Below, in pieces: positions 1-64,000 of a stretch of 64,000 nt of DNA (within the stretch, counting starts at the first letter, position 1; each line of letters opens with the position of its first letter). Source of the DNA: Gemmatimonadota bacterium (lineage in GTDB: Bacteria > Gemmatimonadota > Gemmatimonadetes > Palauibacterales > Palauibacteraceae). The notes beneath the pieces were generated by a model. It searched no databases. It was not told the origin of the DNA and worked only from the letters and a program-made list of their open reading frames with translations. The DNA lies in assembly GCA_965116475.1 (NCBI GenBank), contig OZ220691.1:640001-704000 (forward strand), given 5' to 3'. Made by a program: the position numbers and the translations under genes.

Positions 1-2664
1 TGGCTCGCCTACGCCAGCCGCGAGGACACGGAGACCGGGATCCGGCTCCGCGAACTCGACTCGGGCGAGGAGCGCTGGCTCGCCTATCCCGTGCAGCGGG
101 ATGACCAGGAGTCGACGGCCTCGATGGACGTGCACCCGGGCTACGCCTTCACGCCGGACTCCGAGGCGATCGTCATCTCCTACGGCGGCGGGATCTGGCG
201 CGTTCCGGTCGACGGCAGCGACCCGGCGGAGATCCCGTTCACGGTCCACGCGGAGGTCGCGGTCGGCCCGGAGGTCGACTTCGAGTACCCGATCGAGGAC
301 ACGCCGACTTTCGTCGTGAAGCAGATCCGCAACACGCGGCCGTCGCCCGACGGCTCGCGCGTCGCCTTTACGGCGCTGGACCGGCTCTACGTCGCGGACC
401 TTGCCGACGGAACGCCGCGCCGCCTCACGGAGGACGAGGTCGGAGAGTATCACCCGGTGTGGTCTCCGGATGGGAGCTCGGTGGCCTACGTGACGTGGGA
501 TGATGACGCGGGCGAGGGCCACATCCGCCGCGTGTCCGCGGAGGGCGGCGCGAGCACGAACCTCACGCAGGAGCCCGCCTACTACCAGCAGCCCGCCTGG
601 TCCCCCGACGGCGGGCGCATCGTGGCGATCCGCTCGTCGCGCCGGAACGTGCAGGAGGCGGTCGACCCCTTCATCGGCTTCGGGCTCGACTCCGAGTTCG
701 TGTGGGTTCCGTCCGGGGGCGGGGACCTGACCCGCATCGGCCCCACCGGCGGCCGCCGGGAACCACACTTCACGTCGGACCCGGACCGCATCTACTACTA
801 CGGCCTGGCGCGCGCGGAGGCGGTGCCCGGGTCGCCGGTTCCGCCCACACCGACGACCGCGCTCTCCTCCGCCCGCTGGGACGACACGGACCGGCGGCAG
901 CACCTGGCGGTGACGGCCCGTGCGAACCTGGAGGCGGGCGGCGTGCCGGCGGCGTATGAGCGGTACGAACGCTCGCCGCGGTCCGACCTCCCCATGCCGC
1001 GGACGCACGACGACGACCAGCCGCGGGAACTCATCCTGCGCCTGGGGGCCGGGTCGGTCGTCATGGCGCCTCAGGGCGACCTGGCGCTGGCCCACATCGG
1101 CGACGACCTGTACGCGGTGACGGTGCCGGACCTCGGCGCCACGCTGCCCCGGATCGACGTCGCCAAGCCGGACTCGGCGGGGGTGCCCGCGTGGAAGCTC
1201 AACGACCTCGGGGCGGAGTTCCCGGTATGGGGGGCCGACGGACGGACGGTCCACTGGTCGCTGGGCAACGCCCTCTTCACGTACGACCTGGACGCGGCCC
1301 TCGCGGACACGGCCTACACGCCCGCCGAACGGCGGATCGAGGTGACGGCCGAGCGCGACATCCCGCGCGGCACCGTGGTCCTCCGCGGCGGACGCGCGAT
1401 CACCATGAACGGCGACGAGATCCTCGAGAACGCCGACATCGTCGTCACCGACAACCGGATCACGTCGGTGCGGGCGGGGCCGGGCGAGGTGCCCGAGGGC
1501 GCGCAGGTCATCGACATCGGCGGCAAGACCGTCGTCCCCGGGTTCGTGGACACCCACGCCCACATGTGGAACCTGTGGGACTTCCACTGGGCGCGGCCGT
1601 GGATCTACCAGGCCAACCTCGCCTACGGGGTGACGACGACCCGCGATCCGCAGACGGCGACGACCGACGTCCTCTCCTACGAGGACATGGTGCGGGCGGG
1701 CCGGATGGTGGGACCGCGCGTCTATCACACGGGACCCGGCGTCTTCCAGTTCGACTTCATCCGCAGCTACGAGCACGCGCTCGACGTCCTGCGGAAGTAC
1801 AGCCGGTACTACGACACGAAGACGTTCAAGATGTACATGTCCGGCAACCGGCGTCAGCGTCAGTGGCTCATCATGGCGGCGCGCGAACTCGGCCTCATGC
1901 CCACGACGGAGGGCGGCCTCGAGTACCGCCTCAACATGACGCACGCCATGGACGGATACCCGGGGATCGAGCACTCGATGCCGATCGTGCCGGCGTACAA
2001 CGACGTCGTCGAACTGTTCGCGACGTCGGGCACGGTGAACTCCCCCACCCTCCTCGTCTCCTACGGGGGGCCGTGGGCGGAGAACTACTTCTACACGCGC
2101 TGGGACATCTTCGGCGACGAGAAGCTCACGCACTTCACGCCCAAGCGGGAACTCGACATCAAGGCGCGGCGCCTGGGGCTCTTCACGGGGCCGGGGCCGG
2201 GCGGCTGGTTCCACGAGGACGAATACGCCTTCCCGAAGCACGCGGCGTGGCTCGCGGACCTGGTGGAGGGTGGCGGAAACACCGGCGTCGGGAGCCACGG
2301 CCAGCTGCAGGGCCTCGGCTACCACTGGGAGTTGTGGGCGCTGCAGAGCGGCGGCATGGACGAGCACGACGCGCTGCGCGCCGCGACGCTGATGGGGGCC
2401 GAGGCGATCGGCCTCGGCGGCGATCTGGGCTCCATCGAACCCGGCAAGCTCGCGGACCTCGTGATCCTCGACGCGGATCCGCTCGCGAACATCCGGAACA
2501 CGAACGAGATCGACAAGGTGATGATGAACGGGCGACTCTACGACGGCGACACGCTCGACGAACTGTGGCCGAGACAACGGCCGGCCCCGAACGAACCGTG
2601 GCGGGACACCGCGCCCGCGGTAACGACCACCGTAAGTGTCGGCGACCGGGGAGGTGACCGATGA
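1..2664 (+). CDS. Amidohydrolase with N-terminal TolB-like (PD40) beta-propeller repeats, 5'-truncated by the window edge
   Basis: Frame is open from base 1 (WLAYASREDTETG...), upstream of the track's GTG at 91. Repeated WSPDG motifs, PGFVDTHAH metal-binding motif, GSIEPGKLADLVILD C-terminal motif. Confidence 0.9.
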   Translation, partial: WLAYASREDTETGIRLRELDSGEERWLAYPVQRDDQESTASMDVHPGYAFTPDSEAIVISYGGGIWRVPVDGSDPAEIPFTVHAEVAVGPEVDFEYPIEDTPTFVVKQIRNTRPSPDGSRVAFTALDRLYVADLADGTPRRLTEDEVGEYHPVWSPDGSSVAYVTWDDDAGEGHIRRVSAEGGASTNLTQEPAYYQQPAWSPDGGRIVAIRSSRRNVQEAVDPFIGFGLDSEFVWVPSGGGDLTRIGPTGGRREPHFTSDPDRIYYYGLARAEAVPGSPVPPTPTTALSSARWDDTDRRQHLAVTARANLEAGGVPAAYERYERSPRSDLPMPRTHDDDQPRELILRLGAGSVVMAPQGDLALAHIGDDLYAVTVPDLGATLPRIDVAKPDSAGVPAWKLNDLGAEFPVWGADGRTVHWSLGNALFTYDLDAALADTAYTPAERRIEVTAERDIPRGTVVLRGGRAITMNGDEILENADIVVTDNRITSVRAGPGEVPEGAQVIDIGGKTVVPGFVDTHAHMWNLWDFHWARPWIYQANLAYGVTTTRDPQTATTDVLSYEDMVRAGRMVGPRVYHTGPGVFQFDFIRSYEHALDVLRKYSRYYDTKTFKMYMSGNRRQRQWLIMAARELGLMPTTEGGLEYRLNMTHAMDGYPGIEHSMPIVPAYNDVVELFATSGTVNSPTLLVSYGGPWAENYFYTRWDIFGDEKLTHFTPKRELDIKARRLGLFTGPGPGGWFHEDEYAFPKHAAWLADLVEGGGNTGVGSHGQLQGLGYHWELWALQSGGMDEHDALRAATLMGAEAIGLGGDLGSIEPGKLADLVILDADPLANIRNTNEIDKVMMNGRLYDGDTLDELWPRQRPAPNEPWRDTAPAVTTTVSVGDRGGDR

Positions 2665-5600
2665 GCCCCCGCGAGAGGCTGGCACGGATCGGCAGGGCGG
2701 CGGCGCTGGCCGCGCTGGTCGCTTCGGTGGCCGGGGTTCCGGCGGCGGCCCAGGTGGTGTTGGGCCCCGGCGGTCCCGGAAACCGCAATCCGCTCCCCCT
2801 GCGCGGCGCCCGCAAGGCCACGTTCACGGCCACCGAGGGCACGTGGATGTCGCTCGACGTGAGTCCGGACGGCACGACGATCGTGTTCGACCTCCTGGGC
2901 GACCTCTACACGATGCCCATCGAGGGCGGATCGGCGTCGCCCCTCCTCACGGGGATGGCCTACGACACGCAGCCCCGCTTCAGCCCGGACGGCGAGTCGG
3001 TGGCCTTCATCTCCGACCGCAGCGGGGGCGACGCGCTGTGGAAGATGCGGCTCGATCTCACGGACACCACCCGGGTGGCCGGCGGCGGATCCAGCCTCAT
3101 GCTGTCGCCCGAATGGAGCCCCGACGGCGTCTACATCGTGGCCAGCCGCTCGAGCGGGCTCGGCGGGGTGGCGCAGCTCGCCATGTACCACGCCGAGCGC
3201 GGGTCTCCCCTGCCGCTGCCGGGATCGCCCCTGCAGAAGCGGATCGGCGCGGCGTTCAGCCCGGACGGCCGCTACGTCTGGTACGCGGGGGGGTCCGGCG
3301 ACTGGACGTACAACGCGGTGCTGCCGCTCTACCAGCTCTACCGCTACGACCGTGACACGGGCACGACGACGACCATGACGAACCGGTACGGGTCCGCGTT
3401 CCGCCCGGCGATCTCGCCCGACGGCCGCTGGCTCGTGTACGGCACCCGCTACAACGCGGACACGGGGCTCCGGAAGCGGGACCTCGAGACGGGCGAGGAG
3501 AGCTGGCTCGCCTACCCCGTGCAGCGCGACGAGCAGGAGTCGCGGGCGCCGCTCGACCTCCTGCCGGGCTACGCCTTCCTGCCGGACGGTTCGGCGATCG
3601 TCATCTCCTACGGGGGCAGGATCTGGAACGTTCCCATGGACGGGGGCGAACCGGCGGAAATCCCGTTCGAGGCGGAGGTCGAACTCGATGTCGGCCCGCG
3701 CGTGTCGTTCGAGTACCAGATCGACACCACGGCGATGGTCACGGCGAGCCAGATCCGGAGCCCCGTCGTCGGGCCCGATGGCGAGCAGGTGGTGTTCACG
3801 GCCTTCGACCGCCTCTGGATCCGCGACCTGCCCGATGGCGAGGCGCGCCGCCTCACGGAGGGCGATGCGGGCGAGTTCCACCCGCAGTGGTCGCCCGATG
3901 GCCGCTGGATCGCCTACACGACGTGGGACGACACCGACGGCGGCCACATCATGAAGGTGGCCGCGGAGGGCGGCGAACCGATCCGGCTCTCGGCCACGGC
4001 GGCCCTCTACTACAACGTGGCGTGGTCGCCGGATGGCGGGCGGATCGTCGCCTCGCGCGGCGCCGCGCGTCAGCTCAAGGAAGCGGCGGGCGCCTTCTTC
4101 GGGCCCATCGGCGGCGAGTTCGTGTGGGTGCCGGCGGCCGGGCCGGAGCCGGCGGAGGCGGAGGTCATCTCGCCCACCGGACTCCGCGACGTGCCGCACT
4201 TCGCGGCGGACGACCCGGACCGGATCTACGCCTACAGCCCGGTCGAGGGGCTCGTGTCCTTCCGCTGGGACGGCACGGACGTGAAGCGCCATCTGATCGT
4301 GCGCGGGCGCCAGGGCATCGCCGGCATCGGCGACCCCCACCCCAACGAGTGGGAGTTCCTGCCCCGGCGGGTCTTCCCGTGGCGGCAGGGCCCCGACCCC
4401 ACCGACCCCGACCCCGCGGCCGAGCCCGGCGGACCGACGCCCGCGGGCCTGATCATGCTCTCTCCCGAGGCGGACCGCGCCTTCGTGCAGTTCGGACGCG
4501 ACCTCTACGTCGTGGACATGGCCGAGATCGGAGAGCAGCCCCCGACGATCATGCTCATCACGCTGAACTCCGCCCCGCTGCCGATCCGCAAGGTCACGGA
4601 CGTGGGCGGCGAGTTCCCCTCCTGGGCGCCGGACGGCGGCGCCCTGCACTGGTCTCTGGGGAACGTCCTGTTCACCTACGACCTGGACCACGTCGAGGCC
4701 GAGGAGGAGGAGGAGGAGGTCACCGCCCGGGGGCGCGCCCTCCTGCGCGTGAGAGCGGCGGCGATCACCGACACGCTCGCGGAGAAGCGGGCCGAGGTGG
4801 ACAGCCTGGAGAACGCCGACGAGGAGGTGCCGGAGGAGCTGGAGGACGAGATCACGCGGCTCCAGGCCGACTCCGTGCAGGTCGTGGCCGACTCGCTGCT
4901 GGCCCGCGCCGACTCGATCCGGCAGGCGGCCGAGGAGGTGGCGGAGAAATCGGCCGCGGTGCGGGCGGGCGACGAGGAGGTCCTCGCCGACACGACGGAG
5001 ACGTACGAGGCGCACGAGCGCCGGATCGAGGCGAAGCTGCCGCGCGACATCCCGCGCGGCACGGTCGCGCTCACGGGTGGGCGGATCATCACGATGACGG
5101 AGGTCCGCGACGAAGCCGCCAGCGACACGACGGGAGCCCCGGCCGATACCGCGGGCGCGGAGGAGGAGGAGGAACCGGAAGAGCCGGACGAGCCCGCCAT
5201 GAAGCCGCGCATCATCGAGAACGGCGTGGTGCTCGTGACGGACAACCGCATCGTCGCCGTGGGCCCGGCGGATTCGGTCGAGGTGCCGGACAGCGCCACG
5301 GTGATCGATGTCTCCGGCAAGACACTCGTCCCCGGCTTCATCGACACCCACTACCATGCGCAGTGGCTCGTGCCGGAGGTCCATCCGGAGGAGGTGTGGC
5401 AGTACCTCGCGACGCTCTCCTACGGCGTGACGACGACGCGCGATCCCCAGACCGCCACGACGGACATCCTGAGCTACACCGACCGGGTGCGGACCGGCGG
5501 CATGACCGGCCCGCGCATCTACTCGACGGGACCCGGCGTGTTCGCGGGCGAGAACATCCGCGACGCGGACCACGCCAAGACCATCCTGCGACGCTACGCC

Positions 5601-6461
5601 GAGTACTTCGACACGAAGACGCTCAAGATGTACATGTCGGGCAACCGCCAGCAGCGCCAGTGGATCATCCAGGCGGCGCGCGACCTCGAGCTCATGCCCA
5701 CGACCGAGGGCGGACTCGACTACAAGATCGACATCACGCACGCGATCGACGGATACCCCGGCATCGAGCACAACCTGCCGATCGCGCCGATCTACTCCGA
5801 CGTGGTGGAGCTGTTCAAGACGTCGGAGACGACGAACAGCCCGACGCTGCTCGTTTCATACGGCGGTCCGTTCGGGGAGAACTACTTCTACACGCACGAG
5901 GACGTGCTGGGAGATGAGAAGCTCGCGACGTTCGTGCCCAAGGCGAACATCGACGCGCGGGCGCGGCGGCGCGGGCCCGGCGCCGGGGGGAGCCCCGGAG
6001 AAGGCGGCTGGTTCCTCGAAGAGGAGTACGTCTTCGCGCGCCACGGCGAGTTCGTGAAAACGATGCTCGAAGAGGACGCCCGCATGGCCGTCGGGAGCCA
6101 CGGACAGATCCAGGGCGTCGGGTATCACTGGGAGCTGTGGGCGATGGCGGCCGGCGGCGCCTCGAACTTCGACATGCTCAGGGCGGCGACGATCCTCGGG
6201 GCCGAGGCGATCGGATTCGGGGATCAGCTCGGGAGCATCGAGCAGGGCAAGCTCGCGGACATCGTCGTCCTCAACTCGAACCCGCTCGACGACCTGCGGA
6301 ACACGGTCGACATCCGCTACGTGATGAAGGACGGACGGCTGTACGACGGGATGACGCTGGACGAGATGCACCCCGAGGCGCGGACGCTCGAGCGGCAGCG
6401 GCCGGCGGAGGAAAACGCCGTCGGCGCCGCCGCCGGAATCCGCGGGAACCCGCGCAGGTAG
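2661..6461 (+). CDS. Secreted amidohydrolase with TolB-like propellers (paralog of upstream gene, with acidic insertions)
   Basis: ATGA overlap with upstream gene, GGAGG RBS, signal peptide ending AAA-Q, SPDG repeats, PGFIDTHYH, GKLADIVVL. Confidence 0.92.
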   Translation: MSPRERLARIGRAAALAALVASVAGVPAAAQVVLGPGGPGNRNPLPLRGARKATFTATEGTWMSLDVSPDGTTIVFDLLGDLYTMPIEGGSASPLLTGMAYDTQPRFSPDGESVAFISDRSGGDALWKMRLDLTDTTRVAGGGSSLMLSPEWSPDGVYIVASRSSGLGGVAQLAMYHAERGSPLPLPGSPLQKRIGAAFSPDGRYVWYAGGSGDWTYNAVLPLYQLYRYDRDTGTTTTMTNRYGSAFRPAISPDGRWLVYGTRYNADTGLRKRDLETGEESWLAYPVQRDEQESRAPLDLLPGYAFLPDGSAIVISYGGRIWNVPMDGGEPAEIPFEAEVELDVGPRVSFEYQIDTTAMVTASQIRSPVVGPDGEQVVFTAFDRLWIRDLPDGEARRLTEGDAGEFHPQWSPDGRWIAYTTWDDTDGGHIMKVAAEGGEPIRLSATAALYYNVAWSPDGGRIVASRGAARQLKEAAGAFFGPIGGEFVWVPAAGPEPAEAEVISPTGLRDVPHFAADDPDRIYAYSPVEGLVSFRWDGTDVKRHLIVRGRQGIAGIGDPHPNEWEFLPRRVFPWRQGPDPTDPDPAAEPGGPTPAGLIMLSPEADRAFVQFGRDLYVVDMAEIGEQPPTIMLITLNSAPLPIRKVTDVGGEFPSWAPDGGALHWSLGNVLFTYDLDHVEAEEEEEEVTARGRALLRVRAAAITDTLAEKRAEVDSLENADEEVPEELEDEITRLQADSVQVVADSLLARADSIRQAAEEVAEKSAAVRAGDEEVLADTTETYEAHERRIEAKLPRDIPRGTVALTGGRIITMTEVRDEAASDTTGAPADTAGAEEEEEPEEPDEPAMKPRIIENGVVLVTDNRIVAVGPADSVEVPDSATVIDVSGKTLVPGFIDTHYHAQWLVPEVHPEEVWQYLATLSYGVTTTRDPQTATTDILSYTDRVRTGGMTGPRIYSTGPGVFAGENIRDADHAKTILRRYAEYFDTKTLKMYMSGNRQQRQWIIQAARDLELMPTTEGGLDYKIDITHAIDGYPGIEHNLPIAPIYSDVVELFKTSETTNSPTLLVSYGGPFGENYFYTHEDVLGDEKLATFVPKANIDARARRRGPGAGGSPGEGGWFLEEEYVFARHGEFVKTMLEEDARMAVGSHGQIQGVGYHWELWAMAAGGASNFDMLRAATILGAEAIGFGDQLGSIEQGKLADIVVLNSNPLDDLRNTVDIRYVMKDGRLYDGMTLDEMHPEARTLERQRPAEENAVGAAAGIRGNPRR

Positions 6462-6465
6462 CGAA

Positions 6466-6493
6466 CTAGCGCATGTAGCCTAGCGCATGTAGC
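6466..6493. repeat. 14-bp tandem duplication CTAGCGCATGTAGC x2, duplicating the last codons and stop of the SBP gene
   Basis: Exact copies at 6466-6479 and 6480-6493. Confidence 0.9.
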
Positions 6494-7766
6494 AAGGGGT
6501 GGCGTTGGCGGCGGCCCACGGGTGAACGATCCGGAGGGCCAGCCCGCCGGCGCCGTCGTCCTGCCACTGGACCTGCAACCCTTTGAGCCCGCGCTGGGCG
6601 CCGGCCTCCGCGTCGCCGATGGGGGAGACCTCGTACGGACCCGCGATGGTCCCGGTCCGGGCCGAGAACAGGAAGTCGCGGAGCGCGCCGCGGTTGGGTC
6701 CGCCCGTCCCGGACATCGTCTGGTCGAGCCCTTCGGCTACGAGTTCCACGGCCGCGAAGCCACCCGCCGCGTGGTACCCCGGCGTCGTGCCGTACGCCGC
6801 CTGGTAGCGGCCGACGAAGGTGGCGTTGTCCGCGATGAACCCGGCCGTCTCGAGGGCCGGGTGCCACGGCGAGTTGCCGGCGACGCACCGCGCGGCCTGC
6901 CGCACGTCTTCGACGAAGTGCTGCTGACCGGGCCCGATGATCAGGCTCATGAGGACCGGCCTGTAGCCCACGGCGGGCGCCGCGGCGGCGAAGCCGGCGG
7001 CATCGGCCGAGTAGCCGCCGCCGATGAAGAGGTCCGCACCGGCGTCGCGTGCCGCGGCGGCGATCGCTGTGTGGTCGGCCGCCCCGACGTCATAGGACCG
7101 GTCCAGCACGATCTCCAGTCCGTGGCGGCGGACCGCTTCGCGCACACCCTCGGCGACCGACGACGGAAACGGGGAGTTCTCGTACACGATCGCCGCGGTC
7201 CGGGCCCCGCCGAACAGGGCCACCTCCACGGAACCCTGCAGGTAGGCCGGTCCCGGCGTCAGCAACTGGACGCTCCATTGCCGCTGCCGCCCGGACCAGA
7301 TCGAGGGCGCCGCCGCAGCCGGCGCGACCATCGGGACGCCGGCGGCCTCGTTCACGGCGAGGACGGTTTCCGTGATCGGGCTGCTGTAGGGCCCCAGCAG
7401 CGCCTCGACCGTGCCGGAGGCGATGAGTTCCGCGTACAGGCGCGCGCTCGTCTGGGCATCGCTCCCGTCGTCGCGAAGCTCCAGTTGCACCGGCCGGCCG
7501 CGAATCCCCCCCTTCTCGTTGAGGATCTCGACGGCGAGACGGTACCCGCGCACGACTTCGATCCCCTCCACGCCGTGCCGCCCGGTCTCGGAGATGGCCG
7601 CCGCCAGCGTGATCGGCGCCCCGTCCGAACCCGGCTCCGGCCCCGTGGGGTCCGCCGGGTCGTCCACGCACGCGGCCGCGACCAGAACCAGTGTCAGGAA
7701 GCCTGCGGCAAAACCGGCCGTGCGACCGGCGCGATGTACCCGGTATGTATCCGTACTGAGTCCCAT
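6480..7766 (-). CDS. Branched-chain amino acid (LivJ/type I periplasmic binding fold) ABC substrate-binding lipoprotein, orphan
   Basis: Lipobox LVAAAC; NEKGGIRGRPVQL..DDGSD and LLGPYSS motifs typical of Peripla_BP_6. Confidence 0.85.
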   Translation of the reverse strand: MGLSTDTYRVHRAGRTAGFAAGFLTLVLVAAACVDDPADPTGPEPGSDGAPITLAAAISETGRHGVEGIEVVRGYRLAVEILNEKGGIRGRPVQLELRDDGSDAQTSARLYAELIASGTVEALLGPYSSPITETVLAVNEAAGVPMVAPAAAAPSIWSGRQRQWSVQLLTPGPAYLQGSVEVALFGGARTAAIVYENSPFPSSVAEGVREAVRRHGLEIVLDRSYDVGAADHTAIAAAARDAGADLFIGGGYSADAAGFAAAAPAVGYRPVLMSLIIGPGQQHFVEDVRQAARCVAGNSPWHPALETAGFIADNATFVGRYQAAYGTTPGYHAAGGFAAVELVAEGLDQTMSGTGGPNRGALRDFLFSARTGTIAGPYEVSPIGDAEAGAQRGLKGLQVQWQDDGAGGLALRIVHPWAAANATPCYMR

Positions 7767-7798
7767 GAATATCGCCTCGAAACTTGAGGACAGTTCTG

Positions 7799-8488
7799 TT
7801 AACGCAACGTCACTTCGTCACCGTCCAGGGTGCGGATCCCCGCCACGAGCGCGGGCTCCGGCCCCTCGTCCACTTCGAGCGCCAGGTCCAGCGACGCGAG
7901 GGTGGATCGTACCGCGGCGGGGTCCGGATGTTCAGCCCGGAACGAGATGAGCCGCCCGCCCGGCGGCGTCGCGCGGGCCGGGTGCGGCGTCGTTCCCCAG
8001 TCGATGAAGAAAGGTACGAGACCTTCGTGCAGGACGGCGGTGAAGGCCGTGATCTCCCAGCTCAGCTCGGTGCCGTCCGGCCGGAGCCGCGAGCCGGGCC
8101 GCACCGGGCCCAGCGGCACGCCTCGGCTCGACGCCCGTGCGGCGAGCGCCTCGAGGTCGGTTCCGCGGGCCGCCCACGTGACGAGCCGGGGCTCGGCGAG
8201 TCCCTCGATCCCGAACGGGAGCGGCTCGTCCCGCGGAGGCGCTTCGGGGTCCGGACCGAGGATCTCCAGGTAGATGTCGCCCCCGAGCGAGAGGAGATGG
8301 TTCGCGGTCCCGAGGTTCTCGTGGCGGCCGCCGAACGCGGCTTCGACGCCGAGCCGCTCGGCGACCCACGCCACCCCTTCCTCGAGGTCGGTGGTCCCCA
8401 GCAGCAGATGGTCGAGATTCGGCGGAACGGCCGGCGCGGCCGGCGCACCCGGTCCGCCCGGTGGCAGTGTCGGCGGGAGCATGGCCAC
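7799..8488 (-). CDS. VOC/glyoxalase-like protein (Glyoxalase_3 type)
   Basis: LDHLL...GGRH..LGTANHLL..G..YLEI and PFFIDW motifs. Confidence 0.85.
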   Translation of the reverse strand: MAMLPPTLPPGGPGAPAAPAVPPNLDHLLLGTTDLEEGVAWVAERLGVEAAFGGRHENLGTANHLLSLGGDIYLEILGPDPEAPPRDEPLPFGIEGLAEPRLVTWAARGTDLEALAARASSRGVPLGPVRPGSRLRPDGTELSWEITAFTAVLHEGLVPFFIDWGTTPHPARATPPGGRLISFRAEHPDPAAVRSTLASLDLALEVDEGPEPALVAGIRTLDGDEVTLR

Positions 8489-8493
8489 TTCCG

Positions 8494-9066
8494 TCAGCCT
8501 CCCTCGTCTTCGAGTTCCAGGTCTTCGAGTTCGACGCCGAGCCCGTCGGCGATCCGGTTCACGAACGCATAGTAGGCGGTGACGGCGCAGATATCGTGGA
8601 TCGCGCGATCATCGAACCCGTGCGCCTTCAATCCGTCGACCGCGGATCCGTGCTCGCCGCCCGGGTCGAGCGTCAGCCGCGCGGCGTAGTCGAGCATCGC
8701 CCGGTCGGCCTCGTCCAGTTCGGCCGTCCCATGGTCCGTCGCGAGGGCGGTGATGAGGCGTTCGTGCGCCTCGTTGGAGCCGCCGGCGCCGGTCGCGTCG
8801 GGCAGACGGTCGAGCAGGCGACGGAGACCCTCTCCGTGATGGACAATTCAGTAGCGGCAGGCGTTGAGCCCCGACACGACGACCGCAATCATCTCCCGCT
8901 GGATCCGGGTCAGCGGCCCCGGCCCGTACATGAGTTCGCGGTAGAGATCGTAGTGGAGCCGGATGACGCGGCTGTGGACGCCGTGGATACGGATGATGTT
9001 GTCGTCGTCCGCGACGCGGTCCTCCTCGGGGATCCCCGCCGGATCCGGGTAGTCGATGAAGGCCAC
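8494..9066 (-). CDS. AhpD/carboxymuconolactone-decarboxylase-like peroxidase, probable selenoprotein (in-frame UGA at 8850-8848; about 190 aa)
   Basis: Track ORFs 8848..9066 and 8494..8697 are in the same frame, with only the TGA between them. Read-through gives REMIAVVVSGLNACRY-U-IVHHGEGL...YYAFVNRIADGLG, an AhpD CxxC motif with TGA at the second Cys. Confidence 0.88.
8809..8850 (-). promoter_or_regulatory. Putative bacterial SECIS element
   Basis: Downstream of UGA: ACGGAGA-GGG-UCUCCGU perfect 7-bp hairpin (8821-8837) with a G-rich loop beginning 17 nt after UGA; possible lower GUC/GAC pairing. Confidence 0.7.
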
Positions 9067-9068
9067 GG

Positions 9069-10289
9069 TCAGTGCTCGTCCGAGTCGGGTTCGCGGCCGG
9101 CCGACAGGATGCGGGCGACTTCCTCCACGTCCTTGTCGCCCCGGCCGCTGAGACAGATGACGACGCGGCTCCCCGCCCAGCGCGCGGCTTCCCGCCGCAG
9201 GCCCGCCAGCGCGTGGGCGCTCTCGAGCGCCGGGATCAGCCCCTCGAGCCGGCAGAGGTCCCGGAACGCCGCGAGGGCCTCCTCATCCGTCACCGATTCG
9301 TAGCGGACCTGTCCCGTCTCCTTGAGCCACGAATGCTCCGGGCCGACGCCGGGATAGTCGAGGCCGGCGGACACGGAGTGGGCGGGAACGACCTGCCCGT
9401 CCTCGTCCTGGAGCAGGTAGCTGTAGTTGCCGTGAAGCACCCCGGGCTCGCCGGCCGTGAGCGAGGCGGAGTGCCGGCCCGTCTCGACGCCGTGCCCCGC
9501 CGCCTCCACGCCGACGAGGGCGACGCGCGCCCCCGCCGCGACCTCACGGTTGCGCTCGATGAAGGGGGTGAAGATGCCGATCGCGTTGGAGCCGCCGCCC
9601 ACGCAGGCGAAGACCGCGTCCGGCTCCACGCCGCGGTCGGCGAGTTGCCCGACCGTCTCGTCGCCGATCACGCGCTGGAAGTCGCGCACAAGTTCCGGAT
9701 AGGGCGCGGGGCCGACGACGGAGCCGATGATGTAGTGCGTCGTGTCCACGTTCGTGACCCAGTCGCGGATCGCCTCGTTCGTCGCGTCCTTGAGCGTCCG
9801 GCTCCCGCTCGACACCGGGATGACCTCGGCGCCCAGCATCTCCATGCGCTCGACGTTGAGCGCCTGCCGGCGCATGTCCTCCTCGCCCATGTAGACGGCG
9901 CACTCGAAGTCGAGCGCCGCGCAGGCCGTGGCCGTCGCCACGCCGTGCTGGCCCGCGCCCGTCTCGGCGATGATCCGGGCCTTGTTCATGCGTTTCGCGA
10001 GCAGCGCCTGGCCGATCGTGTTGTTGATCTTGTGGGCGCCCGTGTGGTTGAGATCCTCGCGCTTCAGCCACAGGTCGAGCCCGAGGTCCGCCCCCAGGCG
10101 CGGCGCCCGGTAGAGCGGCGTCGGCCGTCCCACGTAGTGCGCGAGGCTGGCATCGAGCGCCGCCCGGAAGGCGGGATCGTCGCGGGCTTCGGCCCATGCA
10201 GCGGTGAGTTCATCGAGCGCCGGGATCAACGTCTCGGGCACGAACTGCCCGCCGAAGTCGCCGAACCAGCCGGGGGCCGGGCTGCTCAT
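9069..10289 (-). CDS. trpB: Tryptophan synthase beta subunit
   Basis: [43 protein letters not shown] motifs; ATG at 10289 overlaps trpF stop. Confidence 0.97.
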
Positions 10290-10915
10290 TTCGCGGCCGC
10301 CAGGAATTCGAGGATGAGGTCGAGCGACTTCTCCCCCGGAGCCCGCTCGACGCCCGAGGAGACATCGACGATGTCCGGACGCACGTCCCGGATCGCGCGC
10401 GCCACGTTGTCCGCGTTCAGCCCGCCCGCGAGCGCGAGCCCGCACCCGTCCCGTTCCAGCTCCGCCAGCCACTCGTGGGGGAAGCCCGTCCCGGTGCCGC
10501 CGGGTCCGCGCGGCGAGAACCCCTCCACGAGGATCGCGTCCGCCGCCTCCCGGTACTCGTCCCACCCCCGGGCCAGCGCGTCGCTCGACGTGGGCCGGAG
10601 GCCCTTCCAGACGTCCAGCCCCTCGTCGCGCAGGCGGTCGCAGAGTTCGGGCGGCTCGGAGCCGGCGAGCTGCGCGACGTGGAACTCCGCGATGTCCCGT
10701 TTGACGAGGATCTCCGCCGGGCCCGCGTCCACGAACACCCCCACGGCGCGCGTGCCGCCTTCGAGCGCCTCCACGACCCCGGCGGCTTCCCCGGCCGTGA
10801 TCTCCCGCACCCGGCCGGCGAACACCACGCCCACGTAGTCCGCGCCGGCGCGGGAGGTGGCCGTGGCGTGCCGGGGCTCCCGGAGACCGCAGATCTTCAC
10901 CCTGGCCCGGCTCAT
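10286..10915 (-). CDS. trpF: Phosphoribosylanthranilate isomerase
   Basis: [22 protein letters not shown] motifs. Confidence 0.95.
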
Positions 10916-11763
10916 GGCGCGCCGTCTCCGTCGGCCGCGGCGTCGGCGCCGGCCGGCTGCATCCGGCCGCTCCGGGGCCGCCGGGGATGGCCGACGAGCG
11001 CCTCGACCCCCGCCGCCGGATCGCCCGCCATCAGCCAGCCGCCGACCAGCACCGCGTCCGACCCCGCTGAGCCCGCCGCCGCCGCGTCCTCCGCGGACCG
11101 GATCCCGCTCTCCGCTACGGCCACGACATCCGCCGGAAGCGCCTCGATCAAGCTCAGCGAGCGCGCGAGGTCCACCTCGAAGGTCGCCAGGTCCCGCGCG
11201 TTCACGCCGACGATCCGGGCCCCGGCTTCGAGCGCCCTCCCGATCTCCTCCTCCTCGTGGGCCTCCACGAGCGCCGCGAGGCCGAGGTCGTCCGCGAGTT
11301 CGAGCAGTTCCCGCAGCCGGGCGTCGGCGAGCGCGCGCACGATGAGCAGGATCGCATCCGCGCCCGCGGCCCGCGCCTCGTACAACTGGACGGGATCTAG
11401 CGTGAAATCCTTGCGGAGGACGGGAACCCCCACGGCGTCCTTCGCCGACCTCAGATCGTCCAGCGAGCCGCCGAAGTAGCGTTCATCCGTGAGGACCGAA
11501 ATCGCGGCCGCCCCCCCGGAGGCGTACACGCTCGCCACGCCCGCCGCCTGGGCGTACGGGTTGATGTCGCCGGCGGAGGGCGAACGGCGCTTGAACTCCG
11601 CGACGACGGAGACTTCCCCGGGTCGGCGCAGGGACGCCTCGAAACCGCGCGGGGGCGGGGCTCCCTCCGCCTGCGCGCGAATCGCGCTCCGGAACAACTG
11701 GAGCCGCGCGACCTCTTCCCGCTTCGCCGCGAGGATCTCGTCGAGAATCGTGTCGTGTGCCAT
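10912..11763 (-). CDS. trpC: Indole-3-glycerol phosphate synthase
   Basis: [37 protein letters not shown] motifs; start taken at [13 protein letters not shown]. Confidence 0.96.
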
Positions 11764-11837
11764 GGGCGCCAAGCTGCGACCGCCGCTATCCCGCCGCAAA
11801 ACCTCGGCGGCCGCGCCGGTTCGCGTGGAAGGTTGCG

Positions 11838-11875
11838 CTTCGGTGCATGTTCGGGTACATTCGGGTATCCTTCGG
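11838..11875 (+). promoter_or_regulatory. Candidate LexA operator: four phased TTCGG direct repeats
   Basis: TTCGG at 11839, 11850, 11860 and 11871 (spacing 11/10/11) in the trpC-lexA divergent intergenic region. Confidence 0.5.
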
Positions 11876-11932
11876 CCCGCCGCAAGCGTCTGGGCGGGCG
11901 CGGTGCGGAACCTGCGAGCGGAGTGAGAAACG

Positions 11933-12541
11933 ATGGCGCTTACGAAGCGACAGCGGGAGATGCTGGACTTCCTCGAGGGCTTCATCCGGTTCCGCGGGTA
12001 TTCCCCGAGCTTCGAGGAGATCGCGGAGGAGTTCGGCTACCGCTCGCTGGCGACGGTGCACGAACACCTTCAGAACCTGCAGGCGAAGGGGTATATCCGA
12101 AAGAACTACAATGAGAGTCGGTCGGTCGAACTGGTGGAGGGAAAGCTCCAGGTCGCCGCGGTCGAACTGCCGCTGTACGGCAACGTGGCGGCGGGTCAGC
12201 CCATAGAGGTCATCGAGGAGCAGGAGACGGTCTCCGTCCCCGAAGACATGATCGCGGGCTCCCTGAGCGAACACTATGTGCTTCGGGTGCGCGGCGATTC
12301 GATGATCGACGAACAGATCCGCGACGGCGACTACGTCATCGTCCAGTCGCGCGAAACGGCGCACAACGGCGAAATGGTGATCGCGCTCGTCGATGGCGAG
12401 AACGCCACCATGAAGAAGATCTACCTGGAGAAGGGCCGGATCCGGCTTCAGCCCGCGAACCCGGCGCTCACACCGATCTACCTGCACCCATCGCAGGTCA
12501 CGGTCCAGGGCGTGGTGATCGGAGTCATCCGGCGCTACTGA
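11933..12541 (+). CDS. lexA: SOS repressor LexA
   Basis: LTKRQ winged-HTH, VAAG cleavage site, GDSM catalytic Ser, ATMKK catalytic Lys. Confidence 0.97.
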   Translation: MALTKRQREMLDFLEGFIRFRGYSPSFEEIAEEFGYRSLATVHEHLQNLQAKGYIRKNYNESRSVELVEGKLQVAAVELPLYGNVAAGQPIEVIEEQETVSVPEDMIAGSLSEHYVLRVRGDSMIDEQIRDGDYVIVQSRETAHNGEMVIALVDGENATMKKIYLEKGRIRLQPANPALTPIYLHPSQVTVQGVVIGVIRRY

Positions 12542-12542
12542 C

Positions 12543-12668
12543 GCCCTGGACGAAACAACTCACTGCAGTTGACGGAGGACCGCTCTCGACTCCCCGAGAG
12601 TTCCCGTCCCGACGGCCACCCACCTCCCACAATAACCGTCGGGGCGGAGGTTCCCGTCCCGCCAGGGC
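12543..12668. repeat. Multi-hairpin/REP-like element between convergent lexA and trpD
   Basis: Pairings GCCCTGG/CCAGGGC (12543/12662), CAACT/AGTTG, CTCTCG/CGAGAG, 12-bp stem 12604-12615 with 12636-12647; GTTCCCGTCCCG repeated at 12600 and 12650. Confidence 0.55.
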
Positions 12669-13681
12669 TAGTTTGTCGGTCGAAACGATTGCAGGGATTG
12701 GAGTTGCGCCTCGGCGGCGCCTGAATCGATGGATTGCTCCGCGGCGGCGACGCCGGCGGCGAGGGTGTCCACGGCGCCGGCGGCCCAGAAGGCGGCGGCG
12801 GCGTTGAGCACGACGGCGGCGCGGCCGGCTCCGGCTTCGCGGCCGTCGATGACGCGCCGGACCCGTTCCGCGTTCTCCTCCGGTTCGCCCCCCGCCAGGT
12901 CGGAAGGCGCGTACTCCGGCCAGCCGAAGTCGGAGGGCGCGACCTCGAACTCGGACAGCGTCCCGTTTTCGATGCGGAAGACCCGGGTCGGGCCGAGGGG
13001 GCTCAGTTCGTCCATGCCGGGCTCGCCGTGGACGACGAGGGCGCGCTCGTGGCCAAGTTCGAGGAGGGTGTCGGCGACGAGGCGCTGAAGGTCGGGGTGG
13101 GCGACGCCGACGACCTGCCGCCGGACGCCGGCCGGGTTCGCGAGCGGGCCGAGGAGGTTCATGATCGTGGTCACGCCGAGCGCGGCGCGGACGGGGGCCA
13201 CGTGCCGCATGGCCGGGTGGTGGGCAGGCGCGAACATGAACACGAACCCGGTCTCCTCGAACATCCGCCTCTCGTCCGCGGGAGGGAGTTCGATGGCGAC
13301 GCCGAGGATCTCGAGCACGTCGGCGCTACCGCACTTCGAGGTGAACGAACGGTTTCCGTGCTTCGCGATGCGGACGCCGCCGCCCGCGGCGACGATGGCG
13401 GCCGCGGTCGAGATGTTAAAGGTGGTCAGCGTGCCGCCGCCGGTGCCGCAGGTGTCGATGATGCGGTCGTCGTCCAGGGCGAGCGGGATCATAGCCTTCC
13501 GCAGCGCGCGGACCCCGCCGGCCACCTCGGCGGGCGTTTCCCCGCGCATCCTGAGCGCGGCGAGGAGCGCGGCCATCTCGGCCTGCGTGGCCTCGCCGCT
13601 CATGAAGCGGTCGAAGGCGGCCTCCGCCGCCGCGGCATTGAGCGTCTCGCCGGAGAGGACGCGCCGGATCGTGTTCGTCAC
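12668..13681 (-). CDS. trpD: Anthranilate phosphoribosyltransferase
   Basis: DTCGTGG, FNIST, KHGNRS...GSAD, NLLGPLANP motifs; GTG start with GGGGA RBS. Confidence 0.96.
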   Translation of the reverse strand: MTNTIRRVLSGETLNAAAAEAAFDRFMSGEATQAEMAALLAALRMRGETPAEVAGGVRALRKAMIPLALDDDRIIDTCGTGGGTLTTFNISTAAAIVAAGGGVRIAKHGNRSFTSKCGSADVLEILGVAIELPPADERRMFEETGFVFMFAPAHHPAMRHVAPVRAALGVTTIMNLLGPLANPAGVRRQVVGVAHPDLQRLVADTLLELGHERALVVHGEPGMDELSPLGPTRVFRIENGTLSEFEVAPSDFGWPEYAPSDLAGGEPEENAERVRRVIDGREAGAGRAAVVLNAAAAFWAAGAVDTLAAGVAAAEQSIDSGAAEAQLQSLQSFRPTN

Positions 13682-13747
13682 CTGGTTTCCCCCTGGTTTC
13701 CTCTCGCCGGTTTCCCCTCGCAACCCGAAAATCGCTAGTCTTCGCGG

Positions 13748-14566
13748 ATGTCGGATGCGACCGCCGCGACCGCCCGCTTCCGGGCCACGATCGAGTACGA
13801 TGGGACCTCCTTCCACGGATCCCAACTACAGCCCGAGGCGCGCACCGTCCAGCGCGAGGTGGAGGAGGCGCTCGGGAAACTCTTCAATCGGCCGGTCCGC
13901 ATCGACCTCGCCGGCCGCACGGACGCGGGGGTTCACGCGACGGCGCAGGAGATCGGGTTCGACGCGGCCCACGCCTGGAGTCCGGAGGAACTGGCCCGGG
14001 CGCTCGGGGCCACTCTCCCCGACGATGTCACCGTCCGGAAGGTCAGCCGCGCGGCGTCCGATTTCCATCCGCGCTTCGACGCCGAAGGGCGCCGGTATCG
14101 CTACGTGGTCGCGGAAGGCGGCCTGAGGCAGCCGTTCCTGCGCGACCGCGTCTGGATCCCGCGCTGGCCGCTCGACCGCGAGGCGCTCGCCCGGCTGGCG
14201 GCGGCCATCCCCGGGGAACGGTCGTTCGAGCGCTTCGCCCGCGCCGGGCAGCCGGAGCGGGGGACGCGCTGCCGGGTCGCGAGCGCCGCCTGGAGCTTCG
14301 ACCGTCCGCCCTTCCTCTTCTTCGAGATCGTCGCCGACCGCTTCCTCCACCACATGGTGCGCTACCTCGTGGGGACCGCCGTGGAAATCGCCGCGGGGCG
14401 CCGTCCGTTCGAAGACTTCGAGCGATTGCTGGCGGGAGGCGCGGCATCGAGACCGGTCTTCCCTGCCCCGCCCGGCGGGCTCTACCTGACGGGCGTGCGC
14501 TACGGCGGCGAATGGAATGTCGGTCCCGGGGTCCCCTGGCTCCCGGCCGAAGGACATCGAACGTGA
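13748..14566 (+). CDS. truA: tRNA pseudouridine(38-40) synthase
   Basis: EYDGT.FHG.Q, AGRTDAGVHA, FHPRFDA, FLHHMVR motifs. Confidence 0.96.
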   Translation: MSDATAATARFRATIEYDGTSFHGSQLQPEARTVQREVEEALGKLFNRPVRIDLAGRTDAGVHATAQEIGFDAAHAWSPEELARALGATLPDDVTVRKVSRAASDFHPRFDAEGRRYRYVVAEGGLRQPFLRDRVWIPRWPLDREALARLAAAIPGERSFERFARAGQPERGTRCRVASAAWSFDRPPFLFFEIVADRFLHHMVRYLVGTAVEIAAGRRPFEDFERLLAGGAASRPVFPAPPGGLYLTGVRYGGEWNVGPGVPWLPAEGHRT

Positions 14567-14589
14567 ACCCTGCGGGGTGGTTCGGCGTA
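14565..14589 (+). promoter_or_regulatory. Putative ECF-sigma promoter of degP
   Basis: GAACC-N16-CGTA upstream of an HtrA protease gene. Confidence 0.45.
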
Positions 14590-14662
14590 CAGTTATCCTG
14601 TGGGCGGTCGCCGCGCGTGCCGGCGTGCCGCGCGGGCCTGAGGGTCTCACGAGGGACATGAG

Positions 14663-16192
14663 GTGGCGGAGTCCATGAACGAGGGAAATCGGGTCAGGAG
14701 AATGCTGGTGTCGGCCGCGCGCGTGTTCGTGGCGGCCACGGTCCTGATCTTCGCCGGCCTCGGCGTGGGGGCGCTCGTCACGACCCTTGGGGATGGGCCC
14801 CGGCAGCCGGAGGACGAGAGCCGGCCCGCGGACAACCCCTTTGCCCGCACCTCCCTGGCCGACCCCGCGAGTCGGCCCGCGAACCGGCCCACGCCCCAGT
14901 CGGTGGCCGAGATCTCGGGGGCCCGGCGGACGCCGACGGTCATCGCCGCGGTCCGCGTGCTCCCCTCGGTCGTGAGTCTCCGCACGGAGCGGACCGTTCA
15001 GTCGCAGGACATGTTCGCCCGCTTCTTCAACCGCGGCGGCCGTTCCCGGGTCGAGGCCGGCCTGGGTTCCGGCTTCGCCATCGACGACGCGGGCACGATC
15101 ATCACGAACGCGCACGTCGTGAGCGGGGCGGACCGCATCGAGGTCGTGGACCGCGACGGGCAGAGGTTCGAGGCCGAGGTGGTCGGCTTCGACGAACTCA
15201 CCGACCTCGCCGTCGTGCGGGTCCCGCCCGACCGGGTACCCGCGGCGCCGCTGGGCACGTCCTCGAACCTTCTCATCGGGGAGCCCGCGGTGGCGCTCGG
15301 GAATCCGTCCGGCTACGCCCTCCGCAACACCGAGGCGACGGTCACTTCGGGCGTGGTGAGCGGCGTGGGGCGCGACATCCAGGCGCCGGGCGGCCAGGAG
15401 GTGCTCTACGCCGACATGATCCAGACCGACGCGTCGATCAACCCGGGCAACTCGGGCGGGCCGCTGGCAAACGCGGACGGCGACGTCATCGGCGTGAACA
15501 GTTCGATCTTCTCCCGCTCCGGAGGATCGGAGGGGATGGGCTTCGCGATCCCCATCGACCGGGCGCTCGTCGTCGCCTCGGAACTCCTCCAGTTCGGGCG
15601 CGTGCGCCGGCCCTGGGCGGGACTGCAGGTGCTCACCGACCGGCCCGACCCCGAGTCCGTGTTCGGCCGGCCGCTCGTCGTCGAGGTCCTGGAGGGGACG
15701 CCGGCGGCCCACGCGGGGCTGCAGGCGGGCGACGAGATCGTGACCCTCAACGGGCGCGTCATCAACCACGACCTCGACTGGCAGGTGGGGCTGGTGGACT
15801 CCGGGGTGGGATCGACGGTGGACGTGACCTTCCAGAGGGGGGGACGGGAACTCCAGGCGCGCTTCCGGCTGGACGAGGTGCCGACGGGGCGGGCCGAGCG
15901 CATCGAGGTGCTCGCGGGGCTCCGGCTGATCACGGTCACGCCGCAGATCCAGCAGGAACTCAACCTCCGGGTCGACGCCGGCGCGCTCATCGCGTCCGTC
16001 GGGGAAGAGGCCCGCGGGACCCGGCTCCGCGAGGGGGACGTCATCCTCAGCATCAACCGCAACGAGGTGCGCTCCGCCGAGGACGCGGGCGAACTGTTCG
16101 AGTACTACGCGCGGTCCCGGGAAGGCTCGGTGCAGCTCTACATCGCGCGCGGAACGGAGATCGGATACCTCCAGCCCTTCCGCGTCCGCTGA
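14663..16192 (+). CDS. degP: HtrA/DegP-family serine protease with PDZ domains
   Basis: N-terminal TM helix, GSGF, TNAHV, TDLAV, IQTDASINPGNSGGPL, two PDZ-like regions. Confidence 0.92.
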   Translation: MAESMNEGNRVRRMLVSAARVFVAATVLIFAGLGVGALVTTLGDGPRQPEDESRPADNPFARTSLADPASRPANRPTPQSVAEISGARRTPTVIAAVRVLPSVVSLRTERTVQSQDMFARFFNRGGRSRVEAGLGSGFAIDDAGTIITNAHVVSGADRIEVVDRDGQRFEAEVVGFDELTDLAVVRVPPDRVPAAPLGTSSNLLIGEPAVALGNPSGYALRNTEATVTSGVVSGVGRDIQAPGGQEVLYADMIQTDASINPGNSGGPLANADGDVIGVNSSIFSRSGGSEGMGFAIPIDRALVVASELLQFGRVRRPWAGLQVLTDRPDPESVFGRPLVVEVLEGTPAAHAGLQAGDEIVTLNGRVINHDLDWQVGLVDSGVGSTVDVTFQRGGRELQARFRLDEVPTGRAERIEVLAGLRLITVTPQIQQELNLRVDAGALIASVGEEARGTRLREGDVILSINRNEVRSAEDAGELFEYYARSREGSVQLYIARGTEIGYLQPFRVR

Positions 16193-16302
16193 CCCGCCGG
16201 TTTCCGGGGCTTTTGCACAGGGCGGTCATGGGCTAGACTGCGACCTTACGGCGACCGAGGTCGCCCCGGGAGGGCCGCTGGCTGGATTGGACTGCGCCTC
16301 TG

Positions 16303-17733
16303 ATGGCGGAACGTCACTACCCACATCCTCTCATCGACCGCTACGCCTCGAGCGAGATGGCGGCGGTTTTCTCCCCTCGCATGCAGGCGCTCGTCTGGCG
16401 CGATCTGTGGATTGCGCTCGCGGAGGAAGAACGGGCGCTCGGCGTCGAGATTCCCAACGACGCCATCGTCGCGATGCACGCGGCGCGGGAGCAGATCGAC
16501 CTCGACCGGATCGCCGTCATCGAGCGCGATCTCCGTCACGACGTGATGGCGCACGTGCATCACTTCGGCGAGGTCGCCCCGGAGGCCCGGAAGTACATCC
16601 ACCTTGGCGCGACGAGCGCCTTCGTGGGCGACAACCACGGCCTCATCCAGCACCAGCAGGGTCTCGACATCGTGCGCGACCGGCTGCTGGGAACGATCGA
16701 GGACCTCGCCGCCTTCGCCCGCGCCCAGGCCGCCGAGCCGACCCTCGGCTACACGCACCTCCAGCCCGCCCAGCCGACGACGATCGGGAAGCGCGCCTGC
16801 CTCTGGCTCCAGGACCTCCTCTTCGACCTCGAGCAGATCGAAGCCGTGCGGGCGGAACTCCGCTTCCGGGGCGCGCGCGGCACGACGGGGACGGAGGCGA
16901 CGTTCCTCGAACTGTTCGACGGGGACGGCGGGAAGGTGGACCGGCTCAACGAGCGGCTCGCGGCGCGCTTCGGCTTCGCCGGCACGTACGACGTGATCGG
17001 CCAGACGTACCCGCGGAAGGTCGACCACCGGGCGCTCGCGGCGCTCGCCGGCATCGGCGCGTCAACGGCGCGCTTCGGGCACGACATCCGGATCCTGCAG
17101 GCGTTCGGCGAGATCGAGGAGCCGTTCGGGAAGCACCAGATCGGCTCGTCGGCGATGCCGTACAAGCGCAACCCCATGCGGAGCGAGCGGATCTGCGCGC
17201 TGGCTCGGCACCTCTGCACGCTGGAACTCGACGCGTCGTGGACCGCCTCCGTGCAGTGGTTCGAGCGCACGCTCGATGACTCCGCGAACCGCCGCATCTC
17301 GCTCCCGGAGGGCTACCTGTCGGCGGACGCGCTCCTCATCCTCGCGCGCAACGTGAGCGCGGGGCTCGTCGTCCACCCGGCCGTCGTGGCGCGCCGGCTG
17401 GGCCGGGCCCTCCCCTTCATGGTCACCGAGGAGATTTTGATCGCGGGCGTGAGGCGGGGCGGCGACCGGCAGGACCTGCACGAACGGGTGCGGGGGCACG
17501 CGCTCGCCGCGCGCGAACGGCTCGACGAGGGCGCGGAGGACAACGACTTCTTCGCGCGCATCGCCGCCGACGGCGCCTTCGGGCTCGGCATGGAGGAACT
17601 CCGCGCGCTCGCCGACCCGCACCGGCTCGTCGGCCGCTCCACCCACCAGGTGGAGCGCTTCCTGGCCAGGAGGATCGACCCGCTGTTCGAGGCCGCGGAC
17701 GCGCCGCGGCCCGCCGAGGAGGTCCGCGTATGA
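16303..17733 (+). CDS. purB: Adenylosuccinate lyase
   Basis: RHDVMAH, HLGATS, GSSAMPYKRNPM signature. Confidence 0.96.
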   Translation: MAERHYPHPLIDRYASSEMAAVFSPRMQALVWRDLWIALAEEERALGVEIPNDAIVAMHAAREQIDLDRIAVIERDLRHDVMAHVHHFGEVAPEARKYIHLGATSAFVGDNHGLIQHQQGLDIVRDRLLGTIEDLAAFARAQAAEPTLGYTHLQPAQPTTIGKRACLWLQDLLFDLEQIEAVRAELRFRGARGTTGTEATFLELFDGDGGKVDRLNERLAARFGFAGTYDVIGQTYPRKVDHRALAALAGIGASTARFGHDIRILQAFGEIEEPFGKHQIGSSAMPYKRNPMRSERICALARHLCTLELDASWTASVQWFERTLDDSANRRISLPEGYLSADALLILARNVSAGLVVHPAVVARRLGRALPFMVTEEILIAGVRRGGDRQDLHERVRGHALAARERLDEGAEDNDFFARIAADGAFGLGMEELRALADPHRLVGRSTHQVERFLARRIDPLFEAADAPRPAEEVRV

Positions 17734-17758
17734 CCGAAAGAAAACTCGAAAGGACACC

Positions 17759-18712
17759 ATGACCCAGACCACGCTCGGCGCGGACGCGCCGGCCGCGCTG
17801 CACGACATCGACCTCCCGCTGCCGCTTCTCCGCAAGGGGAAGGTGCGCTCGATGTACGACCTCGACGACCGCATCCTGATGGTCGCCAGCGACCGCATCA
17901 GCGCCTTCGACTGCGTGATCCCGAACCCCATCCCCCACAAGGGGGCCGTGCTCACCCAGCTTTCGGCGTTCTGGTTCGACCGCACGGCGGACATCGTGGG
18001 CAACCACCGCGTTGCAAGCGACCCGGCGGCCATCGCCGAGGCGGCGCCGGAACTCGCCGGCACGGCCGACACGTGGGGACACCGCGCCATGCTGGTCGAG
18101 AAGGCGCGGCCCCTGCCCGTCGAGTGCATCGTGCGGGGCTTCATCTCCGGCTCCGCGTGGAAGGAGTACAGCCGCCACGGGACGCTGGCGGGCGAACCCC
18201 TCCCGGAGGGACTGCGGGAGTCGGAGGAATATCCGGAACCGATCTTCTCGCCCTCGACGAAGGCCGAGGAGGGGCTTCACGACGAGAACATTACGTTCGG
18301 CCGCATGTGCGAGATCGTGGGGACGGAACTCGCGGAGGAACTGCGCGACATCAGCCTCGCGCTCTACGCCGCGGGCCGCGACACGCTCCGCGAGCGCGGC
18401 ATCATCCTCGCCGACACGAAGTACGAGTTCGGGCGCGGGGCGGACGGGCGCCTCATCCTCATCGACGAGGTGATGACCCCCGACTCCTCCCGCTTCTGGC
18501 CCGCCGATTCGTACCGGATCGGAGGCGGCCAGCCCTCGCTCGACAAGCAGCCCGTGCGCGACCACCTGCAGGAGATCGTCGGGCGCGGGGAATGGGACAA
18601 GACGCCGCCGGCGCCGGCGCTCCCGGAGGAAGTCATCCGCACGACCTCGGAGCGCTACCTGGAGGCCTTCCGGCGCATTGCGGGCCACGAACTCTACGAG
18701 GCGCCCGCATGA
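17759..18712 (+). CDS. purC: SAICAR synthetase
   Basis: GKVR, SDRISAFD, ADTKYEFG, DEVMTPDSSRFW, LDKQ motifs. Confidence 0.97.
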   Translation: MTQTTLGADAPAALHDIDLPLPLLRKGKVRSMYDLDDRILMVASDRISAFDCVIPNPIPHKGAVLTQLSAFWFDRTADIVGNHRVASDPAAIAEAAPELAGTADTWGHRAMLVEKARPLPVECIVRGFISGSAWKEYSRHGTLAGEPLPEGLRESEEYPEPIFSPSTKAEEGLHDENITFGRMCEIVGTELAEELRDISLALYAAGRDTLRERGIILADTKYEFGRGADGRLILIDEVMTPDSSRFWPADSYRIGGGQPSLDKQPVRDHLQEIVGRGEWDKTPPAPALPEEVIRTTSERYLEAFRRIAGHELYEAPA

Positions 18713-18966
18713 GCCGGGTCTGGTCCGTGGATGTCCGGGTCACGCCGCGGGAGGGGATCCTCGATCCGGCGGGGGAGACGATCCGCCGGGCGCTCGGGAA
18801 CCTCGGCTACGAGGGCGTACACTCGGTGCGCGCCGGACGGCTGATCCGTCTCGAGGTCGAAGCCGACGGGGCGGAGGCGGCCCGAGCCTCCACGGAAAAG
18901 ATGTGCGAACAGCTGATCGCGAACCCGATCATCGAAGACTACGTCGTGCGCGTGCGGGAGGGGTGA
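18709..18966 (+). CDS. purS: FGAM synthase subunit PurS
   Basis: ILDPAG and [10 protein letters not shown] motifs; ATGA overlap with purC. Confidence 0.93.
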
Positions 18967-18979
18967 GAGGGGTGAACGG

Positions 18980-19810
18980 ATGACGGTGGGGATGGAGGCA
19001 GGGATGAAGGTCGGGATGAAGGTCGGAATCGTGCGGTTCCCGGGCTCGAACTGCGATGCGGACGTGTACCGGGCCGTGACGGAGGGGCTGGGGGAGCGCG
19101 CCACCTACCTGTGGCACAAGTCGACGGACCTCGAGGGCGTGGACGTCGTCGTGCTGCCGGGCGGGTTCTCGTACGGAGACTACCTGCGGGCGGGGGCGAT
19201 CGCCCGCTTCAGCCCGATCATGGGCGAGGTGATCGACTTTGCGCGCGCCGGAGGGCTCACGCTCGGGATCTGCAACGGATTCCAGGTGCTGTGCGAGGCG
19301 CACCTCCTGCCGGGGGCCCTCGTCCGCAACCGGAACCTCCGCTTCCGCTGCCACGATGTGGGGCTCCGGGTGGAGAACGCCGGGACGCCGTTCACGTCGG
19401 CCTATGCCGAGGGCGACCTGATCCACATCCCGATCGCGCACGGCGAAGGCCAGTTCGTCGCGGAGGCTTCGACGCTCGATGAGCTCGAGGCGGAGGACCG
19501 GGTCGTGTTCCGCTACGTCGACCGGCGCGGGCGGGCGACGGACGCCGCCAACCCCAACGGCTCGGCGCGCAACATCGCCGGGATCGTGAACGCGGAGGGG
19601 AACATCCTGGGGCTCATGCCGCACCCGGAGCGCCACTCGCTCTCGGTCCTCGGCAGCACGGACGGGATCGGCGTGTTCCGATCGCTGCTCGCGGCGGTCT
19701 CCGGCGGGAGGGGACGCCAACGCGATCAACGCGACCCACGCGACGCTGCGCCGCCGGAAGCCCCGGAGTTCGCGGCCGGAGCGGTGGCGGGGGCGGGGGT
19801 GTCGTCATGA
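18980..19810 (+). CDS. purQ: FGAM synthase glutaminase subunit
   Basis: [32 protein letters not shown]; true start may be one of the downstream repeated ATGs. Confidence 0.96.
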
Positions 19811-22113
19811 CGCGGTCCGCGCTCGAACGCGTGGAGGCCCGGCCGGGCGATCCGGTGATGAGCGCCGCGCTCGTGGCGGAGCACGGGCTCAGTCCGGAGG
19901 AGTGGGAGAAGATCCTCGGCTTCATGGGGCGGGAACCCACCTTCACGGAACTCGGCGTGTTCAGCGCCATGTGGTCGGAGCACTGCGGGTACAAGAACTC
20001 CCGGCCCCTGTTGCGGACGCTGCCCACGGAGAGCGCCGCCGTCGTTCAGGGTCCGGGAGAGAACGCCGGGGTCATCGATGTCGGCGGCGGGTGGGGCGTC
20101 GCGTTCAAGATCGAGTCCCACAACCATCCCTCGGCCGTCGAACCCTACCAGGGCGCGGCGACGGGGTCGGGCGGGATCCTGCGCGACGTGTTCACGATGG
20201 GGGCGCGGCCGATCGCCATCTTCGACAGCCTCCACTTCGGATCGCTCGACTCGCCGCAGTCGCGCTACCTGTTCGACGGGGTGGTGCGCGGGGTCGGCGA
20301 CTACGGCAACTGCGTCGGGGTCCCCACGGTGGGGGGCGAGGCGATCTTCGACCCGGCCTACGAGCGGAACCCGCTCATCAACGTGATGTGCATCGGCGTC
20401 CTCCCCCTCGAGCGCCTCATTCGGGGCGAGGCGGAAGGCGTGGGCAATCCGGTGATGGCGGTCGGCGCCCGCACGGGCCGGGACGGCATCCACGGGGCGA
20501 CCTTCGCGTCGGAGGAACTCGACGAGGAGGCCGTCGACAGCCGGCCGCAGGTGCAGGTGGGCGATCCGTTCACCGAGAAGCTGCTGCTCGAGGCGAGCCT
20601 CGAACTCATCGAGCGGGACCTCCTCGTCGGGATCCAGGACATGGGGGCGGCGGGGCTGACCTCCAGCGGGACGGAGATGGCGGCGCGCTCGGGCTCCGGG
20701 ATCGACATCGACGTGGCGTACCTCCCGGTGCGGGAGGAGGGGATGACGCCCTACGAGATGCTCCTCTCCGAGTCTCAGGAGCGGATGCTCCTCGTCGCGA
20801 AGCCCGAACACGAGGGGGCGGTGCGCGAGGTGCTGGAGCGGTGGGACCTGCAAGCGGCGACGATCGGGCAGGTGACGGACGACGGGATGTTCCGCGTGCG
20901 CGAAGACGGCGTCGTGCGGGTCGAGATTCCGGTGAAGCCGCTGGTGGACGATTGTCCGACGTACGTGCGCGAGGGGGTCATGGGTCCGGCGGTGGCCGAG
21001 GCCCGGTCCGCGGACCTCGAGGCGTACCTCTCCTTCGAGTCGGACGGGGAGGTGGACGCGGCGCTGCGGACGCTGCTCGATGCCCCTTCCATCGCCTCGC
21101 GGCGCTGGATCTACGAGCAGTACGACACGACGGTGCAGACGAACACGCTCGAGGGGCCGGGCTCCGACGCGGCCGTGCTGCGGCTGCCCGCCGAGGGGCG
21201 CGCGCTCGCGGCCTCGACGGACGGGAACGGGCGGCACACCTGGCTCGACCCGCGCACGGGGGGCCGGGCGGCGGTCGCCGAGGCGGCGCGGAACGTGGCC
21301 TGCTCGGGGGCGCGCCCGCTCGCCGTGACGAACTGCCTCAACTTCGGCAGCCCGGAGCGGCCGGAGGTGTACTTCCAGCTCGCCGGGGCCGTCGAGGGGA
21401 TGGGGGAGGCGTGCCGCGCGCTCCACACGCCGGTGACGGGCGGCAACGTGTCGCTCTACAACGAGACGGGCGGCCAGCCGGTCTACCCCACGCCGGTCAT
21501 CGGCATGCTGGGCGTCATCGAGGATCTCGAACGGCGCGTCCCGTCGGCGTTCCGGCGCGAAGGCGACGAGATCTGGGTCGCGGGCGCGACCCGCGACGAG
21601 ATCGGCGGGTCCGAGTACCTCGCGGCGTGCCACGGCCGCGTCGCCGGCCTGCCGCCGGCCCTGGAACTGGAAGAGGCGGCGGCGCTGGTCGACTTTCTCG
21701 TCGAGGGAGCGGCGGACGGGGCGTTCGCGTCGGCGCACGATTGCGCTGACGGCGGGCTGGCGGTCGCGCTTGCGGAGTGCGCGGTGCGGGCGGAAGGCGG
21801 GCCGCTCGGCTGCACGGCCGATCTCGACGCGGCGCCCGCCGAGGCGGACGTGTCGGCCGCGGGGCGCTGGTTCGGCGAGTCGCACTCGCGCGTCGTGCTG
21901 ACGTGCCGGCCCGGCGGGGGCGAGCGGATCGCCGCGCGCGGGCGGCGTCACGGCGTGCCCGTGGCGCGTGTCGGCACCGTGGACGGGCCCGACAGCCCGT
22001 GCCGGCTGACCGGCGCCGGCCACGCGATCGCCCCGCCGGCCCCCGAACTCGCGCGGATCTACGAGGAGGCGATCCCGCGCCGCATGAGCGAGGAGGCGGG
22101 AATCACGTCATGA
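19807..22113 (+). CDS. purL: FGAM synthase subunit PurL (small type)
   Basis: [37 protein letters not shown] motifs. Confidence 0.97.
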
Positions 22114-23561
22114 AGAGACTCCCGACGAATGCCGCCCCGGACGCAGACGCAGGGCGCGGGGCGTCCGAGCTGGACAAGCCGCGGGAGGAGTGCGGCATCG
22201 TGGCGGTCAGCGGCTCGTCCGCCGCCGCCGAACTCGCGTTTCTCGCCATGTACGCGCTCCAGCACCGCGGACAGGAGTCCGCCGGGATCGTCACGGTCGA
22301 CGGGTCCGGCATGTCGAGGGCCCACAAGGGTATGGGCCTCGTGGCGGACATCTTCGACGACGACGTGCTCGGCGGCCTCGAGGGGTCGCTCTCCGTCGGG
22401 CACGTCCGCTATTCGACGGCGGGAGGATCGAGCCTCCGCAACGCGCAGCCGCTCCTCGTGCAGTACGAGGACAAGCCGCTCGCGCTCGCGCACAACGGCA
22501 ACCTCACGAACGCGAACCAGCTCAAGCGCTCGCTCGCCCGCGACGGCTCGATCTTCCAGACAGACGCGGACTCGGAGGTCATCGTCCACCTCATCGCCCG
22601 CTCCCGGCACCGCGACCTGGACGGCAAGATCGACGACGCCCTCTCGCAGCTCGTCGGCGCCTTCTCCCTCCTCCTCTGCATCGGCGACACGGTGTACGCG
22701 ACGCGCGATGCGCGCGGCTTCCGCCCCATGGTGATGGGCCGACTGGGCGAGGCCGTCGTCTTCGCCTCCGAAACGTGCGCGCTCGACATCATCGGCGCCG
22801 CCTACGTGCGCGACGTAAAGCCGGGCGAGGTGCTGAAGGTTCGCGACGGCCACGTGGAATCGCTCCGGCCGCTGCCCCCCGCCGAGCCCAGCGCCTGCCT
22901 GTTCGAACTCGTGTACTTCGCGCGGCCCGATTCGCGCGTGTGGGGGTGCAGCGTGGACGAGGCGCGGCGGGCGTTCGGCCGCCAACTCGCCCGCGAGCAC
23001 CCGGCGGAGGCCGACTGCGTGTTCGCGGTGCCGGACTCGTCGAACTCGGCGGCGCTCGGGTACTCCGAGGTCAGCGGCCTCCCGTTCGAACTCGCGCTCA
23101 TCCGCAACCACTACGTGGGCCGAACCTTCATCCACCCGACGCAGAGGGGACGCGACTTCAAGGTGCGGGTGAAGTACAACCCCGTGCGCGAACTCGTCGA
23201 CGGCAAGCGCATCGTCGTCGTGGACGACTCGCTCGTCCGCGGCACGACGAGCAGCGGCCTCGTCCGGCTCCTCCGGGACTCGGGGGCGCGGGAGGTGCAT
23301 TTCCGGGTCGCTTCCCCGCCGGTGCGCTCCCCCTGCTACTACGGCATCGACATGCCGACGAAGGAGGAACTCATCGGCTCCAGCCACACGGTCGATGAGA
23401 TCCGGCAACACCTGGGGGTCGAATCGCTCGGCTATCTCAGCATGGAAGGCATGCGCGACGCCGTCGCGGATCACGGTCCCTTCTGCGACGCCTGCTGGAC
23501 CGGCAACTACGCGGCGCCGCTCGTGGACATGGAGCGGTCGCGGGCGTTGCAGACGGTCTGA
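22110..23561 (+). CDS. purF: Amidophosphoribosyltransferase
   Basis: Propeptide then [33 protein letters not shown], Fe-S Cys (CDAC); ATGA overlap with purL. Confidence 0.97.
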
Positions 23562-25141
23562 TGCCGCGCGGTCTCGCCACCCATTTCAAGCCTGCCGTCG
23601 CCGCCCTCGCCTGCGCCGGCATCGCGGCCTTCCCGGCCTGCGCCCCCGCGGACCCGGCGGCCTGCGCGCTGATCTTCTCCACGAACGACTCGCACGGACG
23701 GCTGTTGCCGGCGGAGCAGAACTGGTCGGAGGGGCGCCCGGTCGGCGGGGCCGCCGCGCTCGCCGCCTACGTGACGCGGGAGCGCTCCGCGACGCCCGAG
23801 TGTCCCCTCTTCGTCGCCTCCGGCGGCGACATCATGCAGGGCACGCCGATCTCGAACTTCACGGACGGGCGCTCGATGATCGAGGCCATGAACGGGATCG
23901 GCTACGACGCCGCCGCGATCGGGAACCACGAATTCGACTGGGGGGTCGACGTCCTCGTGGAGCGCATCGCCGACGCGGATTTCGCCATGCTCGGCGCGAA
24001 CATCTACCTCAAGGGCACCGACCGGCACCCCGACTGGGTCCAACCCTGGACGATCGTCGAGCGGGACGGCGTCCGGGTCGGCTTCATCGGCGCGACGACG
24101 CGGTCCACGCCCGTCGTCGCCCGGCCCTCGCTCGTGGCGGACTTCGACTTCCGGTCGATCTCGGAGGCGCTCGACCGCTACATCCCGGAGGTGCGGGAGG
24201 CCGGCGCGGACTTCGTGGTCGCGGTCATGCACGAAGGCGCCTTCTGCGAAGTCGGCGCGGAGGATGCGGCGGACGGCGGGTGCCGGGGCGCGGCCCTGGA
24301 AGCGCTCGCCGCGACGACGGAGAGCTTCGACTACGCGGTCACCGGGCATACGCACTCGCGCGTGGAGACCGAGATTCGGGGCGTGCCCGTCGTCCAGTCG
24401 TACTCGAACACGATGGCGTACGGCCTCGGGCGCATCGACCGGAGCGCGGAGGGGGCCGTGAGCGCGGAGCGCCTCGGCGTTCGGCAGGCGTGGGCGGACG
24501 AGATCGCGCCCGACCCGGACGTCGAGCGGCTCGTCGCCTCCTACAGCGCCGAGATCGCGGCCATCGTCGACCGCATCATCGTGGACCTCCCGGAGGCGCT
24601 TTCCGCCCCGCGGGACGGGGACTTCCCCCTCGGCCGCATCGTGGCCGACGCGCAGCGCCACGCGAGCGGGGCCGATGTCGCGCTCATGAACAACGGCGGC
24701 ATCCGGCGGTCGCTGCCGGCAGGCCCGGTCACCTTCGAAGATCTCTTCGAGCTGCAGCCGTTCAACAACATGCTCGTCCGCCACACGATGACCGGCGCGC
24801 AACTGTTGCGGACGCTCGAGCACTCGGCCCGCGACGGAGACGTAGACCTGCACGCGAGCGGCATCGTCGTCCGCTACGATCCGGCGGCGCCCCTGGGCGA
24901 GCGGATTCTCGACGTGACGTTCGACGACGGATCGCCGCTCCGGCCCGAAGGCCGCTACGTCGTCACCGCCAACGACTTCATCGCGACCGGGGGCGGCGGC
25001 TACACGACGTTCGCCGAAGCCGAGCTCATCGACGCGATGGAAGTCGCGGATCTGGAGGCGCTCGTCGCCTACCTGGAGGCACAGCCGCGGCCCCTTCCCA
25101 TCCCCCGCGCCCCCCGCTGGATCGAATCTCCCACGCCCTGA
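23561..25141 (+). CDS. 5'-nucleotidase / 2',3'-cyclic phosphodiesterase (UshA-like), exported
   Basis: TNDSHG, GGD, GNHEFD, GHTH, NNGGIR, PFNN motifs. Confidence 0.92.
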   Translation: MPRGLATHFKPAVAALACAGIAAFPACAPADPAACALIFSTNDSHGRLLPAEQNWSEGRPVGGAAALAAYVTRERSATPECPLFVASGGDIMQGTPISNFTDGRSMIEAMNGIGYDAAAIGNHEFDWGVDVLVERIADADFAMLGANIYLKGTDRHPDWVQPWTIVERDGVRVGFIGATTRSTPVVARPSLVADFDFRSISEALDRYIPEVREAGADFVVAVMHEGAFCEVGAEDAADGGCRGAALEALAATTESFDYAVTGHTHSRVETEIRGVPVVQSYSNTMAYGLGRIDRSAEGAVSAERLGVRQAWADEIAPDPDVERLVASYSAEIAAIVDRIIVDLPEALSAPRDGDFPLGRIVADAQRHASGADVALMNNGGIRRSLPAGPVTFEDLFELQPFNNMLVRHTMTGAQLLRTLEHSARDGDVDLHASGIVVRYDPAAPLGERILDVTFDDGSPLRPEGRYVVTANDFIATGGGGYTTFAEAELIDAMEVADLEALVAYLEAQPRPLPIPRAPRWIESPTP

Positions 25142-25204
25142 GCCCGTAGCCACCGCTGATCCGGTCCGGCGGGGCGTCGTCGGACGAAACCAAACGCCGG
25201 TCGC

Positions 25205-26308
25205 TTGTGGGGGACGATCTCGATCGTCCTCCTGCTCGCCTTCGGACAGGGGCTCCGTAACCAGTTCTCCGTGGGGCTGCTCAACGCCGGCGAGCGCATC
25301 TTCATGGTCTACGGCGGCCAGACGAGCATGGAACACGAGGGGCTGTCGAAGGGACGGCGGATCCGGCTGCGGGAGGAAGATCTCGACCTGCTGCTGCGCG
25401 CGGTGCCGGAGTTCGAGATGGGCAGTCCCTCGTACGGCCGCGGCCGGACGCACCTGAAGGTGGAGGAGAACCAGACGACGACCTACATGGAGGGCGTGAA
25501 CCCGGTCTTCTCCGAGTTGCGGCGCATGTTCCCCGCGCCGGGCGGCCGGTTCATCAACCAGCGCGACATCGACGAAAAGCGCCGCGTGCTCTTCCTCGGA
25601 GACGGGATCGCGGGACGGCTGTTCGGCGACGCGCCGCCGGTGGGGCGGACGGTGACGCTGGACGGGCTCCCGTTCCGCGTCATCGGCGTGATGGAGTCGA
25701 AGTTCCAGGACTCGAGCAACAACGGGCCGGACGAGGACCGGGCCGTGATCCCGGCCTCCACGTTCCGGAGCATCTACGGCCAGGAGTTCGTGAACCACCT
25801 GCTCCTGCGGCCCCGCGACGTGAAGGACGCGGCGGTCGCGAAGCAGGAGTTGTACCGGGTGCTGGGCGGGCGGTACCGGTTCGCGGCGGCGGACGAGCGG
25901 GCGCTGGCGATCTGGGACTTCATCGAGGACGAGAAGATCGTGGGCCAGATCGGGCTCGGGATTCAGATCTTCCTCGGACTCGTGGGCGCCTTCACGCTGA
26001 TCGTGGCCGGCGTCGGGGTCGCGAACATCATGTACGTCGTGGTGCGAGAGCGGACGCGGGAGATCGGCGTCAAGCTCGCCGTCGGCGGGGGGCTCGCGGG
26101 GCTCGCCATCGCGGCGCTCCTCGTGACGGGCATCGATGCCCTCCCGATCGACGACCCCGCGCTGCAGTACATCGTGAACCCGAAGCTCTCCGTCCCCATC
26201 GCCGCCGTGTGCGCGGGGATCCTCATGGCGATCGGCCTGGTGGCCGGCATCCTGCCGGCCCGCAAGGCCGCCCGGCTCGATCCGGTGGAGTCGCTGAGGT
26301 ACGAATAG
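25205..26308 (+). pseudogene. MacB/FtsX-like ABC permease remnant (N-terminal truncation plus internal in-frame deletion)
   Basis: Begins mid-TM1 (WGTISIVLLLAFG) after an in-frame TGA at 25157; ERTREIGVKLAVG is fused directly to GGLAGL, lacking the usual intervening ..QFL.E segment; ends PARKAARLDPVESLRYE; no ATPase nearby. Confidence 0.65.
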
Positions 26309-26447
26309 CCACCCGTTTTTCCGTTCGCGAACCGTTACGCAAAACGCCCGTCACGGTTACATTTGTTGGCGACTCTTCGGAGGGTCGCAGGAGTACGTTT
26401 CGATAACGATGTGTCATGCGAAGCACCCATAAATCGGAGGATAGCCG

Positions 26448-29267
26448 ATGTCACGCGGAATTCGTCTGAAGGCGCTCTGCGCCGCGCTCTTCATCCTCTC
26501 CGCCACCCATCTGGCCGCACAGGAGAGTGCGACCGTTACGGGCCGGGTGACCGATGACCTGGGGGCCGGCGTCGCCGGTGCCGCGGTGGTGGTTACGCAC
26601 GATTTGACCGGGGTCCAGGCGGGCGCGCTGTCCGGGAGCGACGGCGCGTACCAGGTGGAGGGCGTTCGTCCCGGCGGGCCGTACACCGTCTCGGTGACCC
26701 TGATCGGATACGGACGCGAATCCGAGACCGAAGTCTCGCTGGAGGCCGGCCAGTCGCTGGCGCTGAACTTCAGCCTGAGCCAGGAGGCGATCGCCCTCGA
26801 TGCCCTCGAGGTCTTCGCCACCCGGGCACAGGACCGGCAGACGCCGGTGGCGTTCACCAACGTGAGCAAGACGCAGATCCAGAACCAGCTGGGCTCGAGG
26901 GATCTTCCGCTGGTGCTGAACGTGACGCCGAGCGTCTACGCGACCCAGCAGGGGGGCGGCGCCGGCGACGCGCGCATCAACGTGCGCGGCTTCAACCAGC
27001 GCAACACCGCCGTGATGATCAACGGCGTGCCCGTCAACGACATGGAGAACGGGTGGGTCTACTGGTCCAACTGGGACGGCCTGGGCGATGCCGCAACCAG
27101 CATCCAGCTCCAGCGCGGCCTTTCGGCGGTCAACCTGGCCACGCCGTCGATCGGTGGCACGATCAACGTCATCACGGATCCCGCGGCCGAGGGTGCGGGT
27201 CTCACGTACAAGCAGGAGTTCGGGCTCGGCAGCCTGAACGAGGACGGCGGCTGGGGGCTCGGCGGCAACATGCTGAAGGAGACCGTGGTCGTGAACACGG
27301 GTCCCATGGGAGCGTTCGCCGCCACGGGTTCCGTCGTGCGCAAGACCGGCGGCGGCATGTACAGGGGCTTCGTGGGCGGCGACGCCACGTGGACCGACGC
27401 CTGGGCCTACTACCTGGCCACGTCGTTCCAGGTGAACGCCAACAACCGGCTCGAGGCCTACGCGGTCGGCGCGCCGCAGCGACACGGCCAGAACATCTAC
27501 AAGCTCAACCTGGCCAGCCTCGACGCGGACTACGCGCGCTCGCTCGACGGATTCGACGCCGGGGCGTTCGAAAAGTTCCCCGAGGTGGGCAGGGGCCGGA
27601 GCCCGAACGTGGCCCCGGTGAGCAGCAGCTATGGCGGAACCCAGTACAACAGCACGGGCCCGGACTCGGGACGGAGAGACCGCTTCGCCGAGGGCTTCAT
27701 CAACGAGCGCGAGAACTACTTCCACAAGCCGCAGGTCAACCTGAACTGGTACTCCTACTTCGGGGATGGACTGAGCCTGACCACCGTGGGGTATTTCTCC
27801 GGCGGCGCCGGAGGAGGTACGGGCACCCTCGGATCGCTGCGATGGAACTTCGATTACGGCCAGCGCATCCCGGATTGGGATGCCACCATCGCGAGGAATC
27901 GGGATGAAGCCGACGGATCCCGGGGGATCCTTCGCAACTCGGTGAACAACCAGTCGACCTGGGGCGCCATCTCCAAGCTGCGGAAGACCTTCGATGGGGG
28001 CCTGACCACCGAGGTCGGCGTCGACTGGCGCACGGCCAACATCGCGCACTACCGGGAGGTGCGCGACCTGCTGGGCGGCACCCATTACGAGTGTTCCAGC
28101 AGAAACCGATGCACCCCCTCCGACTTCTGGACGGAGGCCGAGCACAACCGCAACCTCGGCGACAAGATCCACTATCACAACGAGAACACGGTGAACTGGC
28201 TGGGCGCCTACGCACAGGCCGAGAAGACCTCCCGCGGGGGGTCACTCTACGGCATGCTCGGATGGGCCCAGAACTCCTACACCTTCGTGGACTTCTTCAA
28301 GTCCGACCCCACCGGATCGGGCCGCTACCTCGAACTCGAGAGCGGTAACCTCTCCGGCTACCAGATCAAGGGTGGCGCGGTTCGCAATCTCAGCGACGAG
28401 TGGTCCGTGTTCGGGAACGCGGGCATCGTTTCCAAGGTGCCCATCTTCGACGGCGTGATCGACGACAACAACGGCACGCTGCACGACGATCCTCAGAACG
28501 AGGATTTCCTCTCGTTCGAAGTGGGAACACAGTTTCGTTCCGCCACCCGGGCGGTCTCGCTGAACGTGAACCTCTACCACACCACCTGGAGGAATCGGAC
28601 GGAGAGGGGCTTCGTCCGCGACCTCGGCGGCGTCGAGGGCGTGGATGGGCTGGTCACCCTGCTGGGAGTGGACGCGCGGCACATGGGCATGGAAGCCGAG
28701 GCGGCCTGGCAGCCGAGCAACTTCCTGCGCTTCGATGGCGCGCTCTCGGTCGGCAACTGGACGTATCTGGAGGACGCGACCGGTTTCTACCGCGCCGACG
28801 ACCGAACCACCGAGTCGGTGTTCGTCGACTTCTACATCGAAGGTCTCAAGGTGGCCGATGCGCCTCAGCGGCAGCTGGCCCTCAGCGCGTCGGTCTATCC
28901 GTCGGACGGGGCCCACGTGTCGCTCGTGGGCAAGTTCTTCGGCAACCACTACGCGGCGTTCGATCACCTGAACCGCAGCAATCCGGGCGAGCGGGGCATC
29001 CAGTCCTGGCAGCCCCCGGGTTATTCGGTCCTCGACCTGCACCTCTCGTATGCGCTGGGCGACATCATCCCGGTGGCCGGCGGGGCTGGCGTGCGCATCT
29101 TCGCCAACGTGTACAACCTCCTGGACGCGACCTACATCCAGGACGCCACCGACGCGTCCCGGTTCAACAGCTACTTCGAGGACGGCGACGTTCACGATGC
29201 GGACTCCGCCGAAGTGTTCCTCGGCTATCCGCGCAACCTGAACGTGGGGTTCCAGGTCACCTTCTAG
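26448..29267 (+). CDS. TonB-dependent receptor with N-terminal carboxypeptidase-regulatory-like domain
   Basis: Signal peptide, VTGRVTD, RINVRGF..MINGVPVND plug, NLLD, C-terminal F; GGAGG RBS. Confidence 0.93.
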   Translation: MSRGIRLKALCAALFILSATHLAAQESATVTGRVTDDLGAGVAGAAVVVTHDLTGVQAGALSGSDGAYQVEGVRPGGPYTVSVTLIGYGRESETEVSLEAGQSLALNFSLSQEAIALDALEVFATRAQDRQTPVAFTNVSKTQIQNQLGSRDLPLVLNVTPSVYATQQGGGAGDARINVRGFNQRNTAVMINGVPVNDMENGWVYWSNWDGLGDAATSIQLQRGLSAVNLATPSIGGTINVITDPAAEGAGLTYKQEFGLGSLNEDGGWGLGGNMLKETVVVNTGPMGAFAATGSVVRKTGGGMYRGFVGGDATWTDAWAYYLATSFQVNANNRLEAYAVGAPQRHGQNIYKLNLASLDADYARSLDGFDAGAFEKFPEVGRGRSPNVAPVSSSYGGTQYNSTGPDSGRRDRFAEGFINERENYFHKPQVNLNWYSYFGDGLSLTTVGYFSGGAGGGTGTLGSLRWNFDYGQRIPDWDATIARNRDEADGSRGILRNSVNNQSTWGAISKLRKTFDGGLTTEVGVDWRTANIAHYREVRDLLGGTHYECSSRNRCTPSDFWTEAEHNRNLGDKIHYHNENTVNWLGAYAQAEKTSRGGSLYGMLGWAQNSYTFVDFFKSDPTGSGRYLELESGNLSGYQIKGGAVRNLSDEWSVFGNAGIVSKVPIFDGVIDDNNGTLHDDPQNEDFLSFEVGTQFRSATRAVSLNVNLYHTTWRNRTERGFVRDLGGVEGVDGLVTLLGVDARHMGMEAEAAWQPSNFLRFDGALSVGNWTYLEDATGFYRADDRTTESVFVDFYIEGLKVADAPQRQLALSASVYPSDGAHVSLVGKFFGNHYAAFDHLNRSNPGERGIQSWQPPGYSVLDLHLSYALGDIIPVAGGAGVRIFANVYNLLDATYIQDATDASRFNSYFEDGDVHDADSAEVFLGYPRNLNVGFQVTF

Positions 29268-29315
29268 CGGAGGCGATCCGGAACTTCAACGCAGGAAGCA
29301 AACGCAGGAAGCAAT

Positions 29316-29349
29316 ATCGGCCCCGTCGGCAGCTGCCGGCGGGGCCGAT
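29316..29349. terminator. Long GC hairpin between convergent TBDR and fbp
   Basis: ATCGGCCCCGTCGGCAG/CTGCCGGCGGGGCCGAT near-perfect palindrome; preceded by 13-bp tandem AACGCAGGAAGCA x2 (29288-29313). Confidence 0.65.
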
Positions 29350-29360
29350 CCCCATCGGGG

Positions 29361-30362
29361 TCAGTCCTCGGCCAGGTAGCGGCCCGCCAGCTCCACGAGG
29401 TCGGGGGTGCCGAGGAAGGTCGGCACGCGGTGGTGCAGCCCCTCGGGCTCGATGTCGAGGATGCGCCGCCGACCATCGGTGGCCCGGCCGCCCGCCTGCT
29501 CGCAGAGCATGGCCATGGGGGCCACCTCGTACAGCAGGCGCAGTTTCCCCTCCGGTTTCGCGACGGTCCCCGGGTACATGAAGATCCCCCCGCGGAGGAG
29601 CGTGCGGTGGAAGTCCGCGACCATGGACCCGACGTAGCGCGCGGAGAACGACGGCGCCTCGGGGGGAGGCTGCCGGAGCCGCTCAACGAGCCGCTGCTGA
29701 CCCGGCGTCCACTTGTCGAAGTAGGCCTCGTTGATGCTGTAGATGTTCTTGCCGGGCGAGGGGATGCGCAGGTTCCGGTACGAGAGGAGGAACTCCCCGA
29801 TCCCCGGGTCGAGCGTGAAGCCGTGGACGCCCGCCCCGGTCGTGAAGACGAGCATGGTGGAGGAGCCGTACAGGACGTATCCGGCCGCGACCTGCTCGGA
29901 TCCCGGCTGCAGCAGGTCGCGCCGCCGCACCTTGCGTCCGTCGCTCCGCTTGCGGTAGACGGAGAAGATGGTCCCCACGGAGATGTTCACGTCGATGTTC
30001 GAACTCCCGTCGAGCGGGTCGAACGCGATGATGTACGGGCCGGGGTCGCGCGACTCGGGAACGTGAACGAACCCCTCCTCTTCCTCGGACACCATGCCGC
30101 TCAGGCTGCCGCAGCGCCTCAGCAGGTTCAGGAGGACATCGTTCGCGTATTCGTCGAGCTTCTGCACTTCCTCGTCGTGCACGTTCGTGCTTCCGATGGC
30201 GCCGAGAATGTCGATGAGGCCGGCGCGATTCACCGCGGCGGAGATGACCTTCGCGGCGAGGCTGATCTGGAGCAGGATGTCGGTGAGGGCGCCCGTGGCC
30301 TTGGGGTATTCGCGCTCCTGCTCGGCGATGAAGTGCTCTACGGTGACGATGGATCCGGTCAA
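29361..30362 (-). CDS. fbp: Fructose-1,6-bisphosphatase class I
   Basis: VQKLD, SEE, FDPLDGSSNIDVN, RYVGSMVAD, GKLRLLYE motifs. Confidence 0.96.
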   Translation of the reverse strand: MTGSIVTVEHFIAEQEREYPKATGALTDILLQISLAAKVISAAVNRAGLIDILGAIGSTNVHDEEVQKLDEYANDVLLNLLRRCGSLSGMVSEEEEGFVHVPESRDPGPYIIAFDPLDGSSNIDVNISVGTIFSVYRKRSDGRKVRRRDLLQPGSEQVAAGYVLYGSSTMLVFTTGAGVHGFTLDPGIGEFLLSYRNLRIPSPGKNIYSINEAYFDKWTPGQQRLVERLRQPPPEAPSFSARYVGSMVADFHRTLLRGGIFMYPGTVAKPEGKLRLLYEVAPMAMLCEQAGGRATDGRRRILDIEPEGLHHRVPTFLGTPDLVELAGRYLAED

Positions 30363-30424
30363 GATGGCTCCGCGGAAGTCGGGGGTGGGTGGGCTGAGAG
30401 GTTACCGGGGGGCGGTTTTTCGCG

Positions 30425-32782
30425 TCAAGGCGCGTCCGCGATCCTCCAGCCGCGCGCGTCGACTTCGATGCACAGGGGGCCGTCCAGATCCGTCCGCCAC
30501 ACCCGCGCCACCCGGGCCGAGTCGAGTCGCGCGAGCGTCACGGCGTGCGGGTGCCCGTACCGGTTCCCGCGCCCCGCCGAGATCACGGCGATGTCCGGCC
30601 GCGTCGCCTCCAGCCACGCGACGGAACTGGAGGTCCGGCTGCCGTGGTGGCCGAGCTTGAGGAGATCCGCTTCGGGCCGGCGCGGCGCGAGGTGCTCCAG
30701 GATGTCGCGTTCGACATCGATGCCGGCGTCACCCGTGTTCACGTAGCGGAAGCCACCGACCGTGAGGCGGAAGGAGAGGGAACCCTCGTTCGCGTCCGAG
30801 CCGGCCGGGCCATCGGGCCAGAGGATCTCGAGTTCGACGTCATCGATGCGGAGGCGGTCTCCGGCGCGGGGCGCGTGCCAGGAGGCGCCCTCCACTTGAA
30901 GCCGTTCCAGGAAGGCAAGGTAGGAGGCGCTGGGCTCCGGGACGCCGGGATCGAACACGCGGCGGACCCGGAGGGCCTCGAACACCGCCGCCGTGCCGCC
31001 GTAGTGGTCGAGGTGGGGATGGGAGATGGCAAGCAGCTCCACGGTCCGGGCGCCCCTTCCGCGCAGGAAGGGCACGACGACGCGGCTTCCCGCGTCGGCC
31101 ATCGGCGGGCCGGATGCCGTGCCGGCCGCCGCGAAGGACGAGCCCGGTCCGGCGTCGAAGACGAGCCATCGGCCGGCGCCGGTCCGCACGACGGCGGCGT
31201 CGCCCTGCCCCACGGCGAGGGTGCAGACGAGCGCCGTGCCCCGGTCGAGGCCGGCCCGGACGAGGGGCCAGGCGACGGTGAGTGCGAGCACGGCGCCGAC
31301 CGAGAGGAGGCCGAGCCCGCGCCGCGCGCGCGTCCGATCGAGGGCGAGAGCGCCGAGCGCGGCCGCGACCGCCCACGCGCGGGGGCCGAGTCCGGGGCCC
31401 GTCCAGCTCAGCGGGAGCCCCGCGAAGAAGGCCGCGATCGCCGCGAGGCAGGCAAGCGCCGTATCGGCGGCGCCGGCGAACAGCATCCAGAGATCCCACG
31501 GCAGGATCAGCGTGAGCGCGAGGGCGGGAAGCGCGAGACTCACGACCCCGCCCGCCACCACGCTGGCCGGGATCGAGGCGATGACGATGCGGTCGAAGTG
31601 GAAGGCCGCGATGGGCGCGGTGACGAGGAACGCGCCGCAACTCACGGCGAGCGCCCGCGCGATCCCGCGCAGGCGTCGGGACGAGAGCGGGCGCGGCAAC
31701 GGGAGGCGGCCCCCCAGCACGACGCCCGTGAACCCGGCGAACGACAGCTGAAAGCCGACGTTTGTCACGATGAGCGGGTCGGCCAGGATGGCGAGGATCG
31801 CCGCCAGCGCCGCCAGGTCGCCGACGCGGGCGGGGCGGGCCCGGCGGAACGCGAGCGCCCAGCCCCAGAACATCAGCGCCGCCCGCACGGCCGAAGGGGG
31901 CGCACCGATGAGGCACACGTACGCGCTCGTACAGCCGGCGGCGTAGAGCAGCCGCCGCGGCCCGCGCACGCGAAGGCCGATGAGCCAGGAGAGCGAGGCC
32001 CCGATCAGGCCGACGTGCAGGCCGGAGATCGCGAGCAGGTGTATGATCCCGGCCCCGACGAACGCCTCTCTCGTCGCGGGGTCCAGGGTGCTGCGGTCGG
32101 CGAGCAGCAGCGCCTTGCCGATCGCCCGGTGCTCGGGGGCGAGCCGGGCGTCGAGCCGGGCGAGCAGCCCGGCCCGCCATGCAATGACCCAGCGGCCGAG
32201 GCCGCGCAGGCCCACCGCGTCCGCGGGGACATCCAGCGGCTCCAGCGTCGCGCCGCCGATCCAGCCCAGCGTCGCGGGCGGGCGGGGCAGCCGCTTCCGC
32301 CCCGCGTCCGGGTCGGTCCCGCCCGCCGTGCGCCATGTGCCCCGGGCCAGCACCGCCGCGCCGGCTTCCCGTCCCGCGCCGGGCCGCACGAAGGCGCGCA
32401 CCGCGCCCAGGCGGCAGATCCGCCCCTCCGACACGATGCGGACGTCGCGGATCGACACCCGGACCGGGCCGGCACCCCGGCCCGCCGGCCGCTCCGGCAC
32501 CGCGTCGGCGAGCGTGCCGACCGCCGCGACCGGGGCGCCCGCCTCGAGCGTGGCGACACAGGCCCTCAGCGCCGCGGTGCCGCTCGGCAGCCCCGCCAGC
32601 AACCCGGCCACGGCGGCGAGCGCCAACGAGGGGCCCACCGTGGCGCGTGGAGGGATCCCGCCGGCCCGGCCGGCGGCGCGGAGCACGGCCCGGCCGACGA
32701 TGACGCAGAGGAGCCCCGCCGCGATCGCCGCGGGAGCGTGAAGGGCGACGGCGTCGGCCCGGGCGAGCGCGAGCCCGGCCAC
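30425..32782 (-). CDS. comEC: ComEC/Rec2 DNA uptake channel with C-terminal metallo-beta-lactamase domain
   Basis: HLLAISGLH, GFQLSF, VGQGDA, SHPHLDHYGG, HHGSRTSS, NRYGHP; start uncertain. Confidence 0.92.
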   Translation of the reverse strand: MAGLALARADAVALHAPAAIAAGLLCVIVGRAVLRAAGRAGGIPPRATVGPSLALAAVAGLLAGLPSGTAALRACVATLEAGAPVAAVGTLADAVPERPAGRGAGPVRVSIRDVRIVSEGRICRLGAVRAFVRPGAGREAGAAVLARGTWRTAGGTDPDAGRKRLPRPPATLGWIGGATLEPLDVPADAVGLRGLGRWVIAWRAGLLARLDARLAPEHRAIGKALLLADRSTLDPATREAFVGAGIIHLLAISGLHVGLIGASLSWLIGLRVRGPRRLLYAAGCTSAYVCLIGAPPSAVRAALMFWGWALAFRRARPARVGDLAALAAILAILADPLIVTNVGFQLSFAGFTGVVLGGRLPLPRPLSSRRLRGIARALAVSCGAFLVTAPIAAFHFDRIVIASIPASVVAGGVVSLALPALALTLILPWDLWMLFAGAADTALACLAAIAAFFAGLPLSWTGPGLGPRAWAVAAALGALALDRTRARRGLGLLSVGAVLALTVAWPLVRAGLDRGTALVCTLAVGQGDAAVVRTGAGRWLVFDAGPGSSFAAAGTASGPPMADAGSRVVVPFLRGRGARTVELLAISHPHLDHYGGTAAVFEALRVRRVFDPGVPEPSASYLAFLERLQVEGASWHAPRAGDRLRIDDVELEILWPDGPAGSDANEGSLSFRLTVGGFRYVNTGDAGIDVERDILEHLAPRRPEADLLKLGHHGSRTSSSVAWLEATRPDIAVISAGRGNRYGHPHAVTLARLDSARVARVWRTDLDGPLCIEVDARGWRIADAP

Positions 32783-32919
32783 ATCCCCGGCGGCGAGCGC
32801 CAGGGCCGTCAGGAGCAGGGGCGACAGGGAACGGGACGTCGATCAGCCTCCGGGCGCAGGGTACACCCTACGCTCCGAGCGGGCGTCAACCGTCCATCAA
32901 ACCGTTCAGCAAACGTCCA

Positions 32920-33249
32920 TCAAAGGAGGGGACTCGGCTCCGACCGTTCCGGTGGGCTCGTGGGCTCCGGGGGAGCCGGGAACTCCGACGCGGGCGGCGG
33001 CTCGTACGCGAGCCGCGCCGATGCCGCGCGGTCCGCCAGGCGCCGGGCGCGGCGCTCGGCCCGCCACGCAAGCAGACCCGAGAGGCCCATCCCCCCAAGG
33101 ATGGAGGCGAAGACGACGAGCGAGAGCGGCGCCCGGATGCGGAGGAAGGGCAGCACGACGTTCACGAGCTCGTTCCCGTTCCGCACCGAAAACCAGAACG
33201 CCGCGAGGATGACGACGACGAAGGCGAGGAGCCGCATCACGAAGCGCAT
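32920..33249 (-). CDS. LapA (DUF1049)-like small membrane protein
   Basis: Two hydrophobic helices, F...N...V.V.L motif, basic tail; TGATG overlap with miaB. Confidence 0.65.
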   Translation of the reverse strand: MRFVMRLLAFVVVILAAFWFSVRNGNELVNVVLPFLRIRAPLSLVVFASILGGMGLSGLLAWRAERRARRLADRAASARLAYEPPPASEFPAPPEPTSPPERSEPSPLL

Positions 33250-34628
33250 CAGCAGGGCTGCCCCATGAAGGTCGCGCCCGTCGTCCCCGTGAGCCGAACC
33301 TGCGCGTACGTACCGATCCGGCAAGGGTCTCCGGGAAAGGCGACGACCTTGTTCTGCTCCGTCCTGCCCAGCACGTCGCCCGCCGAGCGCGCGGAGCGCT
33401 CGATCAGCACCTCGCGCCGCGAACCCACCTCGGACTCGTTGATGTCGCGCTGGATCGCGCGGTGCTCGCCGATCAGGCGTTCCAGCCGCTCCGAACCCAC
33501 GTCGTCCGGCACAAAATCCGGGGCCGGGAAGCGCGTGGCCGGCGTCCCTTCGCGCAGCGAGTACTTGTACAGATACGCATCGTCGAACCGCACGTGCCGC
33601 ATCAGCTCCAGCGTGGCCTCAAAATCCGCCTCTGCCTCCCCGGGGAAGCCGACGATCACATCCGTGGAGAGCGCGATGCCGGGCACCTCGTGGCGCGCGG
33701 CCTCGACCTTCTCGAGAAACCCCTCGCTCGTGTAGCGTCGGACCATGCGCTTGAGGATGCGATCGGAGCCCGACTGCACGGGCAGGTGGAGCTGGCGGCA
33801 GACGGTCGGCTCCGCCGCCATCACCTCGAGCAGTTCCGGCGTCACATCGTTGGGATGGGGAGAGGTGAAACGGACGCGCCGGATGCCGTCCACGCGGCTC
33901 ACGGCCCGCAGCAGCGCCGCGAAGTTCCAGTCTCCAAACTCGTACGAGTTCACGGTCTGACCGAGCAGTACGACTTCGGTGAACCCCTCTTCCACGGCGC
34001 GCCGGGTCTCGGCGAGGACCGCCTCGGGCGTCCGGTTCTTCTCGGGTCCCCTCACATAGGGGACGATGCAGAAGGTGCAGCGATGATCGCAGCCGCGCTG
34101 GACCGTGATCCAGGCGCTTACGCCTTCTCGCCTCACGCTGTTCACGCCCTCGTAGTTCTCCTCCCCGTCGAGTCCGAGCAGCGTCTGGCCGCGCTCGATC
34201 GCATTCGTCCGGATCGAACCGATGAGTTCCGGGAGGGCGCGGTAGGCATCCGGTCCGGCCACAAGGTCCACGCCCGCCGACTCCTCGATGAGCCGCGGGC
34301 CCAGCCGCTGCGCCATGCACCCCGTCACGCCCAGCACGAGACCGGCATGCCGCTTGCGGTGCCGCTGCAGCTCGCCGATCCGGCCGCGAACGCGCCGTTC
34401 CGCGTGCTCGCGAATCGCGCAGGTGTTCACGAGGATGACATCGGCGCGCTCGGGCGCATCCACGCTCACGAAACCCTCGTCGACGAGCAGCCCCTCCATC
34501 AACTCGGTGTCGTTGATGTTCATCTGACACCCGTAGGTCTCGATGTAGACCCGCCCTCCGAGCGGGCGAGGGTCGCGCGGGCGATCCGCGCCGGGCGTCT
34601 TCAGGGTGACGAGCTTCGTCCTCTCCAT
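33249..34628 (-). CDS. miaB: tRNA-2-methylthio-N6-dimethylallyladenosine synthase
   Basis: ETYGCQMN, NTCAIRE, GCMAQ, CxxxCxxC (GCDHRCTFC), TRAM domain. Confidence 0.96.
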   Translation of the reverse strand: MERTKLVTLKTPGADRPRDPRPLGGRVYIETYGCQMNINDTELMEGLLVDEGFVSVDAPERADVILVNTCAIREHAERRVRGRIGELQRHRKRHAGLVLGVTGCMAQRLGPRLIEESAGVDLVAGPDAYRALPELIGSIRTNAIERGQTLLGLDGEENYEGVNSVRREGVSAWITVQRGCDHRCTFCIVPYVRGPEKNRTPEAVLAETRRAVEEGFTEVVLLGQTVNSYEFGDWNFAALLRAVSRVDGIRRVRFTSPHPNDVTPELLEVMAAEPTVCRQLHLPVQSGSDRILKRMVRRYTSEGFLEKVEAARHEVPGIALSTDVIVGFPGEAEADFEATLELMRHVRFDDAYLYKYSLREGTPATRFPAPDFVPDDVGSERLERLIGEHRAIQRDINESEVGSRREVLIERSARSAGDVLGRTEQNKVVAFPGDPCRIGTYAQVRLTGTTGATFMGQPC

Positions 34629-34634
34629 CGGGGT

Positions 34635-35831
34635 TCACCGCTGCCGAAGGGAGAAGGAGAGGGTGACGCGCCGGAAGCTCTCCGCGAAGCCGGCCGTCGT
34701 GACGTCGCCGCGCGATCCGCTCTCGAAGGCGAGGTCGAAGACGGCCAGTCCCTGCTGGAACTCCCAGCCGAAGCCGCCAGTTAAGGCGGACTCCCTGAGC
34801 GCTTCGGCGCCTCGGCTGAAGGGGAGCCCGGTCGTCCGCCATCCGGCGCGAACCGGCAACCTCCCACCGAGCAGGGAGAGGGCGCCGTATTCGACGCCCC
34901 CGCCCAGCCATGCGACGTCGTGGGAGTGGAATGCGGAGCTGGCTGCGGCGGTGCGCGACCCCACGGCCGACCACCCGGCCCGGCCACCGCCGGCGGTGAC
35001 GAGGAGTTGATCCGTCACGCGCACGCTGCCGCCGACTTCGATCGAGGTCGGCAGATCGAACTCCGCCTCGGGTTCTTCCGCCGCTTCCGGGGTCGCGTAC
35101 AGCGTCCCTCCCGTCCCGAGCGCCACGCCCGCCACGACGCGGTCTCCGAGCCGAATCGACCCGCCCGCCCGGAAGCGCCAGGCTCGCCATGAGAGCTCCC
35201 TCGCCCCCGCGATGCCGCCGAGCGCCGGAGCTCCTCCCACCGGATCGTCGAACTGACGGAAGAACGACTGCCGGAGGGAGCCGGTCAGCCGCTGCGCCGA
35301 GATCCCGAGGCCCAGCGGCCCCAGGCGACGCGCCAGCGACGCGTCGATCGTACTGATCCCGCCGTTGTGTTCCCGCGTCTCCTCGTACGGAACCGAGCCA
35401 TCGTTCAGGCGCAGCGTGTCCTGCAGGATGTTCGACCAGTCCTGATCGAACTCGCCGCCGAAAGCCAGGCTGAAGGCCCAGTCGTTGCTGGGGACGAGCG
35501 CGCGGATCGTCGTGAACCGTCCCCGGCCCGTGTCGAACGACCGGCTGTCGCTCTCCAGGGTCACGCCCTCGCTGGCCAGCGAGACGGAGAAGCCGGGTTC
35601 CGTATGGAGAAGAAGGTCGGCCGGGTTCGTGAGGCTGTAGGACCCGCCGAACAGGCCGGAGCCCGATCCGCCGAGCGCGGCCGACCGGCCATCCACGGGC
35701 GCGACCGGATAGCCGAGCCCGACCGCCGTGAACGGCGTCTGGGCGGAAAGAGCCACCGGCGGAGCCGCCAGCGCGGCGAGGGCGAACCCGGCCCGGACTC
35801 CCTCCCGGAACCTTCGGAAGGGCGCCATCAC
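34635..35831 (-). CDS. Outer-membrane beta-barrel protein (FadL/OmpP1-like)
   Basis: Signal peptide, TPFTAVGLG...RSAALGG...NPA plug-like motif, alternating beta-strands. Confidence 0.6.
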   Translation of the reverse strand: MMAPFRRFREGVRAGFALAALAAPPVALSAQTPFTAVGLGYPVAPVDGRSAALGGSGSGLFGGSYSLTNPADLLLHTEPGFSVSLASEGVTLESDSRSFDTGRGRFTTIRALVPSNDWAFSLAFGGEFDQDWSNILQDTLRLNDGSVPYEETREHNGGISTIDASLARRLGPLGLGISAQRLTGSLRQSFFRQFDDPVGGAPALGGIAGARELSWRAWRFRAGGSIRLGDRVVAGVALGTGGTLYATPEAAEEPEAEFDLPTSIEVGGSVRVTDQLLVTAGGGRAGWSAVGSRTAAASSAFHSHDVAWLGGGVEYGALSLLGGRLPVRAGWRTTGLPFSRGAEALRESALTGGFGWEFQQGLAVFDLAFESGSRGDVTTAGFAESFRRVTLSFSLRQR

Positions 35832-37060
35832 GGCACCCTGAAGTCAGGTGGGGAGCTGAACACGATGCGGAGCCGCGGCCGGAGTTCCGGCGGCGATTCG
35901 GCGGAACCGAACTCCCAGTAGCCCAGCGCCTGCGCATCCGGATCCGCCCGAAAGCCCATCCGGATGCGCCTCAGCGAATCCTGGACGGCCCGCGCCATCA
36001 GCAGCGTGATGTCGAGGCGCACCGGCTCACCCTCCCGGAGTCTCGCGGGGTCGAGCGTCGTCGTGGCCGCGTCTCCGCTCCCGATCGGGGTTTTCTCGCC
36101 GATCAGGAACGGGTCGCCGAGCAGGCTCACCTTTCGGGCCTGGATCGTGCGCTCCGCCGCGTACAGATCCGGCGCGGCCAGCGGATACAGGATGACTTCG
36201 GCCTGACTGACCGTAGCCCCCTCGAGCCCTGCTTCCCCGAGGAAACCGGGCGGCACGAACTCGAAGTAGATGCGCGAGGCGGGGAGGCCGCCGACGCGAA
36301 GCTCCGTGCCCGTCGGGGGCTGCGGCGGATCCAGGATGAACGCGCGATCGTCCCACAACTGGGTCTGCGGCACCGGGAGCGTCCGCCCGACGAGGGTCGG
36401 ATCGTACCGGAGGACCATCTGCGTGACCCGGAGCTTCGTTTCGGGGCCGTCCAGCACGATGGCGAAACCGTTGCCCCCGTCCTCCCTCTGCCACGCCTTC
36501 ATCAGCGAGTCCTCCGCCACGGCCGGCGTCATGTGGAGCGTATCCGAGACCGCCTCCAGCACGGCCGACGCGATCTCGACCCCGAGGCTGCCCCCCGGCT
36601 CCGTCCACGGAACCCCGGCGGCTGCCTCCCGCCACGTCGCGACATGAGGCTCGAAACGCTCCCCGAGCTGGACGAGTTTCACGGTGACGGGGAAGTCCGT
36701 GAACTCCGACCGGATCGTGTCGAAGCGGAGCTCGAACTCCACCTCCTCGAATCTTGCCACCGGCAGCGTGTCGACGAAGGTCCGAATCGTGTCGGGGACG
36801 TTGAAGCGCGCGAGCCCCCGACTCGACACATCCGTGCCGGCCGAGGCGTACACGAACGGCGCGGTGGAAGGCCCGGCGAAGCCGGTCAGCGTCGTATCCC
36901 GCCAGGTCGACAGTTCCGAAACGGAGATCGTGAAGTCTCGCGTCTCCACGCCGGCGCCCGGCACCTCCTCGGAGCCCAGGGAGAGCGGGTCCTCCGCGCA
37001 CGCGCCCAGCAGCACCGCGAGGACCGCCGTAACGAGCGCCGCACGTCTCCGCCCGTTCAC
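35828..37060 (-). CDS. Uncharacterised lipoprotein
   Basis: GTG start overlapping cdd stop; MNGRRR + hydrophobic stretch + LLGAC lipobox. Confidence 0.75.
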   Translation of the reverse strand: MNGRRRAALVTAVLAVLLGACAEDPLSLGSEEVPGAGVETRDFTISVSELSTWRDTTLTGFAGPSTAPFVYASAGTDVSSRGLARFNVPDTIRTFVDTLPVARFEEVEFELRFDTIRSEFTDFPVTVKLVQLGERFEPHVATWREAAAGVPWTEPGGSLGVEIASAVLEAVSDTLHMTPAVAEDSLMKAWQREDGGNGFAIVLDGPETKLRVTQMVLRYDPTLVGRTLPVPQTQLWDDRAFILDPPQPPTGTELRVGGLPASRIYFEFVPPGFLGEAGLEGATVSQAEVILYPLAAPDLYAAERTIQARKVSLLGDPFLIGEKTPIGSGDAATTTLDPARLREGEPVRLDITLLMARAVQDSLRRIRMGFRADPDAQALGYWEFGSAESPPELRPRLRIVFSSPPDFRVP

Positions 37061-37503
37061 GGGGCCGTCTCCGCCGGCGCGGCCATCCGTTCGAGCGAGA
37101 AGCTCGCCGGCAGCAGATCGCGCAGCCGCCAGACGGCCGACTCCCCGTCCGTTCCCATGCTCATGACCTCGAGTTCCCGGCCGAACTCGGCGAGCGCCTG
37201 GCGGCACATGCCGCACGGAGGGGCCGGGACGGCGCCGCTCGTCACGATCGCGATGCGCGAGAAGGCCCGCGCTCCCGAGACCACCGCGTGCCCCAGCGCG
37301 ACGCGTTCCGCGCACGTCCCGACGGGGTACGAGGCGTTCTCCACGTTGCAGCCGGCGAAGACCCGGCCGTCGTCGGCCTCGAGCGCGGCGCCGACCAGGA
37401 AACGGGAATACGGAGCGTATGCACGCTCGCGGGCGGCCCTCGCGCGCGCGGCGAGATCTTCCCACGAGAGCGGGGCTCCGGCTGTCACTCGAGTCTCGGT
37501 CAT
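37057..37503 (-). CDS. cdd: Cytidine deaminase
   Basis: AYAPYS.F.VGAA, GCNVENASY, CAE, PCGMCRQ. Confidence 0.96.
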   Translation of the reverse strand: MTETRVTAGAPLSWEDLAARARAARERAYAPYSRFLVGAALEADDGRVFAGCNVENASYPVGTCAERVALGHAVVSGARAFSRIAIVTSGAVPAPPCGMCRQALAEFGRELEVMSMGTDGESAVWRLRDLLPASFSLERMAAPAETAP

Positions 37504-38672
37504 CGGCTTCCATCGGCGGCGTCGGCCGGCCCGCCCACGTAGTGTCGGGGCAAACGGCGTCCGATCGCCGTAAGCACCTCGTATTCGATCGTGCCGGCGG
37601 TGTCCGCAAAATCCGCCAGCGCGATCTCCTCCCCTCCGTCACGGCCCAGGAACGTGGCCACGTCCGCAGCTTCGACACCCGGCGCGCCGGAAACGTCTAC
37701 CGACGTGACGTCCATGCAGACGCCGCCCCGGATCGGCACGCGGACTCCGCGGATGAGCGACTGTCCCCGGTTCGACAGGCGCCACGGCAGCCCATCCGCG
37801 TATCCCATCCCCACGGTGGCGAGACGTTCGCCGCGCTTCGTCGTGTAGGTGGCCCCGTAGCTGACGGTCGAGCCCGGCGCCAGGTCACGAACTTCCAGCA
37901 CTCTCGCGCGTACCCGCGCCACACTCTCCGGGTCCGCCAGCGCGCCGGCGGCGCCCGCCCCCCGCCGTCCTCCGTACAGATAGATCCCCGGTCTGACGAG
38001 CCCCAGATGATACTGCGGATCCGCCATCACCGCATCGCTGTTCGCCGCGTGCAGGAAGGGGACCTCGACGCCGGCCTCCTCCAGGATCGATGCGGCTCGC
38101 CGCAAGCGGGTCAACTGAAGGGACGTCGCGGCGGGATCCGTGCCGGCGGAATGGAAATGGGTGTAGACGCTCGCCAGCGTCACGCCGCCCAGCGAGAGGA
38201 TCGACGAGACTTCCGGGGTCCACGCCGCGGCGTCGGCCGCCGGGAGGCCCGCGCGACCCATGCCGGTGTCGACCTCCAGGTGGACGGGGATCCGGGTGGA
38301 CGCCGCCCGCGCGCCGGCTTCGAGCGTCGCGAACGATGCCAGGCTCAGCGCCGCGCTCTCGAGCCGCGCCTCGAGGAGCTGGGAGATCTCGGCGGTGGCC
38401 GAGGGGGCGAAGACGATGATGCGGCGCCCGATCCCGCCCCGTCGGAGTTCGGCGCCTTCCGGCGGCGTCGCGACCCCGAAGGCGTAGGGCTCCAGCCGGT
38501 CCAGGACGCGGGCGACCTCGATCGCGCCGAGCCCGTACGCGTCCGCCTTGACCATGGGGACGAAGCGGGCGGGGGCCGCATGTTTCGCCACGCGCCGGGC
38601 ATTCCGCGACAGCGCGGCCAGATCGACCTCGAGCCACGCTCGGTATGGGGGATCTTCGCGGCTGCGGGTCAA
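37500..38672 (-). CDS. alr: Alanine racemase
   Basis: VKADAYG, VDTGMGR, VRPGIYLYG, VSYG, GYADG, VCMD; start approximate (TTG 38672). Confidence 0.95.
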   Translation of the reverse strand: MTRSREDPPYRAWLEVDLAALSRNARRVAKHAAPARFVPMVKADAYGLGAIEVARVLDRLEPYAFGVATPPEGAELRRGGIGRRIIVFAPSATAEISQLLEARLESAALSLASFATLEAGARAASTRIPVHLEVDTGMGRAGLPAADAAAWTPEVSSILSLGGVTLASVYTHFHSAGTDPAATSLQLTRLRRAASILEEAGVEVPFLHAANSDAVMADPQYHLGLVRPGIYLYGGRRGAGAAGALADPESVARVRARVLEVRDLAPGSTVSYGATYTTKRGERLATVGMGYADGLPWRLSNRGQSLIRGVRVPIRGGVCMDVTSVDVSGAPGVEAADVATFLGRDGGEEIALADFADTAGTIEYEVLTAIGRRLPRHYVGGPADAADGSR

Positions 38673-38737
38673 GCGTCGCCGGGGGTTCGGGGGTCGAATG
38701 CAGCGGCGTCCTGCCACGGGATGATACCTTCGCCGTC

Positions 38738-39586
38738 ATGCAGGAGCCAACCGCCGCCGATCTCGAGACACTCCACGCGGAGGAAGCGCGCGAAGGGGAC
38801 GATGCCCTCGCCCGCGCCCTCGCCCTCGTCCGCTTCCTGCGCCTCCGCTGTCCCTGGGACGCGAAGCAGACGCCGCAGACGCTCCGTCCGTATCTCCTCG
38901 AGGAGGCGCACGAGGTCGCGGACGCGATCCGGGCCGGAGACGACGCCGACCTGCGGGGAGAACTCGGCGACCTGCTCCTGAATGTCGCCTTCCAGATCGT
39001 GCTCGCCGAAGAGCGCGGCGCCTTCGCGGCCGACGACGTCGTCGAAGCGCTGGAGGCGAAGATGGAGGCCCGCCACCCGCACGTGTACGGCGATGCCGAC
39101 GCCCCGCCCGACTGGGAGTCGCTCAAGGCGGCGGAGCGCGAGTCTCCGGACGATCCCTTCCACGGGGTCTCGGCCGGACTCGACCCGCTCAGCCGCTCGG
39201 CGCGCGTGCAGGAGCGGATGGCCGGGTTCGGGTTCGACTGGCCCGATCTCGCCGGACCCGTGGAGAAGGTGCGCGAGGAGACGGCGGAACTCGAGCGCGC
39301 GGCTGCCGAAAGCGCAGCCGGGCCTCCCGAACCGGGGGCGCCGCCCCGGATCGGAGAAGCGAGCCCGGAGGTCGTCGAGGAGGTCGGAGATCTGCTCTTC
39401 GCGGTGGTGAACGCCTCGCGGTGGGCCGGCGTTCACCCGGCCAACGCGCTTCTCGGCGCGGTCGAGAAATTCGAGCGCCGCTGCCGGCGCATGATCGAGG
39501 TGGCGGAGAGCCGCGACATCGAGTGGAAGCACGCGGACCTCGCGACCCTCGACGCCGTGTGGGAGGAAGTGAAAGCCGACGAATAG
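38738..39586 (+). CDS. mazG: Nucleoside triphosphate pyrophosphohydrolase
   Basis: CPWD..QT, EEAHE, ELGDLL, RHPHVY, EEVGDLLF tandem MazG domains. Confidence 0.94.
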   Translation: MQEPTAADLETLHAEEAREGDDALARALALVRFLRLRCPWDAKQTPQTLRPYLLEEAHEVADAIRAGDDADLRGELGDLLLNVAFQIVLAEERGAFAADDVVEALEAKMEARHPHVYGDADAPPDWESLKAAERESPDDPFHGVSAGLDPLSRSARVQERMAGFGFDWPDLAGPVEKVREETAELERAAAESAAGPPEPGAPPRIGEASPEVVEEVGDLLFAVVNASRWAGVHPANALLGAVEKFERRCRRMIEVAESRDIEWKHADLATLDAVWEEVKADE

Positions 39587-39631
39587 CGGCCACGGCCTGC
39601 TCCCGCCGGGGCCGCCGCGGCAGGCTGTCGC

Positions 39632-40297
39632 TCAGGCGAGGTCCGTGAGTTCGTAGATGTTGCAGACCCGCCACGCGGTCTCAGTCCCGGCCCCGGTCCC
39701 TGACCGCTTCATCTCGACGGGGGCGAGGATCCTCCGGTAGGCCTCGCCCTCGAAGGCATCGAGCCGGTCCCACGCGTCGGGGAGCGCGAGACTCTCGAAC
39801 ACCTTCACCGCGACCCGGTCGCCGGAATCTCCGGGGACGAACCCGGGATAGCCCTGTCGCGCCGCCCAGCCGCGGTCGTGAAGCGTACCCGCGACCGTTC
39901 CCTCCACCCAGCTCCCGACGAGCGTCGCCACATGATGATGGTTGTTCTCGCCGGGGAGGAGGGACCCGTACGCGGCCAGACGCCGCTCCGGATGGTCGAG
40001 CAGGGCCTCGATCAGCCGTTCGAGGATCGGTTCGAGGTATTCCCGCAACGCCGCGGCGCCGGTGTCCGCGCCCGGCTCGGCCAGCAGCGTCTCGAGTTCC
40101 GCCAGCGCCGCCGCCGCGCCCGGCCGACGGTCCTCGGTCGGCGGAACGGCGGCCAGTTCCTCGAACCCCGACAGCAGGGCGGCGAGGCGGGCGGAACTGC
40201 GTTCGGGGGCGAGCCGCGCTTCGTTGAGGCGGGAGAGCGCGCCCCGCAGGAGCGCCGGGTCGCGGATCGCGTCCGGCGCCGGGCCGTCCGCGGTCAC
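39632..40297 (-). CDS. Gamma-glutamylcyclotransferase (AIG2-like) with N-terminal helical extension
   Basis: AYGSL.PG..NHH, GYPG, LDAFEG..YRR motifs. Confidence 0.8.
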   Translation of the reverse strand: MTADGPAPDAIRDPALLRGALSRLNEARLAPERSSARLAALLSGFEELAAVPPTEDRRPGAAAALAELETLLAEPGADTGAAALREYLEPILERLIEALLDHPERRLAAYGSLLPGENNHHHVATLVGSWVEGTVAGTLHDRGWAARQGYPGFVPGDSGDRVAVKVFESLALPDAWDRLDAFEGEAYRRILAPVEMKRSGTGAGTETAWRVCNIYELTDLA

Positions 40298-41271
40298 GGC
40301 CCGTCCCGCGACCGCTGCTGGAGGAAGGCGTGCACCCCGGGCCAGAACAGCGCCGGCTGCTCGATGAACGGGAAGTGTCCCGAACCGTCGACCCGAATCA
40401 GACGGCTGTCCGGCAGGGCGTCGTTCATCTCCTGCACCATTTCGATGGGGATGGGATCCCGCGCGCCGTGCACGATGAGCACCGGGACCTCGATCTGGCC
40501 GAGACGGTCCCAGAAGTCGAGCCCCTGGAGCGGCGCCATGAGCAGGCTCGCGACGAGCTGGCCCTGGCTCGCCGTCCGCTCGTGCAGGGAGAGGCGAAGC
40601 AGGCTGTCCGCCACGCCGGCGTCCGCGAACGTCCCGCGGAAGACGTGGAAGAAGACCTGGCTGATGGCCTCCGCCTCACGCGCCGCGAACTCCGGCGTCC
40701 CCCGAATCGAGTCGATGGCCGCGAGGTCGGCCGAATCCCGCCTGGCCAGCTGGTCCTCGTCGGTCTGTTCCCGATACCGGCTGCCCGGCTCGACGGGCGC
40801 GACGAGGATGAGCGCCGCCAGCCGCTCGGGGCGCTCCAGGGCGTAGAGGAGGGCCGGAATCGCTCCCCAGGAGTGCGCCAGCAGCGTGATCTTCTCGCGT
40901 TGCGCGACGCGTTCGCGGATTCGGTCGATGTCCGTCAGGTAGCGCTCCATCGAGAGGCTCGCCGCGTTCACGGCGGCCCTGGACGCCCCGAGGCCCCGCT
41001 GATCGTAGAAGACGACCTGGTGCGTCTCGGCCAGCGGTCCGAACCACGGACGAAGGTAGGAGTGGTCGAGGCCCGGGCCGCCGTGGACGACGACGATGGG
41101 CTCGCCGACCCCAACCGTCTGGTAGAAGAGTTCCGCCTCGAAGACGGAGAGGGAGCCCGCTCGGGTCGGCGGCCCCGCGTCGGAGGCGGGAGCATCGCAC
41201 CCCGCCGTGAGAGCCGTGAGAGCCGTGAGAACGGCGAGGCCGGAGGCGGCGCGCGCGCGGGGGCCGGTCAG
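40294..41271 (-). CDS. Alpha/beta hydrolase (proline iminopeptidase-like) lipoprotein, probable CTG start
   Basis: Frame extends 100 codons upstream of the track start and includes a lipobox (LTAGC), HGGPG and YDQRG; nucleophile HSWG, GARD, GHFPF. Confidence 0.85.
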   Translation of the reverse strand: MTGPRARAASGLAVLTALTALTAGCDAPASDAGPPTRAGSLSVFEAELFYQTVGVGEPIVVVHGGPGLDHSYLRPWFGPLAETHQVVFYDQRGLGASRAAVNAASLSMERYLTDIDRIRERVAQREKITLLAHSWGAIPALLYALERPERLAALILVAPVEPGSRYREQTDEDQLARRDSADLAAIDSIRGTPEFAAREAEAISQVFFHVFRGTFADAGVADSLLRLSLHERTASQGQLVASLLMAPLQGLDFWDRLGQIEVPVLIVHGARDPIPIEMVQEMNDALPDSRLIRVDGSGHFPFIEQPALFWPGVHAFLQQRSRDGP

Positions 41272-41738
41272 GATTCCCAGGCCACCGAGTCGCCGAGGGC
41301 GAGGGGGCCGCCCTCGAGGACCATCCCGTACGCGCCGCCGCGCCAGTCGGGCGCCAGCGCCGCCTTGAGCCCGGGCGCCGCATCCTCCATGCGTTCGCAG
41401 GGCAGCGTCTCGCCCCGGATGCGGATGCGGCAGCCCGCGATCCGCAGCACCCGGTTCGCCGTCTCCGAGAAGTCGACGCCCCGCACGAGCAGGTTGGCCC
41501 GGCGGGCGTCGGGGGCCAGGTCGACGCCGACCTCCCGTGTCGCCGTCTCCCAGGCGTCCGCGTCGAGGAGCGTCACCTGCCGGTAGCCGCCGCGGTCGAC
41601 GTTCCCCTCCAGCCCCTTGCCCGCGACGAGGGTGGCTTCCGGGACCGGCTCCATGGGGCCCTTCCGCGCCGACTTGAGCCAGATCGCCTCGAGCCGCGCC
41701 CCTCCGGAGCCCGCCGACCCGGCGGTGGACTCAGCCAT
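41268..41738 (-). CDS. MOSC domain protein
   Basis: GLEG, RQVTL, RRANLLV.G, PCERM, W.GG motifs. Confidence 0.88.
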   Translation of the reverse strand: MAESTAGSAGSGGARLEAIWLKSARKGPMEPVPEATLVAGKGLEGNVDRGGYRQVTLLDADAWETATREVGVDLAPDARRANLLVRGVDFSETANRVLRIAGCRIRIRGETLPCERMEDAAPGLKAALAPDWRGGAYGMVLEGGPLALGDSVAWES

Positions 41739-42477
41739 CGGTCACCTCCAGCGAGGAAAAGTGCAGGTTGAGGCCATGGTTGACCCTCAGCCCCACGACG
41801 CCGTCGACGTGCTGCCCCGCTCTCGCCGTCCGGAACACCTCCTGCTCGTTCACGCCGAAGATCACGTCCTCCCCTTCGGCCTCTACGAAGAGGACGTTCT
41901 TCGCCGTGGCCGCGTCCTCGCCCCGCGCCGCCCACGTGACGACCGCCTCGTGCTTCGTCCAGTCGAGGAGCGTGGACGTCTCGTCGCCATCGCGGCGCTT
42001 CACGATCACGCTCCCGTCCGCCCGGATGAGGAGGTAGGTGTAGGCCTGGCCGTCCCCCCGGAGGTCCGCGCCGCCGATGAAGACGCCGAACCCTTCGTTC
42101 AGGCCTTCGGGGTCGAACAGGAAGACGGTCGACTCGACGCGAAAGTCGCCGTCGGCCCGGGTCCCGGGATCGTAGAAGATGCCGGCCGGCCCCGTGGTGA
42201 CGTGCCAGCCGGGCGGCATCTCCTGGAGAGCCTCCACCCCGTCTCCCCCGTGGTCGGTGCGGGCGAGCCAGCCCTCGGGCGGGGGCAGCTTGTCTTCCTG
42301 GGCGGCGGCGGCGAGGGGAAGCAGGAACAGACTCGCGATGGCGAGTCGCCACGCGGCGCCCGCGGCGCGCTCCCCGCGGAAGCGCAGGTTCGAGCACGGG
42401 TTCGAGCGCAGGTTCGAATGAGACGGCATGTTCGGCGTCACTCCGGTTTCGGGTCCAAAAGCCCGCGTGGGCGGCAT
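41731..42477 (-). CDS. Secreted hypothetical protein (concanavalin/DUF1080-like beta-sandwich)
   Basis: Signal peptide ending AAAQ; beta-rich MPPGWHVTTGPA...GVVGLRVNH; start uncertain (42477 or 42429). Confidence 0.65.
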   Translation of the reverse strand: MPPTRAFGPETGVTPNMPSHSNLRSNPCSNLRFRGERAAGAAWRLAIASLFLLPLAAAAQEDKLPPPEGWLARTDHGGDGVEALQEMPPGWHVTTGPAGIFYDPGTRADGDFRVESTVFLFDPEGLNEGFGVFIGGADLRGDGQAYTYLLIRADGSVIVKRRDGDETSTLLDWTKHEAVVTWAARGEDAATAKNVLFVEAEGEDVIFGVNEQEVFRTARAGQHVDGVVGLRVNHGLNLHFSSLEVTDG

Positions 42478-42482
42478 GATAG

Positions 42483-43322
42483 TCACTCCGGCGGCGACTC
42501 GCAGGACTCGCAGCGCGTGAGCCGGAGCGCGACGACTTCGGGCGGCACGAGGAAGCGCACGCCGAGCCGGCTCGTCCCCACGCCGGTCGTCACGAAGAGG
42601 TGCCGTCCGTCCTCCACCACGTGGCCCGCCGCGTACCGGTCGCCGAAACGGGAGGGGGTGATCCGGGGACCCACGAACGGGATGACCACCTGCCCGCCGT
42701 GCGTGTGCCCCGCGAGCGTCAAGGAGGCCCGCGCCGGCACCTCCGGGAAGATGTCCGGGTTGTGCGTGACGACGATCACGGGCTGTCCGGGACGGGCCCC
42801 ATCGAGCGCGTCCTCGATCGACGGATGGCCGGTCCAGAAGTCCGCCACGCCCGCGATCCAGATGTCGTGGCCCCGCACGCGCGCCCGCCGGCCCTCGTTG
42901 TCGAGCACGGCGATGCCCGCGCCGGAGAGCGCCCGTTCCACGCGCTCGGTGGACAGCCAGCGGTCGTGGTTGCCGAGCACCGCGAACACCCCATGGCGGG
43001 CGTCGAGGGCGGCGAGATCCTCGGCGATCTCCTCGGGCGGCACGAAGCGGCCGCCCACGACGTTGTCGATCGTCAGATCGCCGGCGATGAGCACCAGGTC
43101 CGGGAGCGTCTCGTTCACCCGTCGCACGACGCGGCGCAGGTTGTCCCGACCGTTTCGGGGCGAGCCCACGTGCAGGTCGGCGATGAGCACGATGCGGGTC
43201 TCCTCCCCCTCGGGCCACCCCGGCACCTGGAGGTCGGCCCGGCGGAGGACGAGTCGGCCCGGCTCCCACCAGAACGCCCACGCGGCAAGCAGCACCGCGG
43301 TCGCAAGGAGAACGAGAAGCAT
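42483..43322 (-). CDS. Membrane-anchored metallophosphoesterase (YkuE-like)
   Basis: ADLH, AGDL, LGNHD, THNPD, AGHTHGGQ; start may extend to 43361. Confidence 0.9.
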   Translation of the reverse strand: MLLVLLATAVLLAAWAFWWEPGRLVLRRADLQVPGWPEGEETRIVLIADLHVGSPRNGRDNLRRVVRRVNETLPDLVLIAGDLTIDNVVGGRFVPPEEIAEDLAALDARHGVFAVLGNHDRWLSTERVERALSGAGIAVLDNEGRRARVRGHDIWIAGVADFWTGHPSIEDALDGARPGQPVIVVTHNPDIFPEVPARASLTLAGHTHGGQVVIPFVGPRITPSRFGDRYAAGHVVEDGRHLFVTTGVGTSRLGVRFLVPPEVVALRLTRCESCESPPE

Positions 43323-43357
43323 CCAGCCCGTCCAGCCGGCGCGCGATCGCCGCGCCG

Positions 43358-45151
43358 CTATGACCCGTCGCCTGCGGGCGCGCTCCCGCCGATCCACGCA
43401 TCGACCTGCCCTTCGAGCACGACCATGGGCACGGACCCGCTGCGGAGCACGACATCGTGGAAGCCGCGGAGGTCGAACCCATCGCCGAGCGCATCTTCGG
43501 CCCGGGCCCGCAGCTCGAGCAGCTTTCGCTTCCCCATCTGGTAGGCGAGCGCCTGCCCCGGCAGGTCCGTGGAATAGCGCAGCGACTCCGTCGCGATCTG
43601 GGTCTCCGATTCGAGCGTGTTCTCGCGCATGAACTCCCGCGCCTCCTCTCTCGTCCAGCCGAAATGGTTCATCCCCGGATCCACCACGAGCCGGGTCGCG
43701 AGAAAGCTCTCCAGGATGTAGAAGCCGTACTCGCTGTAAAGATCCTCGTACACACCGGCCTCGAACCCGAGGTAGGACGCGTAGGACCCCCATCCCTCGG
43801 TGTACGCGGTGTACGACGTGTTGCGCCTATAGTCCGGCAGCGTTTCGCTCTCGCGCTGGCCCGCGATCTGGAAGTGGTGGCCGGGAATCAGCTCGTGGAG
43901 CGAGATCGACGCGAGTCCGAGCCAGCTCCGCTGATCCAGGTTCGAGCCGTTGTAGTAGTAGATGCCGGTCGGTTCGGCCGCGGTGGGCGCGGAGTAGTAG
44001 CCGTACGTCATTGCCGGCTCGAGTTCGGGCGCCAGCCGCCTCGCATCCCACGGGGCTTCGGGGACGCCGGGGAAGTAGGCGTCGATGCGCTCGAGCATCC
44101 GGGTCGACGCGGCCAGCAGGCGCTCTCGCACCTCTTCCTGGGACGCCGGGAAGTAACGCGGGTCCGTCTTCAGGTGCTCGTGGAATTGCTCCGCGCTCCC
44201 CTCCCAGCCGAGGCGGGCGCGGATCTCGGCCATGCGCGCGCGAAACTCGGCGAGGAGTTCGTACCCGGCTGCCTGCACCTCCTCCGGCGTGACCTCCATC
44301 GTCGTATGGAGGCGGGTCAGATAGAGGTAGTACTCGCGACCCCCGGGATACTGCGAGAGGCCGACCCCGGCCGGCGCGCGCGCCGCGTACGGCCCTTCGA
44401 GGAAGGCGGCGAGTTCCTCGAGCGCCGGGTTGATGGAATCGCGCACGATCTCACCGATGCGGGCCCTCGCTTCCGCCACGCGGTCGGGGTCCAGCCCGGA
44501 GGCGCGACCCGCGGGGAGCGCGAAGGGGCCGTCCTCCGCCTCCCCCGCCGTCGCCCGCACGAGCTGGACGACGGGCGCCAGGTTCTGGCTCGACACGATG
44601 AAGTCGCGCTCGAACTGCCCCCGCACGTAGTCCTCGAGGTCCCGTACATGGGACGGCACCTGCTCCGCGAGCACCACGAAACGGTCGAGATCCTCGTCAT
44701 CCGCAAGCGGGAGGAGCGGGAAAATCTGGCTGTAGCTGCGCAGGACGCTCGAATACGGGGTGAGGACGCTCCGGAGCCAGAAGTACCGGTGCCCCTCGAC
44801 GGCCATCTCCGCCTGCCAGACGAGGGTCTCCAGCGTGACGCGCTCATCGGCCGAGAGGGCCGCCGCGTCGATGGAGAGGGCGCGCTCGAGCTGCCGCCGG
44901 GAGAACGCCGCCCTCTCCTCCGCGGCTTCGTAGCCGAGCGCCGGGAGCCGCTCCACGTCCAGCCCCTCCCGCAGCCGGATGAAGGGATTGGTCTCCAGAT
45001 CCCGGACCCAGGCCGAGTCCAGCAGCGCCCCCAACTGCGCCGAGGCACCCGCGGACCGGCCCTCTCCCCCTGGCTCGTCGTCGGGGGCACCGCAAGAGGC
45101 CGTCCACGCAACCAGGAGGGCGAAGACAACAGGTGCATGCCGGACCCTCAT
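43358..45151 (-). CDS. DUF885 family lipoprotein
   Basis: Lipobox TASC, HELIPGHHFQ, EGW..YA, RLVVDPG.N, RY...PGQALAY..G motifs. Confidence 0.92.
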   Translation of the reverse strand: MRVRHAPVVFALLVAWTASCGAPDDEPGGEGRSAGASAQLGALLDSAWVRDLETNPFIRLREGLDVERLPALGYEAAEERAAFSRRQLERALSIDAAALSADERVTLETLVWQAEMAVEGHRYFWLRSVLTPYSSVLRSYSQIFPLLPLADDEDLDRFVVLAEQVPSHVRDLEDYVRGQFERDFIVSSQNLAPVVQLVRATAGEAEDGPFALPAGRASGLDPDRVAEARARIGEIVRDSINPALEELAAFLEGPYAARAPAGVGLSQYPGGREYYLYLTRLHTTMEVTPEEVQAAGYELLAEFRARMAEIRARLGWEGSAEQFHEHLKTDPRYFPASQEEVRERLLAASTRMLERIDAYFPGVPEAPWDARRLAPELEPAMTYGYYSAPTAAEPTGIYYYNGSNLDQRSWLGLASISLHELIPGHHFQIAGQRESETLPDYRRNTSYTAYTEGWGSYASYLGFEAGVYEDLYSEYGFYILESFLATRLVVDPGMNHFGWTREEAREFMRENTLESETQIATESLRYSTDLPGQALAYQMGKRKLLELRARAEDALGDGFDLRGFHDVVLRSGSVPMVVLEGQVDAWIGGSAPAGDGS

Positions 45152-45864
45152 CGAACCCTATCTTCCCTGATCAGAGCCGCACTGTCGGTCTGACGCGTGC
45201 CGTCCGTCGTCGCCGCCAACTCATCGGCCCGTGCGAAGAACTCCGCCGCGCGCCGAGGTCCCGACACTTCCTCCGGTTCATCCTCGCGGGGGCCGAAGCG
45301 GACGAGCAGGCCGCCCAGGAGCGAGGTGATCAGCCAGACGAAGAGGATCGCGGCGGTGACCTCGTCCGGGAAGAGGACATCCGTGGCGAGCGTGCCGGCC
45401 AGGGTGCCGAGCCATAGAGCGAAGTTCTGGAGCTGGAAGTCGAGTTGGTCTCCGCGCTTCATGCTCTGCACCGCACGTAACACGAGGTATAGCACGGCGC
45501 CGCCGAAACCCAGGAACGCCATCGACTCGGAGAACACCTGGATGAACCCCAACGCGACCCCGACGGCGCCGCCCGAGAGAATGCGCAGGGGCGATGGCGA
45601 ACTCGACTTGCGGGGGCGCGTCCGGGGGACCGCCGGCACCTGGGGCACCGCCGGAGAGCCGGGTGCCGGAGCGGGAGCGGGCAGTTCCTCGGCAATGAAT
45701 TCCGCGATCGCCGTTCGCGTCGCCCGCACGTCGATCCCCGCCTCGGCGGCGATCCGCTCCAGTTCCTCGACGCTGAGCGTGTCTCCGCGGGCATCGATCT
45801 CGGCCGCGCGCTGAAGAATGAGAGAGACCTGGGAAGTGGTGAGCTTCAGCGGTGGGTCGGTCAT
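45148..45864 (-). CDS. Hypothetical membrane protein (paralog B): helical N-domain, Pro linker, 4 TM helices
   Basis: QVSLILQRAAEIDARGD.LSVEELERIAAEAGID; near-identical motifs in the adjacent gene. Confidence 0.8.
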   Translation of the reverse strand: MTDPPLKLTTSQVSLILQRAAEIDARGDTLSVEELERIAAEAGIDVRATRTAIAEFIAEELPAPAPAPGSPAVPQVPAVPRTRPRKSSSPSPLRILSGGAVGVALGFIQVFSESMAFLGFGGAVLYLVLRAVQSMKRGDQLDFQLQNFALWLGTLAGTLATDVLFPDEVTAAILFVWLITSLLGGLLVRFGPREDEPEEVSGPRRAAEFFARADELAATTDGTRQTDSAALIREDRVR

Positions 45865-45867
45865 GCG

Positions 45868-46527
45868 TCAGCGGCCTCCGGACTCGATCTGTGGGAAGTC
45901 TTCCTCGGGCTCCTCTTCGCGGGGGCCGAAGCGGATGAGGAGGCCGCCGATGGCCGAGGTGAGGATCCAGCAGAGCAGGGTCAACATCAACCCCTCGGGC
46001 CCGAGTCCGGCGGCAATGATCAGCGTCGACACGAACCAGAGGGTGAAGTTCTGGAGTTGAAAGTCGAGCTGGCTGCCCCGCTTCATGGCCTGCACGGCGC
46101 GCAGTATGAGATAGATCGCCGTGGCGCCGGATCCCGCGATGGCGCCCCCGAGCGAGCTCGCGAAGAGGAACCCGAAGGCCACGCCCACCGCCCCACCCGT
46201 GATGATGCGTCCGGGAGCGGGAGAGGCCGGGTTTCCGGCGCGCTTCGCGGGGACCGCCGGAGGTTGCGGGGCGGGAACGGGAACCGGCATCTCCTCCGCG
46301 ACCAGCTCCGCGATCGCCGCTCGCGTCGCGCGCGGGTCGATCCCCGCCTCGCCGGCGATGCGCTCCAGCTCCTCGACGGTCATCGAGTCGCCGCGCGCGT
46401 CGATCTCGGCCGCCCGCTTCAGTATCCGCGAGACCTGGGCGGCGGTGAGCGTCGCGGGCGTGTCGTGGACGGGCGGTTCGCGGGGGGGCGGCTCGCGGGG
46501 GGGCGGCGGCTCGGGCATGTCGCTCAT
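45868..46527 (-). CDS. Hypothetical membrane protein (paralog A)
   Basis: ATGA overlap with upstream dehydratase; QVSRILKRAAEIDARGD..TVEELERIAGEAGID, MKRG.QLDFQLQNF, RFGPRE. Confidence 0.8.
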   Translation of the reverse strand: MSDMPEPPPPREPPPREPPVHDTPATLTAAQVSRILKRAAEIDARGDSMTVEELERIAGEAGIDPRATRAAIAELVAEEMPVPVPAPQPPAVPAKRAGNPASPAPGRIITGGAVGVAFGFLFASSLGGAIAGSGATAIYLILRAVQAMKRGSQLDFQLQNFTLWFVSTLIIAAGLGPEGLMLTLLCWILTSAIGGLLIRFGPREEEPEEDFPQIESGGR

Positions 46528-47474
46528 GGCGTGTCGCCCGCGAGGATGGTGGCCAGGGTGGACGGATCCAGATTCCCTCCGGACACGATGCAGACAATTC
46601 TGTCCCCCTTCACCGCACCCGACAGGGCGGCCGCGACAGAGGAGGCGCCCGCCCCCTCGGCGACCACGCGGTTGCGGGTGGCGAGCAATCGGATCGCCGC
46701 CGCGGTGTCTTCGAGCGTGATCTCGGCCGAGCCGGCGAGCAGGTTCCGCGCCAACTCCCACATGGCGGGTTCCACGTGCGGCCCCCCGATGCCGTCGACG
46801 AACGAGGGGGTATAGGAGACCGAGACGGCCCGGCCCGCGCGGAGCGACTCGGCGAACGGGGCCTGACCCACGACCTCCGAGGCAAACACCGGAACGCCCG
46901 GCGCCGCGGCGCGCAGGCCGGCCGCGATCCCGCAGGCGAGTCCGCCTCCCCCGAAGGGGACGATGACGGCGTCCACGTCGGGCAGGTCCTCGACCAGTTC
47001 GAGCGCGATCGTGCCGTTCCCCGCCATCACGTCGCGGTCCATGAAGGCGTGGACGAACCGTCCGTCCATGCCGTCGAAGCGCTGCGTGCGGAACACCTCG
47101 AACCAGGAGGCGACGGAGGTCTTCACGGCGGTCGCGCCGAGCCGCGCGATCGCCTCCAGCTTGAGCCCCGGCGCCGTCTCCGGGACGACGACCGAGCACG
47201 GGACGCCGAGACGCCGCGCGTTCCAGGCGACGCCCTGCGCCATGTTCCCCGCGCTCGCCGTCCATACCCCGGCCGCCAGTTCCGCGGGCGGGATCAGGCC
47301 GATCGCGTTCGCGGCCCCCCGGATCTTGAACGAGCCGATCGGCTGCAGGTTCTCGAACTTGAGCCAGATCTCGGGTCCCTCGTCGACGCCGAGGCGGATG
47401 AGCGGCGAGCGGAGGGCCGCCGCGTAGACCCGCTCCCGCGCCGCCTCGATCTCCGGCAGGGCGGGGGGCTTCAC
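46524..47474 (-). CDS. PLP-dependent threonine/serine dehydratase family protein
   Basis: KFENLQPIGSFKIRGA, SAGNMAQG, PFGGGGL, SGGN; GTGA overlap. Confidence 0.9.
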   Translation of the reverse strand: MKPPALPEIEAARERVYAAALRSPLIRLGVDEGPEIWLKFENLQPIGSFKIRGAANAIGLIPPAELAAGVWTASAGNMAQGVAWNARRLGVPCSVVVPETAPGLKLEAIARLGATAVKTSVASWFEVFRTQRFDGMDGRFVHAFMDRDVMAGNGTIALELVEDLPDVDAVIVPFGGGGLACGIAAGLRAAAPGVPVFASEVVGQAPFAESLRAGRAVSVSYTPSFVDGIGGPHVEPAMWELARNLLAGSAEITLEDTAAAIRLLATRNRVVAEGAGASSVAAALSGAVKGDRIVCIVSGGNLDPSTLATILAGDTP

Positions 47475-48700
47475 GCGTTGAGGCCCGCGACCCCCGGGAC
47501 GCCCGCGACCGCCCGCGGGAGGCTCGCCAGCGCCCGGTCGAAGTCGGCCGCGAGGTCCTCCGTCGCCTCCAGTCCGGTGGAGAAGCGGATGAGGGCGTCC
47601 CGGATGCCGGCCTTCGCGCGCTCCTCGGCGGACATGCCCGCGTGCACGGCGGCGGCGGGCCGCACGACGAGCGACTCCGGCCCCCCGAGGCTCGCCGCGA
47701 CCATCGGGATCTCCAGCGCGGAGATGAAGGCCTCGGCCGCGTCGACCCCGCCCTCGAGTTCGAACGACATCATCCCGCCGAAACCGTCGAACAGGCGCGC
47801 GGCCCGCTCGTGCTGGGCGTGGCTCGCCAGTCCCGGATAGTGCACGACGGACACGGCGGGGTGCGCTTCGAGCCGCACGGCGAGCTGCCCGGCCGACGCG
47901 TTCTGCTCGCGGACGCGCACGCTCAGCGTCTTCAGCCCCCGCTCGAGCAGGAACGCCGCGTGCGGGTCGAGGGAGCCGCCGAGGTGGTCCTGCATCACCT
48001 TCACGCGGCGCACGAGGTCCGCCGGCCCGGCCACGCTCCCGGCCACGATGTCGCTGTGGCCGTTCATGTACTTCGTGCAGCTCTCGAGCACGAGATCGAA
48101 GCCGATCTCCGCCGGCCGGAAGTTGATCGGGCTCGCGAAGGTGTTGTCGATCAGCGTCACGAGCCCATGCTCGCGCGCGAACGCCACGACGGCCTCCAGG
48201 TCCGCCACCTGCACGAGCGGATTCGTGAGCGTCTCCACGTACATGGCGCGCGTGGTCGGTGTCAGCGCGGCCGCCCAACCCGACGGATCCTGCGGGTCGA
48301 TGACCGTGTGCCCGATGCGGAACCGCGGCAGGTCCTGCTGCAGGAAGGCGGCGGTGCCGCCGTACAGCGTGTCCTGCACGAGCACATGGTCGCCGGCGGA
48401 CAGCAGCGTGAGCAGCGACCCCGAGATCGCCGCCATACCGCTGCCGAGGGCGAGGGCCGCCTCGGTCCCCTCGAGCGCCGCGATGCGCTCCCCGAGCACG
48501 CGATGGTTCGGCGTCGTGCTGAGCCGGATGTACCCGATGTCGTGGTAGTCCTCGCCGCGCAGCTCGTAGTTCGCCGTCTGGTAGATCGGCGTGACGACGG
48601 CCCCCTCGGGCCTCGGCTCCTGTTCGCCCGCATGCACGGCGTCCGTGGACGCCGCCCTTCTCCCATCCCCAAGGTTCTTCATGTCTTTCCCGTCTTTCAT
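47471..48700 (-). CDS. Cys/Met metabolism PLP enzyme (cystathionine gamma-synthase / methionine gamma-lyase family)
   Basis: PIYQT, SGMAAI, LYGGT, DNTFASP, SCTKYMNGHSD, SLGGPESL. Confidence 0.92.
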   Translation of the reverse strand: MKDGKDMKNLGDGRRAASTDAVHAGEQEPRPEGAVVTPIYQTANYELRGEDYHDIGYIRLSTTPNHRVLGERIAALEGTEAALALGSGMAAISGSLLTLLSAGDHVLVQDTLYGGTAAFLQQDLPRFRIGHTVIDPQDPSGWAAALTPTTRAMYVETLTNPLVQVADLEAVVAFAREHGLVTLIDNTFASPINFRPAEIGFDLVLESCTKYMNGHSDIVAGSVAGPADLVRRVKVMQDHLGGSLDPHAAFLLERGLKTLSVRVREQNASAGQLAVRLEAHPAVSVVHYPGLASHAQHERAARLFDGFGGMMSFELEGGVDAAEAFISALEIPMVAASLGGPESLVVRPAAAVHAGMSAEERAKAGIRDALIRFSTGLEATEDLAADFDRALASLPRAVAGVPGVAGLNA

Positions 48701-49215
48701 CAGTCCCACATCACGCGGTGGATCCGCCACCCGGTTTCGAGCCGCTTCCACACCTCGAGAAACTTGCCGCCGAGTTCGGTATCATCGGGGCCGCGCACCC
48801 GGTACGTCCCGTTCGCGAACGCCAGGTTCCCGTCCACCTCGATGTCCTCGATCGTGAACCGGGCCGCGCGCAGCGGAGCGGAACCGGCCAGGGCGCGGAC
48901 GATGGCGTCGTGCCCTCGAACCGCCGGCTCTCCGGACGGCAAGCGCACCGCGTCCGGCGTGAACACGTCGGCGACGGCGTCACCCGGCGCTCCCGCGATC
49001 AGCGAAGCTTCCCAACGCCGGGTGACGCGCTCGATCTCGGCTCGCACCGCCTCGACGTCGACCGCCCCTCCGGTCTCTCCCACCCCGGCCTCCCCCGCCT
49101 CCGGCGCCGGGCCCGAGCACGCCGCCGCGACCAGGCCGCCCGCCACCGCCGCGACCAGGCCGCCCGCCGCAAGGATGAGCCGAAACGTTCCGTCTGCGGG
49201 CCGTGTTCTCTTCAT
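48700..49215 (-). CDS. DUF4440/SnoaL-like lipoprotein
   Basis: Lipobox VAAAC; F..DAV.LP, GKFL.VWKR...GWRI motifs. Confidence 0.82.
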   Translation of the reverse strand: MKRTRPADGTFRLILAAGGLVAAVAGGLVAAACSGPAPEAGEAGVGETGGAVDVEAVRAEIERVTRRWEASLIAGAPGDAVADVFTPDAVRLPSGEPAVRGHDAIVRALAGSAPLRAARFTIEDIEVDGNLAFANGTYRVRGPDDTELGGKFLEVWKRLETGWRIHRVMWD

Positions 49216-49331
49216 GGGTCGATATTGTATCGGAGGCCGCGTGCCGCGGCGACGCGCCCCGCTTTCGGGTTCGCGCGCGTCACGGTAGGATGCCCGGCGC
49301 GCCTAACAGGCTGTGTTGAGAATTGTTCCCC

Positions 49332-49351
49332 GCATCGCCGGCCGGCGATGC
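49332..49351. repeat. Perfect 20-bp palindrome GCATCGCCGGCCGGCGATGC in divergent intergenic region
   Basis: Directly visible, 28 nt upstream of the DUF2911 start. Confidence 0.7.
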
Positions 49352-49378
49352 CGTGCTTGAACCTGCTTGGAGGTACGA

Positions 49379-50011
49379 ATGAAGAAGATGTTCCGCGCCA
49401 TCCCCTGTCTGGCGATCGCCCTCGGCGTCGCCCTTGCCTTCGCCACGGCTGCGGAGGCCCAGGACCGGCGCATGAGCCCGCGCGGAGAGGCCGCAACCCA
49501 GGTCGGCGGCTCGTTCAACGACGAAGGCGGCTACGAGGGCGGCTCCTGGGTCGTCGTGACGTACGGCCGCCCCATCCTGCGCGGCCGCGATCTGTTCGGC
49601 TCGGGCGATGAGTACGGCCAGCAGTTCCTGCGCGGGGCGCCGCTGTGGCGGGTCGGCGCGGACCAGTCCACGCGCTTCATGACCGAGACCGACCTCATGT
49701 TCGGCGGCGAGCGCCTGCCGGCCGGCGAGTACAGCGTGTTCGCGGAACTCACCGAGGCCGAGTGGACGCTGGTTTTTTCGAACTGGGGCGCGAAGGAGAA
49801 CTTCCGTGAGGAGAATCCCGACGCGCTCTGGGGGTCCTACGGCTACACGCCCGACCGCGACGTGCTGCGCACGACCATGGATGTGGACACGATCATGATG
49901 TCGGCCGACCAGCTCACGATCTCGTTCATGGACATGACGCAGGAGGGCGGCGTGTTCACGATCTGGTGGGACGACCAGGTCGCGACCGTCCCCTTCCAGG
50001 TGGCCCGCTGA
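49379..50011 (+). CDS. DUF2911 family secreted protein
   Basis: GGAGG RBS, signal peptide, SPRG, YGRP..RGR, WRVGA, LPAGEYS, WG.Y.Y....DVLR. Confidence 0.88.
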   Translation: MKKMFRAIPCLAIALGVALAFATAAEAQDRRMSPRGEAATQVGGSFNDEGGYEGGSWVVVTYGRPILRGRDLFGSGDEYGQQFLRGAPLWRVGADQSTRFMTETDLMFGGERLPAGEYSVFAELTEAEWTLVFSNWGAKENFREENPDALWGSYGYTPDRDVLRTTMDVDTIMMSADQLTISFMDMTQEGGVFTIWWDDQVATVPFQVAR

Positions 50012-50026
50012 CCCCTCCTTGAGACG

Positions 50027-50077
50027 CGGAGATTGTCGAATATCGGACGCCGGAAGTTCGATATTCGACAATCTCCG
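50027..50077. repeat. 19-bp perfect inverted repeat with 13-nt spacer between convergent genes
   Basis: CGGAGATTGTCGAATATCG (50027-50045) / CGATATTCGACAATCTCCG (50059-50077). Confidence 0.85.
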
Positions 50078-50095
50078 GCTCGAAACGGTCGCCAA

Positions 50096-52195
50096 TCAGG
50101 ACGTGGTGGCGGCGTAGCGGCGGAACCACTCCAGGGTCGACAGCATCTTTCCGATGTGGTGGCTCGGGCGGCGGCGGATGCCGTGCGGCTCGCCGGGGAA
50201 GCGCACGAGCGACGTCTCCACTCCGAGCAGCTTGAGCGCCTTGAAGTACTGCTCGGACTCCGACATCGGCGTGCGCCAGTCCTCCTCGCCCGTCACGATC
50301 CGCGTCGGCGTCGTCACGTTCTCGACCACGCTCAGGAGCGAGCGCGACTCGTAGTGCTCCACGTGGTCCCATGGGAGACCCGGGAACCAGTAGTTGACGC
50401 CGTAGGCGGCCATGTCCGCCGTGAGCACGAAGCTGTACCAGTTGATGACGGGATACCACGACACCGCGGCGCGGAAGCGGTCCGTCCGGCCCACGAGCCA
50501 GGCCGTGAGGACGCCGCCTCCGCTCCCGCCCACGACGTAGAGCTGTTCTTCATCCACATACCCCTGGTCGATGACCGCGTCGACGCCGGACATGAGGTCG
50601 TAGAAGTCGTCGCCGGGGTAGGCGTGGTGGATCAGGTTCCCGAACTCCTCGCCGTAGCTCGTGCTGCCGCGCGGGTTCGTGTAGAGGACGACGTAGCCCT
50701 GCGCCGCCATGAGCTGCTTCTCAAGGTCGAAGCGCGCCCCGTAGTTCGAGAACGGTCCCCCGTGGATCTCCAGGATGAGGGGGTACTCGCGCGACGGGTC
50801 GAAGCCGGGCGGCTTGATGATCCAGCCGTGGATCGGGCGTCCATCGTGCGACGACTCGTACCAGATCTCCTCGACCTCCCCGATCTCGCGCTTGGCCATC
50901 AGGTCGTCGTTGATCCCCGTGAGCACGCGGACATCGCTCCCGGGGCGACCCGTCGCGACCTCGGAGAGCACGGCGGGCGTCGTGTAGTTCATCGCGAAGC
51001 TGCCGTCGTCGGCCACGGAGTACGTCGCTCCGGCGTAGGCGCGGCCGACCCCGCCGACGTTGGCCGTCAGCACGCGGTGGCCGCTCCCGTCGTCGTCGAG
51101 GCGGAACAGGGCGAGCTTCGTCATGCCCTCGTCGTCGTACAGGGCGTAGAGGCCCGAACCATCGGGCGCCCACGTGGCCCCGTAGACCTCGCGGTCGAGT
51201 CCTTCCGAGAGCGAGCGCGGGTCGCTCCCGTCCCGGTTCATCACGTAGAGCCGTGTGAGCTGGTAGCCCTGGAAGCGGTCGTCCATGCCGAAGTAGGCGA
51301 TGTGCCGGCCATCCGGAGAGACGATCGGCCCGTCGTCCGGCCCCCGGCGATCCGTGAGCTGCGTCGCCGCGCCGTCGGCGACCGAGACCTCGAACACCTC
51401 CGTGTCCGCCACGAACACGCTCTCCGTGTCGCCGCCCCGCGGGTCGCGCGACATGACGAGGCCCGCGCCATCGGGCGTCCACGAAAAGTGCGTGCCGCCG
51501 ATCCCGTTCCCCGCCCAGTGGTTGTCTCCGCTGGTGATCTGGCGGGCCGTCCCTCCCTCCGCCGGGACGACGAAGACGTGCACGAAGCCGTGCGGGAGAT
51601 CACCCAACTGGTCGAAGCGATACACGAGCCGCTCGACGACCTGCGCGGGCTCGGCCCACTCCGCGCCCTCCGGCGGGGTCGGCATGCCGCCGATCATCGG
51701 CGCCGGCTTCGGCACCAGCTTTCCGAACGCGATCTGCGACCCATCCGGCGACCATTCGAACGACCGGGGCGGCTCGGTCACGTTGGTGATCGTCGAGGTC
51801 TCCCCGGAGTCCATCCAGCGCACGTGGATCTGCGCGTCGCCGCTCCGGTTCGAGACAAAGGCCAGCCGCGTGCCGTCGGGCGACCAGCGCGGGGAACTGT
51901 CCGAATAGTCCCCCGTGGTGAGCGGCCGGTGCCCCGACCCGTCGGAGCCCACGATCCAGAGGTTCGAGAAGCGGCTGTCCGTCATGATATCGGCCCGCTG
52001 GCGGACGTAGACGATCCAGCGCCCGTCCGGCGAGATCTGCGGATCCCCCGCGATCTCGACCTCGAAGATGTCCTCCATGCGAAGCGGGCCGGACTCGGCC
52101 CCCGCCTGCGCGGCGGCCGGGGCGGCGAGGCACAGGAGGGCTGCGGCAGCAAGAAACGACAGGGAGATTCGGACACTGCTGAGCGGGGCGGTCAT
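50096..52195 (-). CDS. S9 family (acylaminoacyl/dipeptidyl) peptidase, secreted
   Basis: Signal peptide, WSPDG propeller repeats, IHGGP, NPRGS..YG, GGSGGG nucleophile, D.RTP, EPHG. Confidence 0.93.
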   Translation of the reverse strand: MTAPLSSVRISLSFLAAAALLCLAAPAAAQAGAESGPLRMEDIFEVEIAGDPQISPDGRWIVYVRQRADIMTDSRFSNLWIVGSDGSGHRPLTTGDYSDSSPRWSPDGTRLAFVSNRSGDAQIHVRWMDSGETSTITNVTEPPRSFEWSPDGSQIAFGKLVPKPAPMIGGMPTPPEGAEWAEPAQVVERLVYRFDQLGDLPHGFVHVFVVPAEGGTARQITSGDNHWAGNGIGGTHFSWTPDGAGLVMSRDPRGGDTESVFVADTEVFEVSVADGAATQLTDRRGPDDGPIVSPDGRHIAYFGMDDRFQGYQLTRLYVMNRDGSDPRSLSEGLDREVYGATWAPDGSGLYALYDDEGMTKLALFRLDDDGSGHRVLTANVGGVGRAYAGATYSVADDGSFAMNYTTPAVLSEVATGRPGSDVRVLTGINDDLMAKREIGEVEEIWYESSHDGRPIHGWIIKPPGFDPSREYPLILEIHGGPFSNYGARFDLEKQLMAAQGYVVLYTNPRGSTSYGEEFGNLIHHAYPGDDFYDLMSGVDAVIDQGYVDEEQLYVVGGSGGGVLTAWLVGRTDRFRAAVSWYPVINWYSFVLTADMAAYGVNYWFPGLPWDHVEHYESRSLLSVVENVTTPTRIVTGEEDWRTPMSESEQYFKALKLLGVETSLVRFPGEPHGIRRRPSHHIGKMLSTLEWFRRYAATTS

Positions 52196-52412
52196 CTTGC
52201 ACTCTCCGTGGATCGGACCTCGATGAGTTGCCGTCGGCGAAGCAACCTTGCGGATCATAGCCAAAAGCGACGATATCGGAACAGCGTCACCCGACCGTCG
52301 GATGTGACCCGAGGGCGGCATGCGCAGTCTTTGGTTGGAGCCTCGCGCGTGTCGTGAGACCGCCGATACCGCCCGAATAGCGCAAGACCGAACAGCGCGA
52401 AAGGAGAACGCC

Positions 52413-52904
52413 GTGTACGAGATCGCCCGTCAACGCCGGTGCGTCGGCATCATGCTTCTCGGCCTGGTCGCATGCGGTGACGGCGGCGATGGCGTCACGC
52501 AGGTGGACCCGAACCAGCCATCGATTACCGGTACGTGGAACGCGGTACTTCCGTCAGGACGGCTGACGCTCGAGCTGCGCGAGCGGACCGCCGGAGTCGT
52601 GACCGGCAGTTACAGCATGCCGGTCAACATCGGGTTTGCCATATCGGGCGCGATAGAGAGTGGCGATCACCGCCATCCCGACGTGGTCCTCCGCTGGTCG
52701 GCCCAACTTCCGGAGGCTACCGGCGTCGATGTCGTTTCGGACTGCACGATTGAAGGAACCGCGGGAGACAACGGGATCTGGATCAGAGGTCAGATCGTCT
52801 GTACCGAGGCTCAAGGCGTGCTCGAATCGCAACGCGGGCCGGTCACTGTCATCTTCGGGGGCTTCAACGCTCCGATCACGCTCAGCCGCCTTCGAATAGG
52901 CTGA
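52413..52904 (+). CDS. Hypothetical lipoprotein with atypical codon usage
   Basis: AAGGAG RBS before GTG 52413; lipobox LVAC; beta-strand-rich; many A/T-ending codons. Confidence 0.65.
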   Translation: MYEIARQRRCVGIMLLGLVACGDGGDGVTQVDPNQPSITGTWNAVLPSGRLTLELRERTAGVVTGSYSMPVNIGFAISGAIESGDHRHPDVVLRWSAQLPEATGVDVVSDCTIEGTAGDNGIWIRGQIVCTEAQGVLESQRGPVTVIFGGFNAPITLSRLRIG

Positions 52905-52917
52905 CGAACAGGCTGAC

Positions 52918-52952
52918 AAAAAAAGGGCCGCCCGTCGCCGGGCGGCCCTTTG
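52918..52952. terminator. Rho-independent (probably bidirectional) terminator
   Basis: A7-GGGCCGCCCG-loop-CGGGCGGCCC-TTT; U-tract on minus strand downstream of the csp gene. Confidence 0.88.
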
Positions 52953-52985
52953 CAACTCACCGTTCGCCTCGTGGCGGTCGGCAAA

Positions 52986-53195
52986 TCACGCGACGCGGGT
53001 CACGTTCTCCGCAGCCGGGCCCTTCGTCCCGTCCGTAACGTCGAACTCGACGGCCTCGCCCTCCTTCAGAGTGCGAAAGCCGTCCGCCTGAATCGCCGTG
53101 TGGTGTACGAAGCAGTCCTTACCGCCCTCTTCCGGGGTAATGAACCCGAAGCCCTTCTGGTCGTTGAACCACTTCACGGTACCTCTCGTACGCAT
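52986..53195 (-). CDS. Cold-shock protein (CspA family)
   Basis: GTVKWFN..KGFGFI, D.FVH..AI, GFRTL, KGP.A.NV; AAGGAG RBS. Confidence 0.97.
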
Positions 53196-53416
53196 TTCCT
53201 ACTCCTTCGTTAGTCATGTCGGAGTTCGGGAAACCCGTCGCTGCCGACCGCTGACCTGTTCGACGCGGTCTCCCCCGCGCCAGGGTCGTGGCACTCGCCA
53301 CGCAGAAAACTAAAGAAAAAGGGGCGACCCGTTGTTGAGAGGCCCCCCCGATCCTGCGATCCTGCCTTCTCAGTTCGACCGTACCCGGCGTCGCCGAGCC
53401 CGTCCGAACGCGCGCA

Positions 53417-53445
53417 ATGATCGCCTCCCGGCCCTCAAACGTCAA
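53417..53445 (-). promoter_or_regulatory. Putative sigma70 promoter of csp gene, implying a roughly 210-nt 5' UTR
   Basis: Minus strand TTGACG-N17-GATCAT. Confidence 0.6.
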
Positions 53446-53459
53446 GGGGCGCACCGACC

Positions 53460-53975
53460 TCAGCCGGTTTCCGTCCCCACGAGAGGGCTTCGCCGTTCGA
53501 GCAGAAGCACGTCGCGCCACCGCCCGCTGAGCCTCCCCAACCGCTCGCGCCGCCCCACGCGGCGGAAGCCGGCCCGCTCGTGGATGCGGAGGCTTGCGAC
53601 GTTCTCCGGGAAGATCCCCGCCTGCAGCGTCCAGAGCCCGGCGCGCTCGGAGGATTCGACGAGCGCGGTCAGGAGTCTGAGGCCGACGCCGCCCCCGCGC
53701 GCGTCCGCGTCGACGTAGACGCTCACCTCCGCGACGCCGCCGTACACGCAGCGTCCCGAGACCGGAGCCAGGGCCGCCCATCCGACGATGCGTCCTCCCC
53801 GCTCCGCCACGAGCCGACAGCTGTCGAGATGGCTCGCGTCCCACGACTCCCAGCCGGGCGCTTCCGTCTCGAACGTCGCATCCCCCGTCTCGATCCCCTC
53901 CTCGTAGATCCTTCGCACCACATCCCAGTCCCCGTCACTGAGCGGACGGATCTCGAGGATGGCCGGGCTCGTCAA
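53460..53975 (-). CDS. GNAT N-acetyltransferase (phosphinothricin/MnaT-YncA-like)
   Basis: IY..GI....ATFE, VAEVSVYV, ARG.GVG, IFPEN.AS..IH, WRDV.LLERRS. Confidence 0.9.
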   Translation of the reverse strand: MTSPAILEIRPLSDGDWDVVRRIYEEGIETGDATFETEAPGWESWDASHLDSCRLVAERGGRIVGWAALAPVSGRCVYGGVAEVSVYVDADARGGGVGLRLLTALVESSERAGLWTLQAGIFPENVASLRIHERAGFRRVGRRERLGRLSGRWRDVLLLERRSPLVGTETG

Positions 53976-53990
53976 CGCGCTCTCAACGCG

Positions 53991-54551
53991 CTACTGGGCC
54001 TCCGCGAGGACCCTCTCGACGAGCGCCGTCGTTTCTGGTTCGAAGGGATGGAAGCGGCCGCCCCAGTACGCCCGAATCAAACCCTCCGCGTCCACCAGCA
54101 GGGTGTGCGGCACCCCGGGGTAGAGGTCGAGCGCCTGGGTGAGTCCGGGACCATCGCCGAGGAAGTTCGGATACGTGATGTCGAACTCCTCCAGGAATCC
54201 CTCGACGAGCGCAACGTCGCCTTCGTCGATGGAAATCCCGACCACCTCGAGGGGGTCGGCCGCGTATTTCGCGTGCATCTGCTGCAACTCGGGCATCTCG
54301 TCGCGGCAGGGGATGCACCAAGTCGCCCACAGGTTCAGGACGACCACCTGGCCGCGGAACCGGTCGAGGTCCGCCGGCCGGCCGTCCAGGTGCGTCACCT
54401 CGAGCGGCGGGAGGGCGCGGTACGAGGCGGGCGAGCGCTCGGCCGGCTCCGGGGCCCGCGCGGCGTCTCCCGCGGCTCCCTCGCGCTCACCCCCGCCGCA
54501 CCCGGCCGCGACAGCCGCCAGGGCCAGCGCCCCGAACGCCGCGCGCCTCAC
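53991..54551 (-). CDS. TlpA/ResA-like thiol-disulfide oxidoreductase lipoprotein
   Basis: Lipobox AAGC; LNLWATWCIPCRDEMP. Confidence 0.92.
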   Translation of the reverse strand: MRRAAFGALALAAVAAGCGGGEREGAAGDAARAPEPAERSPASYRALPPLEVTHLDGRPADLDRFRGQVVVLNLWATWCIPCRDEMPELQQMHAKYAADPLEVVGISIDEGDVALVEGFLEEFDITYPNFLGDGPGLTQALDLYPGVPHTLLVDAEGLIRAYWGGRFHPFEPETTALVERVLAEAQ

Positions 54552-54578
54552 CGGTACAACTCCGGATTCTCCATCGCG

Positions 54579-55253
54579 CTATTCATCTCCGTCCTCATCT
54601 CCGTCCTCATCTCCCGTGTTCATCTCCCGTTCAAAACCCAGGTTCGTGGGTGTGGGGAAGACGCCGGGCGGGCGGGCGTACGGCTGGTCCGTGATGACGA
54701 CCTCCGGCTCCGTCGTGAGCGGCACATCTTCGGCGACCGCCTCGAAGGAGAGGTCGTCCACCCACAGTTCTCCATCGCCCGTGAGCATCGCCCCGATGAG
54801 GATCGTAACCCCTTCAGGCGGGATGTCCACCACGATGTCGCGCGTCTCCCAGTCCTGCGTGCCCTCGACGCGCCGGTCCTCGCTGTTGTCCAGCGCGAGC
54901 ATGGCGTACTTCCCCTCGAGGATGCCGTCCACCCGCACCCAGAGGCCGCCGGAATCGACGTCGTCGGCCCGCAGGTATCCGCGGAGGCGCATCCGCTTGC
55001 CGCGGTAGGAGGTGGCGTCGACGAGCTGCACGCTCGCGGCCCACTGGCTGCGGCGCCGGTTGCCCCGCGCCTCGAGCCGCATGCTGGAAGACCCGGAACG
55101 GGCGACTTCGGGGTCGAGCCGGAGGCGATAGTCCTCGGCATCCTGTCCGACGAGGACCCACGCGTCCGGCATCTGCGCCGCAAGTTCGCCGCCGGTCGCC
55201 GGAACCAGGGCGGCGAGCGCGAGGACGGCCCCCGCCGCCGATCTCCGGATCAT
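54579..55253 (-). CDS. Secreted hypothetical protein (galactose-binding-like fold)
   Basis: Signal peptide; YRGKR.RL.G, GLW.RVDG, DN..DR...GT.DW, G.LW.DD..FE, P.NL.FE. Confidence 0.7.
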   Translation of the reverse strand: MIRRSAAGAVLALAALVPATGGELAAQMPDAWVLVGQDAEDYRLRLDPEVARSGSSSMRLEARGNRRRSQWAASVQLVDATSYRGKRMRLRGYLRADDVDSGGLWVRVDGILEGKYAMLALDNSEDRRVEGTQDWETRDIVVDIPPEGVTILIGAMLTGDGELWVDDLSFEAVAEDVPLTTEPEVVITDQPYARPPGVFPTPTNLGFEREMNTGDEDGDEDGDE

Positions 55254-56710
55254 CGCGGGATGAGCCAGAAATCGACCTGACGGCCGTCGATATACCACGT
55301 GCGCTCGCCGTCGAAGAACGCGTCCTCCTCGAGCATGATGCGCACCGCCTGTCCGCCCCATTCCGGGACCGGGACGGCCGCGTTGAGTTCGATCGAGTGC
55401 GCCGTGTTCGGGAAGAGCGGATAATCGCCGCGCCCCGGCACGCCGCCCTGGTTGTCCCAGAGACCGATCGTGGGTCCGGCGCCGTGGCCGTGGAAGCCGA
55501 TCGGGTGGGTGTAGATCGTCGCGTCGATCCCCTCGGCCTTCGCCTGCTGGAGCGCGCCGGCGAGGATCTCGTTCCCCGAACGCCCCGCCGCGAAGTTCTC
55601 CGTGAGGATGTCCTGGAGACGGTTCCCGACCGCGAGCGCGTGGACGAGACCCGCGGGCGCGGCGTCCTCTCCCGGCTTCAGCACGTAGGCGTGCTGCTGC
55701 GTGTCGGTGTTCAGGCGCAGGTACTTGATCCCGAAGTCCACGTGCAGCAGGTCGCCCGGGCGGATCACGTTCTCGTCGGGAGGGGCGGAGAAATCCCCCT
55801 CCCCTTCCCTCGCGCCGCCCGCCTTCTCATGGCGCTGCACGGAGACGCTGGGCTGGAACCAGGTCGCGAGCTTGAGTTCGAGGATCCGTTCGCGGTACCA
55901 CCACACGACATCCTCGGTCGTCGTCACGCCGGGCTGAATCACCTTCGCGCTGAAGCCTTCGGCGATGATCCGGTGCGCGATCCGCACGATCTGGGGATAG
56001 ACCTCCATCTCCTCGGGCGTCCGCGTCTCCAGCCACCCGATCGCGAGGCGTTCGGTCCCGGCCACCCGTTCGCGGTACGTCGCCGGGAGCGCGGCCATCA
56101 GCGCGTCGTACTCCGTGCCGGTGAGCCCGTCCGCGAGCGCGAAGGTCGAGGAACGGTTCACGGCGATGCGCTGCGGGTCGCGCTCGGCGATGACCTCCGC
56201 CACGCGCCCCCACTGGTCCGGCTCGCTGTCCGGGTCCCACGCGCGCGGGAAGGGGCCGATGTCGTACCGGGCCACCGCGAGCCGTTCCAGCGGCTGTCCC
56301 GGCCCCCGGTCGTGGAGGATGAGGACGGTGCGCCGGCGGGCCGCCATGTACGTGGAGGGCAGCATCGTCTCGATCACCGGATCCTCGTTGTATTCGCGGG
56401 CGGCGACGATCCAGAGGTCGACCCCTTCGCGCCGCATGATCTCGGGCGCCACCGTCTCCAGCCGCCCCTCGAGCCAGCGGTCGATGACGGCGGCCCGCTC
56501 GCGCAGCGGGAGGATGACGGGCATCGCGCCATCCGTGCGCTGGGCGTCCGCGAACCCGCCGTCCGGCGGCATGGCCGCTTGCGCCGCCGCCGGCGATGGA
56601 CCGGGCGCCGCGAACAGGACGAGGAGGAGACCGGCGGAGAGGAGACCGGCGGAGAGGAGACGGGCCGGCTGCACCCGTGCGCCCGGGGAGCGTGGTGTCG
56701 AAACGCGCAT
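55250..56710 (-). CDS. Xaa-Pro aminopeptidase (M24) family protein, secreted
   Basis: GDLLHVDFG, LNTD.Q, THPIG.HGHG, SIE, EED metal-ligand motifs. Confidence 0.88.
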   Translation of the reverse strand: MRVSTPRSPGARVQPARLLSAGLLSAGLLLVLFAAPGPSPAAAQAAMPPDGGFADAQRTDGAMPVILPLRERAAVIDRWLEGRLETVAPEIMRREGVDLWIVAAREYNEDPVIETMLPSTYMAARRRTVLILHDRGPGQPLERLAVARYDIGPFPRAWDPDSEPDQWGRVAEVIAERDPQRIAVNRSSTFALADGLTGTEYDALMAALPATYRERVAGTERLAIGWLETRTPEEMEVYPQIVRIAHRIIAEGFSAKVIQPGVTTTEDVVWWYRERILELKLATWFQPSVSVQRHEKAGGAREGEGDFSAPPDENVIRPGDLLHVDFGIKYLRLNTDTQQHAYVLKPGEDAAPAGLVHALAVGNRLQDILTENFAAGRSGNEILAGALQQAKAEGIDATIYTHPIGFHGHGAGPTIGLWDNQGGVPGRGDYPLFPNTAHSIELNAAVPVPEWGGQAVRIMLEEDAFFDGERTWYIDGRQVDFWLIPR

Positions 56711-56849
56711 TTCGAATCTCCGTTGGAATGTCGAGCGGCCTGAACCTATCGAATCCCCCGAATCCCCCGCACCCGGGAGAGGGCTCGGAGAGGGCGGTGG
56801 CGGAAACGGCCCGCAGGCCGCCATCGTAGGATCTTCCAGCCCCGGACCG

Positions 56850-56891
56850 GAGGGATGCCTGATGAGGGATGCCTGATGAGGGACGCCTGAT
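56850..56891 (+). repeat. 14-bp tandem repeat GAGGGATGCCTGAT x3 (one mismatch) covering RBS/start
   Basis: Copies at 56850, 56864 and 56878. Confidence 0.88.
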
Positions 56892-57159
56892 GAAGGACGT
56901 GGATTCGGATCTGCTGCCGGAACTCTACTCCCGGCAGGAAATGGACCAGAAACTGGACAAGGCCCGCCGGCGACACCGGATCGTCGGACGCATCGAGGGG
57001 ATCGCAGCCACCGTCGTCGCGGGCACGATCTTCAGTTTCCTGGGCTGGATTCCGACCGTCCTCGTGCTCGGCGCCGCCGGCTACCTCATCTACCGCTTCG
57101 TCCTCAAGCCCCGGAAGTCATCGAGAGCGTCCGGTGCTGCCAAGGAGGATCTGACGTAG
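56890..57159 (+). CDS. Small membrane protein (2 TM)
   Basis: GAGGG RBS, hydrophobic pair of helices, basic tail. Confidence 0.65.
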   Translation: MKDVDSDLLPELYSRQEMDQKLDKARRRHRIVGRIEGIAATVVAGTIFSFLGWIPTVLVLGAAGYLIYRFVLKPRKSSRASGAAKEDLT

Positions 57160-58496
57160 GTCCGGCCGGGGTCGTTGGGACTCGTGCCGACCTCGCGCAC
57201 GAGTCCTCGTTCGACGAGCCGGGCCAGACGCGTCCGCGTGGACCGGGTGGAGAGGCCGATCGCCTCGGCAATCTCGCGGGTGGCGTAACCCCCGCCGCTT
57301 TCCAGCAGCGTGATGATCGTACTGTCCCGCTCGTCGATCCTCGCTGGCGCCACCTTCTCGGTACGCAGAGTCACGCGCACGGAGAACCCGATCTCTTCCC
57401 ACACCGGGGCCGGAAGACCCGCGTCCCGGCAGGCCCCGATCATCCGCGGCACGCCGCTACCCCACTGTTCGACGAGCCCGAGTTCGTTGAAGACACGCCC
57501 GAGCACCCGGTTGCGGAGCTTCGAGACGCCGAGCGGCAGATCTTCGAGGGTGAGGCCGAACGGCAGCAGTCCCGGATTCTCGATCTCCAGACGATCGTCG
57601 AACATCGCGACGCGGATGGGCGCGCCCCGCTGTGAGTAGTCGGCGTGGACCACCGCGTTGACGAGCGCTTCCCGCACGGCCGCGGGCGGCAGACTCCAAT
57701 GCTCCGTGCGCCGGAGATGGCCGATGGTGGCGCCGTGGAGCAGGTGTTTTTTCACGAACGAGACCGCTTCCTCGACCGCCTGCAGGGGCGGCATGTCGAG
57801 CCGCGTCTGGTCGACGATGACCGCTTTGCTCGCCCCGCCGAAGCGCCCCGCCTGGATCCACGCGTCGGGGAAGAGGTCGAGCCGGTCCCGGCCGAACAGC
57901 AGCATGCCGCCAACCGTTGGCACGAGACGGCCCTGGTGAGAAGCGAGGAGGCGGAGGGTTTCCAGGTCGCGGCGCCTCAGCCTTCGGACCGGCGCGAACG
58001 ACTCTGAAGCGGCTCGGAAGTCCAACGCTTCCGAGTCGGCAGTCGGCAGCGGGCGCTCGTCGTAGGACTCGCCCGTCGCGAAGCGTCCCAGTTCCGCGAT
58101 GAGTGGCGGGTCGGCCCGACGGTTGGTCGAACCCACGCGAACGTAGGTGCCCCCTTCGAGACCCGCCCTGGCGATGAAATGCGGCCGCGCCGGGCTCGGG
58201 TGGATCCGTACGGCCAGGGCCTGCTTGTTCCGGAACCTCAGGATCTCGAGGTCCGGAAGCAGCCGAGGTTGAATCGAGTCGGCGATCAGGTTGGCGGCTC
58301 GTTCCTCCAGGTCGAGCGGCCGCTCGACCCCCGCCACGTGGCCGGTCCGGTCTTCCACGCCGATGAGAACGGTGCCGCCCGCCGTGTTCGCGAACGCCAC
58401 GACCGTGCGCAGGAATCCCGGCGGGGACGAGAGATCCCGTTTGAATTCGAGGGTTTTGCCCTCCGGCCGGAGGAGTAGCTCGCTCAGATCCATCAC
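57090..58496 (-). CDS. Schlafen/AlbA_2 domain + HATPase_c_4 (RecG-C-like) + HTH protein
   Basis: EGKTLEFK, AFANTAGG.VLIGVED, REALVNAVVHADY, DRLEIENPG, RN..L...F..LGLVE..GSG, C-terminal wHTH. Confidence 0.9.
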   Translation of the reverse strand: MMDLSELLLRPEGKTLEFKRDLSSPPGFLRTVVAFANTAGGTVLIGVEDRTGHVAGVERPLDLEERAANLIADSIQPRLLPDLEILRFRNKQALAVRIHPSPARPHFIARAGLEGGTYVRVGSTNRRADPPLIAELGRFATGESYDERPLPTADSEALDFRAASESFAPVRRLRRRDLETLRLLASHQGRLVPTVGGMLLFGRDRLDLFPDAWIQAGRFGGASKAVIVDQTRLDMPPLQAVEEAVSFVKKHLLHGATIGHLRRTEHWSLPPAAVREALVNAVVHADYSQRGAPIRVAMFDDRLEIENPGLLPFGLTLEDLPLGVSKLRNRVLGRVFNELGLVEQWGSGVPRMIGACRDAGLPAPVWEEIGFSVRVTLRTEKVAPARIDERDSTIITLLESGGGYATREIAEAIGLSTRSTRTRLARLVERGLVREVGTSPNDPGRTYVRSSLAAPDALDDFRGLRTKR

Positions 58497-58586
58497 TCGG
58501 AAATCTACTCTGAAGTAGTATCGCCTGCAAAAGCTTCCGAGTTTCTACTTCCTCCTTCGGATCAACCGACCATCAATCGTCCGCGT

Positions 58587-58991
58587 TCAGGGCCAGACGG
58601 CGAGCACCACCGCCTGTCCGATGAGGGCGACGGCGTTGTAGCCGAGGCTCAGGAAGAAGATTCCGGGCTTGCGGTTCTCGTAGGCCACGCCCTGGTGTCC
58701 GACGTTGAGGACGAACCCGACCGTGACCAGCAGCCCGACATGGACCCCGATCATGGCGCCGGAGCCGCCCATCACGGCGATGAGCTGCGCCAGGACGTAG
58801 GCGGTAACGAGCGAGAGGACGAAGCTCGCCCCGTGCGTCTTCACCGGGTTGAAGTCCTTCTGGATCTCCTCCGCGGTGGTCTCCATGAGCGAGAGCCACT
58901 GCTTGCCGAAGATCGGGCCGTACCACAGGAAGCCGACGACCAGCGGAACGACTCCGGCGACCAGGATGGCGAGCCAGTTGACGTCTTGCAC
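58587..58991 (-). CDS. DUF1761 family membrane protein
   Basis: VNWLAILVA...GFLWYGP.FGK.W signature; AAGGAG RBS. Confidence 0.88.
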   Translation of the reverse strand: MQDVNWLAILVAGVVPLVVGFLWYGPIFGKQWLSLMETTAEEIQKDFNPVKTHGASFVLSLVTAYVLAQLIAVMGGSGAMIGVHVGLLVTVGFVLNVGHQGVAYENRKPGIFFLSLGYNAVALIGQAVVLAVWP

Positions 58992-58994
58992 GGT

Positions 58995-60995
58995 TTATCT
59001 CCTTTGGAGCGGGAGGTGGATCGCCGACGGGCGGGCGGCGGCGTGATGAATCGTGTTCTCCGCCGGGACCATGCGCGTATGGCGCCCGAGAGGTTCGCCC
59101 GTGTTGGGGTTCACATCGAAGCGAGGGTAGTTGGAACTCGAGATCTCGAGCCGGATGCGGTGGCCGGCCCGGAACAGGTTGGCGGTGGGAAAGAGCCGGA
59201 TCTCCATCTCGTAGACGTCTCCCGGCGTCATCAGCGTCTCGCGCTCGCGGGAATCCCGGTAGCGCGCGCGGAGGATCCCGTCCGTGATGTTGAGGTCGAA
59301 CCCGTCCGGGTAGTCGTCGTTGGGAGGATAGACGTCGACGAGCTTGGCGGTGAAGTCGGTGTCGGGCGCGCTGGACGAGGTCCACAGCGTGACGGAGACC
59401 GGGCCGATGACCTCCAGGTCCTCCGCCAGGGGCGCGGTCTCGAACACGAGCACGTCGGGCCGGTCGGCGGTGCGGCGGCCATCGACCTCGGAGGCGAAGA
59501 AGCCGTTCTCCGATCCACCCTCCAGCGAGCGGAAGGTGCGCTCGCGCTGGTCATAGCCCCCCCGCTTGAGGGCGCCGGAGAAGGCCCCGCCGATCGTCGG
59601 GACCGGGTGCTCCGGATCGTAGGTATAGGCGGTCGATCCCTCACCGCGGTTCGGCGGCTCGCGCGTGAGCCCGCCGCCCGCGCGGAGGTGGAAGGGCGTC
59701 GCTTCGGTGTCTTCGAGCGGCCAGGTCTGCGCGGTGCGCCACTCGCCGCCGTGGAAGAGGCGGCCGTTCTCGTCCCGGCGGCCGTCGCCGCCTCCCATGA
59801 CGAAGATCGTGACCGGGCCGGCGGCCTCGCCCGCCAGCCTGTCGTCGCTCTCGAACAGGTTGTTCGCGCGCTGCCCCCGGAGGTGCCGGTCGAACCAGCG
59901 CAGGTGAAACTCGCGCGAGAAGTCTTCCACCGCGGCCTCGGCCCCGAACTCGACGTCGCCCGCGTGGGAGCGGCTGTTCCCGCCGTGCGTCCACGGGCCC
60001 ATGAGGAGCGTCATGGGCGACGACTTCCGCCGCGAGAGTTCGATGAAGCTCTGGATCGTGCCCGGGGCGTAGGAGTCGTACCAGCCACCGACGTGCAGCA
60101 TCGGGACGTCCGACGTCTCGTCGTAGTACTCGACCCAGTTGCGGCCGATGCCCCGGAAATAGTCATCATAGTCGCCGTGGTTCTGCATCGTGAGGTAGTA
60201 GTCCTCGAAATTCGGCGCGGCGGCGAGCGGATTCTCCCCCTTTCGGAAGGGGGTGTCCGGGAACCAGTCCGATGGCGGCTCCTCGGCGAGGCGGAGGCGG
60301 ATCTCGGGGTCGTCCGCGACCGCCGCGAGCTGGAGGTGGGCCCAGCCGAGCTGCTGGCCGAGTTCGAACGCGCCGTGGTTGCGCACCTTGTGCGTCCACG
60401 CATCGGAGAGACCTCCCATCGTGAGCGCGAGCGTCCCGAGCCCGGGCGGGTTCAGCTTGGCGGCGTCGGCCTGCGTGTGCGCGCCGTAGGAGGTGCCCCA
60501 CATGCCCACGGAGGGTTCCGCGTAGTCGAGCCCCGTGATCCACTCGATGGTGTCGTAGCCGTCTGGCGCGTCGAACTCGTGGTACTTCTGGAAGGTGCCC
60601 TCGGAGGCGTAGAGCCCGCGCGTGTCCTGCAGCACGACGACGTAGCCGTGCGTCGCGAACCAGCGCGCCTGGTCCACGAGCCCGCGCGAGGTCTTGTCGT
60701 ACGGGGTCCGGTGGAGGAGGACGGAAAACGGCCCAGCGACGGGTTCGTACTCGCGGGACGGACGGTAGACGTCGGTCGCGAGGCGGATGCCGTCGCGCAT
60801 CTCCACCATGAGATCCGTCTCGACCTGGAGGGCGTCGTACGGTCCGCGCCCCGCCGCGTCGGCCGCTGCGTCCAGAGCTGCGTCCGTCCCCTCATCGGAG
60901 CGCGTCGCATCGCCGCAGGCCGCGAGCCACAGCGCTCCCAGCAGCATTGCCGGCAGCGTGCCCGGCAGCACCAGGGCGTCGGCGGCGCGCCTCAT
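58995..60995 (-). CDS. CocE/NonD (S15) hydrolase, lipoprotein
   Basis: MRDGIRLATDVYRP, RTPYDK, QDTRG, WGTSY, GGWYD, GPWTH, SSSNYPRF. Confidence 0.93.
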   Translation of the reverse strand: MRRAADALVLPGTLPAMLLGALWLAACGDATRSDEGTDAALDAAADAAGRGPYDALQVETDLMVEMRDGIRLATDVYRPSREYEPVAGPFSVLLHRTPYDKTSRGLVDQARWFATHGYVVVLQDTRGLYASEGTFQKYHEFDAPDGYDTIEWITGLDYAEPSVGMWGTSYGAHTQADAAKLNPPGLGTLALTMGGLSDAWTHKVRNHGAFELGQQLGWAHLQLAAVADDPEIRLRLAEEPPSDWFPDTPFRKGENPLAAAPNFEDYYLTMQNHGDYDDYFRGIGRNWVEYYDETSDVPMLHVGGWYDSYAPGTIQSFIELSRRKSSPMTLLMGPWTHGGNSRSHAGDVEFGAEAAVEDFSREFHLRWFDRHLRGQRANNLFESDDRLAGEAAGPVTIFVMGGGDGRRDENGRLFHGGEWRTAQTWPLEDTEATPFHLRAGGGLTREPPNRGEGSTAYTYDPEHPVPTIGGAFSGALKRGGYDQRERTFRSLEGGSENGFFASEVDGRRTADRPDVLVFETAPLAEDLEVIGPVSVTLWTSSSAPDTDFTAKLVDVYPPNDDYPDGFDLNITDGILRARYRDSRERETLMTPGDVYEMEIRLFPTANLFRAGHRIRLEISSSNYPRFDVNPNTGEPLGRHTRMVPAENTIHHAAARPSAIHLPLQRR

Positions 60996-62431
60996 GCGGG
61001 GGCGCCTGCGGGGGCGCCTGCGGGGGCGCCTGCCGGGGCGTCCGCCTGGGCCGTCGAGAGGGCGTCCACGAGGTCGTCGATGTGCGCGAGTTCGTCCACG
61101 CGCTCGAGCCGGTCCAGCGCCGCTTCGATCCGCGCGTCGTCCATCACGAGGCTCGCGCAGTCGCGGAACTTGTCGTGCAGTTCGTCCCGGGTGAGGGGCC
61201 GCTCGGGCCCGCCGGGATACGTGTCCGCCTCGGTGTGAAGCTCGGTCCCGTCGCGAAGCCGCACGTCGATTGCGCTCCGCATGCGGTCGTACCCGCGGGC
61301 GTCGATCTCCTCGTCGAACCGGACCGTCACGCGCCCCATCATGTCCGCCGCCTCGTCGGAGAGGACGAAGTCATCGTGGAACTCGCGGATCCCGGCCCGG
61401 CGCCTGAGGACGATACTCGAGAGGACGAAGGGGATGCAGAACTTCGCCTCGAGTTCGTTGTTCGGGCGCGGATACCGGAGGGGGTTCAGGATGTTGTGTC
61501 CGGCGCGGAAGGTGATGTGCGCGACGTCGTCGGGCTGGAGGTCGTGCTCCGTGACGAGTTCGAGCATGGCGGCCATGCTGGGGTGCCCGAGGCTCCCGGA
61601 GGGGAACGGCTTCACGGAGACGCCGGGGTCGAGCAGCGTGTACGGGGAGCCCAGGGCGCCGATCAGCCGCTCGGGTTCGAAGCCGCCGCCGAAGACGCGG
61701 AAAAAGCCCCACGGCGCCTCCAGCGCATCGTGCCCGGCGGTGAAGCCGCGGGCGGCGAGGTCGACCGCCAGGATGCCGTTTTCCGCCGCCCGGCCCGCGT
61801 GCAGCGGCTTCGTCATCGTGCCGAACCCGAGCCGGATGCCCGCCGAGAGGCTGGCCGCGATCCCGAGCGCCATCGCGAGATCGGCCGCCTCCAGCCCGGC
61901 GAGCTTCGCGGCCGTGGCGCAGGCGCCGAGCGTGCCGATCGTCGCCGTCGAGTGGAATCCTTCCATGTAGTGCCGCGGGTCGATCGCCTCGGCGATCTTG
62001 CACTCCACCTCGAACCCGATGAGGAAGGCCTCCAGGAACTCGGCCCCCGTGGCGCCTTCCCTCTCGGCCACCGCGTACCCCGCCGCGAGAGGCGCCACCG
62101 TCGGGTGGGTGAGGAGTCCGAAGATGCGGTCGGGCGCGTTCGAGAGCTGCGTGTCGTCGAAGTCCATCGCGTGGCCCGCCGTTCCGTTGGCGCGCGCCGC
62201 GAGCGATGCGGGGGCGCGCGCGTCCGGCGGACCGATGATCGTCGCCTGCGCGTTGCCGCCCTGAACCGCGATCTGGTCCTGGACGATGCGGGAACAGCCG
62301 TCCGTGGACCCGGCGAGGATCACCCCCGTCCCATCGGTGACGCAGCGCCGTCCCTCGGACAGCAGCCGCGCCGGGAAGTCGTCCATCTTCGTCTCGAGTA
62401 TGAAGTCGATGACCGCACGCGTCGCGCTCAC
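60992..62431 (-). CDS. MmgE/PrpD family protein
   Basis: ANG..GHAMDFDDT, THP, GFHST, TKPLHAG, EAKF motifs; GTGA overlap with tctA. Confidence 0.92.
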   Translation of the reverse strand: MSATRAVIDFILETKMDDFPARLLSEGRRCVTDGTGVILAGSTDGCSRIVQDQIAVQGGNAQATIIGPPDARAPASLAARANGTAGHAMDFDDTQLSNAPDRIFGLLTHPTVAPLAAGYAVAEREGATGAEFLEAFLIGFEVECKIAEAIDPRHYMEGFHSTATIGTLGACATAAKLAGLEAADLAMALGIAASLSAGIRLGFGTMTKPLHAGRAAENGILAVDLAARGFTAGHDALEAPWGFFRVFGGGFEPERLIGALGSPYTLLDPGVSVKPFPSGSLGHPSMAAMLELVTEHDLQPDDVAHITFRAGHNILNPLRYPRPNNELEAKFCIPFVLSSIVLRRRAGIREFHDDFVLSDEAADMMGRVTVRFDEEIDARGYDRMRSAIDVRLRDGTELHTEADTYPGGPERPLTRDELHDKFRDCASLVMDDARIEAALDRLERVDELAHIDDLVDALSTAQADAPAGAPAGAPAGAPA

Positions 62432-64000
62432 TCGCGTTCCTCTCGCCGGGGTTCGTTGTCGTGTGTGTGGGGTCCGCCGTGTGTGTCGGGTCCAGGTCCG
62501 GGTTCGGGTCCGGGTTCGGGCGCTCGCGTCCTCCCGGATATCAGGCGGCTGCGTACCGCCGGGGCCGCGAAGCTCACCACCGCCAGCAGGAGCAGCACCA
62601 AACCGATCGGGCTCTCCAGGAAGATCGAGTGCGACCCGGACGACAGGCTCAACGCTCGCCGATAGTTCGTCTCGATCATGGGACCGAGGATGAGGCCGAG
62701 CACCGCCGGCGCCAGCGGGTAGCCGCCTCGCAGCATAGCGAAGCCGACCAGCCCGAAGAAGAGGGCGGCCCACGCATCCGCCGCGTTGCCGCGGAGCGAG
62801 AAGGTGCCCACGAGCGAAATCGCCACGACGAGCGGCATCAGGATCGACGGCCGCAGCCGGACCACCCGGGTCCAGAGGGGGATCCCGAGGCGCCCCACGG
62901 CCAGCATGAGCAGCACCGCCACCACGAATCCCGCGTACAGCGCGTAGACGAGTTCCGAGCGCTCGGTCATGAGCAGCGGTCCGGGCGCCACGCCCTGCAC
63001 CGTGAGGCCCCCGAGGAGGACGGCGGCGCTGGCGGAACCGGGGATCCCGAGCGCGAGGAGCGGGATCATCGCCGCCCCCACGCACGAGTTGTTCGCCGCC
63101 TCCGGCGCCGCGATGCCCGCCGGCACGCCCGTCCCGAACCGCTCGGGCGTCTTCGAGACGCGACGTTCCTCGTTCCACGCGACGATGGAGGCGATCGTCG
63201 CCCCGGCCCCCGGGATGGCCCCGATCAGGCCCCCGATGGCGGATCCCCGCAGAATCGTGCGCCACAATCCGAACAGCTCGCGAGCCCCGGGGAGGGCGCC
63301 GGCGATGCCGCTTCCGGGGGGTGTCGACCTGCGGCGGCCGGTCACCGCCGCCAGCGCCTCCGCGATCGCAAAGAAGCCGATCAGCATCGGGACGAGCCCG
63401 AGACCGTCCATGAGCGCGGTCGTGCCGAACGTGAGGCGCGGGGCCCCTGTGAGCACGTCGAGCCCGACGATGAAGAAGAGGAGCCCGAGGAGCGCGCTCA
63501 CAATCCCCTTGAACGGATCCTTTCCCACCAGGTTCGCGACGATGGAGAGCCCGAACACGCCGAGCCCGAAGTACTCCGCCGGCCCGAAGGCGATCGCCGC
63601 CCGCGAGAGCGGCCCCAGCGCGAGGACGAGGACGATGGTGCCGAGGAGCCCGCCGCTCATGCTGGAAAAGAGGGAGATCCCGAGGGCGCGTCCCGCTTCG
63701 CCGCGCCGGGTCATGGCGTAGCCATCGAAGGTCGTGGCGAGGGCGGGCGAACTCCCCGGCACGCCGATCGCGATCGCGGTGATCGAACCGCCGTACTCCG
63801 CCGCCATGTAGATCGAGACCATCATCAGGAGCGCCGGCGTCGGGTCGAGGGCGAACGTGACGGGGAGGACGAGCGCGAGTCCCACCGTCGAACTCAGCCC
63901 CGGCATCGCACCCGCGAACACGCCGAGGAGGCTCCCGGCGAGGAGCGCCGCGAGGTTCCCCGGCTGGAGCGCCGTCAGCAGGCCGTCGAAGAACGCGGAC
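62428..64000 (-). CDS. tctA: Tripartite tricarboxylate transporter permease TctA, 5'-truncated by the window edge
   Basis: GAMPGL, EYGGSI, PEAANN, LGIPGS, PGPLL, LGLILGP motifs. Confidence 0.92.
   Translation of the reverse strand, partial: SAFFDGLLTALQPGNLAALLAGSLLGVFAGAMPGLSSTVGLALVLPVTFALDPTPALLMMVSIYMAAEYGGSITAIAIGVPGSSPALATTFDGYAMTRRGEAGRALGISLFSSMSGGLLGTIVLVLALGPLSRAAIAFGPAEYFGLGVFGLSIVANLVGKDPFKGIVSALLGLLFFIVGLDVLTGAPRLTFGTTALMDGLGLVPMLIGFFAIAEALAAVTGRRRSTPPGSGIAGALPGARELFGLWRTILRGSAIGGLIGAIPGAGATIASIVAWNEERRVSKTPERFGTGVPAGIAAPEAANNSCVGAAMIPLLALGIPGSASAAVLLGGLTVQGVAPGPLLMTERSELVYALYAGFVVAVLLMLAVGRLGIPLWTRVVRLRPSILMPLVVAISLVGTFSLRGNAADAWAALFFGLVGFAMLRGGYPLAPAVLGLILGPMIETNYRRALSLSSGSHSIFLESPIGLVLLLLAVVSFAAPAVRSRLISGRTRAPEPGPEPGPGPDTHGGPHTHDNEPRREERE

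Follow-up and report, generated by a model that had tools for sequence, protein, structure and literature searches.

The window analysed here (the whole stretch of 64,000 nucleotides) belongs to a Gemmatimonadota genome assembled as a single 3.62-Mb contig with 69% GC and 96% completeness. On the minus strand of the window, from 9066 to 8494, lies one reading frame of 190 sense codons plus a stop, which starts with GTG, ends with a TGA at 8496-8494, and is interrupted solely by another TGA at 8850-8848 (codon 73), in the peptide context LNACRY*IVHHGE (Table 1). The preliminary description of this locus had proposed that two short open reading frames form a single frame broken only by this TGA, that the TGA stands where the AhpD motif has its second Cys, that the 50 codons linking it to the ATG of the downstream fragment are open, and that the frame then runs into the C-terminus of the family. 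Each of these points was borne out: the motif reads C70-R-Y-U73-x-x-x-H77, no stop interrupts codons 74-123, which lead to the ATG at 8697 (codon 124), and AYYAFVNRIADGLG is present in the C-terminus of the read-through protein. In profile searches, the read-through protein scores 103.1 bits against TIGR01926, above the cut-off of 81.8, which is missed by the 72-aa N-terminal half alone (34.6 bits), the ATG-started half (38.2 bits) and the entire stretch following the TGA (53.8 bits); the match of the read-through protein to the Pfam CMD domain reaches 45.6 bits.

The GTG start is located 2 nt past the trpB stop codon, and the gene ends 5 bases before a glyoxalase-like gene. Together with trpC and trpF, both recognised from sequence, trpB (detected by HMM) occupies window positions 9069-11985 upstream, and trpA is found on the same strand approximately 13 kb further, just outside the window (G000:C1:635094-635792). 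We compared gene neighborhoods across 79 loci, with Pfam searches on 94 of the 96 flanking ORFs selected (the two omitted were short and on the minus strand). A trpB gene is present within 3 kb upstream in 26 of the 79 loci, all from Gemmatimonadota, with trpB, the AhpD-like gene and trpA in a row in three of them (trpA directly downstream in L057, L065, and L068); the glyoxalase-like gene adjoins the AhpD-like gene in 14 of the 79. Within this set of loci and flanking ORFs, no redox partner gene is conserved beyond close kin. A functional tie to the trp operon is unsupported because no neighbor is conserved beyond close kin, the trp linkage being confined to one Gemmatimonadota lineage.

Redox-related neighbors are scattered among these loci, namely AhpC/TSA genes in L086 and L101 and a disulfide oxidoreductase gene in L092; the gene upstream in L086 is peroxiredoxin-like and contains an in-frame TGA. 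A PrdB-like gene is found near the AhpD-like gene in eight of the 79 loci and displays an in-frame TGA, in a UxxC motif, in five, from Gemmatimonadales: in L070, L078, L094, and L102, it is located directly upstream of the AhpD-like selenoprotein gene, and in L089, about 1.7 kb upstream. Elsewhere in the window, two large proteins are encoded in tandem on the plus strand (91-2664 and 2661-6461); the second, of which the first appears to be a paralogue, combines PD40 beta-propeller repeats with an amidohydrolase domain.

Table 1. Features of the AhpD-like locus and genes of the selenocysteine machinery (window positions, or contig positions where prefixed C1)
Feature	Position	Strand	Evidence or remark
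AhpD-like (TIGR01926, peroxidase-related enzyme) selenoprotein gene, 190 aa	8494..9066	-	frame, TIGR01926, model
In-frame TGA, codon 73, predicted selenocysteine	8848..8850	-	TGA in 108/110 loci; Cys in homologues
CxxU redox motif C70-R-Y-U73	8848..8859	-	C70 in 88/88 distinct TGA loci
Bacterial SECIS-type hairpin, 7-bp stem, GGG loop, -9.0 kcal/mol folded locally	8821..8837	-	fold and codon constraint
Glu58, AhpD proton-relay Glu position, 12 residues N-terminal of the first Cys	8893..8895	-	invariant in 88 aligned proteins
His77, AhpD proton-relay His position, 4 residues past the second Cys/Sec	8836..8838	-	88/88 distinct TGA loci
trpB frame, immediately upstream; likely true start near 10289	9069..10565	-	TIGR00263 over cut-off
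Glyoxalase-like (VOC) gene, directly downstream	7799..8488	-	PF13468 E 5.8e-44
selA	C1:3481421		414 bits
selB	C1:3523523		373 bits
tRNA-Sec, anticodon TCA	C1:3530731		79.7 bits
selD	C1:177246-176319		split into two frames by a one-base insertion

Conservation of the in-frame TGA and alternation with Cys

Orthologues at 61-96% identity were identified in 33 of the 35 other genomes of the same genus, each with one TGA inside the match; of the remaining two genomes, one has a distant copy only and the other, which is 85% complete, has none. The closest named records, with proteins 87-94% identical, come from Candidatus Palauibacter or Gemmatimonadota. Among 110 loci (30 from the same-genus set and 80 from a wider search, with genomes partly shared), column 73 has TGA in 108 and TGT in one (L114), the last locus being a misaligned fragment left out of the codon count (L117). 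Because retrieval relied on sequence words of the query itself, the sample favors close kin, and its counts should not be read as independent trials. The loci come from Gemmatimonadota, Acidobacteriota, Thermodesulfobacteriota, Chloroflexota, Planctomycetota and other lineages. Removal of duplicates leaves 88 distinct TGA loci, all with Cys70, Tyr72, His76, and His77, and all with 95-127 codons open downstream of the TGA. The dN/dS ratio, pooled over pairwise comparisons of the 30 genus loci, is 0.14 for codons 2-72, 0.41 for codons 74-123, and 0.18 for codons 124-180, indicating that purifying selection acts on both flanks of the TGA. A true stop codon, resulting from a nonsense mutation in a pseudogene or from a sequencing error in this one genome, has a vanishingly small probability: a single-base error is indeed probable at one or more sites of the assembly (in selD), but this reading is refuted by the conservation of the same TGA across independent assemblies, in 33/33 same-genus orthologues and 108/110 loci, and is opposed by the long open stretch downstream in the 88 loci, with a dN/dS well below 1.

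Database searches matched 733 homologues, of which 120 were listed and scored at the Sec column. Among these listed matches, 48 have Cys in this column, 48 have Trp, 11 have another residue, and 13 leave it uncovered, all 13 beginning just downstream of it. Thus, the alternation of Cys with TGA, which the preliminary description had suggested looking for, is evident among the matches listed, and its expectation that annotation would split such genes is exemplified by the 13 truncated proteins, including a 109-aa NCBI 'peroxidase'. The Trp residues are probably a gene-caller artefact whereby TGA is translated under another code, because for four of them, alignment to DNA loci at 81-92% identity places a TGA at the position of the Trp. 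A quick, unrooted tree with 155 rows contains a 99-supported group of 69, 54 of which are TGA forms, and nested inside this group are Cys forms (P0005-7, P0010, and P0013; P0011, P0014, and P0017), a topology from which we draw no direction of Sec/Cys change.

As for the remaining residues, Arg, Gly, Leu or Ser occupies the Sec column in P0021, P0031, P0045, P0053, P0072, P0077, P0092, P0097, and P0111, and each of these amino acids has a codon one base from TGA. These substitutions may mark decay of the Sec gene or read errors; judging from the 11 of 120 listed homologues with a residue other than Cys or Trp, the redox residue is lost in some lineages.

The hairpin downstream of the UGA and the selenocysteine machinery

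A feature absent from the preliminary description is the hairpin at 8837-8821, which spans 17 nt, begins 10 bases past the UGA, carries a 3-nt GGG loop starting 17 nt past the UGA, and overlaps the His77 codon with its stem. According to the legend of Fig. 2 in a 2026 review (PMC13188914), bacterial SECIS elements have a loop of 3-9 nt with a G early in it, a stem of 4-16 bp, a distance of 16-37 nt from the UGA and a minimum free energy of at most -7.5; the hairpin falls within all four published criteria. The core of the stem, six pairs, is complete in 75 of the 88 distinct loci (probability 0.0085 for random synonymous coding with the codon usage of this genome). Moreover, Gly+5 is encoded by GGA or GGG only (82/82), and its base always pairs with the U of Leu+8, as A-U or G-U (88/88), and Arg+9 is encoded by CGT in 76 of 83 loci, a codon that accounts for only 3% of 343 Arg codons in six genes of the window. 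Codon choice at these positions indicates that the hairpin is kept by rare synonymous codons, against codon preference. Furthermore, synonymous divergence is lower over codons 74-83 (0.27) than elsewhere (0.43-0.47).

Covariation of the stem is not significant in an alignment of 66 sequences, in which 99 of 500 shuffles scored as high and two-sided changes were found in only one of the six stem pairs; in the same alignment, 93% of stem cells are paired vs. 27-56% for slid partners. From this pattern, the stem is kept mostly as sequence. Folding of the 58-120 nt past the UGA revealed no stability beyond that of shuffled sequences (z-scores between +0.39 and -1.12), and the hairpin is missing from three of the four structures of minimum energy. 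The SECIS is visible only as a local hairpin and through the codon constraint. A paralogue elsewhere in the genome, whose protein is only 39% identical, has an almost identical hairpin with unchanged spacing. A similar SECIS-like hairpin is also still formed in a Cys form with TGC at the column (G141:C4:41414-41851, L131), and might be a relic of Sec-to-Cys replacement; a search of that genome for selA, selB, and tRNA-Sec found none of them.

The preliminary description had called for a search of the genome for the Sec machinery, and selA, selB, selD, and tRNA-Sec were all found. The selD gene is itself a TGA-containing selenoprotein gene, with its own in-frame TGA and hairpin. The base inserted in it falls in a C run (G000:C1:176969-176975; L005:1499-1505), and the frameshift is unique to this assembly among 59 genomes with a selD match. 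In the sequencing run that holds most words of the selD region, both contigs over the site lack the extra base (depths 20.3 and 15.1 of 35.4), and a related contig from an RNA run likewise has one base fewer. The insertion is probably an assembly error, because it is absent from the contigs, as distinct from raw reads, of this best-matching run, which may be the source sample.

A survey of 201 Gemmatimonadota genomes (G061-G252) detected the protein at E 1e-12 or better in 73, with a TGA inside the match in 71. Sec use looks common in this phylum because full-length selA is present in 162 of the 201 genomes (including G208, marked unpublished). The TGA form is found in 69 of these 162 genomes vs. 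2 of the 39 without full-length selA, for which the Fisher p of 3e-6 is an overstatement given the relatedness of the genomes. In both exceptions, the assembly is fragmented and contains selB and tRNA-Sec, and in one case also a selA fragment, so that all 71 TGA-form genomes in the survey carry Sec machinery. The case against a selenoprotein that the preliminary description had named, a genome devoid of this machinery together with homologues that never have TGA, is the opposite of what was found.

These observations bear on two further ways of reading the TGA. Decoding of UGA as Trp or Cys, through an alternative code or near-cognate read-through, could be invoked given that Trp is found in the column in 48 of the 120 listed homologues; we consider it extremely improbable, since the four Trp proteins that align to TGA loci point to an artefact, TGA is the usual genuine stop (80 of 110 terminal stops), and the only tRNA with a TCA anticodon among 52 is tRNA-Sec. 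A naturally split gene, in which translation would stop at the TGA and restart at the next codon to yield two chains that assemble, is likewise very improbable. The codon after the TGA is indeed ATG or one base from ATG in 84 of the 88 distinct loci (ATT 26, ATC 22, CTG 18, GTG 9, ATA 6, GTC 4, ATG 2, ACG 1), but it is ATG or GTG in only 11 of them, and Cys homologues have the same hydrophobic residue after the column. Moreover, such a split would remove the second redox residue and would leave both the hairpin and the association with the Sec machinery unexplained.

Given the conserved TGA, the hairpin and the Sec machinery, the TGA is predicted, with near certainty, to encode selenocysteine, so that the two fragments would constitute one protein. 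The selenoprotein reading of the preliminary description is thus supported by the Cys/TGA alternation along with the presence of selA, selB, selD, and tRNA-Sec.

Additional genes with in-frame TGA codons were observed in this genome. A second TIGR01926 selenoprotein gene (G000:C1:229534-228965, minus strand; L138) encodes a 189-aa protein with the motif C-F-Y-U-T-E-A-H (131.5 bits), has a SECIS hairpin very close to that of the gene described here, and lies downstream of a proline racemase/epimerase-like gene, recognised from motifs; a second TIGR01926 copy is present in most genomes of the genus. Four further candidates, two OsmC-like and two AhpC/TSA peroxiredoxin-like (G000:C1:1724348(+), 3169607(+), 2099783(-), and 1617677(+)), have an in-frame TGA at a Cys-like position followed by downstream hairpins. 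The composition-based scan of the genome for selenoproteins is crude, with the target gene itself unlisted, so that the list of candidates is incomplete.

Fold, active site and predicted activity

The predicted model, computed with Cys in place of Sec (pLDDT 93.4, pTM 0.90), has an all-helical AhpD-like fold. Its closest structures are 3C1L, 2PFX, 2PRR, 2OYO, and 6K40 (Z 21.7-22.6, rmsd 1.8-2.1, 28-31% identity), followed by Streptococcus pneumoniae AhpD (Z 18.8), Bmp8 (17.9), Pseudomonas PA0269 (17.4), sestrin 2 (14.4), and Mycobacterium tuberculosis AhpD (11.7). Residues E58, C70, Y72, U73, and H77 have the same spacing as the relay residues of PA0269 (Glu36, Cys48, Tyr50, Cys51, and His55) and M. 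tuberculosis AhpD (Glu118, Cys130, and His137) (PMC3141380). With respect to activity, PA0269 is described as a weak Cys-dependent peroxidase (PMC3141380). Loss of DR1765 (6K40) is reported to increase H2O2 sensitivity, with Cys mutants complementing poorly and the CxxC motif being needed (PMC8945050). For the AhpD-like gene product, the 'peroxidase' label is a prediction from fold and motif.

With regard to the mechanism, we propose that the ribosome reaches the UGA, where the hairpin 10-27 nt downstream would recruit SelB with Sec-tRNA(Sec), resulting in the insertion of Sec; the machinery and the hairpin are observed in this genome, and the role of SelB is predicted from established bacterial SECIS biology. 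Sec73 and Cys70 could then act as a redox pair, supported by Glu58, Tyr72, and His77 at the AhpD proton-relay positions. The most likely target of the Sec73 selenolate would be a peroxide or the disulfide of a partner protein, which it would reduce; resolution by Cys70 would then yield a selenenylsulfide, which a dithiol system of the cell would reduce again to complete the cycle. The catalytic roles of the two residues, the substrate class and the re-reduction step are all predicted by analogy with characterized relatives. We consider it very likely that the gene encodes a 190-aa AhpD-like oxidoreductase with Sec73 and such a Sec/Cys redox cycle, and likely, with somewhat less assurance, that antioxidant-type reduction of peroxides or disulfides is the job of the protein.

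Conceivably, the protein is a selenoprotein whose job would be reductive dehalogenation of brominated aromatics, as in Bmp8 and, chemically, in the Sec deiodinases. Bmp8 shares the fold (rmsd 2.5 over 167 aligned residues; profile E 7.7e-7), the gene follows trpB in close kin and directly precedes trpA in three loci, and most of the labelled sequencing runs that contain the selD region of this organism are sponge metagenomes, in which it makes up small shares, a weak pointer to habitat. Sponges are rich in bromo-organic compounds. We nevertheless deem such an activity unlikely: at only 19% identity, Bmp8 takes ninth place among the matching structures, behind the five TIGR01926-type ones at 28-31%, the gene spans many lineages with unrelated neighbors, and the trp linkage (26 of 79 loci) is limited to a single lineage of Gemmatimonadota. 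The more general proposition that Sec-containing TIGR01926 proteins are selenium-dependent reductive dehalogenases, a counterpart of the animal deiodinases on the Bmp8/AhpD fold, is drawn only from fold and habitat, and appears slightly less probable still. If it were true, a sponge-associated Palauibacter enzyme would strip bromine from aromatics of the host and might thereby supply the adjacent TrpB with indoles. The literature retrieved on AhpD, selenocysteine, debromination and dehalogenases contained no proposal of a Sec-containing TIGR01926 dehalogenase. For the protein studied here, the antioxidant-type reading is the one that we prefer.

Relationship to known AhpD-like proteins

Several AhpD/CMD families can be set beside the protein described here. 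NF041238 (AhpD_rel_CFYUT), the CMD-like PF02627 CxxU proteins and NF041047 have in common with it a CxxU motif in the AhpD/CMD helix hairpin; membership in NF041238 is rejected at 41.1 bits against a cut-off of 175, and the NF041047 profile gave no match to the protein at E 0.01. The debrominase Bmp8 (6OHI and 6OHJ), a dehalogenating CMD homologue (PMC7918430), likewise has the AhpD/CMD fold (the Z-score given above refers to 6OHI); it is, however, Cys-based, and belongs to a bromopyrrole biosynthesis cluster, with no such cluster at the present locus. M. tuberculosis AhpD and PA0269 are also more distant by structural comparison, and their relay of Glu, Cys, His or Tyr, Cys, and His matches E58/C70/Y72/U73/H77; M. 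tuberculosis AhpD is described as having a different topology and being encoded in an ahpC operon, in contrast to the present gene, which has no adjacent ahpC. The Cys-containing TIGR01926-type structures, DR1765 (6K40), Mlr4105 (3C1L), 2PFX, 2PRR, and 2OYO, have the same fold, length, and E-x11-C-x-Y-C core, but possess Cys where the present protein has Sec and differ from it by a variable insertion around residues 86-100.

That AhpD-like CxxU selenoproteins had already been described, as the preliminary description stated, is correct: they have been in print since 2005, when 27 of them (COG2128) were reported from the Sargasso Sea (PMC1088965). Subsequently, 299 sequences ('AhpD-like 1') were reported in the GOS survey (PMC2398784) and seven in the symbionts of Olavius (PMC1976440); one of the loci analysed here (L066, 62% identical) is that of the Olavius Delta 1 symbiont. 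The table of the 2026 review lists 'AhpD-like protein, TIGR01926, CxxU' (PMC13188914), and BSepDB has a page for the AhpD-like family. The term 'Gemmatimonad' is absent from the main text of this review and of the BSepDB paper, and selenium is unmentioned in the main text of the Palauibacterales description.

The gene is almost certainly a real selenoprotein gene, of a family known since 2005, and is in itself no discovery; what the present analysis offers is mainly a correction of annotation. Because these genes are split in public gene calls, or given a Trp in place of Sec, the use of Sec by Gemmatimonadota is easily missed. Few selenoproteins predicted from marine sources are more common than this family, the literature found on it holds no report of a purified Sec-containing member, and a clean example with a compact SECIS would be a convenient construct for a first assay of the family. 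With the same HMM matched over its cut-off, a CxxU motif, one Sec and a bacterial SECIS, the protein shows no difference in kind from the AhpD-like selenoprotein family (TIGR01926/COG2128).
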